The notes beneath the pieces are model-generated. The model saw nothing but the letters and a program-made list of their open reading frames with translations. It did no database searches and was not told the DNA's origin. A stretch of DNA of 64,000 bases from Rubripirellula sp. (GTDB taxonomy: Bacteria; Planctomycetota; Planctomycetia; Pirellulales; Pirellulaceae), in the NCBI GenBank assembly GCA_965216875.1, contig OZ244207.1, positions 32,001 to 96,000 on the forward strand, in the 5' to 3' direction. A program made the translations under genes and the position numbers. Shown one piece after another: positions 1 to 64,000 of this stretch (the stretch's first letter is position 1; each line of letters starts with the position of its first letter).

Positions 1-665
1 TTCAAAGTTCGCATCACCCAGAATGGGACTTGAAAGACAAACAGACTTGCAAGGTACATGTTCAGGACCGGTAGCACTCGACTAACGATTGCAACCGATA
101 CGTCAGTTAGCTTTTGAGATACATTTGAGCAAATCGATTCTTCAGCTTTATGCAACGCACCGCTGGCATCCATGGCGATTTCACACATGCTGATGAAGAG
201 TCGATAAGCTCCTGCCAGCGTATGAAACAGATTGTTCCGAATCCCTGAGAGGTCGGCCCAGTACATTTCGAAGATATCGATGTCAGTTTCAGTACCGGAT
301 TCCGTGTGAGCCTCACGCTCACCAGCTGCATTTGCGTTGGCATTCCCTTCAACAACGTTCTTGTCGTGTAATGACAAGGTCGTCGAGCAAACGGTCGACC
401 GATAAACAGCCTCTTCGGGCTTGGGCTTGTATTCGGCGATCCGCTCGCCGAGTCCCGGAGCCTCCATTGGCGATTCCACAGGCTCGACTTCAATGTTCAC
501 CGTTTGCTCGGTAATGGCACGGTTCCCCACATCACCTCGCTGCTGAATCAGGCAAGCAACGGCTCGCCCCGTTTCCCCAGGAACCTGATTCGCCACACCG
601 TGGATCGCAATCACCGCAACACGCGGTCTTCGATTGTCCTTGGCTTGTCGGTTATCCGGTGCCAT
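1..665 (-). CDS. 5' part of a probable membrane-associated alpha/beta-hydrolase-like protein (runs off window start)
   Basis: Not in ORF track (no stop in window). Manual translation from ATG at 665 is open to base 1: MAPDNRQAKDNRRPRVAVIAIHGVANQVPGETGRAVA...DIFEMYWADLSG..., ending in a hydrophobic stretch. Confidence 0.7.
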   Translation of the reverse strand, partial: MAPDNRQAKDNRRPRVAVIAIHGVANQVPGETGRAVACLIQQRGDVGNRAITEQTVNIEVEPVESPMEAPGLGERIAEYKPKPEEAVYRSTVCSTTLSLHDKNVVEGNANANAAGEREAHTESGTETDIDIFEMYWADLSGIRNNLFHTLAGAYRLFISMCEIAMDASGALHKAEESICSNVSQKLTDVSVAIVSRVLPVLNMYLASLFVFQVPFWVMRTL

Positions 666-718
666 TGCTGCCCCGCAGATTCGTTAGGATTGCCAGTCAA
701 CCTCGTGAGACGCCAAAA

Positions 719-1522
719 CTACTCTGACGTGGATTCCGTGGCCCAGGTGATCGCGTTGGCGATCAGGTCGAGGTACTCGTCCGAAGCGACGGTGACATTG
801 TGATGACCAATGGTTGTACCGAAGATTTTTCCTTCCCCGTACTGGTTAACCCATATGCAAACTTCGGGCTTCGCCACGTGACCGTTATCGCCTTTTGCCA
901 AGACCGTGGCCGTCTTGGCCACTGAAAGAATGTTGTATAGCTCACCGGCGGGCGTTGTCCAAGGATTGTCCAAGTGGGCGGTCACAGCATGATCGAGTGT
1001 CTTGGTGACGGTGATCGGCGCTCGTGGACCGTGGGTTTGCGAACGCACGCCAAGGAGTTTGATCCAGGTCTTTTCGTCGTCGTTGTCCGCCTGCACTTCT
1101 CGGTGAAACGAATGCATGGTGCAGTGCAATACGATCGCTGGAAGGCCTTCGGCGTGGACGGCTGCGAGCGAATCGATGAATTGAGTGTCGGATTCCCAAG
1201 CATGACAAGTGTTGTAGAGGACGATGTCGAATTCTTCTCTCCAATTGACCTTTCGAAAGTGGGTCTTGAGGCTTTCGGTCTGCTTCTCATGCAGGATCGT
1301 CCACCTCACATTGATGCGTTGCCCAATACCGTCAGCGATGATTTGCTTTTGCGATGTGTAGTCATGCGCCCCATCCGGCCCCGTCACCATCAGCACTCGG
1401 ATCGGTCGGCTAGCTGTCCGATCTCTGTCTTCAGCGTTTGCAAGCGTACATCCACTGGCGATGAACAAAAGGCATAGGAGTTTGGGGCGAAAAGCAAGCT
1501 TTCCCGATGACAATAAGTCCAT
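719..1522 (-). CDS. ThuA (trehalose utilisation)/class I glutamine amidotransferase-like secreted protein
   Basis: Signal-like N-terminus; motifs VLMVTG..HDY, LHCTMHSF, GELY, YGEGKIFGTTIGH. Confidence 0.85.
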   Translation of the reverse strand: MDLLSSGKLAFRPKLLCLLFIASGCTLANAEDRDRTASRPIRVLMVTGPDGAHDYTSQKQIIADGIGQRINVRWTILHEKQTESLKTHFRKVNWREEFDIVLYNTCHAWESDTQFIDSLAAVHAEGLPAIVLHCTMHSFHREVQADNDDEKTWIKLLGVRSQTHGPRAPITVTKTLDHAVTAHLDNPWTTPAGELYNILSVAKTATVLAKGDNGHVAKPEVCIWVNQYGEGKIFGTTIGHHNVTVASDEYLDLIANAITWATESTSE

Positions 1523-1760
1523 GAATCAAGTCTGCGTTGGTGCGGTTCGGGGCGGCGTATGCAGGTTTGGCAGCACGAAAGAGTTTAGCGGCCAAACGAT
1601 CGGCGTGTCTGGTGAAAGCGGCGATCGCTCGGCTAGGTGCGAGTTCGCGACCACCGAAATCGGGCAATCCTGCGGCGTATTGGCGAACCAACGGTCGTTT
1701 TGATCATTACGATGTGTCTGCCAAAGTCGACTTTCTATTCAACAAAAACGGGTTCGTTTC

Positions 1761-2753
1761 ATGAGCCGAGCAACCACGCACGTCTGTTTGGTGATTCTGG
1801 CATCCCTGGTTCTTTCTTCTGGAACGTTGCATTCCCAAGAAAGATCGTTCGCGCAAGTGCACACGCAATCGTCGAATCCAATTGAGATTGGTACGGTCGA
1901 GTGGGGGCGAGACCTGGAAGCCGCGTTTGGGCAGGCTGCGTCGAGCGGAAAGCCTGTGTTCCTGTTGTTCCAAGAGGTGCCCGGTTGTGCGGGATGCCAG
2001 AAGTTTGGCCGGGTAGTCCTTTCGCACCCCTTGTTGGTCGAAGCCATTGAAGAAGAGTTCGTTCCTGTTGTCGTTTTCAACAATCGATCGAGCGGAGGCG
2101 ATCGAGAGTTGCTTCGGCGGTTCAATGAGCCCGCTTGGAACTACCAAGTGATTCGATTCTTGGATCCGCAAGGCAATGACATTGTGCCGCGAAAGGATCG
2201 CGTTTGGACGACCGGTGGCGTCGCTGCGCGGATGATCGAAACTCTTGAAAAACGTGAACGTGAGGTTCCGACTTACCTACGGACCGTGCAGGCTACGGCG
2301 GATCTGTCATCGACCGGAATCGCAGCACTGGCGCAACATTGTTTTTGGACGGGTGAATCTCGGCTCGGGCAGATCGACGGCGTGGTTGCAACAGAAGCGG
2401 GGTGGCTTGACGGTCGCGAAGTCACTTTGGTTCGCTATGACAAAAACGAGTTGAGTCTTGAGTCGCTAGCGAAGCAGGCGGCACGCGTGAAGTGCGCGGA
2501 CAAGATCTACACGCCAACCGGACGCTCGTTCGCCGGACTGAAGGCGGGTGTTCTCGATGGCAGCTACCGAGTGGCGCGTGCTTCGGATCAGAAGCGACAA
2601 CTTGCCCGATGGCCTGTCTTTGCCAAGATTCCAGGAATCAATGCCATGCAATTGACGAAAATCAACTCGCTGGCACCCTCGAACGTCCAGGACGCGTTGC
2701 AATGGCTCAGTCCAAGGCAGCGAACTTTCTTGAAGGACGTCACCGCTCGGTAA
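1761..2753 (+). CDS. VPGUxxT-family thioredoxin-like protein (Cys form) with C-terminal MsrA-like domain, secreted
   Basis: Signal peptide; KPVFLLFQEVPGCAGC CxxC motif; HCFWTGE resembles the MsrA GCFW motif. Confidence 0.8.
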   Translation: MSRATTHVCLVILASLVLSSGTLHSQERSFAQVHTQSSNPIEIGTVEWGRDLEAAFGQAASSGKPVFLLFQEVPGCAGCQKFGRVVLSHPLLVEAIEEEFVPVVVFNNRSSGGDRELLRRFNEPAWNYQVIRFLDPQGNDIVPRKDRVWTTGGVAARMIETLEKREREVPTYLRTVQATADLSSTGIAALAQHCFWTGESRLGQIDGVVATEAGWLDGREVTLVRYDKNELSLESLAKQAARVKCADKIYTPTGRSFAGLKAGVLDGSYRVARASDQKRQLARWPVFAKIPGINAMQLTKINSLAPSNVQDALQWLSPRQRTFLKDVTAR

Positions 2754-2980
2754 CATCTTTTCACGAAAATGAACAACGCGACATTTTTTCGTGAAAGATT
2801 GTGAAGGCCTGGGAGTCGCGGCTGCTACGCGTCCTGGCCTTTTTCTGGAAGAACCGCTCCTGCCCTTTTTGGGAAAACCAAGGCCCCTGCGCGCCTGCGG
2901 AAACGCGAACATGGGCCCTTGCGCCGGCGTCTTTCTGAAGAGGCGTTGTGTCGAAGCGTTCCAGCTTCTAACACTCAGTT

Positions 2981-3112
2981 CGTGAGCCGAAGCCGTTAAC
3001 GTCAGGTCAATGGGATTTAATCGTCTCTGGGATATAAGGCGTTTGAACCTGAGGCCCGACGCTAGCTAGCGCTTTCGGCTCACGCTGCTTTCGCCGAGTG
3101 AAAGGCGACGAT
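2981..3112. repeat. REP-like palindromic element (CGTGAGCCGAAGC...GCTTTCGGCTCACG) plus half copy of the ...GAAAGGCGAC family
   Basis: Terminal inverted repeat; related GTGAGCCG...GCTAGCGTCGGGCC near 41024 and CTTTCGC..AG.GAAAGGCGAC near 56213. Confidence 0.6.
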
Positions 3113-3209
3113 CTAAAACTATTTTGTTTTTCGTTTTTTTAAACCAATGACGCTCGAGAAGTTACGAACTATGAACCATTTGGCAATCACCCTTGAGAAA
3201 CAGCAAACT

Positions 3210-3416
3210 ATGAAGCGTTTGGCAATTACTCTTTTACTAGCGTCTTTCACACTCCCTGTGCTCATCGGTTGTGATGAAGCCGAGCCTGTGGGCGGAAACG
3301 TTGTCGCAGGGGCAACCGAGGCGGAGAAAGAAGCCTATCGCCAAGGTTACGACGACCAGGTCCAAGCCATGCAGGAAATGGAAGCAATGACTCAGAATGA
3401 AGGTGGTTTGCAATAG
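3210..3416 (+). CDS. Small acidic lipoprotein
   Basis: MKRLAITLLLASFTLPVLIGC signal with lipobox LIGC; alternative in-frame starts at 3147 and 3171. Confidence 0.75.
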   Translation: MKRLAITLLLASFTLPVLIGCDEAEPVGGNVVAGATEAEKEAYRQGYDDQVQAMQEMEAMTQNEGGLQ

Positions 3417-3590
3417 ACCACCTAAACGATTCGATCTTCAGAATTTCCGTGCCGACGCTGGGTATTGCGTCTCTTTTACGGTGACGGGATCCGTCCTCCA
3501 TGTTGAGGTGGCAGATGCCACAATCGTCAACCAGTGTTGGGCCGTCGATGGCGCGGCAATTCGCATTGCGATGCGGGCACGGTTATAGGG

Positions 3591-3709
3591 TTGCCGTGTT
3601 CCAATGTGGTTTGCTCCGCCGAAAGGGACTGAATGATGAGCCCTCCGAGCAGAATAGGGCTCGTGTTCGTCTTCTTTCGGTGGAGCAAGACGCATTGGAA
3701 CCGTGGCAA
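3591..3709 (+). ncRNA. Candidate structured RNA, or long palindromic element (119-nt rod hairpin)
   Basis: TTGCC/GGCAA, GTTCCAATGTG/CGCATTGGAAC, TTGCTCCGCCGAAAG/CTTTCGGTGGAGCAA and GAGCCCT/AGGGCTC nest perfectly; non-canonical pairs are G-U on + strand. Confidence 0.4.
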
Positions 3710-3725
3710 GGATTGCGGCACCAAG

Positions 3726-5051
3726 CTATTGGGAGATTGATTCTGTCGGGCCTTCGACGACGTTCGCTTTGGTGCCTTCGCCATTTTCGGACGCTTGGTG
3801 AAACCGCCATTGTTTCCCAACGATCAAACGGGCGCCGCGCCGAAAGGTGAGATACGACCATGCCCAACTGAGGACGACCAGCAAGCGTCGACGAAATCCG
3901 GTCAAGTAGTAGATGTGGATGACGAGCCATGCGATCCATGCGCCGAAACCTCCAAGTCGAAATCTGCCGACTTCGGTGATCGCGCGACTGCGACCGATCG
4001 TTGCCATCTGCCCTTTGTCTTTGTATTGAAACTCTTGGCGTTGGCTTCCATCAAGTTCACGCAAAATGTTCTTGGCGAGGAAGCGACCTTGTTGCATGGC
4101 GACCGGGGCAAGGCCGGGCAGAGGCGAGCCGCTGTGATCAACATGCGCTTGGTCACCGGCGACAAAGACATTGGGATGCCCTTTAACGCTCAGGTCAGCC
4201 TCCACCACGACACGCCCGGTGCGATCGACTTCCAAATTCAACTTGGATCCGAGGCTTGATGCTTGAACGCCGGCGGCCCAAAGCACGGTTCCCGCGCTGA
4301 TGCGTTCTTCACTCACTTCGACCCCACTTTCGTCCACTTGATTGACAAGGCTCGAAGTCCAGACTTGAACCCCCAAGCTCTCGAGGTCTCGGGTCGCGCG
4401 TTTGGACAATTTGGGCGAAAACATCGAAAGGATTCGTGGTCCGCCTTCGATCAAAATCACACGAGCAAGCGCAGGTTCGATGTTGCGAAAGTCGCGAGCA
4501 AGGGTGAACCGGCTCATTTCGCCGATCGCGCCCGCCAGTTCAACGCCAGTGGGGCCGCCCCCAACAACAACGAAGGTAAGCAAACGCCTTTGCTCGTCGG
4601 CGTTTGTCGAACGTTCCGCCTGTTCGAACGCGGTCAGCACACGGCGCCGAATCTCGGTTGCTTGCTCAACCGTTTTGAGTCCTGGCGCGAACCTTTCCCA
4701 ATGATCTTTGCCGAAGTAACTATGTTTGGCTCCACAGGCAAGGATCAAGTAATCGTAGGGCACATCACCGAAGTCGGCTTTCACTTTCTTGCCGTCAAAG
4801 TCGACCGATTTGACTTCGCCTTGCAAGACGTGCGCGTTCTTTTGCTTTGACAAAATGCTGCGTATGGGGGCAGCGATGTCAGCGGGGCTGAGTCCCGCCA
4901 TCGCAACTTGGTAGAGCAGCGGTTGGAAGAGATGGTGATTTCGGCGATCAATCAACGTGACGTGAACATGCTTTGCGCGACGAAACCCCTTCGCAGCATT
5001 GAGGCCGGCAAACCCGCCCCCAACGATGACCACGCGAGTGATGTTGTCCAT
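3726..5051 (-). CDS. ndh: Type II NADH dehydrogenase (NDH-2)
   Basis: VVIVGGGFAG FAD motif, HLFQPLLYQVA, VVVGGGPTGVE NADH motif, AGD, YKDKGQMATIG. Confidence 0.93.
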   Translation of the reverse strand: MDNITRVVIVGGGFAGLNAAKGFRRAKHVHVTLIDRRNHHLFQPLLYQVAMAGLSPADIAAPIRSILSKQKNAHVLQGEVKSVDFDGKKVKADFGDVPYDYLILACGAKHSYFGKDHWERFAPGLKTVEQATEIRRRVLTAFEQAERSTNADEQRRLLTFVVVGGGPTGVELAGAIGEMSRFTLARDFRNIEPALARVILIEGGPRILSMFSPKLSKRATRDLESLGVQVWTSSLVNQVDESGVEVSEERISAGTVLWAAGVQASSLGSKLNLEVDRTGRVVVEADLSVKGHPNVFVAGDQAHVDHSGSPLPGLAPVAMQQGRFLAKNILRELDGSQRQEFQYKDKGQMATIGRSRAITEVGRFRLGGFGAWIAWLVIHIYYLTGFRRRLLVVLSWAWSYLTFRRGARLIVGKQWRFHQASENGEGTKANVVEGPTESISQ

Positions 5052-5366
5052 GAGAGAATTGAACCAATGACCTCTGGGATAACGATAGTAGCGTTGACTC
5101 CCTCCAATCTACATCGCAGCCAAGAATTGACTAGGTGCCGTGATGGTTCGGCAGGTCGCGCACCCAGGCATCGAATTGCTGAACCGTGAGAAATCTTTGC
5201 GTTGCGGGACGCCAATCGATCTTTCAGGCGTTCGCGTATTTGTAATCTTTCACACGGACGCTCCAGTAGGAATGATCAAAGCCTCGGTCTGCATGAGGTT
5301 TGCTGTGTTGGCTGGTAGAAACGGTTCGCGGTTGGCCGTGTCGGTGACGCGCCGTCTTGCGAGCCC

Positions 5367-8300
5367 TCACGCATCCGATTCGGCTTTTTCGGCCGTCAAC
5401 GGATCGGGTATTGACGATTTGCGAACTGAGTCACTGATGGTTGCGCGATTGAGCGATTCCACGAAAGAATTGATTCGATCCTTGAAACGCTGTGATCCCG
5501 CACAGTTGTAGGCTTCGAGTGGAGGTTTGTTGTCAAGCAGGCTATTGCTTTGCCGCAGAGTCGAGCAGATCCAACGTCTCAAGAGTCTCGCATGTCGATC
5601 GTACTGGCGGATTCGCGATCGCCACAGCCACCGAAATGCATCCTCGCCTTCACGCATTCCAAGTTGTACAAGTTCGTGGTATTTGACTTTGTGTGTTCGA
5701 TTGTCGGATTCGTCATGGTGCCAAAGGGGCGTCCAAAGCTCTTGATGCGAGTCGTTTTCGGTAGCAAGTTGGTTGGCGTCACGGACCGGCAATCCGATCC
5801 CGTATTGCAGACGCAAGATGTTTGCGCGTCGGCTGGTGAGCAAGTCGATGGCTCTCTCACCCATTTGGTACGAGCGACTGCCTCGGGCCGTCGCGAGAAA
5901 CCAGTCTCCGCGAACACTTCGCGAGCCTGGTAGTCGCGCGGGGATATAGATGTCGTTAACACGTCGCGGTTCTTGGGTCGTATGCGCAGCGGAATACCAA
6001 GTCCGGAAGGCAACAGGAATTCGGTTGCCCTCGTTTTGCGGCTTGGCGATGTTCTCGTCCGTCATCACTTCTGGCGGCAAGAGAGCAGCCATGATCAGAA
6101 GTGCCCTGTGCGCTTCTTCGTTGAAGCAAGTCAGGATTTCGGCCAGATTCCAAATGGAGTGTTCTTCTCGCGAGTGCGGAAACACATCGTCAATGGTGTG
6201 TCGATGTCCGGAGGGATGGGTGCCCATCTTGCCGTTTGACGAGTGCAGGTCCTTGTCGATTTCGGAAGCCCAGATTTCGAAGAAGAGGCAGCTGATCGTT
6301 TCTTGGATTTCGGGGGCGACAGCGAACGGAACGTAATGGTGTTGGTTGTTGGCAAGGCTGCGGTTACGAGCAAGAGCAATGTCGTTGCATTGTTCGGCCA
6401 ACTTGCGCCAATCGAGAACGTTGCCTCCCTTCATGGCGAGCCCGGGATCGGCGGTCGCCCCGGCATCTGTATCGAGTGTCGTGAACTGATCCCAGGTGTT
6501 GCGATGGTCGGATGAACCTTGCCACGCCGTACGGTTCACCATCAAGAATCCGAAGTCCCAAGCGTAGGGGACTTTCTGGACGTGAGGCTCGCGTTTGAGC
6601 AACTCAGGAAGGTCATAGCCAGTGGTGGAAAAGAAGTCAGACCGGCGAAGCGTTTTGGTCTGCAATGGTTCTTCGCTGCCCTCGAGGCTGGCGATGTTCG
6701 CAACGTGCATCGCTTCGGTGGGCTGGAACAGATGAAACGGGTCATCGGTGATGTAGTTGTAGACCTTGTCGACGACGAACGAGCCCGAGCTGTTGTCACG
6801 GCGGTAGCTCACCTCGGACGTTTCTGCGTCAAGGAACGCGTGTTGATCCTGCAGCTGCATTGAATGCGAACGAGACCAGAACTCGTCAACCTGCAGAACG
6901 AGAGTGTACGGGTACCTCGCAACTCCTTGTAGCTCGGTGAACTCGCGCAGCCGTTCGTAGTTCCCAGGGTCCTCGTCGCAGATGACACTCGGCGATTGCT
7001 CGCTGGCATTGGTCATCTTTTCAAATAGAAAGCGTATGTCTTCAATGTAGGTTTGCGCTGTCTGTGAACCTGCATAAAGGTGCACACGCAGTGGGACATA
7101 TCGCGGTGGGTCTTCGCCTTTCTCGAGCCCTTCGTAGAGTTCGAAGGCTCGCCCTACTGCCACCTTCCAGCTCTGGTTGTTTTTCAGGTGAGGCGGCCGC
7201 AGGAATTTGTCGCCGTTCGTCTGCGGGTTCTGAAACACCTTTAGCTCACGCGTGAAGCTACCCTGGCCAGAGTTTTGCTGAGGGGTGACGGTAATCGCAA
7301 CACGGCTTTCGCCAAAGTACGGCACACGCCAAGTGAACAACTGCATTGCAGTTAACTCGCGGAGCCGCCGAGTCGCTTTGAGCGCGAGCTGGGCAGTGAA
7401 CCCCCTCGCTTCGTTGCCAACGATAAGCGTGGCGATTCCCTCACGACGAAGAAAGAACATCAAGCAAGGAAGGAAAAGCGGGTCGCGCTCGACCAGTGGA
7501 TACATGTCACGAATCGCCGTCCAGTTGTCGATCACAAGTCGGACGCGCCAGCCAATCTTGCGCCGTTTTTCTTCATCTTGCCAAACGCTGCCGTCTTTAG
7601 GGTAGCCGTTCGCATCGAGCTCCAAGAGCAGAGTTGCTTGGGCTCGTTTGACGGCCTGTGAGATCACATGAAACAGACTTTCGCCCGTTTGGGTGTGGAC
7701 TTCCAGACGCCGGCAAAAGACGTGATGCCGATCCGTGATCTTTTCGCCGAGGTGACGTTCGAGTCGTTCGATCAGTCCAGCGCGTTCGAGAGTCTTGGTC
7801 GTAATCAAAATGGCAACGCAGGATTCATCGTCGTCACGCTTGCGTTTCGCTTGCGCGAGAAACGCTTTGCTCAACTTACTCTTGTAGGTTTGGTCTTCAC
7901 CAATCAATGCGACAGGGTCGGCTGTTGAGATTCCACGCGGATCGCCAATCAGTTCTATATTCCGATCGAAGTCTCGTGCTTCAAGAATTCCGTCGAGATT
8001 CTCGATTCCGAACGACGCCAGTGGCGGCGTGCTTGATTCAATCCGTTGCCCCTTCGCCTTCATGATTTGGCGATTGACAAGGTTAAGCGAATGAAGCACG
8101 TAGACGTAGGATTGGCTGACGTTGCGAGTTTCAGCGGGGATTCCCTTTTCTTCGAGTGCAAAGGGAGGCATGCCGTCGCGTTTTTGGACAGCGATGACGG
8201 GCGGGTCGTCGGCATTGAATGACTCTCCGGTCGTCGATCCTCGGCCGTCGCGGATGATCAACGCGTGAGGGCCCGGCACGTGTGCTTGGGCTCGCACCTT

Positions 8301-9224
8301 TTCGACCTGAACGAAACGCTGCAGGTAGCCATCTTCCGCTTTGGTTCCGAGGTGGATCACAGCGTCGGCAATGAATTCTTCGGGCGTCTTTGTCCCGTCA
8401 TTGTTCGCTTCGACAAGGAAGACCAAATGACATTTCCCTGCCGCTGTGCGAATTAACTGTGCGACGCGCGATCTCCGATCACGTCGCTGACCGAACGCAT
8501 CGATGTCGCCAACAAGGACTTCAAGTCCCTCGACCGCATCGACGATCATCAAGTGCTTTGGCTGGTGCGGCTCGGGCGGAGGTAGTGATCCGATCAGCCG
8601 GTTGATGTATCCCCAGTCGTCGCCAGTGGTGTGAGTGGCGAGGTCAATGAAATGAACGTGCCCTTCGTTGTCCTCCCAGATTCCATCGTCAAGCGGCAAG
8701 CGTTCACTGAGTTCGGTTTGTTCGACATCCTTCACATTGAACTGTTCGAGGACGTGGCTGATATCGTAGGGGTCGTCGATCCGACCTGGGCAGCAGTTGA
8801 GACCGAAGTTGCGCCAAGAGACGTCCGCACGTCCGAAGGTCAAATCCGTGGATGCATAAAGCACGAGTGGATCAAAGTCTTTTCGAGCGTCGCCGAGGAA
8901 CTCGTTGACGTCGGCGCGATAGCGCGCGGCCATGTGCATGGCGAGAATCGATTTGCCCACCCCGTCGATTCCGATCAAGCAGACCGAAACAGTATCCTGC
9001 TTGAGGGTCTTGCCCTTGACGAGCGAGTTGATTCCCACGCCTGGCTTGAGATTGCTGAGGATCTTTCCGTCACCGACATCGACGCGCGGGTGTCCCAGCA
9101 GAGTGTCGAGGCTTGGAATGCCGAATCGCAAAACGAGGCGGTCTTTTGCATCGGCCGCGTCTTCGGCGTCAGGAACATCAGGTGTGTCGGCCGCATCGTT
9201 GTTGTCGAGTTCTTCTTTTATCAC
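5367..9224 (-). CDS. KaiC-like double RecA-fold ATPase fused to a C-terminal solute-binding-protein-like domain
   Basis: Domain 1: FGIPSLDTLL, Walker A GIDGVGKS, Walker B MIVD, EEFIADAVIHL, RFVQVEKVR. Domain 2: FGIENLDGIL, GEDQTYKS, LVID. C-terminal: VDEFW, VPYAWDFGFLMVNR, GDWFLA, LLTS, GLPVR. Confidence 0.75.
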   Translation of the reverse strand: MIKEELDNNDAADTPDVPDAEDAADAKDRLVLRFGIPSLDTLLGHPRVDVGDGKILSNLKPGVGINSLVKGKTLKQDTVSVCLIGIDGVGKSILAMHMAARYRADVNEFLGDARKDFDPLVLYASTDLTFGRADVSWRNFGLNCCPGRIDDPYDISHVLEQFNVKDVEQTELSERLPLDDGIWEDNEGHVHFIDLATHTTGDDWGYINRLIGSLPPPEPHQPKHLMIVDAVEGLEVLVGDIDAFGQRRDRRSRVAQLIRTAAGKCHLVFLVEANNDGTKTPEEFIADAVIHLGTKAEDGYLQRFVQVEKVRAQAHVPGPHALIIRDGRGSTTGESFNADDPPVIAVQKRDGMPPFALEEKGIPAETRNVSQSYVYVLHSLNLVNRQIMKAKGQRIESSTPPLASFGIENLDGILEARDFDRNIELIGDPRGISTADPVALIGEDQTYKSKLSKAFLAQAKRKRDDDESCVAILITTKTLERAGLIERLERHLGEKITDRHHVFCRRLEVHTQTGESLFHVISQAVKRAQATLLLELDANGYPKDGSVWQDEEKRRKIGWRVRLVIDNWTAIRDMYPLVERDPLFLPCLMFFLRREGIATLIVGNEARGFTAQLALKATRRLRELTAMQLFTWRVPYFGESRVAITVTPQQNSGQGSFTRELKVFQNPQTNGDKFLRPPHLKNNQSWKVAVGRAFELYEGLEKGEDPPRYVPLRVHLYAGSQTAQTYIEDIRFLFEKMTNASEQSPSVICDEDPGNYERLREFTELQGVARYPYTLVLQVDEFWSRSHSMQLQDQHAFLDAETSEVSYRRDNSSGSFVVDKVYNYITDDPFHLFQPTEAMHVANIASLEGSEEPLQTKTLRRSDFFSTTGYDLPELLKREPHVQKVPYAWDFGFLMVNRTAWQGSSDHRNTWDQFTTLDTDAGATADPGLAMKGGNVLDWRKLAEQCNDIALARNRSLANNQHHYVPFAVAPEIQETISCLFFEIWASEIDKDLHSSNGKMGTHPSGHRHTIDDVFPHSREEHSIWNLAEILTCFNEEAHRALLIMAALLPPEVMTDENIAKPQNEGNRIPVAFRTWYSAAHTTQEPRRVNDIYIPARLPGSRSVRGDWFLATARGSRSYQMGERAIDLLTSRRANILRLQYGIGLPVRDANQLATENDSHQELWTPLWHHDESDNRTHKVKYHELVQLGMREGEDAFRWLWRSRIRQYDRHARLLRRWICSTLRQSNSLLDNKPPLEAYNCAGSQRFKDRINSFVESLNRATISDSVRKSSIPDPLTAEKAESDA

Positions 9225-9230
9225 GGTTGG

Positions 9231-10640
9231 CTACTCGCCCTGTAAATCGAGATTTCGTGCCACGGCGACCAGCCCCTCGTAGACCTCGTCTGGGACATCG
9301 GGGACGTCTGGACCTGACGGCTTGTTCTGCGCAAGGGCCTTGGCAAAGTACTGGCGTCCAAGGCAGTCGTGTAAGAAATTGACATGAGGTGTCAGAGAAC
9401 CAATTCCGGACGCGACTAACGCGTTTGTCGAGGCGGGCGTCCGCCGCCAGAGCGTCGGCACAACGGTGGTCCAGGTAGTGCCTTCGTGGGTGAATGCAAT
9501 CTGTTTCAAGTGGACCGCGGCGAGAATTCGCTTTCCAATCAGCCCGCGTTTTGACGAAGTTTCGACTGCTGTCGCCTCAAAAACCTTGGTGAAAACATCT
9601 TGTAGCGAACCGGCATGCAACGTTGTCACAACGAGGTGCCCCGTTCCTGCGAAGTCAATCAGTTCCTTGAGGTCTTGCTTCTTGCGGGTCTCGCCCACAA
9701 GCATGCAGGCTGGTGTCTGACGCAACGCGTCGACAAAGACATCGGCAAGGTCGTCGTAGTCTTTGTTGTTTCGGTCCCGTGCTGTGTAATCAATGATGTC
9801 GGATAGTTGCGGGACTCCATCCCGCGGTGGTTTTGCAAACCATGTTTCAACCGGGTCTTCACACGTCAGCAAATGGGGATTGCGCTCTTTGTGTTTTCGC
9901 AAAAAGCCGTAGGTCTTCTCATGCTCAAAGAGCATGTGGATCATGGCTCGAGTGATCAGGCTTTTGGCGCTCTTGGTTTGTCCCGCAATCAATATCGCGC
10001 CGTGGAGCGATTCCAAGGCTGGCTCGGGACGTTTCTTTTCTTGTCGCGGCTCATGAAGGAACACCTCGTTGAACAGCATTTCGGCAATTTGTGCAATGCT
10101 GCAAGTGTTCGGTGGATCAAAGTCCGTCTTTCCCTTGTAACCCGACGTTTTGACGAGCTTGTTGATCCGATCCTGCTTCGTTTCGATGACGGGGCTGGCT
10201 GTTTCGCCCTCGAGCCTGATGACCCATTTGGCAGTGCGGAGTTCGGCTAGGATTTCATCAGGTGTCTTGTCCTGGTTGGTTTCAAGATTGAGAAACGTTT
10301 CGAGTTGCTTTTTCGCAGTCTTGATGTCGCTACCGTCCGCTCGGACGGTCGTGCTCGTTAACGTTTCACGCTTTTTCTCCTCACCGCGCACGTTGCTGCA
10401 CATGCAGAGGAGGCATCGGCCCTTGAACTTCACTTCCGTGTCGTCTGGCAGTCTCGCAGTGAACTCATGATCTGCGCTAAGGGAATGTTCTAACGAAGCA
10501 TCGGTGTTAGAAAACTCCTTGGCGAGTCTATGAAGGCCGTTGTCCAAGTAGAACGTGAAGTCGCTATCCAATTGAATGTTCGACCACACCTTCGTTTCGT
10601 GGTTATAGTCAACTCGACCGTAAAGAGTAGGGACAACCAA
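9231..10640 (-). CDS. PilT/VirB11 (T2SS/T4P) family ATPase-like protein with degenerate Walker A
   Basis: GAILIAGQTKSAKS, Asp box TCEDPVE, ALRQTPACMLVGETR, His box GTGHLVVTTLH; start codon uncertain (TTG). Confidence 0.8.
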   Translation of the reverse strand: MVVPTLYGRVDYNHETKVWSNIQLDSDFTFYLDNGLHRLAKEFSNTDASLEHSLSADHEFTARLPDDTEVKFKGRCLLCMCSNVRGEEKKRETLTSTTVRADGSDIKTAKKQLETFLNLETNQDKTPDEILAELRTAKWVIRLEGETASPVIETKQDRINKLVKTSGYKGKTDFDPPNTCSIAQIAEMLFNEVFLHEPRQEKKRPEPALESLHGAILIAGQTKSAKSLITRAMIHMLFEHEKTYGFLRKHKERNPHLLTCEDPVETWFAKPPRDGVPQLSDIIDYTARDRNNKDYDDLADVFVDALRQTPACMLVGETRKKQDLKELIDFAGTGHLVVTTLHAGSLQDVFTKVFEATAVETSSKRGLIGKRILAAVHLKQIAFTHEGTTWTTVVPTLWRRTPASTNALVASGIGSLTPHVNFLHDCLGRQYFAKALAQNKPSGPDVPDVPDEVYEGLVAVARNLDLQGE

Positions 10641-10822
10641 TTGCTTGCTGGTCCATCGTCGTGGTTCTCTCGAAGAGCCGGAGCCATCCAGGAAAGCTCA
10701 CGGCGCACCGCCTTGGTGGGAGCTTGAAACTACGTACGCGAACAACCAGCGTCTATGGAAACCAGAGGGAAGGCCTGGGGACACCCTTCGGGGCAATCGC
10801 GACTTGCCAGGCCTCGCGCCTG

Positions 10823-10918
10823 CGTAGGGTGTGTGCTTGCACGCACCGCCAAGAGACCAAGCACGGAGAGACCAAGCGGGAAGAGACAAGCTTGGTGCGC
10901 GCAAGCACACACCCTACG
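10823..10918. repeat. GTAG-type REP pair (family A)
   Basis: CGTAGGGTGTGTGCTTGCACGCACC ... GGTGCGCGCAAGCACACACCCTACG inverted pair; further copies at 36428-36829 and 51094. Confidence 0.85.
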
Positions 10919-10939
10919 GAAGAGATTTGATACTGCGGA

Positions 10940-13129
10940 CTAGTTTGTGGCGATCATGTCGAAGAGGTCGCTGGGGTTTGCCGCGCTGAGGATGCGGTCG
11001 CGCTGGGTTGGGTTTCCGATGAGTCGGGCGATGAAGGAGAGATGATCGAGATGCTCGTCGGCTTTGCCAATCGGGCTGAGAAGCATAAAGACGATCTCGA
11101 TCGGACGCCCTGTGAGTGGACAAATGACTTGGTTGTTCGGTCGCGCAACGACCACGCTGGTTTGCTCGACTTCGGATGTCCAAGCGTGTGGCAGCGCGAT
11201 GCCATTTCCCAAAAGACTTGTGTACTCTTCCTCGCGTTCCCACATGTTTGTCAGCAGTTTCTCTGCGTCGATTGCTGGGTTGCGTTTTTGTAGATGCTCT
11301 ACCATCTCACGGTACAGGTCCTTCAGTTCGCCACGATCGCTGAAGATCACATCCTCGCGATTGAGTGGCAAACGGAGGCGTTGTTGTCCGAGTTGCCAGT
11401 CGTACACCAACCACTCTTCGTCATCGGGCGATGCTTGTTCGGGGCTGCCCGCGATGACGGACTTGGCTCGCACCGTCATCATGATCTCTTCGGGCAGTGG
11501 TGGTGCGCCCGAGTCACTTGCCCGGTTATGAAGCGGGGCGGGGCCGCTGCCAGGTTCCATCCAACGATTCAGCGGTATCTCTTTCCAAACGCGTGTGCCA
11601 GCGAGAAGGTGTTGGTTGTCCGTCGTTTCATAACCCGACTTTTCCCAGCGTAGTATCTGTTTGCCCTCGAGCAACTCGGACCATCGGCTGCAGAGCATGC
11701 GGTTGAGGTCGGGATTGGGGGTGAGCGCGAGCAGGTTCCCGCACGCGAAAAGCGACGGGTGTTCTTCGGGCTTGAGCAACATCGCATCTTCGTTCAACGC
11801 GATCAGTCCCTCTTGTTGGGCGAGCCGGATTTCTCTGGCATTGGTGTCGATCAAGACAACGGAAACACCATGTTTGCGAAAGAATCTCGCGATCTGTCGG
11901 CCGAGGGCATGGCAACCGACAATCACCCAGCCATCGGGTACGGGGCGAAGCACGCCAAGGAAGTGCCCAACCGTCCCCGCCGTGAAGCCTTGAATGATCA
12001 CGGTGGCGGCGATCACCGAATAGGTAAACGCCTCAAGAAAAGGGGCCTCTTTGGAACCCGACTCGGTCATTGCCAAGGCAAACACGGAAGCCATGGATGC
12101 AGCCACAATGCCACGTGGCGCGATCCAACTGAGAAAGAGTTTCTCGTTCAGTTTCAGGTTGCTGCGGCGAGTCGACAAAAAGACATTCAGCGGTCGAATG
12201 ACAAACATCATGCCCAACACAACCGCGGGCAGTTGCCAACCGTAATCGAAAAAAGCAGAGAGTTTCAGATTGGCGGCCAACAAGACAAAGAGAAGTCCAA
12301 TCAAGAAGTCCTTCAGTTCCGCCTTGTAACTGACAATGTCCCTTTGCTGAGGCGTTTTGAGCAAGCCGAGAATCAGTCCTGCGACCGTAACGCTTAGCAA
12401 ACCGCTTTCGGAAATCATCAGGTCGGCGATCGCAAAGTTCAACATCGCCATCGCGAGCACGAAGATGTTGGTGTGCTCTTCGTCAATCCATCGGCGACGA
12501 AGAACAAAGTCGAGTGCATAGCCAAAGGCGACGCCAAGAACGCTGCCGATCGCGAAGCGGAGCAAAAAGTCCTGTAGCACTAACTGTTGCGATCCATCTG
12601 TGCTGACATAGTATTCAAAGCAAAGCAGCGCAATGAACACGCCGATCGGATCAATAAGCACTCCCTCCCAGTGCAAGATGGCCTGCAGTTTGGGCTGAGC
12701 CCGAATGCGATGTAAAAGGGGACCGATGACAGTCGGTCCCGTGACGATCACCAGACTTGCCGACATGAGGCAGAAGACCCAGTCGAAACCGAATGCAAGT
12801 TTAAGGAGCGCCGTGGTGCCCAGCCATGTGACCAGCACGCCAACGGACAGGATGCGAAGAATCTCGCTACTGACAGTCTTGTAGTCGCTAATGTCAAGCG
12901 TCAGCCCGCCTTCGAACAAAATGATCGCGACGGCAAGCGAGATGAGGATACCGAGTCCGTCACCAAGTGCACTCGGGTTCACAATGCCCAAGCATTCGGG
13001 GCCGGCAAGGACACCACCGATCAAGAGCAACGCGATCGCCGAGGTGCGAAGGTAATTGGCGATCGAAAAAAGGCACACGCCCAGGGCGGCAGCCACCGTA
13101 AAGGTTGTGAGCAGTTCGTGAGGATGCAT
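10940..13129 (-). CDS. NhaP/CPA1 cation:proton antiporter with TrkA-N (RCK) and PTS EIIA domains
   Basis: Many TM helices, LFEGGL, TGPTV, EGVLID, IAPRGIVAAS; IVGCHALG Rossmann motif; EREEEYTSLLGNGIALPH EIIA motif. Confidence 0.9.
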   Translation of the reverse strand: MHPHELLTTFTVAAALGVCLFSIANYLRTSAIALLLIGGVLAGPECLGIVNPSALGDGLGILISLAVAIILFEGGLTLDISDYKTVSSEILRILSVGVLVTWLGTTALLKLAFGFDWVFCLMSASLVIVTGPTVIGPLLHRIRAQPKLQAILHWEGVLIDPIGVFIALLCFEYYVSTDGSQQLVLQDFLLRFAIGSVLGVAFGYALDFVLRRRWIDEEHTNIFVLAMAMLNFAIADLMISESGLLSVTVAGLILGLLKTPQQRDIVSYKAELKDFLIGLLFVLLAANLKLSAFFDYGWQLPAVVLGMMFVIRPLNVFLSTRRSNLKLNEKLFLSWIAPRGIVAASMASVFALAMTESGSKEAPFLEAFTYSVIAATVIIQGFTAGTVGHFLGVLRPVPDGWVIVGCHALGRQIARFFRKHGVSVVLIDTNAREIRLAQQEGLIALNEDAMLLKPEEHPSLFACGNLLALTPNPDLNRMLCSRWSELLEGKQILRWEKSGYETTDNQHLLAGTRVWKEIPLNRWMEPGSGPAPLHNRASDSGAPPLPEEIMMTVRAKSVIAGSPEQASPDDEEWLVYDWQLGQQRLRLPLNREDVIFSDRGELKDLYREMVEHLQKRNPAIDAEKLLTNMWEREEEYTSLLGNGIALPHAWTSEVEQTSVVVARPNNQVICPLTGRPIEIVFMLLSPIGKADEHLDHLSFIARLIGNPTQRDRILSAANPSDLFDMIATN

Positions 13130-13425
13130 GCGAAACGTATTGGCTGCGAGGCGAAGGAGTGAACTCGAGCTGAATTAACGGGAGTGACGGATTCATCGAC
13201 ACCAACCGCCGCAGCCAACAAGCTTGGACCACACCGGAAAAATACCGCCTGAGCGTCGATGCATCTACCGGCGTGGGCAAAGCGGTGAGTGGACCTGCCC
13301 CACCGACGCACAGTGTCGGGTTTGCCGCCCAACGCAAATCGCCACTATTTTGAGGATTCGTCGAAGTCGCTCAAAGAGCAATCTCGAGGAACCAACGCTT
13401 GATGAGGCTGGGCACGTCTTGATGT

Positions 13426-15354
13426 TCAATCTCTCGTATGACGGAAGGTGGAGCCTGGCGTGACGACTTCTAGCTTTCCAGAGCCCCAAGGTGAATGAAT
13501 CACCGGGCTTTCGTAGAGGGCGGCAGTAGAAAGGTTTCGACGTTTTCCATTGCGCCAGACGCCAAGATCCAGCGGATCATCGTTCCAGTGAATACCGAGG
13601 TGCTTGCCATCGCTCGATTTGTAGCGTGCGACCCCTTGTTCGAGTTCACTCTCATCAACAACGGCAGCCAAGACCGCTTGAACAAAACGATCAAAAGAAC
13701 CATGTGACTCGCGCTCGCCCACCTCGATTGCCAACCCGCAATAGGACTTGGCGTTTCCCTTCGCACTCAGCACTTGGTGGTTAGGAAAGCGATTCTTTTT
13801 CGAATCGTTCAAATGCTTGGTCAACGCAGCGTCGAATTGAACGGTTGTTGTTCCGAGTGGTCTGATTGCGATCCACGTTCGATCGCATTGCAAAAAGGTC
13901 ACCCCTTTCTTTTCGCTGGCAACGACGTGGTCAGGCACGACCCACAACCAAGGTGAGTCACCGCTTTGCGCCAGCCAGAGTGCCACGTTCTCTTGTTGGG
14001 CGACTCGGTTCTCGTGCGTGACGATGCCCGATTTGTACATGGGCGACCCAGGGTGCGCCGGGTCATGGCCGGGGACGGCATGCAACGCGATCGTGCCGTT
14101 TCGTTTGTCATACGCGAGGATTTTGAAACCGTTGACGTCACCGCCGTCGATCGACGTGCCACCAGTCAGAGATCCCATTTGGTAGCTGTTGGCGATGTAC
14201 TGGGTCTCGACGTACTCGGGCTTGCTCTCGAGCCGAAAGCCCGTTGTTGCATCATAGGAAGGCTTCGCGGCGAAGATCTCGACAGGCTTGTTGATCTGTT
14301 TGCGTGCGAGGTGCACAGCGGCCAAGGGTGGTCGGTAGGCGCTTGTGATTTGATGCACTTCGTCCGATTCCCAATGGTCTTGTTTTCCGGTTGGGTGATC
14401 GCCAAACCACATCCAAAGTGAATTTGCTGCACTTCCGCCGAACGGTTGGGCATGGTTGTAGTCGCGTTTGGTCGGACCGTTGAATCCGCCTCGCCAGTAC
14501 TTGATCGCACCCGCAATGGAATAGAAATCGAGGCACGCCTTGGCTGCTGATTTGACGTCGCGGTCTTTGGCAAAGTCGTAAAGGTTTAGCAGGGGGGCGA
14601 TGGAATGTCCGTGGTAGTTTTCGGAATCCCATTCGCCGATGCCGACGCGATAGAGCGTCTTGGAGTAGTTGAGAATCTGTTGTCGGTAGAGGTCACGCGT
14701 TGCCTCGTTGCCAGTTTCTTCGGCCATCAAGTAAACGCTTGTTGTGCGCATCAACCAGAGGTTCTCGGTGCTGCGAACGTCTACCCAACTGTTGCGCGCA
14801 TCCGGTCCCCAGCCTTCTTTTTTGCCTTCGTACGCGTAGTGAGGACGACGTAGCGGGTCTTTCGATGTCCAGCGATTTGCGCCGTCAAACATTTGTTTGC
14901 GGTAGGCCGGATCGAGTAGGTCGCCAAAGTAGAAGTACTTTCGCATTTGATGCTTCAGCGTGAAACAAGCGAAATAGTCGATGCCAAGTGTTTCGCGATG
15001 CCACAGCTCATGTTGATGGTCACGAGCCTGCAGGTGCTTCAGTGCAATTGCATGGTTTCCGCCCAAGACATGGGCCATGAGGAAACCGTACGATCGCTTT
15101 TCATTCTCGAAGTAGGTGTTGACGCCCGCTTTGGTGTCGCGCGTTTGCGCTGTGATGACGTCGTGGGCGCGTCGCTGAAACTCGTCTTCGAGTTCTTGCG
15201 GCCAGTGGTTGATCAAATCCGACGGAATTGACTTTGCGTGGTACGTCGTTTTGTCACCCTCTCGTGAAACCATCTTTGTGAGGTCCCACTGTGCCAAAGA
15301 GTGGCCACTTGAGCCCCACAAGAGAAAGCAGAACAAATAGTAATAGCGATACAC
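13426..15354 (-). CDS. Secreted hypothetical protein, possibly heparinase/polysaccharide-lyase-like
   Basis: 642-aa ORF with signal peptide; TENLWLM and GEWDSENY...LLNLYDFA helical region followed by a beta-rich C-terminus; function is a guess. Confidence 0.6.
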   Translation of the reverse strand: MYRYYYLFCFLLWGSSGHSLAQWDLTKMVSREGDKTTYHAKSIPSDLINHWPQELEDEFQRRAHDVITAQTRDTKAGVNTYFENEKRSYGFLMAHVLGGNHAIALKHLQARDHQHELWHRETLGIDYFACFTLKHQMRKYFYFGDLLDPAYRKQMFDGANRWTSKDPLRRPHYAYEGKKEGWGPDARNSWVDVRSTENLWLMRTTSVYLMAEETGNEATRDLYRQQILNYSKTLYRVGIGEWDSENYHGHSIAPLLNLYDFAKDRDVKSAAKACLDFYSIAGAIKYWRGGFNGPTKRDYNHAQPFGGSAANSLWMWFGDHPTGKQDHWESDEVHQITSAYRPPLAAVHLARKQINKPVEIFAAKPSYDATTGFRLESKPEYVETQYIANSYQMGSLTGGTSIDGGDVNGFKILAYDKRNGTIALHAVPGHDPAHPGSPMYKSGIVTHENRVAQQENVALWLAQSGDSPWLWVVPDHVVASEKKGVTFLQCDRTWIAIRPLGTTTVQFDAALTKHLNDSKKNRFPNHQVLSAKGNAKSYCGLAIEVGERESHGSFDRFVQAVLAAVVDESELEQGVARYKSSDGKHLGIHWNDDPLDLGVWRNGKRRNLSTAALYESPVIHSPWGSGKLEVVTPGSTFRHTRD

Positions 15355-15453
15355 GGCATCGATTCCCGGTTGATTGAGTTCCGTCGGCTAACTGGCAACA
15401 GAACGTGCTTTCCAGCAAATCATACCCAACGCGTCTGCGACGCATCCCCTTTC

Positions 15454-15775
15454 TGTCGTGATGCCGGCAGACCAGCTGGGCTCTCGGAGAAGCGAACCAC
15501 TCATCAACACTCATCGAACACTGATCAGGCCGAGCAGGGGCATGTTCATTAGTGTTCGATTCAAAGGATCTGTGTTCCCAGACTTGAGAACTCTGTTCCC
15601 GCGATCATTGGTCTCGGTGTTGGCGGTGTCATCGCGTCCTCATCTTATTGTGTTGCCGTTAGACCAGCTGGGCTCTCGGAGAGGCAAACCACTCATCAAC
15701 ACTCATCGAACACTGATCAGGCCGAGCAGGGGCGCATTCACTAGTGTTCGATTTCAAGGATCAGTGTTCCCAGAC
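15454..15775 (+). repeat. Two direct copies (15454-15595, 15648-15775) of a ~135-bp dispersed repeat
   Basis: Shared AGACCAGCTGGGCTCTCGGAGA...CATCAACACTCATCGAACACTGATCAGGCCGAGCAGGGGC...TAGTGTTCGA; third copy inverted at 51122-51263. Confidence 0.9.
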
Positions 15776-15804
15776 GAAAATATCGACTCGACAGCGCACA
15801 AACT

Positions 15805-16233
15805 CTATGCGCCACTCATCACCGCGATTCCGATAAACGCGATGGCTCCGAAGACCAACAGCAATGAGAGGCCGCAAAGGATGGTGCCAATGATGCCGAT
15901 GACTAATGCGGCGGTTTCGATCCCACGTCCCGTCGGATCCATTTCACCGGCGTCGATGAGCTTGATGTCTCGTCGTGCGAGCAACCATGCTGGCACGGAA
16001 AGCCCTAGGCCAAACATGGAAATCACTGGGCACGTGACCCACCCCATCAGTGCAACGCAAAGGCCAAGGATGCCCAAGGTGAGTGTTAGTCCGCCCATGT
16101 GTGGGCGGTACGTCGAATTAGGACCTTGCACTGGTGTCGGACGCGTCGCGGGAATCTCAGATTGAAGCGGAGACGCGAACGGATTGGGGTCGTTGTTTGG
16201 ATCTTCGTAAGGTGGCGGAAATCCTTGGCTCAT
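15805..16233 (-). CDS. DUF4190-like small membrane protein
   Basis: Start at MSQGFPPP; NPFASP motif; two to three TM helices; ARRDIKLIDAGEMDPTGRG. Confidence 0.8.
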   Translation of the reverse strand: MSQGFPPPYEDPNNDPNPFASPLQSEIPATRPTPVQGPNSTYRPHMGGLTLTLGILGLCVALMGWVTCPVISMFGLGLSVPAWLLARRDIKLIDAGEMDPTGRGIETAALVIGIIGTILCGLSLLLVFGAIAFIGIAVMSGA

Positions 16234-16328
16234 CCAATCATTCGTCCTGGTGAGTGAAAACGCGACTCGAACTCGCAAATTGTAGTCTATCAGGCCACGA
16301 TCCGCTCTGATCGGGGCGCGGATCGGTC

Positions 16329-17441
16329 CTAGGAGAACATTTCTTCGATCTGTTCGATGTAGTCGAGCGCTTCTTCCGGCTGCACGACGTCTGCTCCCGG
16401 AACACGACCGTCGCGATCGCATTGCCCAAGTGCCAGCAGGTCCTCGTACCAAGGATGGGACGCCAGCTTTCGCTTACGCCGTGCGCCGATGGTGTGATCG
16501 ACGATCTTGTGAACTTCCATGTGGTGCGCGATCAACCAGCCGGTGCGGTCGGTAATGAACCCGTCGAGTGCTTCGAGACCTGCAAGCACATGGTCGTCGG
16601 GATCGATCGCCTTGCCGACATCGTGCAGCAGTGCTGCAAGCAAGAACTCTTCGTCGTACGGCGCCTCTTGTTGAGCGAGCGAATAGACCTGCATTGAATG
16701 AAACAGGGCGTCGCCTTCAGGGTGGTAACGCGGATTCTGCTGGACGTTTTCGAGCGGAGTCAGTAGCGACAAGAAGACGGCAAACCGATCAGGGCAGCTG
16801 TCCATTTCGGCTAATGACTTCGCCTGTTGGGCTGCATCGACGTCGTGTTCGAGTGCGATCAGTTTTTCGAGTTGTGAAAGACTCGCTCGTTCAATCGCTT
16901 TTCCTGTGATGGAACTTCGAAACCGAAATCCCAACAGCGAAGGATGGTAGACCGTCAATTCAACCGGGTATTCGTCGGCGACGTGAATATGCGTGAAGAC
17001 TCGCTGCTCGCCATCCTTCTGGATCCGCTTTCGCTCGAGCTCGTAGCTGGCACCCCAATCATCCAGTTCAAGCGTGATCGCGTGAGGGTTGGCGGCGAAG
17101 ACATGGATGTCGATGTCCGATCCTTCGCGAATCGAACCGGTCAAGACGCTGCCAATGATCCGCGGATGGAAAGGAGCCAAGCGAGTCAGCCACCACTTGG
17201 CCCGCAAACGCATTTTGTATAGCCGTTCATCGCGTCCCTCGGCCCCTTCGTGCAGCCGAGCGAGCAGTTGGACCTGCTCGCGTATTTCCGCATTGGTTGG
17301 CAAGTCGGCAGGTTTCACCCAGCCTTTGGTGATCCGTCGCGAAGCCTTTTGCTTTGCATGGTAGTACTCCGTTACTTCACGCGAGTACATCAGACGCGCC
17401 GCTTCCCAAGCGATTTGGCGACGCAATTTCGAAGAAGTCAT
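16329..17441 (-). CDS. Nucleotidyltransferase (pol-beta superfamily) fused to HD domain
   Basis: GSVLTG...SDIDIH NTase motif; YHPEGDALFHS and ALLHDVGK HD motif; start taken at MTSSKLRR. Confidence 0.85.
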   Translation of the reverse strand: MTSSKLRRQIAWEAARLMYSREVTEYYHAKQKASRRITKGWVKPADLPTNAEIREQVQLLARLHEGAEGRDERLYKMRLRAKWWLTRLAPFHPRIIGSVLTGSIREGSDIDIHVFAANPHAITLELDDWGASYELERKRIQKDGEQRVFTHIHVADEYPVELTVYHPSLLGFRFRSSITGKAIERASLSQLEKLIALEHDVDAAQQAKSLAEMDSCPDRFAVFLSLLTPLENVQQNPRYHPEGDALFHSMQVYSLAQQEAPYDEEFLLAALLHDVGKAIDPDDHVLAGLEALDGFITDRTGWLIAHHMEVHKIVDHTIGARRKRKLASHPWYEDLLALGQCDRDGRVPGADVVQPEEALDYIEQIEEMFS

Positions 17442-17522
17442 CGGCGGGGTTCGGAGACCGCGAACCCGAAACACGAGTGCATAGACAGAATCGTAAGCGT
17501 CATCGTTGCCTGAGCAGGCACT

Positions 17523-17711
17523 GCGGTCAAGCCGTTTTTATCCACCCGTCTCTTGTTGTGATTGCAATTCTCGGCGGAAGCGTGTGAAGATTCCGGCTGA
17601 AGCCGGTACTACGAACGGAGCGGTCAAGCCGTTTTTATCCACCCGTCTCTTGTTGCGGTTGCGATTCTCGGCGGAAGCGTGTGAAGATTCCGGCTGAAGC
17701 CGGTACTACGA
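17523..17711 (+). repeat. 97-bp tandem duplication containing REP-like GATTCCGGCTGAAGCCGGTACTAC
   Basis: Units start at 17523 and 17620 and are near identical; the same core occurs twice at 62767-62970. Confidence 0.9.
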
Positions 17712-17722
17712 GCGGGCAAGAA

Positions 17723-18964
17723 TCACTGCCAGCGATAGACCTTCAACGCTCCGAGGTCTCGTACAATCACGTGGTTGCCATCGACGGCGAGGTGGGCCCA
17801 CGAATCCTTAGCAACTTGTTGCTGGTCAACGACCTCGAATGCATCGTTGCTGGCATCGATCAAACGCAGGTTCCCGTTGTTGTCCAACGCCAAAATCCGG
17901 CTGCCATTGCTGACCATACTCCAGTATTTGCCGACTGGCGAACTGGTCCAACGGATATCGCCATCTTCGGTCGACAGTGCCGAGAAACGCTCGTTTTTCA
18001 TGTGCAGATAGATTGAGTCGCCAACGACGACTGGCGACGACATGTAGCCTTGAGTCTTCTGCGACCAAACCTCGCTAACGCTCCACTTTCCGTCCGTCTG
18101 GTTGACGTCGAACAGTTGCGAGCGACCGCTGTGAGCTGCCATGAAGATTTTGCCATCGACAATCGTTGGAGTGAGGATGTTCATTCCACGGAAGGACTTG
18201 ATCGGCTCTTGCCAAAGCACGTTGCCCGTTTCGAGTTCAACACCACACAAAGCGGGACGCGTTCCAACCAGCAACTGTCGCTTACCGGCGATGGTTGCAA
18301 TGGTCGGGCTCGAGAAGGCACCGCTACTCATCATGCCCGATTCATTCTCGAGCGTTTTCCAGATGACATCGCCTGTTTTCGTCGAGAGTTTCACAAGCGC
18401 GCCGCCGGTTTGAACGTAGACCGCATCACCATCGATCAGCGGCGAACAAACGGCTCCGAAGGAAGGCAACGGTGTTCCCATCTCGCCGGGGAAATCGACC
18501 CGCCAACGTTCGTCACCCGATTTTGGATCGAGGCAGACAAGCACGTCACGCATGCCGAGCACGATCAAGTTCTCTCCATCACACGCCGGCGTCGATCGAA
18601 TCCAATCTCCGTTGGCTGCCGCAAAAAAGGGAACGGCCATCGAACCTGGCCACTCAGCGGTCCAGGCCACTTTGCCGTCCTCCAAAGAGTAGGCTGTGAC
18701 GCGTTCCGTTTTCTTGTCGATGGTTTCGGTTGTGAAAACCAATCCACCGCTGACAACGGGGCCACTGTAGCTCGGTGCATGTGGACGTTCCCAAACGAGT
18801 TGCAAGCGATCACCGAGGGTCTCGGGCCAGGTTGCTTCGAGGAGTTGGCTGTCGCGTGACGGACCTCGCCATTGATTCCACGAACGTGGTTCAACGGCAT
18901 GGGCGACGACTGAACTGGCCAGAAACAGACCGACGAAGAAGCCGTGTGAGAGAGCTCGCGACAT
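17723..18964 (-). CDS. PQQ-binding-like beta-propeller repeat protein (BamB-like)
   Basis: Signal peptide, WNQWRGP, repeated SSP/STP and G...W blade motifs. Confidence 0.9.
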   Translation of the reverse strand: MSRALSHGFFVGLFLASSVVAHAVEPRSWNQWRGPSRDSQLLEATWPETLGDRLQLVWERPHAPSYSGPVVSGGLVFTTETIDKKTERVTAYSLEDGKVAWTAEWPGSMAVPFFAAANGDWIRSTPACDGENLIVLGMRDVLVCLDPKSGDERWRVDFPGEMGTPLPSFGAVCSPLIDGDAVYVQTGGALVKLSTKTGDVIWKTLENESGMMSSGAFSSPTIATIAGKRQLLVGTRPALCGVELETGNVLWQEPIKSFRGMNILTPTIVDGKIFMAAHSGRSQLFDVNQTDGKWSVSEVWSQKTQGYMSSPVVVGDSIYLHMKNERFSALSTEDGDIRWTSSPVGKYWSMVSNGSRILALDNNGNLRLIDASNDAFEVVDQQQVAKDSWAHLAVDGNHVIVRDLGALKVYRWQ

Positions 18965-19022
18965 GTTTTTTCTCGAAAATCCGCTGATTGGAAGTTAACG
19001 TTTCCGACATTTTACGGTGCCG

Positions 19023-20252
19023 TCAAGGCGCCGGGTCGAGATGGGCGAATTCTTCTATCGCTGCCGAAGGGGCGAGTCCGCTGGAAAGGAGCGTTTTGAG
19101 GCTGGCGGGGGCCGTGAGCGACTTGGTGGTCGGTCCGAGCGAGTCGATCGTCGCGATGATTTGTTCACCCCCGATCGAGTCGAAAAAACCTGGCCACGAT
19201 TGACTGTTTTGGTATCCCAGTCCGCCGCGCATCGCCATGTCGAGCTGGTCAAGGCTCGATGCCACCTTCTGTTGGCGAGCCAATGCGGCTTCGATCCACA
19301 TCGGAATCGAAAGGACTCGCATCACGTCGTCGTCGGAAAGTTCGATCGTGTTGCGTTGGTAACGCACCGCGAGTTCGGCAGTTTTCGCCGCGATTGCATC
19401 AGTGCGGCGATTGTCGGCATAGTCATAGACCCCCATCCCGCCGGCGCGTCCCATGCGTTTGGCCTTGATCAGGCCACCCAGGATTGGCGAGGGGTCAAAT
19501 CGATTCGGGAAGGCTTGCCAGATTGCACGCCCGGCGTCGAACATGGTTCGCGTTCCGATCCAATCGATCAATTCGAGCGGCGACATGGGCATGCCGAATC
19601 GCAACGCGGCTTGTTCGATGCGATCGGCCGAGATGCCACGTGAAAGCAACAGTAGCCCTTCATTCAGATAGGGCGAAAGCAATCGATTGACAATGAAGCC
19701 GGGGCTGTCCGGGACGACGATGGGTGACTTACCGATGCGGCGAACATGCTGGTTGACTGAATCGATCGTTTGCTGGTCGGTCGACGGCGTCTTCACAACC
19801 TCGACCGCCGGTCGGTTGTAAACCGGCATGAAGAAGTGCATCCCACACAGCCGCTGTGGATGTTCCAGGGCATCACCACACTGGGTGATGCGAAGCGTGG
19901 AAGTGTTGCTACACAAGATGGGATTTTGGTCGGCCAAGCAACGCTCGGCTTGTTCAAAGAAGCTGCGTTTGATGTCCAGCTTCTCGGCGATGGATTCCAC
20001 CAGGATGGTTGGCGCGGAAGCGACGGCGTCTGCTTGATCGCAAGTCAAGACTTTGGCAGGCAACGTGTCGTCGAAGAGTGTCGACGATTGAGTTTTCCAA
20101 CGCGTCGGGTCGAGACCAAGCGACTCGACGGCGCCCGCGAGTGAGGATTCATCCAAGTCAGCGATTTGAACCGATACGTTCGCGTCGATGTGAGCTTTCA
20201 GGATCGCACGACCGACCACTCCGGTGCCGACAAGGATGACGTTGGGAATCAT
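19023..20252 (-). CDS. 3-hydroxyacyl-CoA dehydrogenase family protein
   Basis: GTGVVG, ESIAEKLDIK, SNTS, GMHFFMP, PGFIVNR. Confidence 0.9.
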   Translation of the reverse strand: MIPNVILVGTGVVGRAILKAHIDANVSVQIADLDESSLAGAVESLGLDPTRWKTQSSTLFDDTLPAKVLTCDQADAVASAPTILVESIAEKLDIKRSFFEQAERCLADQNPILCSNTSTLRITQCGDALEHPQRLCGMHFFMPVYNRPAVEVVKTPSTDQQTIDSVNQHVRRIGKSPIVVPDSPGFIVNRLLSPYLNEGLLLLSRGISADRIEQAALRFGMPMSPLELIDWIGTRTMFDAGRAIWQAFPNRFDPSPILGGLIKAKRMGRAGGMGVYDYADNRRTDAIAAKTAELAVRYQRNTIELSDDDVMRVLSIPMWIEAALARQQKVASSLDQLDMAMRGGLGYQNSQSWPGFFDSIGGEQIIATIDSLGPTTKSLTAPASLKTLLSSGLAPSAAIEEFAHLDPAP

Positions 20253-20288
20253 GGACGTGTTGTTTGGGGACTGCTGTGGATATCGGCG

Positions 20289-21176
20289 CTAGGCGGCGAT
20301 CCGGCCGAGCTTGGCGGTCAACTCAAGAGGCTCGTCCGCACTTTCCATCACGCAAAGGGGGACATCACCATAGAACGATGCCCAACCAGTGTAGGTGCTC
20401 GGCGGTCCAACGAGCATGTCGGTTCCAGCAAACGAATACATGTCCTCGACGATGTCGCCTGGACCGAAGTGCACATTCAAGTCACCAAAATCGGATCGTT
20501 CTAGCGGTAGATTGCTGCAGACGAGAAACGCTACGCGTCGGGGCGAAAGTTGTTCGGCGACGTTGCGCATCATGGCTGCGTATTGGTCGACCGAGAAAAA
20601 GTACTTGCCGCCCATGAAGGTTGCATAGTCACCATGTCGGATGTGGACGCCGACGACGACATCGGCCGACTGACGCACTTGGCCGAGTTTTTGATCGACG
20701 TGGCTTTGGTTTTCGGTAAACAGGCGAAAGTGATCGCGGACCGCGCCTGCGTGTTGTTGAAACAGTTCTTCGTTTCGGAACAGCCACCCCATCGCCAACA
20801 CGTGACGGTTGCTCTTGGCACGTCGAGCGAAGTCGTCGCTGCCGAGATCACATCGCTGCTCGCCGCGCAGTTTCAATACATGGTACGGATACGATCGCAA
20901 ACGAGTGCGGTAGAGCAAGCTTGCGCCAAGGTAGACCGACTTGGAAAGCCGCTTACGTTGTCCGAGCGAAGGGGCGGGTTTGCCCGATTGTTGAACGAGC
21001 GGATAGCGACACCACAGATCATTTGCCGTCGCCGGAAACAGGTGTGCGTATTCGGCAAAGCAAGGATTGGCAACCTGGAAGCCATGGTGCTTGGCCGCCG
21101 CGAGCATGTGCCCGTACAAAAAAAGTCGGTTGCCGAGCTGTCCGTAGCTGCGCGCGATGACAATCATCGAATTCAT
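20289..21176 (-). CDS. Glycosyltransferase family 11 (alpha-1,2-fucosyltransferase-like)
   Basis: GQLGNRLF, VGVHIRHGDY, STYTGWAS. Confidence 0.88.
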   Translation of the reverse strand: MNSMIVIARSYGQLGNRLFLYGHMLAAAKHHGFQVANPCFAEYAHLFPATANDLWCRYPLVQQSGKPAPSLGQRKRLSKSVYLGASLLYRTRLRSYPYHVLKLRGEQRCDLGSDDFARRAKSNRHVLAMGWLFRNEELFQQHAGAVRDHFRLFTENQSHVDQKLGQVRQSADVVVGVHIRHGDYATFMGGKYFFSVDQYAAMMRNVAEQLSPRRVAFLVCSNLPLERSDFGDLNVHFGPGDIVEDMYSFAGTDMLVGPPSTYTGWASFYGDVPLCVMESADEPLELTAKLGRIAA

Positions 21177-21329
21177 CCTGTGGACGCTTGTTCGCGCCCC
21201 TAACCTGGCCAGTGTTGAAGCATGCTCGCTGCGAGAGCGAGCCGATCTGGGAAAGAAGGCTGTCTTGGTAAGGGCAAAGACTATCCGGCGAAATGGGATT
21301 GCCGCAAGATCGGATCACGCTGGCGAGCG

Positions 21330-21824
21330 TCACGCGCGGCTTTTGGCCGCGTACATTTCGGCGTATTCGATCGCCCAGGCGTCGATCAGTCGCTGGAATT
21401 CTTCGACGTCGACTTCGGCAACGGGAACAAAATGCGAGCGATTGAAGAGCTCGCGATTCATGACCGTTCCCTTGCCCTTGAGCTCAAGCACCTTGAGGTG
21501 ACTGAAGGGACGGATGACCATTTCGAGGCGACTGTACTGGTTGCTGCGACGGCCAGCTTCGATCCGCAGGTCATCTCGATAGGCAGCTTCGCCCCAGCCG
21601 ACTTCACCAAAAAGTGATTCGGTACGAAACCCAGGGAAGTGATCCGCCACGCCGTGCACCGATTGTTCGATTCGATCCGAAAGCGACAAACGGTACGACG
21701 TGTGAAGCCGTTTGAGCTCCTCTTCGCTCAATTCCTTTTGACGCTCTTGGTTCGCTTTGTGATCGGCTCGCTGCTTGCCACGTTCGATCGCCGACTCAAG
21801 CCTTGATTTGAAGTCGTCGCTCAT
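21330..21824 (-). CDS. Hypothetical protein
   Basis: 164-aa ORF translationally coupled to the upstream Tex-like gene (stop and start overlap at 21824). Confidence 0.8.
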   Translation of the reverse strand: MSDDFKSRLESAIERGKQRADHKANQERQKELSEEELKRLHTSYRLSLSDRIEQSVHGVADHFPGFRTESLFGEVGWGEAAYRDDLRIEAGRRSNQYSRLEMVIRPFSHLKVLELKGKGTVMNRELFNRSHFVPVAEVDVEEFQRLIDAWAIEYAEMYAAKSRA

Positions 21825-24800
21825 CAGTTGGTCGTGTCCGAAGGAGTCGTTGGCTCACCGCTTGCATCCGGTTTTGCGTCACTCGAGCTTGCTGCGTCGG
21901 AGTCCGACTTGGCGGGCTCGGGTGTTTGTGGAGCCGCAGCTTCGGGAGCGGCTGGTTTCGAATCGTCACTCGAAGGCGGCGCGGCTTCGGTTGCTTCGGG
22001 TGGATCGGCGGCTGGCGGATCGGCCGGTTGCGAAGCGGCAGGAGTCGACTCCGCGGGCTTCGCATCGTCCTGAGGCTTCTTCTTTTCCTGTTCGTCATTG
22101 CTAAAGAACTGCATCAGGTCACCGAACGAACGCATCGGTTCGTCGCCCTTTTGCATGGCGTCGGTGATCGGCTTGGCGGGTTCCTTGCTGACGACTCGGT
22201 AGGACTCAGGCTTTTTGTCGCGCCGTCGTCCACCGCCACGTTGATCACGCGAACGGTTGCCACCGCGTCCGTCACCACCGCGAGGTTTGGCGCCACCTGG
22301 TTTCCCGGCACCTTGTCGGCCACGACCTTGTCCTTGACCACGTCCCTGACCGCCGCCACCGCCACCGCGTGCGCCCTGTTCTCGGTCACCACCTTGTCGT
22401 CCGCCGCCACGACGTTTGTCACCGCCGCGTCCGCCACCACGGCCACCTCGGTCGCCACGTGAATCACGATGACGTTTTTGTTCTTGAAGCTCTGCCTCGC
22501 GTTGTGGCGAAATCGCACTCAACGCAACACGACGACGCTTTTCATCAACGCCGGTGACCCATGCGGTCACCACGTCGCCAACCTGTACGGCTTCGTGCAA
22601 ATCTTCGACAAAACCATCCGAGACTTTGCTGACGTGAATCAAACCGCTGCAGTCGGGAGCGAGTTCAACAAAGACACCAAACGGCATCACACCGACAACC
22701 ACGCCGATCACCTGATCGCCTTGCTTGAGGCTTTTCAGGCTTGGCATGGTCGAGAGAACAGCGGGCGGTGTTCCACCAAAGTCGCCATCGCCAAACGGAT
22801 CGCAAAGCGAGCTGACCAATTGCCTGACGCGATTGGCACCAACCTGCCACTCCTTGATGCACTTGTTGATCTTCGCCTCCTCAGGAAGCGGATGCCGAAT
22901 GGGGGCATGCACCTCGGGAGCCGGCGGTGCCGCTTCGGGGGCCGCAGTAGCTTCGGGGGCCGGTGCATCGCTCGAAGCCGACGTTTCCGCGGTCGACTCA
23001 CCCGAATCTGCTGCCTCTGTTGATTCCGAAGTCTCAGCTGTGCTTTCGGCTTCGCCGCTTGATGCTGCTTCTTCTGCTGCGGGCTCGCTCGGCGTTTCGC
23101 CAGCACTTTCTTCTGCTTCGCTGCTGGCAGCTTCCGTTTCTGCTTCGCCGCTGGAAGAAGCGGCATCATCCGTCTTCGGTTCGGCTTCGGTCGCTTCGGT
23201 AAGCTCGCCACCGAAGTTCGGGTCGGGTTCGGCCGTTTCGACGCTCAGCTCCGAGGTCGAGGACTCGGCGGCCACTTCCTCGGCCGCTACTGGAGTCTCT
23301 TCCTTCTTTTCGGGCTCGTCGAAATTCGGCTCTTCGTAGCCCGGCGGGCATTGCGGTGGGAGCTCGAGGTCGAGAGCCGCGGCCAACTTCTTGGCCAACG
23401 CGTAATCGTCTGGATGGACCAAGGTGCCATCAAGGCTCTCTTCACTATTGAAGACGCGCAGGAATGGCAACGCTTGACGTGAACTGACTGAATCGGGCCA
23501 GCCTTCCAACTCGGCAACCGAATCGCGCGAAGTGAAGAGCTCATTGCGCCGAGCGGTATCGATTTCCTCGGCGATCTTTTCGGACATGCCGGGCAAACGG
23601 GTCAGCCATGCGGGCGAGGCTGAATTGACGTCGACACCACCGCGCGACGCGCCGCTGATCATGACGTTCTCGAGCGTCGACTGCAGTGCTTGGTCGGAAA
23701 GCTCACGCTGGAACGAGCCAAGTCGCAGCTTCAACGGGTCGACCTTGGCCAGGGCTTGAGCTGGCTGCAACACGGAAAACGCGAGCCATGCGGCGGCGCG
23801 GAATCGACGCGGCGTCGTTTTCATTTCTTGATCGCCCGCCGCACTTCCTGCGTAGGCGTCGGCACCACTTCGATCGGCGAGTGTCCAGCGCAGCGTGCTG
23901 GCTGGCGACTGCTCGATCAGGTCGCCGACTGCAACCATCGTGGCGCGTCGTGACGGGCCGTTGCTGATCACGATCAAGTCGACGTGATAGGTGTGAATCA
24001 GTTCGCCCATTCGCGAGACAGCTTGTTGACGCGGTCCCGAAGCGAGTTGGCAGGGCAAGTCTTCGTTGTGGAGCAGTCGTCCATCGGCAGCCACAATCGC
24101 GGTCGCCGCCGTTCGAGGACCGACGGCATCGATCGACATGATCACTTTGGCTGTGATCGCGCCGCGGTCGGTCTGACGGCGAAGGTGCTCGGCCGCAATG
24201 CCGACCAATCGCGTCGACGCGCGCTCTTGAAGCTCATCCCACCAAGCCGCCTCGGCAGCTTCGCGAATGTCGGCCTCGTGCTGCAGTACCGTTTCCCGCA
24301 GCTTCGCTTCGAGGTGGCGATTGAATCCACCTGCTGTGCGCTGCAGTTCGGCAACGAGCTTCGATGCGTCGTATTCAAACGAGCATTGGGCGACTTGGCT
24401 GCGAAGGGCCCGGGCCAGCATCACGATTTGGAACGAACTCAGTTTGCTACCAGCGATTCGTTTCCCTTCAAGCGGTTTGAGAACGCTGACCAACCAACGC
24501 CGACGACGTTGACGCGGCGAGATCTTCTTGGCCTTCTTGCCCGCCTTTGCGTTTCCTTTGCCACCCTGCTTTTCAGCAGCCTTGGTTTCAGCAGCCTTGG
24601 TTTCAGCGCCCTTCGTTTCGGCAGTTGGGGGCTCAGCAGTTGGTGCTTCCGCCGTTTCGCTTGCGTCGGTTGGCTTGCTTTCCTCAGCTGGCTTGGCCTC
24701 CGCTTCCGCCGGAGCTTCTGCAGCTGGAGTTTCAACCGCCGGAGCTGCGTCCGACGAAGTCTCCGTTGGCTGAGTCTCTTCGGCAGCCGCAGGTGCCGCT

Positions 24801-25579
24801 GGTGTTTCCGCTTCTGCCGTCGGCGGCTGCTGAGCTTCCGCTGGATCGGCCGGAGCCGATTCGCTTGCCACATTGCTGCCAGAGGCAGCTTCTGCTTCGG
24901 CGGTCTCCGTTGGCGTCACCTCGGAAGCTTGCCCAGCATCACTCGTCGCTGCTTGAGCCGGGGCTACATCGGCCGGCGCGTCGGATTCAGACTCATCGCC
25001 ACTTGTGTGTGGGTCGTGGATTGCAGAGATATGAATCTTTGCATTTTTGACAAGCCATCGGACGGCCGAGTTGATCAGCCTCGGGTCACCAAGAATGCGT
25101 TGAGCGAGCGCTTGCTCGATGCCTTCAACCGCCTTGCCCGCGTCATCGACCCCTTCGATTTTGCCAGCGATCTGGTTGAGGTCGTCGCCGTCACCTTTTT
25201 GAGGGTTCAGCAATCGCACGGCCAGCTGAACGGCCGCATCCACGTGCTCGGACGATTCAGACTTGAGTCGACGTCCGATGCGTTCGAGCATGCGCGTCGA
25301 GTTGGCGCGTCGAATCGACTGACCGATCGCAGGGTCTTGTAGAGTCGTTTTCTCCCAGCCAGCAATCAACTCGTCGCGTCGCTGGGCGATCGACGACTCC
25401 ATCGAAACGGCGGCGGCAAGTGCCCAGAGACTTGGCTCATCGACACCGCCGAGTTCATCGCGGCGATAGCGGGCCAGAAAGGGCGGCGCGTATCCTTGTT
25501 CGATGAGGGGAAGGGCGTTTCGCAAACTGGCTACATCACAACGCCCGCGCTGGGCAATTGCATCTAGATCGACATTCAT
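21824..25579 (-). CDS. Tex-like protein with S1 RNA-binding domain and long low-complexity inserts
   Basis: PFLARYRRDELGG Tex-N motif, YqgF-like region, HhH GVDVNSAS, LDGTLVHPDDY, S1 FGVFVEL...GLIHVS, RGG tail. Confidence 0.88.
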   Translation of the reverse strand: MNVDLDAIAQRGRCDVASLRNALPLIEQGYAPPFLARYRRDELGGVDEPSLWALAAAVSMESSIAQRRDELIAGWEKTTLQDPAIGQSIRRANSTRMLERIGRRLKSESSEHVDAAVQLAVRLLNPQKGDGDDLNQIAGKIEGVDDAGKAVEGIEQALAQRILGDPRLINSAVRWLVKNAKIHISAIHDPHTSGDESESDAPADVAPAQAATSDAGQASEVTPTETAEAEAASGSNVASESAPADPAEAQQPPTAEAETPAAPAAAEETQPTETSSDAAPAVETPAAEAPAEAEAKPAEESKPTDASETAEAPTAEPPTAETKGAETKAAETKAAEKQGGKGNAKAGKKAKKISPRQRRRRWLVSVLKPLEGKRIAGSKLSSFQIVMLARALRSQVAQCSFEYDASKLVAELQRTAGGFNRHLEAKLRETVLQHEADIREAAEAAWWDELQERASTRLVGIAAEHLRRQTDRGAITAKVIMSIDAVGPRTAATAIVAADGRLLHNEDLPCQLASGPRQQAVSRMGELIHTYHVDLIVISNGPSRRATMVAVGDLIEQSPASTLRWTLADRSGADAYAGSAAGDQEMKTTPRRFRAAAWLAFSVLQPAQALAKVDPLKLRLGSFQRELSDQALQSTLENVMISGASRGGVDVNSASPAWLTRLPGMSEKIAEEIDTARRNELFTSRDSVAELEGWPDSVSSRQALPFLRVFNSEESLDGTLVHPDDYALAKKLAAALDLELPPQCPPGYEEPNFDEPEKKEETPVAAEEVAAESSTSELSVETAEPDPNFGGELTEATEAEPKTDDAASSSGEAETEAASSEAEESAGETPSEPAAEEAASSGEAESTAETSESTEAADSGESTAETSASSDAPAPEATAAPEAAPPAPEVHAPIRHPLPEEAKINKCIKEWQVGANRVRQLVSSLCDPFGDGDFGGTPPAVLSTMPSLKSLKQGDQVIGVVVGVMPFGVFVELAPDCSGLIHVSKVSDGFVEDLHEAVQVGDVVTAWVTGVDEKRRRVALSAISPQREAELQEQKRHRDSRGDRGGRGGGRGGDKRRGGGRQGGDREQGARGGGGGGQGRGQGQGRGRQGAGKPGGAKPRGGDGRGGNRSRDQRGGGRRRDKKPESYRVVSKEPAKPITDAMQKGDEPMRSFGDLMQFFSNDEQEKKKPQDDAKPAESTPAASQPADPPAADPPEATEAAPPSSDDSKPAAPEAAAPQTPEPAKSDSDAASSSDAKPDASGEPTTPSDTTN

Positions 25580-26086
25580 GACGAGTCGGTCTCATTACCG
25601 GCTCGTCATTGTGGAACGAGCCTTGTTGGGAGATTGGGCGGAAGGTCGAATCAAGACCTTCAGACCGGTAAAGCTTTTCTGAAAAAGGGAATCTCGCAAT
25701 CCGGACGTCTCCGGCTGCGCGCAACGATCACCTACGGGGAGGCGAAGATAGCGCCGCACCCCCTCGATGTCAAGCTACGGGTCGATCTGACCCACGCCAA
25801 TCTCCAGCAACTCGCGCGTCTGTGCCAACCCTCTCCGGGCCACGATTGGCCTCCGTTCCGCCCGCAGCGACCACCGCCAGGAAGCGTGCAGGAACGGGCC
25901 CCCTCGGTGATCACGGCTGGCGAATTTGTGTGAAACGATCCGTGAAACGAAGAAATCGTTAAATTCCCCTCAACTTGCCCAGACGGCACGGTCGATAGAG
26001 TCTGCATGATCGTCTCGGTCTCGGCCGCTGTCGTCCCGAGCGATTCCTCCCCACACACTGACCATCACATCAGCGAGCGGACATCC

Positions 26087-26365
26087 ATGTCGAATTCATC
26101 GTTTAGCGTGTTTCGTGGCGAATCCACCGACGCCGACGATCGCAAACAACAACGCCGTCAACGCGAGCTCGACCGGATCACCGGGACGGCCCAACCCAAG
26201 ACGGTCACCCTTCCAGTGGGCAAGCTGGTTCCGTTGTTGGTGGATGCGGCCAATCACGACCGCGCCTGGCTGAACGATTTCGCAGATGACCCGGTCCGAA
26301 TTGACTCGGACCTGTACGACGTGCTACTTGCATATCAACAGCTCCGTGGGCGGCGAGCTGCTTGA
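26087..26365 (+). CDS. Small hypothetical protein
   Basis: Coding-like ORF from MSNSSF, directly upstream of the ParA-family gene. Confidence 0.7.
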   Translation: MSNSSFSVFRGESTDADDRKQQRRQRELDRITGTAQPKTVTLPVGKLVPLLVDAANHDRAWLNDFADDPVRIDSDLYDVLLAYQQLRGRRAA

Positions 26366-26423
26366 GCGGCGGGACCCGAACACTCACCCGACCGCGACAA
26401 CGCGATTGAAGAGGAATCTAGTT

Positions 26424-27248
26424 GTGCGTTCCATTGCAGTGATCAACCAAAAAGGCGGTGTTGGCAAGACAACCAGCAGCGTCAATTTGTCCGCAGCGCT
26501 GGCCGAATCCGGGCGACGCGTCTGTTTGCTTGATCTCGATCCCCAAGCCCACGCTTCTCTTCACCTCGGCATCACGGCCGTGGATGGTGAAGCCAGTATG
26601 TACGAAGTCCTTTGCGGCGACGCGAGTCTCGAGCAGGCTCGACAAAAGGTGAACGACAACCTTCACGTCGTCCCGGCCAACCTTGACCTCGCTGCCGCCG
26701 AACTGGAATTGGCTGGCGAAGTGGGTCGCGAGATGATTCTGCGCGACAAGGTTGAAGATGACGAAGCGCCCTTTGACTACCTCATTCTCGACTGCCCGCC
26801 CAGCTTAGGCGTATTGACCGTCAACGCGCTGGTCGCCGTTCGCGAAGTCTTCTTGCCGTTGCAGCCGCACTTCCTCGCGCTCCACGGGTTGAGCAAGTTG
26901 TTGCGCACGATCGAAGTGGTTTCACGCCGCCTCAACAATGAACTGCGTCTGTCGGGCGTCATGCTCTGCATGTACGACTCGAACACGCGCCTTGCAGCTG
27001 AAGTGAGTACAGACGTCGACGAGTTCTTTCAGCTCAGCAAAGGTAGTCGCGAGTTCTTTCGCAGTGCCAAGTTCTTTGACACGCGAATCCGTCGCAACAT
27101 TCGTCTTGCCGAAGCGCCAAGTTTTGGCCAATCGATCTTTCAATACTCAGCCGACTCCAACGGGGCTGCCGACTACCGGGCACTTGCCGAAGAAGTCATC
27201 GCTCAAGAGTCCGTCAGCACCAACGCGATCGAAAAGATCGCGGCCTAA
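26424..27248 (+). CDS. ParA/Soj family ATPase
   Basis: NQKGGVGKTT, DLDPQ, DCPPSLG, IRRNIRLAEAPSFG; GAGGA RBS before GTG. Confidence 0.93.
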   Translation: MRSIAVINQKGGVGKTTSSVNLSAALAESGRRVCLLDLDPQAHASLHLGITAVDGEASMYEVLCGDASLEQARQKVNDNLHVVPANLDLAAAELELAGEVGREMILRDKVEDDEAPFDYLILDCPPSLGVLTVNALVAVREVFLPLQPHFLALHGLSKLLRTIEVVSRRLNNELRLSGVMLCMYDSNTRLAAEVSTDVDEFFQLSKGSREFFRSAKFFDTRIRRNIRLAEAPSFGQSIFQYSADSNGAADYRALAEEVIAQESVSTNAIEKIAA

Positions 27249-27289
27249 ACGCCTGATCAAAACACGCTGGCGTCGGCTTCCGCTTGACC

Positions 27290-27367
27290 GTAGCCACGCT
27301 CGCCAGAGCGTGGTGGTGTTAGAAACCGGTCTGCTGACGCAAACCACCTTCTAGCGAAGGTCGCGAC
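27290..27367. repeat. GTAG REP-like inverted pair
   Basis: GTAGCCACGCTCGCCAGAGCGTGG...CCACCTTCTAGCGAAGG; related copy at 62817-62893. Confidence 0.7.
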
Positions 27368-27392
27368 ACGCTGTGTAAGTGACCGGCATGAC

Positions 27393-28829
27393 CTACGAAC
27401 GACTCGGGGTGCGAATCACCAAGTTACGTATCTCGGTCATGTCTTCGATCGCGAAGCGGATCCCTTCTCGTCCCAGCCCGCTGTCTTTCACGCCGCCATA
27501 GGGCATGTGGTCAACACGCCACGACGGTACGTCACCGATCACGACCCCGCCGACATCAAGCTCATCCCAAGCCTTTTGCATCTTGTACAGATCACGTGTG
27601 AAGATGCCTGCTTGCAACCCAAACTGACTGTCGTTCACTTCGGCGATGGCGGCGTCAAAATCGGTGAACTTGCTGAGCACCGCGACCGGGCCAAAGGCTT
27701 CCTGAGTGCAAACGTCTTGGTCCGACGGAACCTCTTCAAGCAACGTGGCATCCAGCATGGCGCCCTCTCGTGATCCGCCGCAGAGTAGTTTGCCACCTGC
27801 GGCGATCGCTGACTCGATCCAGCCATGCAGCCGCGACGCTTCGGATTCCGAAATCATTGGGCCAATGAATGTCGATTCTTCTTTCGGGTCTCCCGCAATC
27901 AGTTGCTTCGTCGCGTCGACCAATTTGTCGCGAAGTGAATCGTAGATGTCTTGATGAGCGATGATGCGTTGCACACCGATGCAACTTTGTCCTGATTGGT
28001 AAAACGCGCCAACAACCAAACGCCCAACGGCGTCATCTAAGTCTGCATCGTGATCAACGATGCATGCAGCGTTACCACCAAGTTCAAGCACCACCGGTTT
28101 TTTGCCCGCTTTCGCTTTCAGTTTCCAGCCAACACCCGGCGAGCCTGTGAAGCTAAGCAATTTGAGTCGGTCGTCGGTCGTAAATAGGTCAGCGCCGTCA
28201 CGGCTGCATGGCAGAATCGAAAAGGCACCCTCAGGCAAATCGGTTTCGGCCAGGATCTCGCCGATCACGATTGCGCCGATCGGCGTACGGCTCGCTGGCT
28301 TGAGAACAAACGGACAACCGACAGCTAGGGCTGGAGCAATCTTGTGCGCCGCCAGATTGAGCGGGAAGTTGAAAGGTGAAATGAACGAGCATGGTCCGAT
28401 CGGCACGCGCTGGAACATTCCCCGATAGCCGCGGGCACGCGGTGAAATCTCGAGGTTCATCACCTCGCCCGAGATGCGGACCGATTCTTCGGCGGCGATC
28501 CGAAAGGTGTCGATTAACCGGGTGACTTCGCCGCGAGCATCTTTGATCGGCTTGCCCGCTTCGATGCAAAGTGACATTGCCAGCTCGTCGTAACGCTCGG
28601 CAAAACGATCCACACAATGATTGAGGATGGCTTGCCGCTGATAGGCCGGCATTCGTCGCATCGGTTCGGCCGCCGCTGCCGCCGCGCCGATCCCCGCGTC
28701 GATCGCGCCCGCGTCCGCAATGGCGACACGTGTCGCGACCTCGCCGGTGAACTTGTCGGTCACTTCCAGGTCTTCGTTTGCCGCGACCGGTTTGTTGGCA
28801 AGGTAATAGGGATAGCTCGATTTCAACAT
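27393..28829 (-). CDS. Aldehyde dehydrogenase family protein
   Basis: PFNFP, FTGS, LELGGNA, SGQSC, EAFGP. Confidence 0.95.
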   Translation of the reverse strand: MLKSSYPYYLANKPVAANEDLEVTDKFTGEVATRVAIADAGAIDAGIGAAAAAAEPMRRMPAYQRQAILNHCVDRFAERYDELAMSLCIEAGKPIKDARGEVTRLIDTFRIAAEESVRISGEVMNLEISPRARGYRGMFQRVPIGPCSFISPFNFPLNLAAHKIAPALAVGCPFVLKPASRTPIGAIVIGEILAETDLPEGAFSILPCSRDGADLFTTDDRLKLLSFTGSPGVGWKLKAKAGKKPVVLELGGNAACIVDHDADLDDAVGRLVVGAFYQSGQSCIGVQRIIAHQDIYDSLRDKLVDATKQLIAGDPKEESTFIGPMISESEASRLHGWIESAIAAGGKLLCGGSREGAMLDATLLEEVPSDQDVCTQEAFGPVAVLSKFTDFDAAIAEVNDSQFGLQAGIFTRDLYKMQKAWDELDVGGVVIGDVPSWRVDHMPYGGVKDSGLGREGIRFAIEDMTEIRNLVIRTPSRS

Positions 28830-28841
28830 GGCACGTACCCC

Positions 28842-30482
28842 TTAGACCTTTGCGCTCAACTGTTTGATGTCGTTGTTCAGGATTTGATCATTCTCGGAAT
28901 AGTCAACCGGCACCTCGATCAAGTGCACGCCTTCTTCGTTGTGGCACTTTTCCATCAGCTCGAGCAATTGGCTGGACTTTTCAACGCGATAACCCTTCGC
29001 TCCGTAACTCTCGGCGTACTTCACAAAGTCGGGGTTGCCATAGTCGAGTCCGTAGCTGGCAAGTTCCATGTTCGACTGTTTCCATTTGATCATTCCGTAG
29101 GCGTCGTCTCGCAAGATCAAGATCACCAACTGCATCTTCATTCGGACCGCAGTCTCGAGTTCTTGCGAATTCATCATGAAGCCGCCGTCCCCACAGATCG
29201 CCATCACCTTGCGGCGCGGGTACACCAGCCGAGCGGCCATTGCCGATGGCAATCCTGCGCCCATCGTTGCCAGCGCGTTGTCGAGCAGAACACTGTTGGG
29301 CGTTTGCGCACGATAGTTGCGAGCGAACCAAATCTTGTAGACGCCGTTGTCGAGCGCGATGATGCCGTCGTCGGGCATGACCTTGCGACAATCGGCCACC
29401 AGCCGTTGCGGGTAGATCGGAAACCGCGGGTCGTCGGCGCCGTCGGTGATGTGCGCATCCATCGCTTCCTTGACCTTCATGAAGCGATCAAAATTCCAAT
29501 GATCCTGTGGTTCAATCCCTTCGCTGATTCGCCAAACCGCGTTGGCGATGTCACCGACAACTTCAACTTGTGGGAAATAGACGGGGTCGACTTTCGCCGA
29601 CGAGAAATTCAAATGAATCACCTTCACCCCACCTTCGGACATAAAGAAGGGAGGCTTCTCGACGACGTCGTGTCCGATGTTGATGATCAGATCCGCCGCT
29701 TCGACGGCGCGATGCACGAAGTCGCCCGCTGAAAGGGCGGTGTTGCCCAAGAAGAGCGGGTCCGTTTCGTCGATCACCCCTTTGCCCATCTGGGTCGTCA
29801 CGAACGGGATTTTCGTCTTGTTGATGAAACCGCGCAGCGTTCGCCGTGTGAGCTTTCGGTTTGCCCCGGCGCCGACCAGGATCAATGGATGATCTGCATT
29901 CTGGATCATCTTGATCGCAGCAACGATGGCCTTCTCTTCGGCGGTCGGTCGGCGAACGTAACTCGCTGGAATCAATGACTCGCTGACATCTTCGCGGGCG
30001 ATGTCTTCGGGAAGCTCGAGGTGAACCGCCCCCGGCTTTTCTTCGTGAGCGATCCGAAACGATTCACGCACTCGGCTCGGAATGTTTGCGGCACTGACGA
30101 GTTGCCGCGTGTATTTCGTCAACGGTCGCATCATGTCGACGATGTCAACAATTTGAAATTGTCCCTGCTTACTTTTTCGCACCGGCTTTTGACCGGTGAT
30201 CATCAGTATCGGCATGCCTCCAAGTTGGGCGTACGCTGCGGCGGTCACAAAGTTGGTGGCACCGGGGCCAAGCGTTGAAAGGCAAACACCAACTTTTCCA
30301 GTCAAGCGACCATAGGTTGCCGCCATGAATCCAGCGGCCTGTTCGTGTCGCGTGAGCACCAATTCGATGCTGCTGCGCGAGAGCGAATCAAGAAAGTCGA
30401 GGTTCTCTTCGCCCGGGATGCCAAAGATATATTCGACGCCTTCGGCTTCGAGTGCACGCATGAACAATTCAGAAGCTTTCAT
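28842..30482 (-). CDS. Acetolactate synthase large-subunit-like ThDP enzyme
   Basis: MKASELF start; FGIPGEEN, RHEQAAGFMA, GPGATN, GDGGFMMN. Confidence 0.92.
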   Translation of the reverse strand: MKASELFMRALEAEGVEYIFGIPGEENLDFLDSLSRSSIELVLTRHEQAAGFMAATYGRLTGKVGVCLSTLGPGATNFVTAAAYAQLGGMPILMITGQKPVRKSKQGQFQIVDIVDMMRPLTKYTRQLVSAANIPSRVRESFRIAHEEKPGAVHLELPEDIAREDVSESLIPASYVRRPTAEEKAIVAAIKMIQNADHPLILVGAGANRKLTRRTLRGFINKTKIPFVTTQMGKGVIDETDPLFLGNTALSAGDFVHRAVEAADLIINIGHDVVEKPPFFMSEGGVKVIHLNFSSAKVDPVYFPQVEVVGDIANAVWRISEGIEPQDHWNFDRFMKVKEAMDAHITDGADDPRFPIYPQRLVADCRKVMPDDGIIALDNGVYKIWFARNYRAQTPNSVLLDNALATMGAGLPSAMAARLVYPRRKVMAICGDGGFMMNSQELETAVRMKMQLVILILRDDAYGMIKWKQSNMELASYGLDYGNPDFVKYAESYGAKGYRVEKSSQLLELMEKCHNEEGVHLIEVPVDYSENDQILNNDIKQLSAKV

Positions 30483-30700
30483 GACACATCCACGATGAGA
30501 GCGATCGGTGCAAAGATGCCATTGTGGCGTTTCCAACCGGCCGCGTGTCTCGTCGAGGGCGAAAAGAAATGACGATTCAGACATTTCTCCATTTGCGGTA
30601 ACCCGCTCCAATCCTCGCGGTCTTTTGCGATCGATGTTGGCGCTGGCTTCCAGGCGGCTCTAAGCTATGCGGTGCAATCCTTACAACTGGCGGGCGGCTC

Positions 30701-31885
30701 ATGTCGGATTTCTTTCAGCGCAGCTTGATCATCCACGAGCAATTGCGAGGCAAGCTGGGGGTACAGTCGCGGATGCCCGTGCTCACTCGAGACGACTTGT
30801 CGATCGCCTACACGCCCGGCGTCGCGCGACCCTGCGAGGTGATCTCGGAAGACGTTAGCCGCACGCGTGACTTGACGATCAAACGCAATTCGGTCGCTGT
30901 GGTGAGTGACGGTTCGGCCGTTTTGGGACTTGGCAACATCGGTCCCAACGCTGCGATCCCGGTGATGGAAGGAAAGGCGATCCTGTTCAAAGAGTTTGCC
31001 GGTATCGATGCCTGGCCCCTTTGTGTTGATACACAAGATCCCGTTGAAATCATCGAAACGGTGCGTCGGATCGCACCCGTCTTTGGCGGAGTGAACCTCG
31101 AAGACATTTCGGCGCCACGATGTTTTGAAGTGGAGCAGAGCCTCCAGGATTTGGGGATTCCCGTTTTTCATGACGATCAACACGGGACGGCGATCGTCCT
31201 GCTTGCCGGTTTGATCAATGCCGCAGCGGTTGTCGGCAAAGCGCTGACGGACTTGCGAATCGTCATCAATGGCGCGGGTGCAGCAGGAACAGCGATCGCG
31301 CGACTGTTGCGCTGTGTCGGACACGATCCCAACGTCTGCGTTCCCGTCAGCGATGTGGTCGTTTGCGATTCCCAAGGAGCGATCCACAGGGGGCGCGAGG
31401 GACTATCGCCATACAAGAAAGAACTGCTCGGCTACACCAATCGAAGCAGCCGAACAGGATCGTTGAAAGAAGTCCTTGGCGATGCCGACGTCTTCATCGG
31501 CGTTAGCAAAGGGAACTTACTTGAATCCGGGGACATCTCCTCGATGGCCGACGACGCAATCGTGTTGGCGATGGCCAACCCGGTGCCCGAGATCATGCCC
31601 GAAGACGCCCTCGCCGGCGGTGCCGCTGTCGTCGGAACCGGACGCAGCGACTTTCCAAATCAAGTCAACAATGTCCTGGTTTTTCCTGGGATCTTTCGAG
31701 GTGCACTCGACTGTGGCGCCGCGCAGATAACCGAAGAGATGAAAGTGGCCGCCGCTCGCGCTCTGGCCGCTTGCGTCGACAAACCCACTGCCGATCGAAT
31801 CCTACCTGATCCACTCGATCGCACCGTCGCGCCGCGTGTGGCCGAAGCGGTGGCTCAAGCGGCAAGTGAGGACACGAATGACTAG
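30701..31885 (+). CDS. NAD(P)-dependent malic enzyme
   Basis: AYTPGV, SDGSAVLGLGNIG, MEGKA, NLEDI, FHDDQHGT, GAGAAG, NQVNN. Confidence 0.95.
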   Translation: MSDFFQRSLIIHEQLRGKLGVQSRMPVLTRDDLSIAYTPGVARPCEVISEDVSRTRDLTIKRNSVAVVSDGSAVLGLGNIGPNAAIPVMEGKAILFKEFAGIDAWPLCVDTQDPVEIIETVRRIAPVFGGVNLEDISAPRCFEVEQSLQDLGIPVFHDDQHGTAIVLLAGLINAAAVVGKALTDLRIVINGAGAAGTAIARLLRCVGHDPNVCVPVSDVVVCDSQGAIHRGREGLSPYKKELLGYTNRSSRTGSLKEVLGDADVFIGVSKGNLLESGDISSMADDAIVLAMANPVPEIMPEDALAGGAAVVGTGRSDFPNQVNNVLVFPGIFRGALDCGAAQITEEMKVAAARALAACVDKPTADRILPDPLDRTVAPRVAEAVAQAASEDTND

Positions 31886-31930
31886 CGAGTCCAGCACCGA
31901 ACGAACCAACCAAAGCACAGGGAGAACGGA

Positions 31931-33295
31931 ATGAACGCGACAAGTGATGCGACAACTCGAGCCGAAGTCGAAGCCTTCATGCACGGGTTGGTCAAACGGA
32001 ACCCGGGTGAAGATGAATTCCATCAAGCCGTTCGCGAAGTGACCGATTCGCTGATGCCGTTCATCATGGAACGCCCCGAATACAAGCAGGCTCAAATCTT
32101 GGAACGATTGACCGAGCCAGATCGGATCGTGATCTTTCGCGTGACGTGGGAAGACGACAGCGGACAGATTCGTGCCAACCGTGCATGGCGTGTTCAGTTC
32201 AATAACTCGATCGGCCCCTACAAAGGCGGCATGCGGTTTCATCCTACGGTGACTCAAAGTGTGTTGAAGTTTCTGGGATTCGAACAGATCTTCAAGAACA
32301 GTCTGACCGGATTGCCGATGGGCGGCGCCAAAGGCGGCTCGAACTTCAATCCGAAAGGGAAAAGCGACCTCGAAGTGATGCGCTTTTGCCAGTCGCTGAT
32401 GATCGAGCTTCATCGACACATCGGCGAAGACACCGACGTTCCTGCGGGGGACATTGGCGTAGGAGCCCGCGAAATCAGTTTTTTGTTCGGGCAATACAAA
32501 CGGCTCGCTAACCGATTCGTCGGAACGTTGACCGGCAAAGGCTTGTCGTTTGGCGGAAGCTTGGTGCGCACCGAAGCGACCGGCTACGGTACGGTCTACT
32601 TTTGCGAAAACATGTTCAATCGGATCGGCGACAGTTTCAAAGGCAAGAAGGTCGCCGTATCTGGAAGTGGGAACGTCGCGATCTACGCCACCGAAAAAGC
32701 GACGGAGATGGGTGCGAAGGTTTTGACCCTGAGCGACTCGGGCGGATTCATTCATGACCCCGACGGAATCGACGCCGAGAAGCTTGCGTTCGTGAAAGAG
32801 CTCAAGGAAGTGCGTCGCGGTCGAATCTCGGAATACGTTGACAAGTATCCGGGGGCAACGTTCCATGCGGGCGAGCGGCCATGGGGCGTGTCGGTCGACG
32901 TGGCGCTGCCCTGCGCGACACAAAACGAATTGAACCTCGCCGATGCCAAAGCTTTGATTGCAGGTGGGGTGAAGGCGGTTTCGGAAGGCGCCAACATGCC
33001 GACGGAATTGGATGCAGCCTACGCATTCCGAGAAGCGGGGACGCTGTTTGGCCCCGCCAAGGCGGCCAACGCAGGCGGCGTCGCGGTCTCAGGACTCGAG
33101 CAAAGCCAGAACGCGTTGCGGCTTTCTTGGAGTCATGAAGAGGTCGATGCCAAGTTGCAGGGGATCATGGAGTCGATTCACAAAAAGTGTGTCGAGTACG
33201 GGACTCAGGGTGAAAAAGTCGACTACATCGACGGCGCGAATCTGGCCGGGTTTGCCAAGATTGCCGAAGCGATGCTCGCTTATGGCGCGGTTTGA
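31931..33295 (+). CDS. gdhA: NADP-specific glutamate dehydrogenase
   Basis: GPYKGGMRFHP, GGAKGG, DVPAGDIG, SGSGNVA, EGANMP. Confidence 0.96.
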   Translation: MNATSDATTRAEVEAFMHGLVKRNPGEDEFHQAVREVTDSLMPFIMERPEYKQAQILERLTEPDRIVIFRVTWEDDSGQIRANRAWRVQFNNSIGPYKGGMRFHPTVTQSVLKFLGFEQIFKNSLTGLPMGGAKGGSNFNPKGKSDLEVMRFCQSLMIELHRHIGEDTDVPAGDIGVGAREISFLFGQYKRLANRFVGTLTGKGLSFGGSLVRTEATGYGTVYFCENMFNRIGDSFKGKKVAVSGSGNVAIYATEKATEMGAKVLTLSDSGGFIHDPDGIDAEKLAFVKELKEVRRGRISEYVDKYPGATFHAGERPWGVSVDVALPCATQNELNLADAKALIAGGVKAVSEGANMPTELDAAYAFREAGTLFGPAKAANAGGVAVSGLEQSQNALRLSWSHEEVDAKLQGIMESIHKKCVEYGTQGEKVDYIDGANLAGFAKIAEAMLAYGAV

Positions 33296-33467
33296 CGATT
33301 TATCGACCCCGCCGCGCTGGCGAAAAGTGCACAATGGTCGCTTTGCTTGATCGGTAACTCGCCAGCGCGGTGACGCGTTTCGCAGCGCCCCGAACTGCTT
33401 TGCACTGAGCCTCTGTCCGCTAGTCCACCATTTCCATCGGCTCCCCCATCAACGAGGAATCCACACC

Positions 33468-33860
33468 ATGTCCGACGCCACGCCACGCCAGATACTCGAT
33501 ACGATCGCCTCGGATGGCCGCGTGGATGCTGCCGAAGTCGCACAGCTTCAGCAAAGCTTTGAGTCCGATTGGGTGATCGATCGCGCCGAGGCCGAGTTGC
33601 TATTCGAAATCAACCGCCGTGTTGGCAGCGAAGACAATGCCAAAGAGTGGTCGCAGTTTTTTGTCAACGCGATCACCAAGTTTGTCGTGTTCGACATGGA
33701 GACTCCGGGCGAAGTGGACAACGCCGAAGGCAACTGGCTGGCCGCCATGTTGTCGGACCCCCAAACCGAAACCGAAAACGCGTTGCTGCAAGAGATCAAG
33801 GCCAAGTCGACTTCGATTGGCGGTGGTCTGGCCGACAAACTCTTTGGTTTTGAATCTTAG
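33468..33860 (+). CDS. Small acidic TerB/EF-hand-like protein
   Basis: DGRVDAAE, VIDRAEAELLF, GEVDNAE repeats; GAGGA RBS. Confidence 0.65.
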   Translation: MSDATPRQILDTIASDGRVDAAEVAQLQQSFESDWVIDRAEAELLFEINRRVGSEDNAKEWSQFFVNAITKFVVFDMETPGEVDNAEGNWLAAMLSDPQTETENALLQEIKAKSTSIGGGLADKLFGFES

Positions 33861-33987
33861 GGTTGCTCTCGAGACGGCCCCTCAACATGGCCCAGTGATC
33901 CTCGCTAGAATCTTGGCCACCCTGCCGCGCGGGAAAACCTCGCCGCGCACCACCACTCTCCATTCTTCTTGACGGGAAAACCACAAC

Positions 33988-34830
33988 ATGGATCGCTGGC
34001 CAATCGGAGTCTTTGCATCGGTCGACGCTGGATTGGGCGTTGCTTGGGATGTGATCAAGGAACTTGGCGTCCCCACGATTCAATTGCACGCACCGAGCCC
34101 CGAGAAACGTAACGCAGACTCGGCCGACGCACTCAAAGCACAACTCGAACAGATGGGCGTTCGCTGCACCGCCGTCTTTGGTGGGTTCGATGGCGAAAGC
34201 TATGCCGATATTCCAACGGTCGTGAAAACGGTCGGCTTGGTGCCCGCCGATTCGCGGCAAAGTCGGCTTGGCGAGATGTTCGAAATCGCTGACTTTGCCC
34301 ACCGGCTTGGATGTGACACGGTCGCGTTGCATCTTGGCTTCATCCCACACGACCGAGCAGCCGAAGGCTACGACGACATCGTCGCGGTGACCCAGCAACT
34401 GTGCGATCACTGCAAGTCCAATGGGCAATACCTGCATTTGGAAACGGGGCAAGAAACGGCCGACGGGCTACTCGATTTCATCGCTGCCGTCGGGCGTGAC
34501 AATTTGAAGATCAACTTCGACCCAGCCAACATGATCCTTTACGGCACCGGCCAACCGATCGAAGCGCTCAAAGCAGTTGGCCAACACGTGCGCAGCATTC
34601 ACTGCAAGGATGGAACGTGGAGTGACAAGCCAGGCGAAACGTGGGGCGCCGAAGTGCCCTTGGGCCAAGGAGACGTCGACATGAAGGCCTACCTCGTCGC
34701 CCTCAAAGAGATCGGCTACGACGGGCCACTCACGATCGAACGCGAGATCCCTCAGGACCCTGAGCGGCAAAAGGCAGAGATCGGCCAGGCCATCGAGCTA
34801 CTCACCTCGTTGCGAGCAGAGATTCTGTGA
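33988..34830 (+). CDS. Sugar phosphate isomerase/epimerase (xylose isomerase-like TIM barrel)
   Basis: LETGQE, NFDPAN, HCKD, LTIERE metal motifs. Confidence 0.9.
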   Translation: MDRWPIGVFASVDAGLGVAWDVIKELGVPTIQLHAPSPEKRNADSADALKAQLEQMGVRCTAVFGGFDGESYADIPTVVKTVGLVPADSRQSRLGEMFEIADFAHRLGCDTVALHLGFIPHDRAAEGYDDIVAVTQQLCDHCKSNGQYLHLETGQETADGLLDFIAAVGRDNLKINFDPANMILYGTGQPIEALKAVGQHVRSIHCKDGTWSDKPGETWGAEVPLGQGDVDMKAYLVALKEIGYDGPLTIEREIPQDPERQKAEIGQAIELLTSLRAEIL

Positions 34831-34880
34831 CATTGGTTTCACGGTAGGTCTAGCTCAAAGTGTCATGCATCCGGCTGGCA

Positions 34881-35083
34881 CTCTCCCTTGGGAGAGTCGG
34901 GCTCTCAGGCCCGGTGAGGGGCACGTCGAACGGCCCTCCCCGGGCTTTAGCGCCCGACCCTCCCACAAGTGGGAGGGTAGTTTCTGTTGAAACAGTGCGT
35001 GACATTTAGAGCTAGATTAAGCACTACAAAGAGAAAACGCGGAGCGTTCGATGGGTGCGTTCCCACGCCGGGCGTGGGAACGA
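34881..35083. repeat. REP-like palindromes between convergent genes
   Basis: CTCTCCC..GGGAGAG and CCCTCCC...GGGAGGG pair at 34881-34977; CGTTCCCACGCC GGGCGTGGGAACG hairpin near 35058. Confidence 0.6.
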
Positions 35084-35110
35084 GTTTTGCCCGGTTCGTC
35101 GCGCCCCAAG

Positions 35111-35599
35111 CTAACCAACCAACTCTTCGAGACCCTGGTGATCCGCTGGCCGCGGCCCTTGCGGCCAATGGAACTTGCGATCGGTTTCTGCAATCGCAAA
35201 GTCGTTGATGCTTGCTTCGCGGCGGCGCATCAACCCCGACTCGTCGAACTCCCAGTTCTCATTCCCATAGGCTCGGAACCAGTTGCCCGAATCGTCTCGC
35301 CATTCGTATTGAAAACGAACGGCGATACGATTGCCGTGATAGGCCCACAGTTGTTTCACCAAGCGGTAGTCGTGTTCCTTCTGCCACTTGCGAGTCAAGA
35401 ACTCAACAATCTGCTCTCGCCCGGTTAGGAATTCGCCTCGATTGCGCCATTGGCTATCGGGGCTGTAGGCAAGCGACACTTTTTGAGCGTCGCGAGTGTT
35501 CCAAGCGTCCTCTGCCGCCCGCACTTTTGCAATCGCACTTTCACGATCAAAAGGCGGGCGGATATCCGTCGGTTGCGGCGGTCTTACTTCAGTCACCAC
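35111..35599 (-). CDS. DUF1348 / SnoaL-like NTF2 family protein
   Basis: RPPF...[37 protein letters not shown] before GTG. Confidence 0.9.
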
Positions 35600-35644
35600 G
35601 CGTTCTCCAAACACTTTCAATGAGGTAGTGAACAGACGACGGCA

Positions 35645-36211
35645 CTACGCCGAGCATCCCGCATCGCAAGCCGAATGCAATGGCTCGGCGACAGGGAAGT
35701 CGATGTTCGTGTCGGCAACTTGATTGAAGTAGTTTGTGAACAGATTCAATGCGGTGTTGGCGACGATCTCGGTGATTTCGGCATCGCCAACGCTGGCAGA
35801 TCGAACGGCCGCAACCTCTTGATCTGAGACCTGTCCGCGTTTTTCGACCACTTGGACAGCGAAGTTTAGAATCGCGTTCACCTTGGCATCCTCCGAACGC
35901 CCTTGGCGAGCTTCCAGAACTTGGTCGTCGCTCAAGCCAACCATCTTGCCGATGGCCGAATGGGCGCTCAGGCAATAGTTGCAGCCGTTGGCTTCGCCGA
36001 CCGCCAACGCGATCAACTCGCGGGTCTTTGTCGATAACGCGCCACCGGCAAGTGATTCGCTAAGCGTCAAGTACGCCTTCAACGTGGCTGGCGAATGCGC
36101 CATCGTCTTCATCATGTTGGGCGTCATCCCTAGTTTCTTTTGGACACCGTCAAGAAGTTCTTGGCTGGGGCGGCTGGCGTTGGCGTGGTCGACGGGGGCG
36201 AGACGTGTCAT
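35645..36211 (-). CDS. AhpD/carboxymuconolactone decarboxylase family peroxidase-related protein
   Basis: RELIALAVGEANGCNYCLSAH motif; GGAG RBS before MTRL. Confidence 0.9.
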   Translation of the reverse strand: MTRLAPVDHANASRPSQELLDGVQKKLGMTPNMMKTMAHSPATLKAYLTLSESLAGGALSTKTRELIALAVGEANGCNYCLSAHSAIGKMVGLSDDQVLEARQGRSEDAKVNAILNFAVQVVEKRGQVSDQEVAAVRSASVGDAEITEIVANTALNLFTNYFNQVADTNIDFPVAEPLHSACDAGCSA

Positions 36212-36427
36212 GGCAAAAAGCTCCAAATGCATGGTTAAGTAACCCAACGGCAGACATTGCCGTTTTGGCATTGGGGGCTTAGGCAGCTTCTGTGCCAAAC
36301 CATCTCAAAAACGAAAGCCACGTCGAACACGCGGTTTTTGAATCGATCCCGCCTCGAGCGGACTGACGAAATCTCGCCAATCGCAAAATCGCGGGACCCA
36401 AGCCACGAAATTTCGGGAGCGTGCCAG

Positions 36428-36829
36428 CGTAGGGTGTGTGCTTGCACGCACCAGGACAACCGCGTCGTGAAGACGGTGCGTGCAAGCACACACCCTACGG
36501 AAGTTGAATCCCTCCGTTCCTGCTCCTGCTCGTGCTCGAATAATCCTCAACCAACGACTGCACTTGCAAGGACGGAATCGAGAACGATAACGAGAACCTC
36601 AATGCTAAGAGCAAGCGGCGTGGAACACCGCGTCTTGAGCTTGGTGCGTGCAAGCACACACCCTACGGAAATTGAACCCCTCCGTTCCTGCTCGTGCTCG
36701 AACAATCCTCAACCAGCGACTGCACTTGAAACGACGGAATCGAGAACGATAACGAGAACCTCAATGCTAAGAACAAGCGGCGTGGAACACCGCGTCTTGA
36801 GGTTGGTGCGTGCAAGCACACACCCTACG
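36428..36829. repeat. BIME-like composite: family A REP pair plus two ~165-bp tandem units
   Basis: GGTGCGTGCAAGCACACACCCTACG at about 36475, 36642 and 36804 with near-identical linkers. Confidence 0.9.
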
Positions 36830-37364
36830 AAGCCTGTTCAATCAGGTCTGCGTGCACTTCCGTCATCGGCAACCAAAAGTCGTTCTTCATTTTGGGATCG
36901 TTGGACCGAACGACGTTTAGGGAGATTTGCAGACGCTTGAGTGCTGTGTCGAATTGGCTCTTGGTGCAATCGAATTCGGCGATTGCCCGCTTGCGCAGTG
37001 GACCGGTGTAATTCGGATCGAGTCGAATCAGCTCGAAGACTTGCTTTGAAAGTGTGTCGAGTTGTTCGGGGCTCTGGTATGCCTTGGGAAAATGCTCTTC
37101 GCGAAAATGCCCCATCTCCATCAAGACCGCGTCGCCTCCCTTCACTTTTCCGTAAAAGACTTTCTCGGGATAGGTTTGCGGGATGCGAGTCTTCCAATCC
37201 CAAACGGCAACCACCTTCGGACTCCATCCTCCCTGTTTGGGTTTCTTTTCAGAAAGCGCGGTGTTGTCCCAAAGCGATGGATAGGGCGAACACTTACTAC
37301 CGAAGACAGTGCAAACTTTTTGTTCGAGCACAAAGCGATAGGCGTCATCAAAGGTCTTGATCAT
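36825..37364 (-). CDS. Hypothetical protein (AlkZ-related/winged-helix-like)
   Basis: 179-aa coding-like ORF; WDWK..IP...VFYGK and FDTALKRLQ motifs. Confidence 0.65.
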   Translation of the reverse strand: MIKTFDDAYRFVLEQKVCTVFGSKCSPYPSLWDNTALSEKKPKQGGWSPKVVAVWDWKTRIPQTYPEKVFYGKVKGGDAVLMEMGHFREEHFPKAYQSPEQLDTLSKQVFELIRLDPNYTGPLRKRAIAEFDCTKSQFDTALKRLQISLNVVRSNDPKMKNDFWLPMTEVHADLIEQAS

Positions 37365-37669
37365 ACGGCGCGTTGGCGGCAGTGGCCGGGAAGGGTGGAG
37401 GTCGTGATCCGAAAGTGGATCTCATCTTTTCACTGCCGACACGTTGATGCAATGACCACGCGAACGGCCAACTTGCGCTTCGCCGATTCAGGTTAAACGT
37501 AAGCATGTGGAACGCATCCACAGGACGACGCGAAAAATGGAAAAAACGGATTCGCTTGGGAAAAAACGGCGTTTTTCGGCGGCGAGCCGAAACAACCGAT
37601 CGTTAAGATTGTTTGAACGCCTATGTAAGAATGATCGGCTATTCCACTTCTCTACGGTTTCAACCTCGA

Positions 37670-39610
37670 ATGACAGACACGATGCCGTTTTCCACGTTTC
37701 GTTTTTCGCGTTTTGTGTTGGTCTTGGTCGCCTCCCTATTCGCTCCGTTGACCCTCTCGGCACAACCGCCCGGTTTTGGGCCTCCGGGTGGTGGCGGCGG
37801 TCCGGGCGGTGGTGGTCCAGGTGGAGGGCCCGGCGCGCCAGATGTGGAACTGGTCGAAAAGTTTGATCGCGATGGTGATGGGATCTTGAATCGCGCTGAA
37901 CGTGATGCGGCGCGTGCTTGGTTGTCCGAGAACCAGCCTCAGCGACGCGGCCCCGGACGTGGACCTGGCGGTCCGGGTGGATTTGGTGGTCGAGGCCGTG
38001 GACCAGGCGGCCCGGGCGGTGGACGTCCCGAAGGGACCGAGGGGCCCCGAGTTGAATTGGGTGACGTTGAAGCCAACATCGACGCAGAGCTTTACGATCC
38101 GAGTGTCCTGCGCACGATCTTTCTTGAGTTTGAAAATGAGGATTGGGAACAGGAGCTTGCCGACTTCAAACCGACTGATGTTGAAGTTCCGGCGACGATG
38201 ACCGTCGACGGCAAAACGTACCCGCAAGTGGGTGTCAGTTTTCGCGGCGCTTCGTCATTCTTCATGATTCCTGCTGGCAGCAAACGGTCCTTTAATCTGT
38301 CTGTCGATTTCGTCGACGACGACCAACGCCTTTACGGCTACAAGTCGCTCAACCTGCTCAATTGCAACGGCGACGCCAGCATGATGAGTTCGTATCTGTA
38401 CTGGGACATCGCGAGCAAACGCATCGCGACTCCAAAAGTGAATTTCGTGAGGGTGGTCGTCAACGGACGCAGTTGGGGTGTGTACGCGAACGCACAACAG
38501 TTCAACAAAGACTTTTTGAAAGAGAACTACGATTCCAAGAAGGGGAGTCGCTGGAAGGTTAGCGGCAGTCCCCGCGGCGATGGCGGTTTGCGTTACATGG
38601 GCGATGACGTCGAAGAGTATCGCAGCCGCTACGAAATCAAATCAAAAGACAAGCCAGAGGCCTGGCAAGATCTGATCAATCTGTGCCGAGTGCTGGAGGA
38701 AACGCCTGCGGAAGAACTTGAATCGGCTCTGGCACCGATCTTGGATGTCGACGGTGCGCTTTGGTTTTTGGCCGCCGACGTCGCTTTGATCAACAGTGAC
38801 GGATATTGGACGCGCGCGAGCGACTACAGCATCTATCAAAACGCCGATGGCGTCTTTCATGTTCTGCCGCATGACATGAATGAATCGTTTCGCGCAACGC
38901 GAGGTCGTGGTGGGCCAGGTGGCGGACCAGGCGGTGGACCAGGCGGTGGCCGAGGTGGACCACCCGGTTTCGGTTTTGGTGGTTTCTTCGGCGGTCAACG
39001 TGGTGGACCTCCGCCAAACGAGTTTGACCGCGATCGACGACCACCGCCCCAGCAAGGTGAGCGGCCTGAGCAAGGTGCTGAGCGGCCTGAGCAGCGTGCT
39101 GGGCGGCCTGAGCAGGGTCGTTCCGGGTTGGGGCGTCCTCCACAAGACCGTCCTCCACAAGACCGCCCTCCACAAGACCGCGCCGGTCAGAGGCGTGGCG
39201 ATGAGCGTCAACGGGGACGCGGCGACGATCAACGTGGCCGCGAAGGCGATCGTGGGCGGGGGCAAGGCTCGGGCGGGTTCGAGCTCGATCCACTCGTCGG
39301 TCTTGATAATCCACGCATGCCACTTCGAAGCAAGCTGCTCGCCAACCCAGCGCTCAAGCAACGTTACCTTCAATATGTCAAAGAGATTGCCGACAACTAC
39401 TTGGACTGGGACTACATGGGGCCCAAAGTCAGTGCGGCGACGAGACTGATTTCCGACGAAGTCAAAGCGGATACTCGCAAGTTGATGACTAACGAAGCGT
39501 TCGAACGTGCGACCGACGACGCCAGCGGTTCGCTGCGCACCTTTTGCGATGCTCGAGCGAAGTACCTGCTTAGCCATCCTGCGATTACCGACTTGCCGGA
39601 AAGCAACTAA
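37670..39610 (+). CDS. CotH kinase family protein with EF-hand-like motif, secreted
   Basis: Signal peptide; FDRDGDGILNRAE; VGVSFRGASS, KRSFNL, NSDGY, LPHDMNESF. Confidence 0.88.
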   Translation: MTDTMPFSTFRFSRFVLVLVASLFAPLTLSAQPPGFGPPGGGGGPGGGGPGGGPGAPDVELVEKFDRDGDGILNRAERDAARAWLSENQPQRRGPGRGPGGPGGFGGRGRGPGGPGGGRPEGTEGPRVELGDVEANIDAELYDPSVLRTIFLEFENEDWEQELADFKPTDVEVPATMTVDGKTYPQVGVSFRGASSFFMIPAGSKRSFNLSVDFVDDDQRLYGYKSLNLLNCNGDASMMSSYLYWDIASKRIATPKVNFVRVVVNGRSWGVYANAQQFNKDFLKENYDSKKGSRWKVSGSPRGDGGLRYMGDDVEEYRSRYEIKSKDKPEAWQDLINLCRVLEETPAEELESALAPILDVDGALWFLAADVALINSDGYWTRASDYSIYQNADGVFHVLPHDMNESFRATRGRGGPGGGPGGGPGGGRGGPPGFGFGGFFGGQRGGPPPNEFDRDRRPPPQQGERPEQGAERPEQRAGRPEQGRSGLGRPPQDRPPQDRPPQDRAGQRRGDERQRGRGDDQRGREGDRGRGQGSGGFELDPLVGLDNPRMPLRSKLLANPALKQRYLQYVKEIADNYLDWDYMGPKVSAATRLISDEVKADTRKLMTNEAFERATDDASGSLRTFCDARAKYLLSHPAITDLPESN

Positions 39611-39664
39611 TCCGCGGTCACGTCCAAACTCAGAAACAAGACTGTTCACCAAGTACGAGCTGCA

Positions 39665-40306
39665 ATGGAGTTTTTGGAAGTTCCCCTTTTCGACGATGAT
39701 CTGTACAAGATGCTCGTCCGCTTTGCGATCAATCTGTTGGTCGTGTTGGCGATCACCTTGGGCTGCTATCGCGAGCACCAGAAGGGCGATGGGTACATTT
39801 TCACCTACCTGTTGCTCAACATCATGGTCTTCTTCATTTGCTTTGCGTTGAAGAAACTTGAACTTCAGCTTGGCTTGGCGCTCGGTCTGTTCGCAATCTT
39901 TGCGATCATTCGTTACCGGACCGACACGATCCGCGTCCACGAAATGACCTACCTGTTTGTGGTCGTCGGGATTGCCGTGATCAATGCGCTTTCGAACAAG
40001 AAGACGAGTTACGCGGAACTCGCGGCAACCAACGGGATTGTGATTGTTTCCGCTTACATCCTCGAGAAGGTTTTCGCGTTTGATCGGCCCAAACGAGCGA
40101 AGCAATCGATCATTTACGACAAGCTCGAACTACTCAAACCAGACAACTACGCGTCACTCGTCCAAGACATCGCGGCACGCACCGGTTTGGTTGCTGAGGA
40201 CATCAAGATTGCGAAAATTGATTTGCAAAAGGGATCAGCCACGATCGTCGTCTACTACACACCGCCCGAGGTGGAAGATGATGGCGACGAAGAAGTGATC
40301 CTGTAG
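39665..40306 (+). CDS. DUF4956 membrane protein
   Basis: GLALGLFAIFAIIRYRT...EMTYLF signature. Confidence 0.9.
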   Translation: MEFLEVPLFDDDLYKMLVRFAINLLVVLAITLGCYREHQKGDGYIFTYLLLNIMVFFICFALKKLELQLGLALGLFAIFAIIRYRTDTIRVHEMTYLFVVVGIAVINALSNKKTSYAELAATNGIVIVSAYILEKVFAFDRPKRAKQSIIYDKLELLKPDNYASLVQDIAARTGLVAEDIKIAKIDLQKGSATIVVYYTPPEVEDDGDEEVIL

Positions 40307-40328
40307 ACCCGGTCACCTTGGCGATGGG

Positions 40329-40763
40329 CTAGGGCAGGATCGTACGGTCGACGGTGCTTTGAGCATGGTCGAATCCGTCGTTGGTGTAGGTGATGGTGTA
40401 GGCACCGTACCCCGTCTTGCGACCGCCGCTTCGGATCAACGTTAGCGTCCAAGACTCTGCGAGAGTCTGATCGCCCATTGCTTCAATCGGTTGACAGGCA
40501 AAGTAGGCGGGCGAATTCTTGGCGGTGTCGAGTTTGCTGACCGTATCGGCGAATCGACCGGTCGATTGGCGGTATTGGAGCTGGGCCTCGCGGACACTTT
40601 CCAGGAACTCGAACGCTTCGCACGCCTTGCCACGTTCCTCACGCTCAAGTAGACGCGGGACACCGATCGCAGCCACCAACACGACGAGCAAGCCGACCAT
40701 CTGCGGAAGCTCGAGCACCGAGAAGCCGGCGAATCTGCGTTGGTGGTGGGGATTTGAAATCAT
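40329..40763 (-). CDS. Type IV pilin-like protein with atypical N-terminus
   Basis: RRFAG|FSVLE prepilin-like cleavage site, hydrophobic helix, EA...L..VREAQ..Y....GRFA PilE-like pattern. Confidence 0.7.
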   Translation of the reverse strand: MISNPHHQRRFAGFSVLELPQMVGLLVVLVAAIGVPRLLEREERGKACEAFEFLESVREAQLQYRQSTGRFADTVSKLDTAKNSPAYFACQPIEAMGDQTLAESWTLTLIRSGGRKTGYGAYTITYTNDGFDHAQSTVDRTILP

Positions 40764-41076
40764 CAGTCGGATCGCCGCCTGCCAGGATCGACCAACGGCC
40801 AAACCCAAGTAGACGAAGTTGCTAGCAAATCAGTTGAAAGGGAATTCCTATTCAACGTCTAGCTCTTGGCGGTCGGGATCTTGGCAACGACGGTCAACGG
40901 AAGGGGCCAACTTAGCGCCCTCGATTCGGGTTGGGCCGGTTGTAGGGGCTCGGCGGCTCACCTCTGAGCCGGGACCCGTGAGCCGGGATCACATAAGCGG
41001 CCGGGCTGAGGGTGTGTTTTTTTGTGAGCCGTACGCGCTAGCGTCGGGCCTTGCGCTGCACGAATTGCGAACGACT

Positions 41077-41153
41077 GTCATGCGGAGCATGACCTACGAA
41101 GAGGACGCGGAGCGTCCGGAAGGCGTTACCACGAGGGGCGAGGTAACGAGGGG
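41077..41153. repeat. Composite REP-like element; inverted copy at 53555-53631
   Basis: GTCATGCGGAGCATGACCTACGAAGAGGACGCGGAGCGTCCGGAAG matches the reverse complement of the 53555-53631 copy. Confidence 0.85.
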
Positions 41154-41467
41154 GAGCGTCGGCGTTTCCTGCGCGACTCGGCAGCCTTCCGCGGCTCCAT
41201 TTATTGGCTTTGCTATCAACTCGCTTTTTCGGACTTGGTGTTTTTTTGGGTGTTTCGTTAAACTTCTCCAGCCGCGTACCCGACGTCACGGTGTTTCACT
41301 TCACTTTGATTGAGTGTTTCACCGATGGTTCGTGGCAACAACGAGGTCACACGATGTGACGCGTTGGTGTGAGTCAACACGGTTCGTTCTCCTTGCAAAC
41401 TCCTTTGCAAAGCGCGAACGCATCGAACATGTCGACTCGATCCAACCGACCTGCCAGGAGGGACCCT

Positions 41468-42712
41468 ATGCCAGGCGAATCGTTCCGATTCATTCATGCA
41501 AGCGACTTTCATCTCGAATCACCGTTGGGTGATCTCGATTCGCTGCCACCCCATTTGCGCGACGCGATGGCTGATGCGCCTTGGAACGCTGCCAAGGCGG
41601 TCTTTGACGCGGCTGGCGCCGATAACATTGACTTCCTTGTTCTTTGTGGCGACTTGCTTCAACCACAGACGGCAGGGCCTTATGGCATGTCGGTGTTGTT
41701 GGACCAGTTCGAAAAGCTGAACGAAAAAAAGAAACCGGTCCTCTGGGTTGCTGGCCAATCCGACGATCCCCAGAAGTGGCCCGAAGCGGTGCCGCTTCCA
41801 CCCAACGTCACGCTCTTTCCGAAAAACAAAACGGTCAGCGTTCCGGTTCAACGCGCGGGCCGCACCATTTGCAACGTCGTTGGTCGCAGCAACGACGGCC
41901 GGACAGCGTTGCATGTACCGAGCTACCGCATCGATCCCACGGACGAATACACCGTGGCGCTCGGCTATGGCAGTTCGGACCCCGACGCGCTCGCCGAAGG
42001 CCGCTTTGACTATTGGGCGCTCGGTGGACAACACAACCGCGAAGAACTGGATGGCGGTGCCGAAGCAGGCGCCGTTTACTGTGGTTCGCCCCAGGGTCGT
42101 GACCTGACCGAGTGTGGCGGGCACGGCTATTCCATCGTCGATGTCGATGCTGACCAAACGACTCGCATTCACGCGATCGAAACGGATGCGTTTCGTTATT
42201 GTCACGTTGAGATTGATGCTGCCGAGATTGCGGCGGTCGGCGGGATTCGAAACCTGCTGGGTGAACGGATCGTTCGGCTGCAACATGAAAACGGCGGGCG
42301 TCATCTGCTGATTGGTTGGGACATTTGCGTGGCCAACGGTGAAACGTTGCACGCGATCGGCGATGCCGACGACCTGCTCAAGTGGCTGCGCCGCGAATAC
42401 GGTCATGGCGCTCCGTCCGCTTGGACGGCGCGACTGACCATTCGTCCGCCTCAGCAGTACCCACAATCGTGGCATGACGAAGACACGATCCTTGGCGACT
42501 TTTTGCGAGCGTCGCAGCGTTACCAAAAAGCGGATGGCCGCGACCTGAACCTGTTGCCATTCACGGAAGAAGAAAGCGACATCGCGACGACGATGGCGAC
42601 CTTGTTGGCTGAGATCCCGGCAGCGTGCCGAGGCGAAGTGCTAGACCAAGCGACGCTACTTGGTGTCGAACTGTTGCGAGGCGGGAAGCCCAAACTGGTG
42701 CAAGAGTCATGA
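41468..42712 (+). CDS. SbcD/Mre11-like (YhaO-type) metallophosphoesterase
   Basis: IHASDFHL, CGDL, DYWALG, YCGSPQGR; AGGAGG RBS. Confidence 0.88.
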   Translation: MPGESFRFIHASDFHLESPLGDLDSLPPHLRDAMADAPWNAAKAVFDAAGADNIDFLVLCGDLLQPQTAGPYGMSVLLDQFEKLNEKKKPVLWVAGQSDDPQKWPEAVPLPPNVTLFPKNKTVSVPVQRAGRTICNVVGRSNDGRTALHVPSYRIDPTDEYTVALGYGSSDPDALAEGRFDYWALGGQHNREELDGGAEAGAVYCGSPQGRDLTECGGHGYSIVDVDADQTTRIHAIETDAFRYCHVEIDAAEIAAVGGIRNLLGERIVRLQHENGGRHLLIGWDICVANGETLHAIGDADDLLKWLRREYGHGAPSAWTARLTIRPPQQYPQSWHDEDTILGDFLRASQRYQKADGRDLNLLPFTEEESDIATTMATLLAEIPAACRGEVLDQATLLGVELLRGGKPKLVQES

Positions 42713-45700
42713 AAGTCAAAGACATTCAAATCGACGGCTTCGGTGTTTGGACCGGATTGTCAGTCGACTCGCTACCCGAAGGCATGACGTTGTTTTACGG
42801 CCCCAACGAGGCTGGCAAAACAACATTGATGCAGTTCATGCGAGCGATGCTCTATGGGTTCACACCCGAACGTCGCGAAAAGTACTTGCCGCCCGTGTAT
42901 GGCGGAACTCCCGGTGGTGCCGTTCGCGTCACCGGACCGGGTGGCGGTTACCAAATCCGCCGTCACAGCCAACTGACCGACAATGGAGTGATGGGCCAGC
43001 TTACGGTCACAGGCCAAGATGGCTTGAGCCAAGGCCAACATCGCTTGAGCAGTTTGTTGGGGCAAATCGACGAAGCGATTTTTACCAACGTGTTCGCGAT
43101 CGGTATGCGCGAATTGCAAGAGTTGAGCACGCTCGACGACACCGCGGCCGCTGACGAACTGTACAAACTCTCGAGTGGACTCGATCGCGTTTCACTTGTC
43201 GATGTCTTGCGATCGCTGCGCGGTGGACGCGCCGAATTGATCGGTCGGACACTTGTCGACGACGAAGCCGAGGCGTCGAAGTTGACGAGTCTGATTTCGA
43301 AACGAGAAAAGCTTCGCGATGAGGTCACCCAATTGACCAGCGGCGGACGCCGATGGAGTGAGCTTGCGGCTCAGCGTCGCACAGGCCAACAAGAAATCGA
43401 AGAGTTGACCGAGCGCATGTCGGCTTGGGAGCGAGAGTCTCGCTGTGTGGAGATCGCCACGTCCGTTTTCGAAACTTGGGAACAACGCGACGAAGCCGAA
43501 ACACTGATCGCCGAAACCGAAGCGGAAGCTCAACTGCCCGATGATGCGCCCGGCCAGCTCGTGCAAATCGACGCAATGATCGAAGAGCGGACAATCAAGC
43601 TTGAAGAGGTCAAGCAGAAGCGACGAGACATTCGCGACAAAGCGGAACAACTGCCGGTCAGTCGCCGGATGCTTGACCTGAAAGGACGCATCGAAGCGGC
43701 AACCGAGCAAGCAACGTGGGTCGAAGCGCTCGAAGAACAAATCGATCGCTTGGATCAACAGATCGAACGAGCCAAAAAGCAGCTCGACACCGACGCGGAA
43801 CGACTTGGGCTGGACGAGGAAGAACGCCACTCACTGGCTGGCGGTGACCTGTCGAAATTGCCCGATCTGTCACGGCAAACTCTTTCAGCACTCGCTGAAC
43901 CAGCAAAGAAAGTCAAAGAACAATCGTTCCTGTTGAAACAGGCACGCTCCGAAGGTGCTGAACACAAGCAGCGAGCCGACAAGCTTGGTCAGGAACTCAA
44001 GGAAACGCTCGACCGAGCCCGCGCGTCGGATCTGCAACAAGCGATTCGCCGCGAAAACGAAACACTTGCGACGCTTCGTCACCGCGCTCAATTGGGCGAG
44101 CACCTCGAGAAGCTGAAACGTCATTATCGCGACCTCGAAAAGGAAACGATCGATCTGACGGCCGACGAGACGCTGCCGGTTGACCGCTTGATCTTGCTTG
44201 CCCTGCCCTTCATCGGCGGCGGCATGTTCTCGCTTTATGGCGTTTTTCACCTGCTCGGTATCGAATGGTTTGTCACCGACCCCGATCCGACCTGGGGTTT
44301 GATTTGCCTGTTCATCGGCTTCATGTGCGGAGTGACCTATTACTTCGGTCGCGAGAACGGCCTGCGCAGCACAACACTCGAACGCGAGGATTGTGAGCGT
44401 CAGATCGATACGTTGCGAAAACAGATTCGCGAGGTCGAAGCAGAACGGAACAATGCCGATTCCACGTTGCCGACCAGTACAGAGTCGATCGACGTGCGGA
44501 TCCGCGAAACGGAACGTTTGCTTGCGGAACTCGAAGCCTCTTTGCCTACGTTCCACAACCACCAAGCAGCCATGCAATCGTATCGGTCGGCGCGCGATCG
44601 CGCCGCGGCCGCTACGCAAGGTGGTCGTGAAGCCAAGCGTCAATGGTCGGCCACGCTGGAAGAACTTGGACTGAGCGATTCGTTGACGCCTTCGTCGGTT
44701 CGCAAGTTGAGCGGTGGGTATGAAACGCTGCAAGCGAGTCTCCGTCGCGTTAGCGAACTGAACGCCGAAAAAGACCAACGTCGCCGCGAACGCCAATTGA
44801 TCGCCAAGCGAATCGAAACGCTGTACCTGGAAGCCCTTGAAGTGGGGGCTCAAGATGCCGCTGAGGATTCCGACGAAGAAGAGTACGAAACCGAACCAAC
44901 CGCGCCGCGTCATCGTCCACGCAGTGGTCCACTCGACCAGCTCAACCACCTGCACGAAGAGCTCTCGCGGCAACAACATTGGATCAAACGTCGCCGCGAA
45001 CTGAAGGAGCAAGACCAGCAACTTCGTCGCGCTCAGCAGTCGCATCATCGCGCGATGGAACGTGGCGAACAGCAACGTCGAGCGTTGTGGGCGAAGTGTG
45101 GCGTTGCCACGCCCGAACAGTTCTACGAGATGGTCGACTCCAAAGCGAGTCTCGCAGAACTCAATTCCCAGTACGACGAACTGGATGAGAAAGTCCGCTC
45201 GATGATCGGCCCGCACATGGAATATGACCATGTCGCCGCCGAAATCGAGGGTGCCAGCGCCGAGGACCTCGAGCGTCGTTGGGAATCGCTGACCACCAAG
45301 ATGTCTGAAACGGAAAGCCGTGTCGCCCAGTTGCGCACCGCGCAAGGCGAACTGGCTCAGGAGATGAAACACTTGGGCGACGACAAGCGTTTGACGACGG
45401 CCCGCTTGGAGTTGGGCTGTGTTGAACGGCAGATCGAATCGGCTTCACGTCGCTGGCAAACGCTGGCCACAGCAAGTTGTTTGTTGGAAGACGTTTGCGG
45501 CACGTTCGAGCGTGAACGCCAACCCGAGACATTGCGTGAAGCGTCGACATTCCTGTCGCAGTTGACCGATGGGAAGTACACGCGGATTTGGACACCGCTG
45601 GGGACCAACCAGCTCAAGATCGACGATCATGGCGGCAAGTCGCTTGCACTCGAAGTGCTTAGCCGGGGAACGCGTGAAGCGGTCTTCATCGCATTGCGTT

Positions 45701-46419
45701 TGTCGCTCGCCGCCGCCTACGCGCGACGCGGCGTGATGTTGCCGTTGGTTCTGGACGATGTCTTGGTCAACTTCGACCGCGACCGAGCCGTGCATGCGGC
45801 TCGGACGCTCAAGACGTTCGCTGAGCTTGGCCACCAAGTGATGATGTTCACCTGTCACGATCACATTGTCGATATCTTCCACGACATTGACGTGGAAGTG
45901 CGTTTGATGCCGGCTCAAGGTGAGCCAGGCCGAGCAACCGTGCTGCTTCCTGAAGAAATCGAGCCCGAGTACGAGGAAGAAGAGTACGAGGAAGAGGAAG
46001 AGGTCGAAGAGGAGGTTCTTGAGGATGTCGTCGAGGAAGAACCGGAGGTCGAAGCAGAGCCGATTGTGATGGTCGAGCCTGAACCGGAGCCCGAGCCTGA
46101 ACCACGAATCATCTACGTCGAAAAACCGAAGCCAAAGCCGAAACCCAAAAAACGAAAACGCCCTGAACCGATTATCATCGAGGATGTTTTCGAGGAGCCG
46201 GAGCCAGAACCTGAACCCGAGCCAGCCATCGGCTGGGCGTGGTTCGAACGTGATCCTGGTGCAAGGCTTGATGAAGTCGAAGATGCACTTGCATCAATCG
46301 CTCAAGATGAATGGATCGAAGGGTCCGATACCACTGGGGGTGAACCGATTCCAGACGACGTTTGGCATCGCAGCACATCCTGGTGGAATCCTGACTCGCC
46401 CGACCACCCGTCTAACTAG
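42709..46419 (+). CDS. YhaN-like SMC/Rad50-type ATPase with internal TM hairpin
   Basis: ATGA overlap with upstream gene; YGPNEAGKTT, coiled coils, two TMs, LSRGT signature, LVLDDVLVNFD, FTCH. Confidence 0.9.
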   Translation: MKVKDIQIDGFGVWTGLSVDSLPEGMTLFYGPNEAGKTTLMQFMRAMLYGFTPERREKYLPPVYGGTPGGAVRVTGPGGGYQIRRHSQLTDNGVMGQLTVTGQDGLSQGQHRLSSLLGQIDEAIFTNVFAIGMRELQELSTLDDTAAADELYKLSSGLDRVSLVDVLRSLRGGRAELIGRTLVDDEAEASKLTSLISKREKLRDEVTQLTSGGRRWSELAAQRRTGQQEIEELTERMSAWERESRCVEIATSVFETWEQRDEAETLIAETEAEAQLPDDAPGQLVQIDAMIEERTIKLEEVKQKRRDIRDKAEQLPVSRRMLDLKGRIEAATEQATWVEALEEQIDRLDQQIERAKKQLDTDAERLGLDEEERHSLAGGDLSKLPDLSRQTLSALAEPAKKVKEQSFLLKQARSEGAEHKQRADKLGQELKETLDRARASDLQQAIRRENETLATLRHRAQLGEHLEKLKRHYRDLEKETIDLTADETLPVDRLILLALPFIGGGMFSLYGVFHLLGIEWFVTDPDPTWGLICLFIGFMCGVTYYFGRENGLRSTTLEREDCERQIDTLRKQIREVEAERNNADSTLPTSTESIDVRIRETERLLAELEASLPTFHNHQAAMQSYRSARDRAAAATQGGREAKRQWSATLEELGLSDSLTPSSVRKLSGGYETLQASLRRVSELNAEKDQRRRERQLIAKRIETLYLEALEVGAQDAAEDSDEEEYETEPTAPRHRPRSGPLDQLNHLHEELSRQQHWIKRRRELKEQDQQLRRAQQSHHRAMERGEQQRRALWAKCGVATPEQFYEMVDSKASLAELNSQYDELDEKVRSMIGPHMEYDHVAAEIEGASAEDLERRWESLTTKMSETESRVAQLRTAQGELAQEMKHLGDDKRLTTARLELGCVERQIESASRRWQTLATASCLLEDVCGTFERERQPETLREASTFLSQLTDGKYTRIWTPLGTNQLKIDDHGGKSLALEVLSRGTREAVFIALRLSLAAAYARRGVMLPLVLDDVLVNFDRDRAVHAARTLKTFAELGHQVMMFTCHDHIVDIFHDIDVEVRLMPAQGEPGRATVLLPEEIEPEYEEEEYEEEEEVEEEVLEDVVEEEPEVEAEPIVMVEPEPEPEPEPRIIYVEKPKPKPKPKKRKRPEPIIIEDVFEEPEPEPEPEPAIGWAWFERDPGARLDEVEDALASIAQDEWIEGSDTTGGEPIPDDVWHRSTSWWNPDSPDHPSN

Positions 46420-46444
46420 CCTCACCCGTCAAAGACGCTCATCG

Positions 46445-47656
46445 ATGACCAACCGTGGCGCCGCTGCAACTTCCCTCGCGTTTGTTGGCGGTTCCGCCAT
46501 TTTGCCCGACCGTGTGATCGAAGACGCGGTCGTGGTCGCCAAAGCGGGCACGATTCGCTATGTCGGCAAAAGCAAAAAGTCGATCCCGAAAGCTGCAGAG
46601 ATCGTAGATCTCGGCGGCAGCTTCCTTTCGCCCGGGTTCGTGGACCTACACATTCACGGCGGCGCGGGTGCCGACGTGATGGATGGGACGGTCGATGCGG
46701 TTCGCACGGTTTGTGTTTCGCACGCCAAGCATGGCACGACAACGATCTTTCCCACAACCAGCACCGGTTCGCACGACCAAATCCTGGCGATGTTGAACGC
46801 CTGCAGCGAGTTGCAAAGCGGAGGGACGACCAGCGACGGCGCGGTGATTGGCGGCGTCCATCTTTACGGACCCTATTTCGCGCCCGACAAAGTGGGATGC
46901 CACAATCAATCTCAATGCCGCGATCCGAGGCGTGGTGAGTTTAAAGAATATTTCCAAACAGGCATCGTCAAGATTGCGACGTGCGCCGCAGAGCTACCTG
47001 GTGCGGCAGCGTTCTATCGCGAAGCAACCAAGCGTGATTGCCTAGTCACGTGCGGTCACTCCAATGCCACTTGGACCGAAATGCAAAAAGCGTTCGACGC
47101 TGGCATGCGACACGTTGACCATTTTTGGTGTGCGATGAGCAACGTGTCATCGGTGCGCAATCGCCTTGGCGTTCCGATGCAGGGCAGCATGCTTGAGTAT
47201 GTTTTGGCCAACCCCGAAATGAGCACCGAAGTCATCGCGGACGGAATGCACCTTGCTCCCGAGTTGCTTCGGTTTGCCTGGCAGATGAAAGGCACCAAAC
47301 GGTTGTGTTTGGTGACCGACTGCAACCGCGCACTCGACATGCCGGCTGGCCGCTACCGCTTTGGCCCCAAAAAAGACGGTTCGTGGTTCAAGAGTGATGG
47401 CAAGGTTGGTTGGGCAAGCGAAGGGTCATTGGCCAGCAGCGTGATGGGAATGGACCACATGGTTCGCACCATGCACCGGGCTGCCGAGATTTCGCTTTGC
47501 GATGCCGTTCGAATGGGAACGCTGACGCCCGCAGAGCGTGTCGGCATGCAGGACCAAATCGGTAGCCTGGAAAAGGGCAAACGTGCTGACTTGGTTGTTT
47601 TGAGTTCGCGGCTGAAGGTCAAACAGGTCTATTTGGGTGGCGAGCGATTCCGTTGA
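46445..47656 (+). CDS. nagA: N-acetylglucosamine-6-phosphate deacetylase
   Basis: PGFVDLHIHGG, HGTT..FPT, GHS, IADGMH, LVTD, LASS. Confidence 0.85.
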   Translation: MTNRGAAATSLAFVGGSAILPDRVIEDAVVVAKAGTIRYVGKSKKSIPKAAEIVDLGGSFLSPGFVDLHIHGGAGADVMDGTVDAVRTVCVSHAKHGTTTIFPTTSTGSHDQILAMLNACSELQSGGTTSDGAVIGGVHLYGPYFAPDKVGCHNQSQCRDPRRGEFKEYFQTGIVKIATCAAELPGAAAFYREATKRDCLVTCGHSNATWTEMQKAFDAGMRHVDHFWCAMSNVSSVRNRLGVPMQGSMLEYVLANPEMSTEVIADGMHLAPELLRFAWQMKGTKRLCLVTDCNRALDMPAGRYRFGPKKDGSWFKSDGKVGWASEGSLASSVMGMDHMVRTMHRAAEISLCDAVRMGTLTPAERVGMQDQIGSLEKGKRADLVVLSSRLKVKQVYLGGERFR

Positions 47657-47757
47657 GTCCGGCTTCGCAAATGGAAAGCACTCGTCGGCACTCGCTGGCA
47701 GGTATATTGGTCGGCTGAAACCTCGCCCCACTCCTGCCTTCGATCGAGCCCTCCCCC

Positions 47758-48651
47758 GTGATCCGTTCTGTGTTGTTTGCGATTCCATTCGCATTTATTT
47801 CGGCATCAACCTTGTTTGCCGGCCAACCCGTCATTGAACTCTGGCCCTCCGGGCTGCCTGCCGACGCAATCGAAATAGGTCCCGAGCGTGTCAATCAACT
47901 CAAAGCCGAGCGAACGGCCGAGAGAATCAAATTCGTCGACCAGCCCACGCTGACTGTGTTTCAACCCGACACAGAAAAGTCGAATGGGTGCGCCGTCGTG
48001 ATTTGCCCCGGTGGCGGCTACAACATTTTGGCTTGGCCCAAGGAAGGAACAGAAGTCGCCGAGTGGTTTAATTCAATCGGCGTCACGGCGTTTGTTTTGC
48101 AGTACCGTGTGCCCCGACGAGATCCGGATCGAATCCACTGGGAACCGATGCAAGATGTCCAACGAGCGATTCGTGTCGTGCGTCACCAGGCAAAGGACTG
48201 GAACATTGATCCGCAGCGAATTGGGACGCTTGGTTTTTCGGCTGGCGGTCATCTCACGGTGATGTCGGGCGTTCAGTACGAAACGAAAAGTTATGCTCCG
48301 TTCGACGAGGCGGACAACGTCAGCTGTCGCCCTGATTTCATTTGTCCGATTTACGCGGCCTATCTTGCCGATGGTTATCGCGATGACGTTGTCGAGCTTG
48401 GCGCACTGGTTACGGTCGACAAGAAAACACCGCCCGCGTTCCTCGCGGTGACGTGGGACGACAAGATGCGTGGCGCACAAAGTGCTTTATTGTTCGCCAA
48501 GCTAAAGGAACAGGGTGTGAAGGCCGAACTTCATGCGTTTACCCGTGGCGGTCATGGTTACGGGATTCGTAAGTCGGATCATGCTGTTTCAACGTGGCAT
48601 CATCAGTTGGCCGCTTGGCTTGACGCAATGGGTTTCCTCGAAAGGAAGTAG
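47758..48651 (+). CDS. Secreted alpha/beta hydrolase (acetylxylan esterase-like)
   Basis: ICPGGGY, GFSAGG nucleophile motif, GGHGYG. Confidence 0.9.
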   Translation: MIRSVLFAIPFAFISASTLFAGQPVIELWPSGLPADAIEIGPERVNQLKAERTAERIKFVDQPTLTVFQPDTEKSNGCAVVICPGGGYNILAWPKEGTEVAEWFNSIGVTAFVLQYRVPRRDPDRIHWEPMQDVQRAIRVVRHQAKDWNIDPQRIGTLGFSAGGHLTVMSGVQYETKSYAPFDEADNVSCRPDFICPIYAAYLADGYRDDVVELGALVTVDKKTPPAFLAVTWDDKMRGAQSALLFAKLKEQGVKAELHAFTRGGHGYGIRKSDHAVSTWHHQLAAWLDAMGFLERK

Positions 48652-48658
48652 TGCAGCA

Positions 48659-50008
48659 ATGTTTTCATTCATTCTTGGTGTCGCTGTCGTCGTCGCGAGC
48701 GTGACCGGCGATTCAGCTCAACGCAATGATTCGGACTATGCCATAGTCGTCTCGGCCGCGACCGCCGCGGATCCAGGTTGGCAGAAGGTGGTCCAGCAAC
48801 TCGAAACGAAACACTCCGGCACGGTCATCACATTTGATTCTCGCGTCGATGAAGAAAAGGTGATCTCTGCGCTACGAACGCAGTTTCCGAAATACACTTG
48901 TTTCGTCGCCAGGCCGAGTGAGGCGGGGCGCAAGTTCGTCGCTTCGGTGCATCAACTGACCCGCACGCTCGACGACGATCCTTACACCGACACGCGTTGG
49001 GCCATCTTGACCGGGTTCGACGCGAGCAATGCGTTGCAGATTGCGAAGCAAAGCGATCCGCTAGTCATCAAAAAAGTGGCCTCGGGGACGGAGTTTGCTA
49101 CCGAAATGGTGCAGGAGGGCATCTGGTATTGCGAACTAAACCAGAATCACATGGTCCGCAAGCAAGTCGGTGAGGTTGCCGAAGTGCTGTCCGGACCGGC
49201 CGACACGACGAAACCACTCGTCGACACGTTGAACGATTATCACGCGGATCTGTTCATCACCTCGGGGCACGCAACGGAGCGAAATTGGCAAATCGGTTTT
49301 CGCTACAAGAACGGGACGTTTCGCTCCAAAGCGGGGCTGCTGTACGGCAAAGACACGCAAGGAACTGAGTTTCCGGTGGTCTCGCCCAATCCCAAAGTCT
49401 ATTTGCCAATTGGAAATTGCCTGATGGGTCACATCGATGGCGGGGATGCGATGGCGCTTGCCTGGATGCACTCGGCAGGTGTTCACCAGATGATTGGCTA
49501 TACCGTTCCCACTTGGTTTGGTTACGGCGGGTGGGGATGTCTTGATTATTTCGTCGAACAACCGGGGCGCTACACCTTTGTCGAAGCCTTTCATGCGAAC
49601 CACCACGCGCTGGTGCACTGTCTTGAAACGAAAACCGGCAACCAACGTGGGCTCAGTTTCGATCGGGACGTGGTTGCCCTTTACGGAGACCCCGCCTGGT
49701 CGGCGACCATGGCCCCAATGCCGACTGCCTACGAACAATCGCTCAAGATCGACGGCGAGATGTACGAACTGACCATCAAAGGAAATCGCGGCGCGTCCTC
49801 CTTTGAACCAGTGAACACCAACGGCGCGCAGCGTGGCTGGCGCCCCGTCGTTCAGTTTTTGCCACATCGAGTTAAGAATGTGACAGTCATCGAGGACAGC
49901 GACCTTTCCGCCGTTGTGACGGACGATTTCGTCTTGGTGCCCAACCCTCGAAAGTACGAGCCGACCAAATCGTACGTCGTGAAATTCAAAGCCGAACGAA
50001 TTGATTAG
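48659..50008 (+). CDS. Secreted protein with probable gingipain/caspase-like (clan CD) fold
   Basis: Signal peptide; LFITSGHA, PIGNCLMG, MIGYT, LYGDP. Confidence 0.6.
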   Translation: MFSFILGVAVVVASVTGDSAQRNDSDYAIVVSAATAADPGWQKVVQQLETKHSGTVITFDSRVDEEKVISALRTQFPKYTCFVARPSEAGRKFVASVHQLTRTLDDDPYTDTRWAILTGFDASNALQIAKQSDPLVIKKVASGTEFATEMVQEGIWYCELNQNHMVRKQVGEVAEVLSGPADTTKPLVDTLNDYHADLFITSGHATERNWQIGFRYKNGTFRSKAGLLYGKDTQGTEFPVVSPNPKVYLPIGNCLMGHIDGGDAMALAWMHSAGVHQMIGYTVPTWFGYGGWGCLDYFVEQPGRYTFVEAFHANHHALVHCLETKTGNQRGLSFDRDVVALYGDPAWSATMAPMPTAYEQSLKIDGEMYELTIKGNRGASSFEPVNTNGAQRGWRPVVQFLPHRVKNVTVIEDSDLSAVVTDDFVLVPNPRKYEPTKSYVVKFKAERID

Positions 50009-50125
50009 AGCCAGCTGATTAAGATAGTGTGACGACTTCGCACGGCCAGCACGTCGCGAGGCCTGACATGCCGACGCCCGGAGCGGTGTCTTTTTTGAAA
50101 CCCCGCAGGTAGGCGGACCAAAGTT

Positions 50126-51076
50126 ATGGCGATTCAATTCACCTGTACCTCTTGCGGGAAGAAGATGCAGGCTCCCGATGGGGCCGCTGGCAAGCAGGCG
50201 ATCTGTCCGTCATGTGCGACCATGGTCACTGTGCCAAAGCCTGCTGGCGGCGCACCTGCGGGGACGGCGCCACCGGCCGGCGGCCAAGGGACACCCGCCG
50301 CGAAACCGGAGACCATTGACTTCAAGTGCGTCTCGTGCCAAACGAGTATTCGCACACCGGCGTCGGCTGCGGGCAAACAGGCAAAGTGCCCAAAGTGCGG
50401 CGCGGTGGTTGTCGTCCCGACAAAGTCACAAGCCAAATCGGCATCGCCACCGCCGCTGGGCCCAGCGCCGACGCCACCTCAGCCGACGCCACCACAACCG
50501 ACTCCTCCCGCACCAACGCCCCCAGCACAAAAACCGTCTTCGGTGTTTGACGAAATGGGAGCCTCGTCGACGTCTTCCTCAGGCGGCGATTTGTTCGCGG
50601 GTGTTCCCAGTACGCCGCCCGCGGCGCCGCGAACTCCGGCACCGGCGCCTTCCTATCGTCCGCCACCAGCGAATCCCTATGCGGCTCCCGCCCAACCAGC
50701 ACAGCGTAGTGTCCGGGACATCGACAGCATGCTTCGAACTCCGGCAATGATTTTGTCGGTGCTCGCCGGAATCCACTTGGTGCTGAACATCATTGGGGGC
50801 GTGCTGCAGACGATCCTGTTAGTCTCTGCCAACGGGGACCCGGTCGAGATCATATCGAGGATTGTTGGGAGCGTGATTGGGATTTGCGTTCACGGGGTGA
50901 TCATTTCCGGCTGCAGTTCGATGATGCAGCGCAGGAACATCGGTATGGCTTGGGCCGCGATGATCCTCGGCGTCATCCCTTGTTTCTGCTCCCCTTGCCT
51001 CATCTTGGGCATCCCGTTTGGGATCTGGGGCATGGTGGTCCTCAGCAAACCGGAAGTCAGCAGCTCGTTCCGTTAG
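50126..51076 (+). CDS. Double zinc-ribbon, Pro-rich membrane protein
   Basis: Two CxxC...AGK...CPxC repeats, Pro-rich linker, NPYAAP, C-terminal TMs. Confidence 0.85.
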   Translation: MAIQFTCTSCGKKMQAPDGAAGKQAICPSCATMVTVPKPAGGAPAGTAPPAGGQGTPAAKPETIDFKCVSCQTSIRTPASAAGKQAKCPKCGAVVVVPTKSQAKSASPPPLGPAPTPPQPTPPQPTPPAPTPPAQKPSSVFDEMGASSTSSSGGDLFAGVPSTPPAAPRTPAPAPSYRPPPANPYAAPAQPAQRSVRDIDSMLRTPAMILSVLAGIHLVLNIIGGVLQTILLVSANGDPVEIISRIVGSVIGICVHGVIISGCSSMMQRRNIGMAWAAMILGVIPCFCSPCLILGIPFGIWGMVVLSKPEVSSSFR

Positions 51077-51093
51077 AGTGATTGGCGCGCAAA

Positions 51094-51263
51094 GTAGGGT
51101 GCCGTGCTTGCACGCACCTTGCAGAGCTCTCAAGTCTGGGAACGCTGATCCTTGGAATCGAACACTAATGAATGTGCCCCTGCTCGGCCTGATCCGTGTT
51201 CGATGAGTGTTGATTCGTGGTTTGTTTCCCCGAGAGGCCAGCTGGTCTGCCGGCATCACGACA
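51094..51263 (-). repeat. Family A REP half plus inverted third copy of the ~135-bp repeat
   Basis: GTAGGGTGCCGTGCTTGCACGCACC at 51094; 51122-51263 is the reverse complement of 15454-15595. Confidence 0.85.
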
Positions 51264-51352
51264 AAAAGAGAACACGATCACATGGACAGCACCGAGACCA
51301 ACGATCGCGGTTGCACGCTTCCCGATCACTCATGCTGTTGCAAACAAACACG

Positions 51353-52081
51353 CTACCTGGATTGCGGTGTGAGCGTGTCTTCCCACTCAAGACCGCCGGG
51401 CAATGCGTGGGCGGCAAATTCGAGATGGATCACGCGCCGATTCGATGGAGCGGATGCGGCGCTCGATGCGTGCAGTAGTAACGGCCGCATGACCACGACC
51501 CCGCCCGCATCGGTCAAGCAGGTCACTTCGTTGACGCGTTCTTTCCATTGGTCCATCTCATCGTCGAGCCAGCCGTGACAATGTGATCCGGGCAGGACAC
51601 GCAGCGGTCCGTTTTCGGCTCCACAATCATCAAGGTGAATGCGAATCGCCAACATCTCGGCCATCACTTCGGCTGGCGGTTGAACCTGCATCACGCCCGC
51701 CTTTTCGCTCCACGCTTCGAACCCATCGACGTCGATCCGACGCTTGACCGCGATGACACTGTCTTGGTGGTAGCCAAGCTTCCAATTCGCATCGGGCGGC
51801 TTATCAAAAAAGACTCCACGAACCGCCATCGTCGTTGGTCCCAGCACTGATTGGGCGATCGAAAAGATGCGATCATCGAGCGCGATCTGCCGAGCCTCGG
51901 GGAGCACAGCGAGCAAGTTGCGGATGCCGTAGACACCGCGTTTGCGCCGCACAGCGTCACTTTCCGGCATCTTGGTCACCGCTTCGCGCAAGTTCATGAC
52001 CGCGTCTCGGTCGATCACCGAGTCAACGATGGCAAATCCATTATTCTCGACTTGTGCGACGACGTCGGTTGCAACAGTCAA
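51353..52081 (-). CDS. Phytanoyl-CoA dioxygenase family (Fe/2OG) protein
   Basis: YHQD, IHLDD, NGPLRVLPGSH, LLHAS. Confidence 0.9.
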   Translation of the reverse strand: MTVATDVVAQVENNGFAIVDSVIDRDAVMNLREAVTKMPESDAVRRKRGVYGIRNLLAVLPEARQIALDDRIFSIAQSVLGPTTMAVRGVFFDKPPDANWKLGYHQDSVIAVKRRIDVDGFEAWSEKAGVMQVQPPAEVMAEMLAIRIHLDDCGAENGPLRVLPGSHCHGWLDDEMDQWKERVNEVTCLTDAGGVVVMRPLLLHASSAASAPSNRRVIHLEFAAHALPGGLEWEDTLTPQSR

Positions 52082-52130
52082 TCGAATCTCCAGCGGGTTG
52101 TTGGGAAGAGAACGTTCGCGCTGCCCAGCA

Positions 52131-53456
52131 CTAGAGCTCGACTTCCCAACCCTTGCGGTACGTTTCGCGAATCAGGTTTTGAGCGTTTTTGTTGTTGCCG
52201 GTCGAAAGGTCTTTCGAGTTCCAATCAAACCCACCGGCTCGATAGGCAACGTTGCCCAGCAACACGGTTTCGGCAAGCGGCCCTGAGTAATCAAAGTTGC
52301 AGGTTGCCGGCTGGCCGCCCTTGCAAGCCGCGATCCATTCTTTGTGGAATCCGGGCGAGTCGGGGATGAAGGGATCGGGTGTCTTGAAATCGACGAACTG
52401 ATCTTCGGGCAAGAGTTGCTTACGATCAAATCCGCAAAGCAACATGCCTTTGTCGCCAACAAACAACGTGTTGTTTCCTTTCGCGGAAAGCCCGTGCTTT
52501 TTCAAAATGGGCGGAGTGCCGTGCGACCAATGCAGGTCGATCGGCTTGCTTCCGCCCGAGGCTGGGAATCGATAGGTCACCTGCATCGACCTGGGTGTGC
52601 GCTCGGCATCGACATCCGGTCCCGTCGCATCAACGCGGTTGGGATAACGCAAGCCGAGGGCCCAAAACGGAATGTCCAAAATGTGACAGCCCCAGTTGCC
52701 TGTTTCACCAGTTCCGAAATCCCACCAGAAACGCCAACCGTAGGGACAAAAACTGTTGTGATAGGGACGGAACTTGGCGGGGCCAAGCCAGGTGTCATAG
52801 TCCAGTGTCGGTGGAACCGGTGGCGTGTCTTTGGGGACAGCCGGCATCCCTCGGTTACCGCCAACCCAGCAGTGGACCTCGTGAACTTGGCCGATCGAGC
52901 CCGATTGAATGAGTTCGACGACACGGTGCATGTTCAACATCGCGTGACGCTGGGCGCCAAGTTGGGTGGCGAGATTGTTCTTGCGCGCCAGGTCGGTCAA
53001 GACGCGCGTTTCCCAAACATTGTGGGCAAGCGGTTTTTCAAGGTACACATGCAATCCAAGCTGCATGGCTGCCAGTGCAGGATGGAAGTGAGTGTGATCG
53101 GGCGTGCTGATGACGATCGCATCGATGCTGTTTCCGACGGCATCGAGCATCTTGCGATAGTCTTTGAACCGCTTGGTCGACGCATGGTCTTTGTACGCCT
53201 TGCTCGCGCGACTGTCATCGACATCCGCAAAGGCAACCAAGTTCTGAGACTTCACTCCGCCGACATTGGCGGATCCGCGGCCACCGACACCCACACAGGC
53301 AATGTTGAGTTTCTCGTTGGGGCTTTCATCACCGAATAACGGTCGAGCGACCGCACCGTGACACATGGCCGCCGAGATGGATGCGGTTTTGATCGCAGTC
53401 CGCCGAGAGATGCGGGGCGAATCCTTGACGGGTGACGACTGAGGCGATGCATTCAT
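52131..53456 (-). CDS. TAT-exported Gfo/Idh/MocA oxidoreductase
   Basis: SRRTAIK twin-arginine motif; GVGGRG, TPDHTH, YLEKP, WGCHILD. Confidence 0.93.
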   Translation of the reverse strand: MNASPQSSPVKDSPRISRRTAIKTASISAAMCHGAVARPLFGDESPNEKLNIACVGVGGRGSANVGGVKSQNLVAFADVDDSRASKAYKDHASTKRFKDYRKMLDAVGNSIDAIVISTPDHTHFHPALAAMQLGLHVYLEKPLAHNVWETRVLTDLARKNNLATQLGAQRHAMLNMHRVVELIQSGSIGQVHEVHCWVGGNRGMPAVPKDTPPVPPTLDYDTWLGPAKFRPYHNSFCPYGWRFWWDFGTGETGNWGCHILDIPFWALGLRYPNRVDATGPDVDAERTPRSMQVTYRFPASGGSKPIDLHWSHGTPPILKKHGLSAKGNNTLFVGDKGMLLCGFDRKQLLPEDQFVDFKTPDPFIPDSPGFHKEWIAACKGGQPATCNFDYSGPLAETVLLGNVAYRAGGFDWNSKDLSTGNNKNAQNLIRETYRKGWEVEL

Positions 53457-53554
53457 GACGTGGTGGCTCGACAGTGGAAGGATTGGAGGGGGCGTTTCAT
53501 GACAAAGGAAAGCAGTCGGACAGTAGGCAGTTTACCAGCCCCCGAGGTGCCCCG

Positions 53555-53729
53555 CCCTCGTTACCCCGCTCCGCGTGGTATCGCACTTCCGGACGCTCCG
53601 CGTCCTCTTCGTAGGTCATGCTTCGCATGACGAGCGTTTTTATTGCGTGTATACGTGCGAGAGGCCCGACTGCCGGATCTGCGTCGCTGTCGCTCCTTGA
53701 TCCGGCCTACTAACTTGATCCGGCCTACG
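53555..53729. repeat. REP-like cluster
   Basis: Inverted copy of the 41077 element plus tandem CTTGATCCGGCCTAC. Confidence 0.75.
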
Positions 53730-53740
53730 GGCGCCGGGGC

Positions 53741-54589
53741 TCAAGCATCTGGGATCCAGAGGGAACCGCTCGCGCTGTTGGCGGCTGATTGCATTGCAGT
53801 CCTTCGGGCTTTGATTCGAACGTAAGGGGCAAGGTACCGCGCGCGATAGCCAAACGAGCCGGGCACGCTATCGGCTTTGGCATGCAGTGGTTCGGTCAGG
53901 TCTTCGATCGCGAACCCTGCACGACACATGCCACCAATGATTTCTTCCCAACGATGAACAAACTCGAGCGCGCCCTTTTCGCGCAGTCGTCGCCCGGTAT
54001 TTGAAACGTCTTGTCCGCCTGCGGGGTTGGCTTGCGGGATGGGTTGGTCGCGATAGTAGGTTTGCTCGAGATGGAATCCGCCTTGTGGGAGTGGGTCGAC
54101 CGAAGCCTGCAAGCTTGCGGGTTGTTTGTGTTGGCTGATGTAGAGCCCGCCGCCGCGTAACACGCGCGCGACTTCACGAAACACGGCCAAGATGTCGGGC
54201 ACATAGCAAGTGCTGACGGGGTGGACGACGATGTCAAATTCGCCCGGTTGCAACGTGGACAGGTTATCCATGGAGGCTTCATAAATGCGCAATGAGTAGC
54301 CACGTTGGGCGGCAGTTTGGCGATCAAGTTCGAGCATCGCACCGGAGATGTCGACGACCGTCACCACCGCGCCGGCTGCTGCATAGAGCGAGCTTTGACG
54401 GCCTCCGCCCGCCGCCAAGCACAGGACGTTTTTTCCAGCGATTGATTCGCCGAGCCAGCCAGCAGCGTCGACGGTTCGCAGCGGATTGGCCAATTCTTCG
54501 TCTTTTGCTGGCCGACAAAGGGGATCACCCGCAGCCGCCATCGCGTCATAAACACGGCGATTGGTTCGCAAGATTTCGTCGTGTTCCAT
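53741..54589 (-). CDS. Class I SAM-dependent methyltransferase
   Basis: VLCLAAGGG, VDIS, FDIV, RVLRGGG. Confidence 0.9.
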   Translation of the reverse strand: MEHDEILRTNRRVYDAMAAAGDPLCRPAKDEELANPLRTVDAAGWLGESIAGKNVLCLAAGGGRQSSLYAAAGAVVTVVDISGAMLELDRQTAAQRGYSLRIYEASMDNLSTLQPGEFDIVVHPVSTCYVPDILAVFREVARVLRGGGLYISQHKQPASLQASVDPLPQGGFHLEQTYYRDQPIPQANPAGGQDVSNTGRRLREKGALEFVHRWEEIIGGMCRAGFAIEDLTEPLHAKADSVPGSFGYRARYLAPYVRIKARRTAMQSAANSASGSLWIPDA

Positions 54590-54728
54590 GGCGATTTGGG
54601 GGTGAATTTTGCAGGGATGAAGTTCGAGATCGGCGGGTGATTGTGCCGAAAAACGAGGGAAATGGCCATTTTTCTGAGTTCGACGGTCCGATCAACACCT
54701 CGTTGCCGGGTCAATCTGAAAATCTTTG

Positions 54729-54758
54729 GGAACTTTGCTCCGAACCCCTGCATCTCAA
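54729..54758 (+). promoter_or_regulatory. Putative ECF-sigma promoter
   Basis: GGAACTT-N17-TCTCAA about 100 nt upstream of an anti-sigma-like gene. Confidence 0.4.
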
Positions 54759-54856
54759 CCTAGCCACGAAACAGGAGGTTTCTGGGGTATCATGCGACCC
54801 GCCTGCGGCGTCGCGCAACATCGGCCGGCTCGTCCGGCAACAACGGTATACGAACA

Positions 54857-56128
54857 ATGGCACTTCCACGAGAGATTCTTGATCAACTGCTCAGCGGGTA
54901 TCTGGACGATGCCCTCAGTGCAGATGAACGTGCGCGAGTTGAACGCATCCTTGAAACCGACGCCGAAGCGGCACGTGAACTTGAAGAGCTTCGCGAGATC
55001 CGAACGTCGCTGAAAGGTTTGGCAAAAGTCGATTCAGGCGTCAAGTTGCCCGAAGGGTTTGCTGACCGCGTTCTTGATGCTGCTGTCGCCACGGCGAAGA
55101 GCGAAGGTCTTGGCGAAGATCATCCGCTCGTCAAACTTGCGGAACAACCAAGCATGGCCACCTCATCGCGTGGGCATGGGACGATTCAGTGGCGTGCTGC
55201 AAGCGTGCTGGTCGCTTTAGCCGCTTCGATTGTCATCGCAGTCTTTGTGATGCTTCCAGATAATCCACCGGTTGTTCCCGGTGGTGGTGAGATCGCAGCC
55301 GTCGATCCTGACCAGGCTCCAGTCGAAGGCACCGATCCAGTCGCCGTCCCAGACGAAACGGCAATCGCTGTCGTTGAACAGCCAAAGATCGATCAAGATA
55401 GCGTTGCACAGAACAACGATCCTGTTGCTGAGAAAGACCCGATCGAAAACGTTGCGATGGTTGATCCGATGCCGACGGTTGGTCCCGAGGTTGATCCGGT
55501 GCCAGCTGTCGATCCAACGCAGACGGTTGATCCGGTTGCTCCCAAAGGAAATGAAAACAACGCCTTGGTCAGCAATGACCCGCGTGCTGCCAAGCAGGTC
55601 CTCGCCGTCTTGGCTCTTGATGTTCGGCGAACCGAAGCTGGCCGAAGCATCGACGCCATTGGCGAAGCGATGAAAGCGGCAAAGCTTGACGCGACGAGCG
55701 AAAAAGATGTCAGCGAGGAAATGGTCAAGATTGCGTTGAAGGCGAGCGATGCCGGCGAAACCGACGGTGTGAAGGTTTTGTTCTTGCAAGCTCCCGCCAA
55801 GCGACTCGACCTGTTCATCAATCGGTTGGTTTCCGACCAGCTCAATATTGAGTCGGCTCAATTCACAATCGTTGACAATGTCAATGTCGTGAACGCAGCA
55901 AACGCGTTCCTGAAGGTGGAGCCAACTCGCATCAAGTCGATCTCTTGGGAGTTGGCCAGCAACGACGGATTCGTCGGAGCGCTGGCTTCAGAAATCGGGC
56001 AGAGCACCTTTGCCCCGATCGACGCAACCTCGGCGGCAGTCGGGCTCTCATCGGCCGCAGCAGCCATGGGCGGCGCGGTCAGCGAAGGTGAAGACGAGCT
56101 GAGCGAGCTGTTTCTTTTGGTTCGCTAG
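54857..56128 (+). CDS. Transmembrane anti-sigma factor-like protein
   Basis: LLSGYLDDALSADERARVE anti-sigma N-terminus; single TM (ALAASIVIAV); acidic extracytoplasmic part. Confidence 0.8.
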   Translation: MALPREILDQLLSGYLDDALSADERARVERILETDAEAARELEELREIRTSLKGLAKVDSGVKLPEGFADRVLDAAVATAKSEGLGEDHPLVKLAEQPSMATSSRGHGTIQWRAASVLVALAASIVIAVFVMLPDNPPVVPGGGEIAAVDPDQAPVEGTDPVAVPDETAIAVVEQPKIDQDSVAQNNDPVAEKDPIENVAMVDPMPTVGPEVDPVPAVDPTQTVDPVAPKGNENNALVSNDPRAAKQVLAVLALDVRRTEAGRSIDAIGEAMKAAKLDATSEKDVSEEMVKIALKASDAGETDGVKVLFLQAPAKRLDLFINRLVSDQLNIESAQFTIVDNVNVVNAANAFLKVEPTRIKSISWELASNDGFVGALASEIGQSTFAPIDATSAAVGLSSAAAAMGGAVSEGEDELSELFLLVR

Positions 56129-56169
56129 CGTTTTTCGGTTCACACGCACTCAAATCTTCGAGTACCGAT

Positions 56170-56237
56170 ATCGTCGCCCTTTGCTCCGCAAACGTTGCGT
56201 TTGCGGACGCTACTTTCGCGGAGCGAAAGGCGACAAT
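56170..56237. repeat. REP-like hairpin
   Basis: GTCGCCCTTTGCTCCGCAAA...TTTCGCGGAGCGAAAGGCGAC. Confidence 0.65.
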
Positions 56238-56343
56238 CAAAAACACAGGCCTAGAATCGGCGATAGGGCTGACGGCTGGGACGATTTGGCTTGGCCCGTA
56301 TAATGAGGCTCTCTGCAAATTCAAATGCAACCCCAAGCCCATT

Positions 56344-57555
56344 ATGTCCGTCGAACTCAACACCGTTCCCGAAGCTGTCGAGGCGATTCGCCGCGGTGAA
56401 GTTGTCATCGTGATCGATGCGGAAGATCGCGAAAACGAAGGCGACTTTATCCTCTCTGCCGAAATGGCGACGCCCGAAAAGGTCAACTTCATCCTTTCTG
56501 GTCGCGGTCAACTTTGCGTTTCGATCCTGCCCGAGGCCTGCAAGCGGCTCGACCTTTCGCCCGTCGCTGCCCAGAACGACGCACCCCTGAAGACTGCGTT
56601 CTTGACGCCGATCGATACCAAGACGGCCAAGACGGGGATCACTGCTGCCGAGCGTAGTGAGACGATCCGAATGATGGCGTCACCAGGATGCAAAGCAGAT
56701 GACTTTGTTCGTCCAGGTCACGTCTATCCGCTGTTGGCCAAGCAAGGCGGCGTGCTTCGTCGCGCCGGGCATACCGAAGCCGCCGTTGACTTGCCGAGAA
56801 TGGCGGGACTCAAACCTGCCGGTGCGCTGTGTGAAGTGTTGGATGAAACGGGCGACCGTGCCTCGCGCGACACGCTCGCTAAGATTGCCAAAGAGAACGA
56901 CCTCAAAATCATCAGCATCGAACAGCTGATTGCTCATCGCCGCGTGAGTGAAAAGCTGATCAATCGCGCAGCCGAAGTGCCACTGCCGACGCACTATGGC
57001 GAATTCCGAATCATTGTCTATTCGGTCGACTACGAAGACCAAGAGCCGATCGCATTGGTCTACGGTGATCTTTCCGGGCCCGGCCCAGCGCCGCTTGTGC
57101 GCATGCACAGCAGTTGCTTTACCGGCGACTTGATTTCGTCACTGCGTTGCGATTGTGGCGATCAACTTCACATGGCCTTGGAAATGGTCAGTCACGAAGG
57201 TCGTGGCGCGCTGGTGTACCTGCCGCAAGAAGGTCGCGGCATCGGGCTTGCGCAGAAGATTCGCGCCTACGCGCTCCAGGACAAAGGACTCGACACGGTC
57301 GAGGCGAACCACGCACTCGGGTTCAAAGCCGACATGCGGGACTACGGGATTGGTCTGCAGATCTTGAAAGATCTCGGCTTGAACGAAGTCCGGTTGCTGA
57401 CGAACAACCCCAAGAAGACTGAAGCGTTCAATCTTCGCGGATTCGATCTTCGCGTCGTCGATCAAGTTCCGATCGTGCCGCCGGTCAATAAGCACAATCG
57501 CGGCTATCTGGAAACAAAGCGGGAAAAGATGGGGCATGACTTGCCCGAAATGTAG
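56344..57555 (+). CDS. ribBA: Bifunctional DHBP synthase / GTP cyclohydrolase II
   Basis: DRENEGD, RPGHVYPL, GHTEA, RMHSSCFTGD..S.RCDC, QEGRGIG, LLTNNP. Confidence 0.97.
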   Translation: MSVELNTVPEAVEAIRRGEVVIVIDAEDRENEGDFILSAEMATPEKVNFILSGRGQLCVSILPEACKRLDLSPVAAQNDAPLKTAFLTPIDTKTAKTGITAAERSETIRMMASPGCKADDFVRPGHVYPLLAKQGGVLRRAGHTEAAVDLPRMAGLKPAGALCEVLDETGDRASRDTLAKIAKENDLKIISIEQLIAHRRVSEKLINRAAEVPLPTHYGEFRIIVYSVDYEDQEPIALVYGDLSGPGPAPLVRMHSSCFTGDLISSLRCDCGDQLHMALEMVSHEGRGALVYLPQEGRGIGLAQKIRAYALQDKGLDTVEANHALGFKADMRDYGIGLQILKDLGLNEVRLLTNNPKKTEAFNLRGFDLRVVDQVPIVPPVNKHNRGYLETKREKMGHDLPEM

Positions 57556-57776
57556 GGCTGCCCGAGATCGATAGGATTTTGCGAGCCACCCGTGCGTGGG
57601 CCAAGCTTTCGCCCGAACTGATAGGCTCAGGCGTCCGCCTGAGGGCACCAACGCCCACCTGATGGCATCAGCGCAAAGCAGGGCGCAAAAACCGGCTACC
57701 TTCCCGATCTCGGCTCCGTCCGATAGGCTTCACGACCTGTCGTGAAGGCCCTTTCCCAACTTGCATTCGTCTCGTT

Positions 57777-58655
57777 ATGCCCGACCCCGTCGAATCGCCG
57801 ACCGAAGGTGCCGGCGTCCTCGCCCTGCGGCGAGTGGCGATCTTGGGCGTTGGTCTGCTTGGCGGGAGCGTGGGACTTGCGTTGCGAAAGGCGTTGCCCG
57901 AAATCGAAGTGGTGGGCACGTCGCGGAACGCATCACGACGCCAACGTGCCATCGACTGCGGTGCCGTCACCGAAGCGACCGACTCGATCGAATCGGCTTG
58001 CCGCGACTGTGATGTGGTGGTTGTCGCGAGCCCGGTTGATCGCATTGCGGCGATGACCATCGATGCGGCCAAGTATTCGCCCGACGAGTGCTTGATCACG
58101 GATGTCGGCAGCACCAAAGCGGGGATCGTGTCGGCCGTTGCGGCGGATGAGCACGCGGCGGGTAAGTTCGTTGCGGCTCACCCGATCGCGGGATCCGAAA
58201 AGACAGGCGTCGAGAATGCGACCGCCGACCTGTTCGAAAACAAATGCGTCATCGTCACTCCGAGCGATAACACGCCGGAAGCAAACACCGTTCGTTGCGT
58301 TCACTTTTGGAAGCTGACCGGGGGACGCACATTGTTGATGTCGCCTGACGAACACGACACCCACTTGGCATCAGTCAGTCACGTGCCACACTTGGTGTCG
58401 TCATTGGTAGCCCGGATGACTTCGGTCGAAACGTTGCCGCTGACGGGAAGCGGGTGGCGTGACATCACCCGCGTTGCGGCTGGTGATCCAACGCTTTGGG
58501 CTGCGATTTGCCAAGAGAACCGCACAGCCATTTCGCAGCAATTGGGGCAACTGGCAACCCGTGTTGCCGAACTACGTGAAATGATTGACGACCAACGCGA
58601 CGACGATCTGCTGCGTTGGTTACAGGAAGCCAAAAACTTGAAAGATCAAGCGTGA
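57777..58655 (+). CDS. tyrA: Prephenate/arogenate dehydrogenase
   Basis: GVGLLGGS, TDVGSTK, HPIAGSE, HD...A.VSHVPH, DITRVA. Confidence 0.93.
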   Translation: MPDPVESPTEGAGVLALRRVAILGVGLLGGSVGLALRKALPEIEVVGTSRNASRRQRAIDCGAVTEATDSIESACRDCDVVVVASPVDRIAAMTIDAAKYSPDECLITDVGSTKAGIVSAVAADEHAAGKFVAAHPIAGSEKTGVENATADLFENKCVIVTPSDNTPEANTVRCVHFWKLTGGRTLLMSPDEHDTHLASVSHVPHLVSSLVARMTSVETLPLTGSGWRDITRVAAGDPTLWAAICQENRTAISQQLGQLATRVAELREMIDDQRDDDLLRWLQEAKNLKDQA

Positions 58656-58709
58656 GGTCGACGGCACTGTCGCCGTCACTTCCGTTCAACTCTTGAAGGA
58701 ACAACAACA

Positions 58710-61652
58710 ATGCCTCTTTGGCAGATCGACATCTACCAAGCCGAAAACCAAATCGACCGCGAAGGCGATCGAACGCGCGAAGAGATCAGCGAACTTGGCC
58801 TTGGCGACAACGTCACCGTCACCTTTGCACGGAGCTTTTTGGTTCAAGGCCAATTCGCTCACGACGAAGCGGTCCGGCTTGCGGACATCTTGCTTGCCGA
58901 TTCGGTCACTGAAACGTCGGTCGTCGCCATCGCTGGCCAAGACGTTCTCAATGAGCCGCCGGGCGATCAAACCACATTGGTCAACGTGTTGCCCAAGCCG
59001 GGCGTGATGGATCCCGTTGCCGCCAGTACGGTCGGCGCGGCTTCCGATGCAGGCTTCGAAGTCGAAGCGGTTCGCACGATGCGAAAGTATTGGCTTGATG
59101 GTGTCGATGGCGACGCGCTCGATGCCGTCTGCCGAAAGGCGCTATCGAACGATGCGATCGAGCAAGTGGTTGTTGGCCCGCTTGAACTGGACCAACTTGA
59201 TGTTGGCTCGGCCTATGAATTTGAATTGGTCACCGTTCCGATTCGTGAACTTGATGATGCAGGTCTCGAAAAGCTCTCAATCGAAGGTCAGCTCTATTTG
59301 ACGCTCGTGGAGATGCAAACGATTCGCGACCACTTCGTTTCGATCGGACGAGATCCGACTGATGTCGAACTCGAATCGGTTGCCCAGACTTGGTCCGAGC
59401 ACTGCAGTCACAAAACGCTCGCCGGACGCATTCACTATCGCGGCCCCGGCGCCGACGGCACGCCCGAAGCGGACGAGCGTCAGTACGACAACATGCTCAA
59501 AGAAACGATCTTTGAAGCCACGCAAACGATTCGCAGAACACTCGGCGACAACGACTGGTGCGTCAGCGTCTTTAAAGACAACGCGGGTGTGGTCACGTTT
59601 GACGATGACTTCCACGCGTGTTTCAAAGTCGAAACTCACAACCACCCGTCGGCGCTGGAACCTTATGGCGGTGCGAACACCGGCATTGGCGGTGTGATCC
59701 GCGACCCCATGGGAACGGGCATGGGCGCCAAGCCCGTTTGCAACACCGACGTCTTCTGCTTTGCACCGCCTGACACGCCAGCCGATTCGCTGCCACCCGG
59801 AGTCCTGCATCCACGCCGCGTGATCAAAGGCGTGGTCTCTGGCGTTCGTGACTATGGCAACCGAATGGGAATCCCAACGGTCAACGGCGCGGTCTATTTT
59901 GACAAACGCTACTTGGGTAACCCGCTCGTTTACTGTGGCAATGTTGGGATGATCCCGGTCGGCATGGAAGACAAAGAGGTCAAGCCTGATGACTTGATCG
60001 TCGCCATTGGTGGTCGCACGGGGCGCGACGGAATTCATGGAGCAACGTTCTCGTCCGCCGAGTTGACCAGCGAATCGGAGTCACTCTCTGGCGGTGCCGT
60101 TCAAATCGGCAACGCGATCACGGAAAAGATGGTCCTCGATGTCTTGCTTCAAGCACGCGACCGCGGGCTTTACAACGCGGTGACCGATTGTGGCGCCGGT
60201 GGCTTCTCAAGTGCCGTCGGCGAGATGGGCGAAGAAGTGGGTGCGGAAGTTTGGCTCGAGAAGGCACCGCTGAAATACGAAGGACTGACCTACACCGAGA
60301 TTTGGATTTCGGAAGCTCAAGAGCGGATGGTCCTTTCCGTTCCGCAAGACTCGTGGGAGGAATTGCGTGACCTCTGCGAAAGCGAAGGGGTCGAGGCGGC
60401 GGTGATCGGTCGTTTCACACCGACCGGTCGACTGCTCTTGACCTATCACGGTGAAACAGTCGGCGACGTGTCGATGAAGTTCCTGCACGACGGGCGTCCG
60501 CCAGTCATTCGTGATGCGGTGTACCATCCGGAACCCACCGAAACGATTGACTTGCCATCGCTGTCGCCACAAGAGCTCGGCGCGACCTTGATCGAAGTGA
60601 TGGGCAGCTTGAATGTTGCCAGCAAGCACTGGGTGATTCGCCAATACGACCACGAAGTGCAAGGCAACAGTGTTGTCAAACCTCTTGTTGGCCCCCAATG
60701 TGACGGCCCAGGTGACGCGGCGGTGATTCGTCCACGGATGGAAACTCGCCAAGGTCTGGTCATCTCCTGTGGCATGAATCCACACTACGGTGACTTCGAC
60801 ACTTACCACATGGCAGCGTCGGCGATCGACGAAGCGATGCGCAACGCGGTCGCTGTCGGCGCGGATCCCGACAAGATTGCCATCCTTGATAACTTCTGTT
60901 GGGGTTACACCGATCGCGCCGAAACGCTTGGTTCATTGGTCCGCGCCGCAATCGCGTGCCAGGACGTCGCCGTTGCACTGGGCACCCCTTTTGTCAGTGG
61001 TAAAGACAGCTTGAACAACGAGTTCAGCTACAACGACGAATCAGGAGAGCGGCAAACGATTGCGATCCCACCAAGCCTGTTGATCAGTGCGATGGGGCAA
61101 ATCGAAGATGTGTCCGACGCCATCACGATGGATGCCAAAGAAGCGGGTAACGCTGTGTATCTGGTTGGGGAGACCAAGAGCGAGTTGGGCGGGTCTCATC
61201 TCGCGTTGGTGAAGGAACTCAGTGGTGGCCAAGTCCCGACGGTCGACACCGATGTTGCCAAGCGTACATTCGGTGCGATCCACCAAGCGATCCGATCCAA
61301 GCTGCTTCGGGGTTGTCATGACCTGAGCGAGGGCGGTCTGGCGGTCGCTGCGACCGAGGTTGCGATGGCTGGCGAATTGGGGATGAAACTCGATCTTTCG
61401 TCACTTTGCGGTAACGGCCTGAGTCCCGTTGAAGCCCTGTTCAGTGAATCGAACACTCGGTTCCTGGTCGAGGTTGAAGAAGAAAAGACGGCTGAATTTG
61501 AGCGATTGCTCGGCGAGCGTGACGTTCCCGTTGCCCGGCTAGGTACAATCGAGCAGGGTGACCAATTGGTCGCCACCGTCGATTCGCAAGTCGTGTTGGA
61601 TGTCAGTGTCAGCGAAGCGAAAGCGGCCTGGCAAAAGCCACTCGACTGGTAG
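58710..61652 (+). CDS. purL: Phosphoribosylformylglycinamidine synthase PurL with N-terminal PurS-like region
   Basis: [47 protein letters not shown]-terminal KPGVMDP. Confidence 0.96.
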
Positions 61653-61686
61653 TTCGCCGACTGAATTCCCACCTGTTTTCCCGCCA

Positions 61687-62724
61687 ATGATTTCAGCGAC
61701 TAAAGAATCGACTTGGACCGTCGTCATTTCGAAGGGCCAATCGCGGAATCCCAAAAAACGGGAACTCGAGCAAGCGATCGCTGACGCCGCACAAGAAATG
61801 CCCGGCGTCAACGTGTTGGTGATTCCTCACCTATACGACCTGCCCAAGTCGAGCGATTCGTTCAAGCAGCTTGCGGAAATCGAATGCGACTTGATCGTCG
61901 TTTCGTGGATCTATTCGCGAGCTGCCCACTGGGTGCTCGATCGGAATGGGATTCAAGGCCAGGTGGGTGACGTCGAAATTGGCGATTCCGATGTCGATGA
62001 GGATGAAGACCAAGCGTCGGCTGACTCGTCGGAGGATGCGTCCAGCGATGGCGAAGATGATGTCGATCGCGTTGCCGAACTTTACCCGCGCCCCAACCGC
62101 AATATCCACTGCCTCGATCTCAAAGTCGACGACGGCGCTGATGCTTATGTCGACGAGATTCGGCGGATCGTCGGCGTGCTCCCGGAGCGGGCCCAGCAAA
62201 CGGAGCGGGCCCAGCAAAACGCGCTTCCGATCGTGGGCGGAAAGCTGGTTGAGGTTGAAGAGCAGGCCTCGCGTCGCTGGTACCCGGTGATCGACTTCAG
62301 TCGGTGCACCAATTGTATGGAATGCGTCGATTTTTGCCTGTTCGGTGTCTACGGCGTGGATGGCGTCGAAAATATTCTCGTCGAGCAACCGGACAACTGC
62401 CGAAAGGGCTGCCCCGCCTGTAGCCGCGTTTGTCCCGAGAATGCGATTATCTTCCCGCAGCATAAAGCCCCTGCGATCGCCGGCGCTCAGATCGAAGGCG
62501 AAGAGGGCTTCAAGATCGATCTGTCGCAATTGTTCGGTGCCCCAGCCGGGAGCGATGATCCGATCGCGACGGCTGCGCGCGAACGTGACGAACAACTTCT
62601 TTTAGCGGGTCGCGATGCGGTGGGAATCGACGACCAGCTTCGAAAACGTCAGGCCGATTTAGCCGCGTCGCCCAAGGATAACTTGGACGAACTCATCGAC
62701 TCTTTGGAAGAGTTTGATCTCTAA
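61687..62724 (+). CDS. Ferredoxin-domain (2x 4Fe-4S) protein
   Basis: CTNCMECVDFC and CRKGCPACSRVCP. Confidence 0.85.
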   Translation: MISATKESTWTVVISKGQSRNPKKRELEQAIADAAQEMPGVNVLVIPHLYDLPKSSDSFKQLAEIECDLIVVSWIYSRAAHWVLDRNGIQGQVGDVEIGDSDVDEDEDQASADSSEDASSDGEDDVDRVAELYPRPNRNIHCLDLKVDDGADAYVDEIRRIVGVLPERAQQTERAQQNALPIVGGKLVEVEEQASRRWYPVIDFSRCTNCMECVDFCLFGVYGVDGVENILVEQPDNCRKGCPACSRVCPENAIIFPQHKAPAIAGAQIEGEEGFKIDLSQLFGAPAGSDDPIATAARERDEQLLLAGRDAVGIDDQLRKRQADLAASPKDNLDELIDSLEEFDL

Positions 62725-62766
62725 GTTGCGTCGCGCGTGTTTCACGCGTTCACGTTTGTCGGGCGA

Positions 62767-62970
62767 AAGCGGGGAAGATTCCGGCTGAAGCCGGTACTAC
62801 GAACGGTCGGCTGATCGTAGCTACCTTCGCCAGAAGGTGGTCCGCGTTGGTAAGCCGCTCGCGATCACCCCACGCTCTGGCGAGCGAAGCTACAGCGCCA
62901 CTTAGTGGAAGCGGGGAAGATTCCGGCTGAAGCCGGTACTACGAACGGTCGGCTGCTCGTCGCTACCTTC
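62767..62970. repeat. BIME-like cluster of two REP families
   Basis: AAGCGGGGAAGATTCCGGCTGAAGCCGGTACTACGAACGGTCGGCTG at 62767 and 62909, flanking a GTAGCTAC...GCTAC hairpin. Confidence 0.88.
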
Positions 62971-63210
62971 AGGCAATGGATTTGCTATCAGCGAAGGTCA
63001 GCGGTGCGAGTTCCCGCAATGTTTTTTGCCTCTCTGGCCGCGGCCCCCCGAAATTTGCTAGCGCTTACCACAGAGTTCAGCTTTGATTTGTTCGTCAGGG
63101 CTATTAGCAGACATCAGCAGAGGGGCAGTAGGAAAGCTAACCTTCTGGACACAGCTGTCCGATACGTGAAGAAGGTCTTTCCTCCCTTGGAGTCAATCGT
63201 GCAGCTTCCC

Positions 63211-64000
63211 ATGTCAACAAACGCTCCTCGTCGACGCTTCGCGATGATGTTGGCTGCACTGAGTTTTGCTGGCTCGGCGTTCGCACAAGAGCCGACCGCA
63301 TTGGGACAAGGCCAGTCCGAATTGGGGCAAGCCCCGATGACATTGGAACCGGTCCCAACGACGCGGATGATCTTGAAGCCGATCAGTCCGCCGGAGGCCG
63401 CCGCCGCTCAGCCTGCACCGCCACTGCGCAACGACGTGATTGCGACCGGTGGTTCCGAGCCGGTCAAATCGACGATGCGCATTCGGATCGCTCGCCGTCC
63501 CTGGTTGCTCGAGAAGCTGACCAAGCCGAAGACCGAGCCGTCGGTCAAAATGAATCCGCCTCGGCCACCAGCTGACCTGCCGCAAAAACCAGCGACGCGT
63601 CAAGCGCAGGAAGAAGGATGGGTTTCACGCGGCGATGAAACTCAGCCACTCTACAGTGACCTGCGTTCGCGGTCGCAAAAGGCGCAGTCAACCCAGCAGC
63701 AACCGCCACAGAGCGATCAAAAAGCTGCCGCAAAATCAGAGCAGGCAAGCAGGAAAGCCCAACCCAACGGGAAAGCCCAACCCAGCGGGCAAACCCAACC
63801 CAGCAACGTCGCGACGGAGACGCCTCAACTGCGTGAGGCGCCGAAAGCAGGCAGCACAGATGCTCAAGCAAAGGGCGAGCCTGAAGCGGCATCCAACGTT
63901 GAAGTGATCGAGGCGTCGCCGCTGGCGATCGAAGGCAACGCGAAATCAACGCAGCAGTCAAACAAGACGAAACCGCGCGACGCAACCACCCAAGTCAAGA
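63211..64000 (+). CDS. 5' part of a secreted low-complexity protein (runs off window end)
   Basis: Not in ORF track; manual translation MSTNAPRRRFAMMLAALSFAGSAFA|QEP... stays open to the end; P/Q/A/K-rich. Confidence 0.75.
   Translation, partial: MSTNAPRRRFAMMLAALSFAGSAFAQEPTALGQGQSELGQAPMTLEPVPTTRMILKPISPPEAAAAQPAPPLRNDVIATGGSEPVKSTMRIRIARRPWLLEKLTKPKTEPSVKMNPPRPPADLPQKPATRQAQEEGWVSRGDETQPLYSDLRSRSQKAQSTQQQPPQSDQKAAAKSEQASRKAQPNGKAQPSGQTQPSNVATETPQLREAPKAGSTDAQAKGEPEAASNVEVIEASPLAIEGNAKSTQQSNKTKPRDATTQVK

Follow-up and report, generated by a model that had tools for sequence, protein, structure and literature searches.

A candidate two-gene module in Rubripirellula pairs a divergent PilT/VirB11-family ATPase with a KaiC tandem carrying a solute-binding fold

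Gene organization and genomic surroundings

The stretch of DNA analysed here (the window, 64,000 nucleotides of a Rubripirellula contig) contains two co-oriented genes on the minus strand separated by a gap of 6 nt: gene 1 (9231..10640), which starts with TTG and encodes a protein of 469 residues, and gene 2 (5367..9224), which encodes one of 1285 residues. An earlier note on this DNA had placed the pair between ndh and NhaP, and both the ORF coordinates and the Pfam matches of the flanking genes, an NDH-2 gene (3726-5051) and an NhaP/TrkA_N/PTS-EIIA gene (10940-13129), agree with this arrangement. The REP pair reported upstream is also present, as an unstranded REP-like inverted repeat at 10823-10847/10894-10918 (span 10823..10918), but it is an ordinary repeat, the 18-nt core of its arm having 182 matches in the host genome at two or fewer mismatches. 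Because this repeat family is spread genome-wide, we rejected it as a part of the module and place it outside.

The host genome encodes 16 T2SSE-family ATPases, the nearest of the others lying about 480 kb away, in keeping with the reported absence of pilus and secretion genes nearby. The GC3 of the pair is host-like, and its sequence composition gives no sign of recent import. In the empty-site comparison with a genome of the same genus (G001), ndh was found in a different context and no close NhaP orthologue was present.

Gene 1 is a divergent motor-type ATPase

Gene 1 belongs to the PilT/VirB11 (T2SSE) ATPase superfamily. It matches Pfam T2SSE above the cutoff (E 1e-15), aligns to PilT by profile with a probability of 100, in an alignment that misplaced the N-domain, and carries the Asp box (EDPVE), the Walker B (LVGE) and the His box (GHLVVTTLH) previously noticed, together with an atypical Walker A (GQTKSAKS). 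The ATPase core and C-terminal helices (aa 213-469; 9234..10004, minus strand) harbor K226 of the Walker A, E261 and E265 of the Asp box, E317 of the Walker B and H335 and H342 of the His box. Among the homologues, K226, E261 and H342 are kept in 138/138 and E265, E317 and H335 in 137/138. The N-terminal half (aa 1-212; 10005..10640, minus strand) consists of a strand-rich N-domain, a helical insert and a linker. In a check of its PAS-like character, R75 and R100 proved invariant and located on predicted strands, while Foldseek aligned the full-length protein at high rmsd. A near-identical allele of gene 1 starts two codons further downstream.

The description of this protein as a PilT-like ATPase thus stands at the superfamily level and not for PilT proper, from which its sequence appears to set it apart as a separate clade: with the best NCBIfam model, pilT_fam (TIGR01420), it reaches 53.5 bits, below the cutoff of 319 bits, and gene 1 forms its own clade outside PilT with an SH-aLRT of 99 in a quick tree that carried a long-branch warning. 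The AIRNLIRE motif is absent from the family, where the equivalent helix reads TPxGxxAL. The closest folds are those of DotB (Z 18.8) and PilT (Z 18.1), which are tied; lower values were obtained for FlaI (Z 12.8) and the archaeal Holliday-junction helicase 5f4h, a non-pilus member of the superfamily (Z 11.6).

Such folds, and the retention of all catalytic motifs, would suit a metabolite-gated accessory motor serving type IV filaments (T4aP, T2SS or Tad) whose genes lie elsewhere. Gene 2 would then sense the sugar status of the cytoplasm and permit gene 1 to work on a platform protein, a role like that of ArlH towards ArlI. The abundance of T2SSE-family ATPases in the host and the presence of a canonical PilT in 42/50 of the genomes searched favor this reading, against which stands the lack of PilT in the remaining 8/50. 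Two of these PilT-less genomes were checked further and showed just weak partial matches to PilM, although they keep one GspE/PilB as well as Tad ATPases. Since some carriers have no PilT, pilus control, one of the roles first suggested, is not obligatory.

Gene 2 combines a KaiC tandem with a solute-binding fold

Gene 2 matches Pfam KaiC (PF06745) with an E of 2e-9, and its CI and CII domains are colinear with those of an authentic KaiC (probability 97.7 over 368 columns of a profile alignment), so that the proposed KaiC-like tandem is upheld in its arrangement, with an intact CI and a degenerate CII. The CI domain (aa ~30-395; 8040..9137, minus strand) keeps the Walker A GxxGxGKS, D229 and the fingers K309 and R311, and shows a YxSTDL motif after the P-loop. 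The CII domain (aa ~400-705; 7110..8027, minus strand) keeps a GxxxTxK P-loop and has lost the catalytic pair, the K/R finger and the S431/T432 motif. The losses extend to the homologues, where the S431 position is Arg in 58/70, the T432 position is variable and CII lacks both the Glu pair and the K/R finger. A KaiC-type timer or clock would account for the colinearity of the tandem. Nevertheless, since the phosphosite motif, the CII catalytic pair and the CII finger are lost and KaiB is missing from two of the five carriers searched (the host, G000, and G068; in the other three it is present but away from the pair), we consider timing highly improbable.

The C-terminal region (aa 709-1265; 5430..7100, minus strand) adopts a maltose/trehalose-binding-protein fold in the predicted structure, superimposing on a maltose-binding-protein fold with a Z of 22.5 and an rmsd of 3.4 over 366 residues (Foldseek E 6e-12), which substantiates the solute-binding-protein-like domain suspected earlier. 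This kinship went undetected in Pfam and in PDB sequence and profile searches, and structure alone shows the fold; the weak calexcitin matches of the PDB profile search were taken as chance. Conserved positions in this fold include D780, W783, W889, D890, W1076, R1105-W1108 and R1202. Gene 2 has no hydrophobic membrane segment, with a hydropathy maximum of 1.53 in a 19-residue window, and only 1/120 homologues exceeds 1.9. Judging from this low hydropathy and from its position C-terminal to two ATPase domains, the solute-binding fold is predicted to be cytoplasmic.

The two genes are linked, have congruent trees and are rare

Linkage across taxa, whose absence would have counted against the module according to the earlier note, is strict: gene 1 lies before gene 2 in 46/48 of the genome loci that could be evaluated. 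In metagenomes, 27/28 gene 1 loci have gene 2 behind them, compared with 0/54 control loci of other PilT-family genes, and the family carriers are all paired (5/5). The trees of the two genes are congruent (r 0.84; 17/20 supported splits in common) and cluster mostly by host lineage. Across 58 loci we observed no recurring third gene, including no conserved permease, kinase, transcription factor or target. Together with the lack of a hydrophobic membrane segment in gene 2, the linkage bears out the idea of a soluble two-ATPase module.

The distribution of the pair, which the earlier note had proposed to check for patchiness, is patchy, with 5/300 and 2/121 family genomes positive in two surveys and 0/60 relatives. 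In a near-identical strain whose flanking contigs differ by less than 1%, residues 1-212 of gene 1 are 64% identical and residues 301-469 are 98% identical, making the N-terminal half hypervariable between strains. Gene 2 is split in two of the five family carriers, which may reflect assembly errors. Viral contigs contained no relative of gene 2 and just two distant PilT-family matches, and plasmids gave no match at 1e-20.

Among the nearest neighbours (133 called, 114 scanned), NCBIfam names corresponded mainly to housekeeping genes, none being a pilin, platform or secretin gene, and PADLOC gave eight matches, mostly to generic domains. For the two proteins themselves PADLOC (2023) returned no family at E ≤1, and neither contains nuclease, NADase or pore domains. 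A possible defence-island context, one of the settings that the earlier note wanted checked, was seen at one locus (L146), where the pair adjoins transposase, DrmE_C and NERD genes, and not at most loci; at another (L145) it adjoins the TrwC relaxase, RepA and ParA of a mobile element. In two Myxococcales loci of one lineage, a distant sister protein of gene 2 is encoded behind an HD-CE gene, HD-CE systems being conflict systems reportedly treated by Burroughs and Aravind in 2020. Sister-clade surveys yielded no additional cases for the host paralogue (0/350 phylum genomes) or for the Myxococcales sister (0/300 genomes), with two candidates scored per genome, so that weak matches may have been overlooked.

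These surroundings bear on a stand-alone stress or nutrient switch with no link to conflict or pili, where a ligand would turn on gene 1 as a remodeller of proteins or nucleic acids, as in KaiC-like signalling hubs. The housekeeping neighbours, the host-like GC3, the conserved predicted ligand fold, the existence of the non-pilus member 5f4h and a paralogue in the host genome that sits behind a 2-hydroxyacid-dehydrogenase-like gene are all compatible with it. Conversely, extreme patchiness, allele divergence between strains and frequent splitting would be unusual for a housekeeping regulator, and the neighbourhood offers neither a conserved target nor a conserved kinase or transcription factor; we regard such a switch as unlikely. 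The presence of the pair in just 1-2% of family genomes and the lack of a named pilin or platform gene also count against the filament motor.

A predicted complex between both proteins

The structural check of both proteins together suggested in the earlier note was performed on the cognate pair of another carrier (L011), modelled as one chain each and excluding the solute-binding domain. The pair passed with 0.72 against 0.00 for the best control, a mark reached by 116/157 solved complexes and 2/215 mismatched pairs, in a model that may echo already solved complexes; the runs agreed in at least 91% of contacts, with a partner pLDDT of at least 80. In the modelled pose, the C-terminal face of gene 1 rests on a helix of gene 2 CI. 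Mapped onto the window, the surface through which gene 1 is predicted to dock (aa ~407-420, 428-430 and 455-468; 9237..9422, minus strand) includes the helix aligned with PilT AIRNLIRE and a family-specific C-terminal DLxG, and that of gene 2 is the helix following the GDDW motif (aa 205-216, with R209; 8577..8612, minus strand). Residues of the modelled interface are conserved (gene 1 P418 and D465 in 120/122 each; gene 2 R209 in 60/70 and R259 in 68/70). The two gene 2 loci that lack gene 1 both have a degenerate docking helix, and their genomes, fragmentary and from one lineage, gave no match to the gene 1 clade. The model supports a putative direct binding of gene 1 to gene 2.

The docking helix presumably lies beside the KaiC B-loop. 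Docking on CI next to this region, where KaiB and SasA bind according to PMC6378743, is the second feature that a clock would explain. For the filament motor, the geometry resembles that of the ArlI-ArlH model described in PMC8978795, with the N-terminal face open to a membrane platform. Yet the hypervariable face is the very one that would have to contact a conserved platform, and the helix corresponding to AIRNLIRE is changed and lies buried where the model brings the two proteins together, so this reading seems to us unlikely.

Discussion

The module is neither a standard pilus locus nor a system described in the libraries and literature searched, and its standing as a candidate undescribed two-gene module is sustained by the lack of a PADLOC family, of linked pilus genes and of a literature match; Burroughs and Aravind (2020), like Makarova et al. 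(2017), could nevertheless list the architecture. Because the genes are strictly paired, gene 2 contains a pocket-type fold and the model docks both proteins, the pair looks like an undescribed chemically switched machine. We consider it likely that both proteins form a physical complex independent of pili. Of the roles put forward at the outset, a part in conflict is the best reading, and we propose, tentatively, a self-contained cytoplasmic two-ATPase machine gated by a ligand and directed against phages or mobile elements. The points counted in favor are the rarity of the pair, the 64% versus 98% allele contrast, the split gene 2, the neighbours at L145 and L146 and the HD-CE-linked sister; those counted against are the scarcity of defence islands among mainly housekeeping neighbours, the lack of a PADLOC match and of nuclease, NADase or pore domains, the PilT present in 42/50 genomes, the host-like GC3, the clustering of the trees by host lineage and the absence of viral or plasmid members.

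In the proposed conflict machine both proteins may assemble as stacked hexamers, by analogy with ArlI and ArlH. The solute-binding fold would close around a small ligand of the cytoplasm that stays constant (a sugar, a sugar phosphate or a short nucleotide), the catalytically dead CII would pass the signal to CI, and CI would retain or free gene 1. The free, fastest-changing N-terminal face of gene 1 would then meet a variable target, either an invader protein or a remodelled host target, its ATPase being the output. A more specific version, which we hold with greater reserve, is a new class of bacterial immune machine. Here a ring derived from KaiC would use a binding protein domesticated from a transporter to detect a cytoplasmic sugar or short nucleotide linked to infection, and would thereby control a pilus-type motor ATPase repurposed as an effector without pili. 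The KaiC-KaiC-pocket part would act as a hub with interchangeable partners: an ATPase here and an HD-CE hydrolase in the sister lineage.

If the proposed machine is real, KaiC would in bacteria have become coupled both to a ligand pocket and to a motor of the pilus family that works without a pilus, which would take the two families past clocks, archaella and secretion; identifying the ligand would bring to light a new signal in the cytoplasm. The mode of action of ArlH is largely unknown according to PMC8978795, and the soluble pair offers a simple test bed for the control of a T4P-type ATPase by a KaiC-like ring, a question still open for ArlH-ArlI, with specific residues to probe in the modelled interface.

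Comparison with known systems

The archaellum ArlH-ArlI (FlaH-FlaI) likewise joins a KaiC-like protein to a T4P-family ATPase and, as described in PMC8978795 and as predicted for the present pair by our complex model, has the regulator on the side of the ATPase that faces away from the N-domain. The present module differs in being bacterial, in having no archaellin, ArlJ or stator genes, in a gene 2 with a double KaiC and a ligand fold where ArlH has a single domain, and in a gene 1 whose fold resembles DotB/PilT (Z 18-19) more closely than FlaI (Z 12.8). With PilT/PilU and DotB, as described in PMC6153414, gene 1 shares a predicted two-domain fold, the Asp box, the Walker B, the His box and the C-terminal helices, and it departs from them in its altered Walker A, the replaced AIRNLIRE, the extra C-terminal DLxG, the separate clade and the absence of pilus or secretion genes. 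Cyanobacterial KaiC has in common with gene 2 the colinear CI-CII tandem, the CI Walker A and the K/R fingers, and is set apart by the degenerate CII, lost phosphosites, large inserts and C-terminal solute-binding fold of gene 2 and by a host with no KaiB. The C-terminal fold itself is that of ABC solute-binding proteins (MalE3, UgpB, SmoF and the dinucleotide-binding 7c0f), although in gene 2 it is predicted to be cytoplasmic, stands behind two ATPase domains, is about 160 residues longer and has no conserved permease neighbour. Unlike HD-CE systems, finally, the module contains no HD-CE, and its partner slot is occupied by the ATPase.

Linkage of the two genes

The gene 1-gene 2 pair is a real, conserved and undescribed module; no description of it was found in the literature searched, and its architecture and pairing are solid. 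As the earlier note had read them, the ORFs (minus strand; gene 1, 9231-10640, 469 aa; gene 2, 5367-9224, 1285 aa) are co-oriented with a gap of 6 nt, and sit between NDH-2 (ndh) and an NhaP-type gene. The REP pair noted upstream of gene 1 exists, but belongs to a genome-wide family with about 180 matches and is not special to the locus. GC and GC3 of the pair agree with those of the host in a composition comparison, and the named homologues nearest to gene 2 are planctomycetes. In the NhaP-type protein (10940-13129, minus strand) the antiporter, TrkA_N and, at the C-terminus, PTS EIIA make up a single chain, of which matches among the relatives searched cover the first 486 residues only. A 381-aa ORF at 16329-17474 (minus strand) displays, by eye, a nucleotidyltransferase-like motif and, C-terminal to it, an HD motif.

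Linkage in other genomes, on which the earlier note had made its proposal depend, was found in both directions. Of 58 genome loci, 48 were evaluable (gene 2 start present and at least 1 kb upstream), the 10 excluded being three contig ends and seven without a scored N-terminus (among these L037 has gene 1 and L042 is a fragment without it); gene 1 lies directly upstream of gene 2 in 46 of the 48. In the reverse test, using the best 80 of at least 557 metagenome loci, 28 were gene 1 family members and gene 2 came next in 27 of them (24 by a stricter tally); at metagenome locus L067 the sequence stops 82 bp past gene 1. As a control, gene 2 came next to other PilT-family genes in 0 of 54 loci. 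With crude gene calls, no third recurring gene was found at the genome loci. The trees of 42 pairs correlate with r 0.84, versus 0.31 for the best of 2000 permutations, and have 17 of 20 supported splits in common, an agreement to which common host ancestry contributes. Carriers include Planctomycetota, Acidobacteriota, Armatimonadota, Betaproteobacteria and others.

Gene 1 ATPase

Gene 1 scores above the Pfam T2SSE cutoff and far under the cutoff of every NCBIfam subfamily. Its AlphaFold model is confident (pLDDT 90, pTM 0.91), with DotB (Z 18.8, rmsd 3.6, 238 aligned) and PilT (Z 18.1, rmsd 3.9, 237 aligned) as its best structural matches. The ATPase is most likely active, judging from its residues, since K226, E261, R288, R319 and H342 are invariant among 138 aligned homologues and E265, E317 and H335 occur in 137. 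R75 and R100, also invariant and on predicted N-domain strands, are tentatively taken as equivalents of DotB R104/R123, the profile alignment leaving the N-domain unplaced; R104 and R123 are required for the DotB hexamer (PMC6153414). The family differs from PilT in having TPxGxxAL at the AIRNLIRE helix; its Walker A is altered, with Ala replacing the Gly ahead of the Lys in 71 of 138 members, and a DLxG at the C-terminal end is family-specific. A quick tree was built from 52 rows, drawn from 138 family members (20 used), 60 control ORFs (20 used) and host paralogues (12), with no DotB row; in it the family forms a single clade (SH-aLRT 99) outside PilT and GspE, with a long-branch warning. 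A profile search gave 585 clusters at 50% identity as candidate members (E up to 1e-30).

Gene 2: KaiC-like tandem and pocket domain

The N-terminal profile of gene 2 aligns to an authentic KaiC over 368 columns (probability 97.7), beginning where CI ends and running through to the end of CII. Among 120 homologues the CI Walker A is kept in 115, D229 in 119, and the fingers K309 and R311 in 119 and 118, respectively. YxSTDL replaces the KaiC glutamate pair after the CI P-loop, and the CI hydrolysis rate is therefore uncertain. CII retains GxxxTxK (118/120) but, compared with KaiC, lacks the glutamate pair, the K/R finger and the phosphosites, with Arg at the S431 position in 58 of 70 homologues; that the module is a clock is very improbable.

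The C-terminal 557 residues are modelled confidently (pLDDT 91) as a maltose-binding-protein fold, matching MalE3 (Z 22.5, rmsd 3.4, 366 aligned) and then other sugar binders, UgpB (Z 20.8) and a dinucleotide binder (Z 20.1); Foldseek and Atlas point to this fold too. The domain is rich in near-invariant Trp, Asp and Arg, which, going by binding-protein motifs, presumably line the predicted cleft. No membrane segment is evident in gene 2, so this domain is cytoplasmic. A module acting as a general switch is unlikely.

Other relatives of gene 2 were also observed. A second, distantly related KaiC-KaiC-pocket protein is encoded in the host (L061:9373-15877, about 1.4754-1.4819 Mb of G000:C1; 1374 aa, with an N-terminal extension of about 320 aa), with a 249-aa orphan gene and a 537-aa 2-hydroxyacid-dehydrogenase-like gene ahead of it; it was not found in the 350 phylum genomes searched. 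At L041:9995-15370 a stretch of about 1.3 kb interrupts gene 2; it carries a 389-aa ORF on the opposite strand and may be an insertion sequence. The homologues at L021, L024 and L059 have 1865-1913 aa, some 600 residues extra.

Possible role

A role in conflict is the likeliest reading, but tentative and somewhat short of an even chance. The pair is absent from 60 of 60 relatives, both same-genus genomes included, and strong matches number 5 among 300 own-family genomes and 2 among 121 of another family, its centre counted (few candidates scored per genome). Against a near-identical strain, 17 of 2413 bases differ in one flank contig and 23 of 3035 in another; in the cassette pieces the differences are 49 of 2446, 30 of 675 and 98 of 1974, and much of 10077-10533 does not align. 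A gene 1 allele that probably belongs to that strain, its contig being of the same length, is identical at 136 of 212 positions in the N-terminal half and at 166 of 169 in residues 301-469; we read this divergence as allele exchange of a free face. One locus adjoins TrwC, RepA and ParA genes (L145), another transposase, DrmE_C and NERD genes (L146), and an HD-CE gene precedes a sister protein at L046 (E 4e-12) and L152 (E 5e-4, under cutoff, partial). Two Myxococcales genomes (L046:5824-15196, L023:1089-7506) have gene 2 without gene 1, tail to tail with an HD-CE-preceded sister protein. As a side observation, at L151:718-14000 a 763-aa KaiC-like double ATPase, with no pocket domain evident, and two orphan genes lie on a RepA/ParA/TrwC/coupling-protein element.

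Against conflict, gene 1 and gene 2 have no toxic domain and no pair member was found in viruses and plasmids. Among the nearest neighbours, 114 of 133 called were scanned; their names are mainly housekeeping, and PADLOC gave 8 matches. These are generic for the most part, three ABC ATPases, a kinase and an ankyrin protein among them, and also include one UzuA and one PNP-like hit. Action on distant pili, for which canonical PilT is at hand in 42 of 50 genomes searched, is unlikely; PilT was not found in the other eight, including single-contig genome G068 (33 of 38 candidates scored), where the sole PilM match is weak and partial and one GspE/PilB and three Tad-like ATPases are also present.

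Modelled complex and comparison with known systems

Binding between gene 1 and gene 2 is modelled. For the cognate L011 pair (CI-CII, 606 residues; gene 1, 393 residues) the complex scored 0.72 and the best of three controls 0.00, with contact agreement of at least 91% and partner pLDDT of at least 80; 116 of 157 solved complexes reach this mark, as do 2 of 215 mismatched pairs, figures that are rough for the alignments used here. The model supports gene 1 binding to CI, although likeness to solved complexes may add to the score. The predicted interface places the CI helix past GDDW (window residues 205-216) against the AIRNLIRE-equivalent helix and terminal DLxG of gene 1, and its residues are conserved (P418 and D465, 120/122 each; R209, 60/70; R259, 68/70). 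The two loci that lack gene 1, L023 and L046, have a degenerate GDDWG motif and docking helix, and no gene-1-clade match was found in their genomes, which are fragmentary and of one lineage.

In the profile alignment to KaiC the docking helix aligns with the helix preceding the CI Walker B, which we take to adjoin the B-loop. KaiB and SasA dock on KaiC CI at the B-loop (PMC6378743). In the ArlI-ArlH model the regulator lies opposite the N-domain (PMC8978795), and modelled gene 2 is also placed opposite the N-domain of its ATPase.

Follow-up and report, generated by a model that had tools for sequence, protein, structure and literature searches.

Among the described systems closest to the gene pair discussed here is the FlaH-FlaI pair of the archaellum, in which nucleotide-bound FlaH stimulates FlaI at a 1:1 ratio and FlaH binds ATP without hydrolysis, according to the available passages of PMC6011876. 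A second point of reference is the proposal of archaeal KaiC-like signalling hubs (Makarova et al. 2017), whose domains are in some cases inactivated and are fused to regulatory domains such as REC, as given in excerpts of PMC5847659; the same proposal is cited in passages of PMC6393860 and PMC13700489. For cytoplasmic regulators of the SgrR type, a role in sugar-phosphate stress is stated in an excerpt of PMC4021124.

The locus analysed lies in a 64,000-nucleotide stretch of Rubripirellula DNA (the window, to which positions below refer) and comprises two genes on the minus strand. A PilT-like ATPase gene of 469 aa (9231-10640; PF00437, PilT profile, linkage and motifs) is followed after 6 bases by a gene of 1285 aa (5367-9224) that, from its ORF, domain matches and a locus survey, encodes a KaiC-KaiC-solute-binding fusion. 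The first KaiC-like domain occupies about residues 30-390 (8055..9137, minus strand; PF06745, family profile and conservation), a second, degenerate KaiC-like domain about residues 400-700 (7125..8027, minus strand; weak KaiC-segment matches and motif remnants, boundaries approximate), and a family-1 solute-binding-protein fold with insertions about residues 709-1262 (5439..7100, minus strand; model, structure and profile comparison). The sequence-only reading concerned positions 5367-7110, which are the 3' end (last 580 codons) of the fusion ORF, and overlooked the upstream PilT-like gene, the conserved partner. Assembled contigs match the window exactly, one at 4405-8384 and another at 8355-10955, matches that are not independent since the contigs are probably source data. 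Codon use of the two genes is native (47th and 50th percentile), and promoter and terminator scans stayed at chance level. Upstream of the PilT-like gene lies an intergenic, REP-like short repeat (10820-10925; 43 BLAST pieces genome-wide), followed by a cation/proton antiporter joined to TrkA-N and PTS EIIA-2 domains (10940-13129), which is not conserved beside the cassette. Elsewhere, at 21824-25579, the window encodes a Tex-like protein of 1251 aa, longer than the family norm. A contig of a related strain covers the cassette and diverges strongly at 10076-10534, within the N-terminal part of the PilT-like gene.

From the order of its short motifs, the tail had been likened to family-1 ABC sugar-binding proteins. 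The motifs are present in that order, VLQVDEFW at residue 776, VPYAWDFG at 885, QETISCLFFE at 974, AFRTWYS at 1072, SVRGDWFL at 1103 and GLPVRD at 1144, with LDWRKL and AIDLLTS placed between the other tail motifs; being invariant or nearly invariant columns of 51 homologous tails (18-38% identity), they form an order that exceeds chance. An alignment-based AlphaFold model of residues 705-1285 (pLDDT 89.1, pTM 0.91) gave a two-lobed type II (MalE-like) fold, and Foldseek matched it to sugar-binding proteins across the whole domain, in agreement with a family-1 type II periplasmic-binding fold. Only sugar-binding proteins stood among the Foldseek matches listed, the best being MalE3 (E 5.8e-12), and a second structure search over 48,161 chains placed MalE3 at Z 22.6 (rmsd 3.3, 364 of 391 residues aligned). 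After rescoring, the top 11 rows were MalE3, alpha-glycoside-binding protein and TMBP (Z 21.8-22.6), with SmoF and other fold matches at Z 21.3 or below and a dinucleotide-binding protein at Z 20.1; as the margin is about 1 Z unit, the call for a trehalose/maltose subfamily is a lean.

The sequence link from the tail to binding proteins is modest. A language-model search returned SBP_bac_8 and SBP_bac_1 clusters at 0.97, and a profile of the 51 tails matched a profile built from 17 natural trehalose/maltose-type binding proteins with probability 80 (E 1.4e-5), against 0.1 for control profiles (the reversed profile and two unrelated ones); with a broader set of 8 binding proteins the probability was 71, and with a single template 11. 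Pfam matched nothing in residues 705-1285 of the fusion protein (0 matches to SBP_bac_1 or SBP_bac_8), and found SBP_bac_1 in just one of the 51 homologous tails, at E 0.009. Single-sequence PDB searches gave 0 matches, and the tail profile met no binding protein among PDB sequences; its sole match there, calexcitin (E 0.12), was dismissed as chance. The tail, about 190 residues longer than MalE3, is predicted from the model to fold like a trehalose/maltose-binding protein.

The conserved residues of the tail are likewise predicted to match a sugar pocket. Its putative members are D780, W783, D890, E975, R1074, W1076, W1108 and R1202. In profile alignment with TMBP-like proteins, D780 and W783 fall on the Asp-x-x-Trp motif, D890 and E975 on the acidic residues of DAG and YEGL respectively, R1074-x-W1076 on RNW, and W1108 on the Trp that ends LGGW. 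Counted along reference alignments, D890 and W1108 fall on D118 and W287 of alpha-glycoside-binding protein, and R1202 matches R356 by spacing only, standing six residues ahead of an aligned Tyr as the TMBP arginine does, a match made without program alignment; D118, W287 and R356 are the residues mutated in sugar-complex PDB entries matched by Foldseek. An excerpt of PMC13311272 names W295 of TMBP as a sugar-site residue. In counts over rows with a residue at the position in question, rows not being dereplicated, D780 is found in 195/199, W783 in 199/199, D890 in 198/203, W1108 in 199/205 and R1202 in 204/204; E975, at 170/205, is less conserved than the other pocket positions (97-100%). A cleft Cys979 is present in 172/205 rows. 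Two invariant charged residues, R1105 (205/205) and D1107 (203/205), replace the Leu and Gly of the TMBP group (Arg-Gly-Asp-Trp against Leu-Gly-Gly-Trp), so that the ligand is probably not plain trehalose. Neighbouring genes do not name it either, since the genes around related loci show no recurrent family of sugar metabolism or of transporters. The earlier claim of a small-molecule sensor stands in part: residues conserved at aligned sugar-pocket positions indirectly favour the binding of a small molecule, and sensing itself stays a proposal.

The attachment of this tail to a KaiC-like ATPase is borne out by the single ORF, by a PF06745 match in its N-terminal part (E 2e-9) and by recurrence in related loci. 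A family profile of the KaiC half best matches KaiC (E 7.7e-24) and then archaeal KaiC-like proteins, and the plan is that of tandem RecA-type domains, the first clear and the second recognized by weak matches and motif remnants. In the first domain Walker A (85-92), Ser-Thr-Asp (125-127), the Walker B Asp229 and a Lys309-x-Arg311 finger can be identified, with G85, G88, G90, K91 and S92 in 162/162 rows, D229 and K309 each in 168/168, and R311 in 167/168. D127 (162/163) and L128 (149/163) stand where KaiC has its catalytic Glu-Glu after strand 2, a register set by eye; the ATP site is retained and the catalytic Glu position is Asp, so that this domain could be slow or inactive. The second domain retains a Walker A remnant (G442, T446, K448) and has, again in a register set by eye, no conserved Ser/Thr at 622-626 and no Lys/Arg of the Lys-x-Arg finger at 644-647, the positions taken here as those of the KaiC phosphorylation pair and finger. 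With Asp in place of the catalytic Glu in one domain and degeneration of the other, the fusion is not a working clock KaiC; this genome lacks KaiB, which 12 of the 46 host genomes encode. The KaiC half would instead behave as a nucleotide-dependent switch.

As far as its sequence indicates, the fusion protein, tail included, probably stays within the cell. A cytoplasmic location, proposed earlier, is supported by the absence of a hydrophobic segment: the 19-residue hydropathy of the fusion protein peaks at 1.53, on the Walker A strand, giving no TM segment, and across 54 homologue rows it exceeds 1.8 in one and 2.0 in none. The N-terminus is acidic, and from hydropathy and this acidic N-terminus no export signal or membrane anchor is seen. 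Nor does an ABC permease occur among the 34 window ORFs scanned, 8 in one scan and 26 from a list of 37 in another, as the sequence-only reading had held, and a binding-protein-dependent permease is found in 1 of 86 nearest neighbours of related loci. No stand-alone exported tail appeared among 70 protein matches (short ones not checked singly) or the best 150 of 1034 clusters.

A genome scan with tail-only patterns found 62 loci, in Planctomycetota, Acidobacteriota, Armatimonadota, Myxococcota, Verrucomicrobiota and Betaproteobacteria. Tail and KaiC half share one ORF in 59 of them, the exceptions being a contig-cut locus, a frameshifted remnant and a short match; among fetched proteins the KaiC half is present in 176/183, the other 7 starting at or just ahead of the tail. 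The tail profile matches 1034 clusters (50% identity) at E 0.001 and 401 at 1e-30, a family annotated merely as KaiC or RAD55 ATPase, and the nearest named relative, in a search restricted to long proteins, is a Roseimaritima ulvae protein with 51% identity across the tail. The tail is found in 0 of 60 related genomes, including two of the same genus. A FastTree tail tree (51 rows, midpoint root) follows the phyla for the most part but places Betaproteobacteria, Verrucomicrobia and Myxococcales within Acidobacteria; its deep branches are weakly supported. A recent foreign origin of the cassette is not supported, since codon use is native; no relatives were found in viral contigs or plasmids, and the ndh gene sits in a different context in same-genus genome G001, so synteny shows no insertion site. 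In six loci (L036, L043, L055, L058, L062 and L040) the fusion is interrupted by stops or frameshifts, from decay or assembly error.

The PilT-like gene lies directly upstream of the fusion in 51 of the 62 loci (44 by ORF clustering and 7 by tblastn), and in 51 of the 55 that have more than 1 kb of upstream DNA. Seven of the 11 loci without it are truncated by the beginning of the contig, which leaves four true absences: L017 and L057, both Myxococcales, together with L040 and L061. In 41 of 44 pairs, among them the pair of this window, the spacing of the two genes is between -31 and +27 bases. The other neighbours vary, none of their families being present at more than 10 loci. Pairwise identities of the two proteins correlate at 0.79-0.85, a value to be expected of any co-inherited operon, since shared descent by itself can produce it. 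The PilT-like protein matches PF00437 (E 1e-15), and its family profile matches PilT best (E 2.3e-30), PilT/PilU being its closest families; against TIGR01420 it scores 53.5 bits, far below the PilT family threshold of 319.1. The Walker A Lys, Asp box, Walker B Glu, His box and both N-domain arginines are kept in 42-43 of 43 PilT-like rows. The C-terminal helix, VANLIREN in the genome's own PilT and known as the 'AIRNLIRE' helix, is eroded, the Ile-Arg-Glu being absent and only Leu408 and Gly412 kept; the protein also carries insertions, and its gene lies outside pilus operons.

The partner is not obligatory for the fusion architecture, since L017 and L057 carry a full fusion without it and no PilT-like gene was found in the flanking DNA present at 10 sister-type loci (0/10, several contigs being short). 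One such distant KaiC-KaiC-binding-protein fusion is encoded in this genome itself (1374 aa, G000:C1:1475372-1479496, equal to L063:13373-17497, minus strand). It has a 330-aa N-terminal extension without a Pfam family and no PilT-like neighbour, is overlapped on its upstream side by an unknown gene of 249 aa, has a CinA-N-like gene on its downstream side, shows codon use near the 6th percentile, and was not found in the 60 relatives. No partner enzyme common to the sister loci was found, their neighbours differing and several contigs being short. At L057:5824-15196 and L017:1089-7506 two different fusions stand tail to tail, the first without a PilT-like gene; the second fusion of L057 is preceded by a 603-aa HD-CE gene and keeps a Glu-Glu motif. 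Protein P0193, which may be a deletion product or an assembly chimera, begins as the N-terminal half of a type I restriction subunit and continues with the last part of the second KaiC domain and a complete tail. Three acidobacterial fusions of 1864-1912 aa (L014:9893-15577, L018:9968-15562 and L059:7146-12884) have in common an insertion of roughly 500 aa within their second KaiC domain, which matches no Pfam family and in two of the three has no HD pair; canonical PilT has no match in their genomes.

Because the PilT-like gene is nearly always directly upstream, the pair is likely to be a sugar-gated on/off switch for a motor. The reading put forward here is that the fusion protein would act as a cytoplasmic ligand-gated switch through which the PilT-like motor is controlled, much as FlaI is by FlaH, and its chances are put at a little less than even. 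The tail would close on an intracellular sugar-type metabolite, possibly an alpha-glycoside or a charged derivative, given that the pocket gains the invariant Arg1105 and Asp1107. Closure would affect the nucleotide state of the first domain by way of the second, which is catalytically dead, and the nucleotide-bound KaiC ring would dock onto the PilT-like hexamer and alter its ATP turnover, comparable to archaeal FlaH on FlaI. The motor would handle a cytoplasmic client and would not be the cell's pilus retraction motor. Control of the KaiC ring had been proposed earlier; the PilT-like ATPase is more likely the output of the fusion protein than the ring by itself.

Other readings fit parts of the same evidence. 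That the cassette is an anti-phage or conflict system, in which the tail would sense a nucleotide-sugar or a metabolite tied to infection and the effector would be the PilT-like motor or, at sister loci, a swapped enzyme, is unlikely, even though it is a rare, patchy, self-contained two-gene unit (0/60 relatives, 62 loci in several phyla) with cross-phylum nesting in the weakly supported deep tail tree. The HD-CE gene ahead of the sister fusion in L057 would be a partner swap, P0193 carries half a restriction subunit on its second domain and tail, AbiU2 HEPN, relaxase and transposase each occur as single neighbours, and the fold matches include a dinucleotide-binding protein (Z 20.1). However, PADLOC (2023 library, E 1e-8) matches neither the fusion nor the PilT-like protein (0 families), viral contigs and plasmids yielded no relatives, codon use is native, and the main cassette is without a toxic effector domain. 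PADLOC matches among neighbours, a count without background control, number 8/113 upstream and 5/110 downstream, mostly generic kinases, ABC and ankyrin proteins. It is quite unlikely that the pair is instead a metabolite-dependent regulator of host type IV/Tad pili or type II secretion, in which the PilT-like protein would serve the membrane platform as an accessory motor: pilus gene families do not recur beside the cassette, the C-terminal helix is eroded, the score is 53 bits against a PilT-family cut-off of 319, and canonical PilT is unmatched in 7 of 45 hosts, including G153 with its single 9.5-Mb chromosome. What speaks for such a regulator is that the closest families of the PilT-like protein are PilT/PilU, that FlaH and FlaI serve a pilus-type machine, and that canonical PilT is present in 38/45 host genomes; among hosts without it, all five checked have assembly ATPases and platform proteins; these are encoded in G153.

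Thiaminase I is an enzyme on the MalE fold, and a tail that is no longer a small-molecule sensor, having become an enzyme on that fold or a structural or protein-binding cap, would account for the roughly 190 residues extra over MalE3, the new invariant charged R1105 and D1107, and the cleft Cys979 of 172/205 rows. Such a tail is nonetheless improbable. The cysteine is inherited, since Glu975 and Cys979 align with the same motif in TMBP; it is replaced in 33/205 rows, and the conserved set fits a sugar pocket. A KaiC-type timer entrained by a sugar signal is hardly to be credited: the domains are in tandem and the best solved relatives are KaiC, but KaiB is absent here and found in only 12/46 hosts, and the second domain is without the conserved Ser/Thr pair and Lys-x-Arg finger.

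Alongside the ligand-gated switch on a PilT-like motor, a broader generalization can be offered, and only tentatively. A class of sensor-motor machines may exist in which a cytoplasmic trehalose-type binding domain gates a KaiC-like double ring driving a PilT-derived unfoldase or disassembly motor, without a pilus or membrane part. In sister versions the same sensor would be coupled to a different effector, such as an HD hydrolase or an N-terminal helical domain, perhaps as part of an immune or stress pathway responding to a sugar-like second messenger.

If the proposal is true, a transport-type sugar-binding protein has become an allosteric sensor that works inside the cell on a KaiC-like ATPase, and bacteria possess a counterpart of the FlaH-FlaI pairing without a filament. 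The signalling-hub role of KaiC-like proteins would then become directly testable, the system offering a pair of soluble proteins, a pocket defined by residues that do not vary, and ATPase activity as a read-out. The changes in the pocket may hint at an intracellular signal that has gone unrecognised. The parts are known; neither the KaiC/binding-protein fusion nor the gene pair was found described in the literature searched, which consisted of listings and the beginnings of abstracts. Makarova 2017 lay beyond its scope, and the supplement of that paper could list such a fusion. Compared with the archaeal hubs proposed by Makarova et al. (2017), the fusion is bacterial, and the citing passages name no solute-binding fusion.

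The modelled tail has the same two-lobed fold as trehalose/maltose-binding proteins (T. litoralis TMBP 1eu8, T. maritima MalE3 6dtq, alpha-glycoside-binding protein 6j9w and SmoF 7ofy), at Z 21-22.6, rmsd 3.2-3.4, 364-377 residues aligned and 14-19% identity. Unlike these proteins, it shows no export signal, stands behind an ATPase, has no linked permease and carries about 190 extra residues; its pocket residues align with theirs except for Arg-Gly-Asp-Trp in place of Leu-Gly-Gly-Trp. With cyanobacterial KaiC the fusion shares tandem RecA-type domains and, in the first, Walker A, Walker B, EEF-x-x-D and Lys-x-Arg; it differs in the Asp at the catalytic Glu, a degenerate second domain without phosphorylation pair or finger, the absence of KaiB from the genome, the 580-aa sensor-like tail and the PilT-like partner. 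The latter resembles PilT/PilU in all catalytic motifs and both N-domain arginines, but it falls far under the family cut-off, has an eroded C-terminal helix and insertions, and is encoded outside pilus operons. As in the archaellum pair FlaH (ArlH) and FlaI (ArlI), a RecA/KaiC-family nucleotide-binding protein is paired with a pilus-type ATPase, whereas the pair here is bacterial, has a double KaiC-like domain with a predicted ligand-binding tail, and employs a PilT-like rather than a FlaI-like ATPase, with no linked membrane platform or filament genes. The likeness to SgrR-type cytoplasmic regulators lies in the reuse of a transport-type binding domain within the cell: SgrR carries a family-5 binding domain on a DNA-binding protein, whereas the tail of the fusion is predicted to be of family 1 and is borne on an ATPase.
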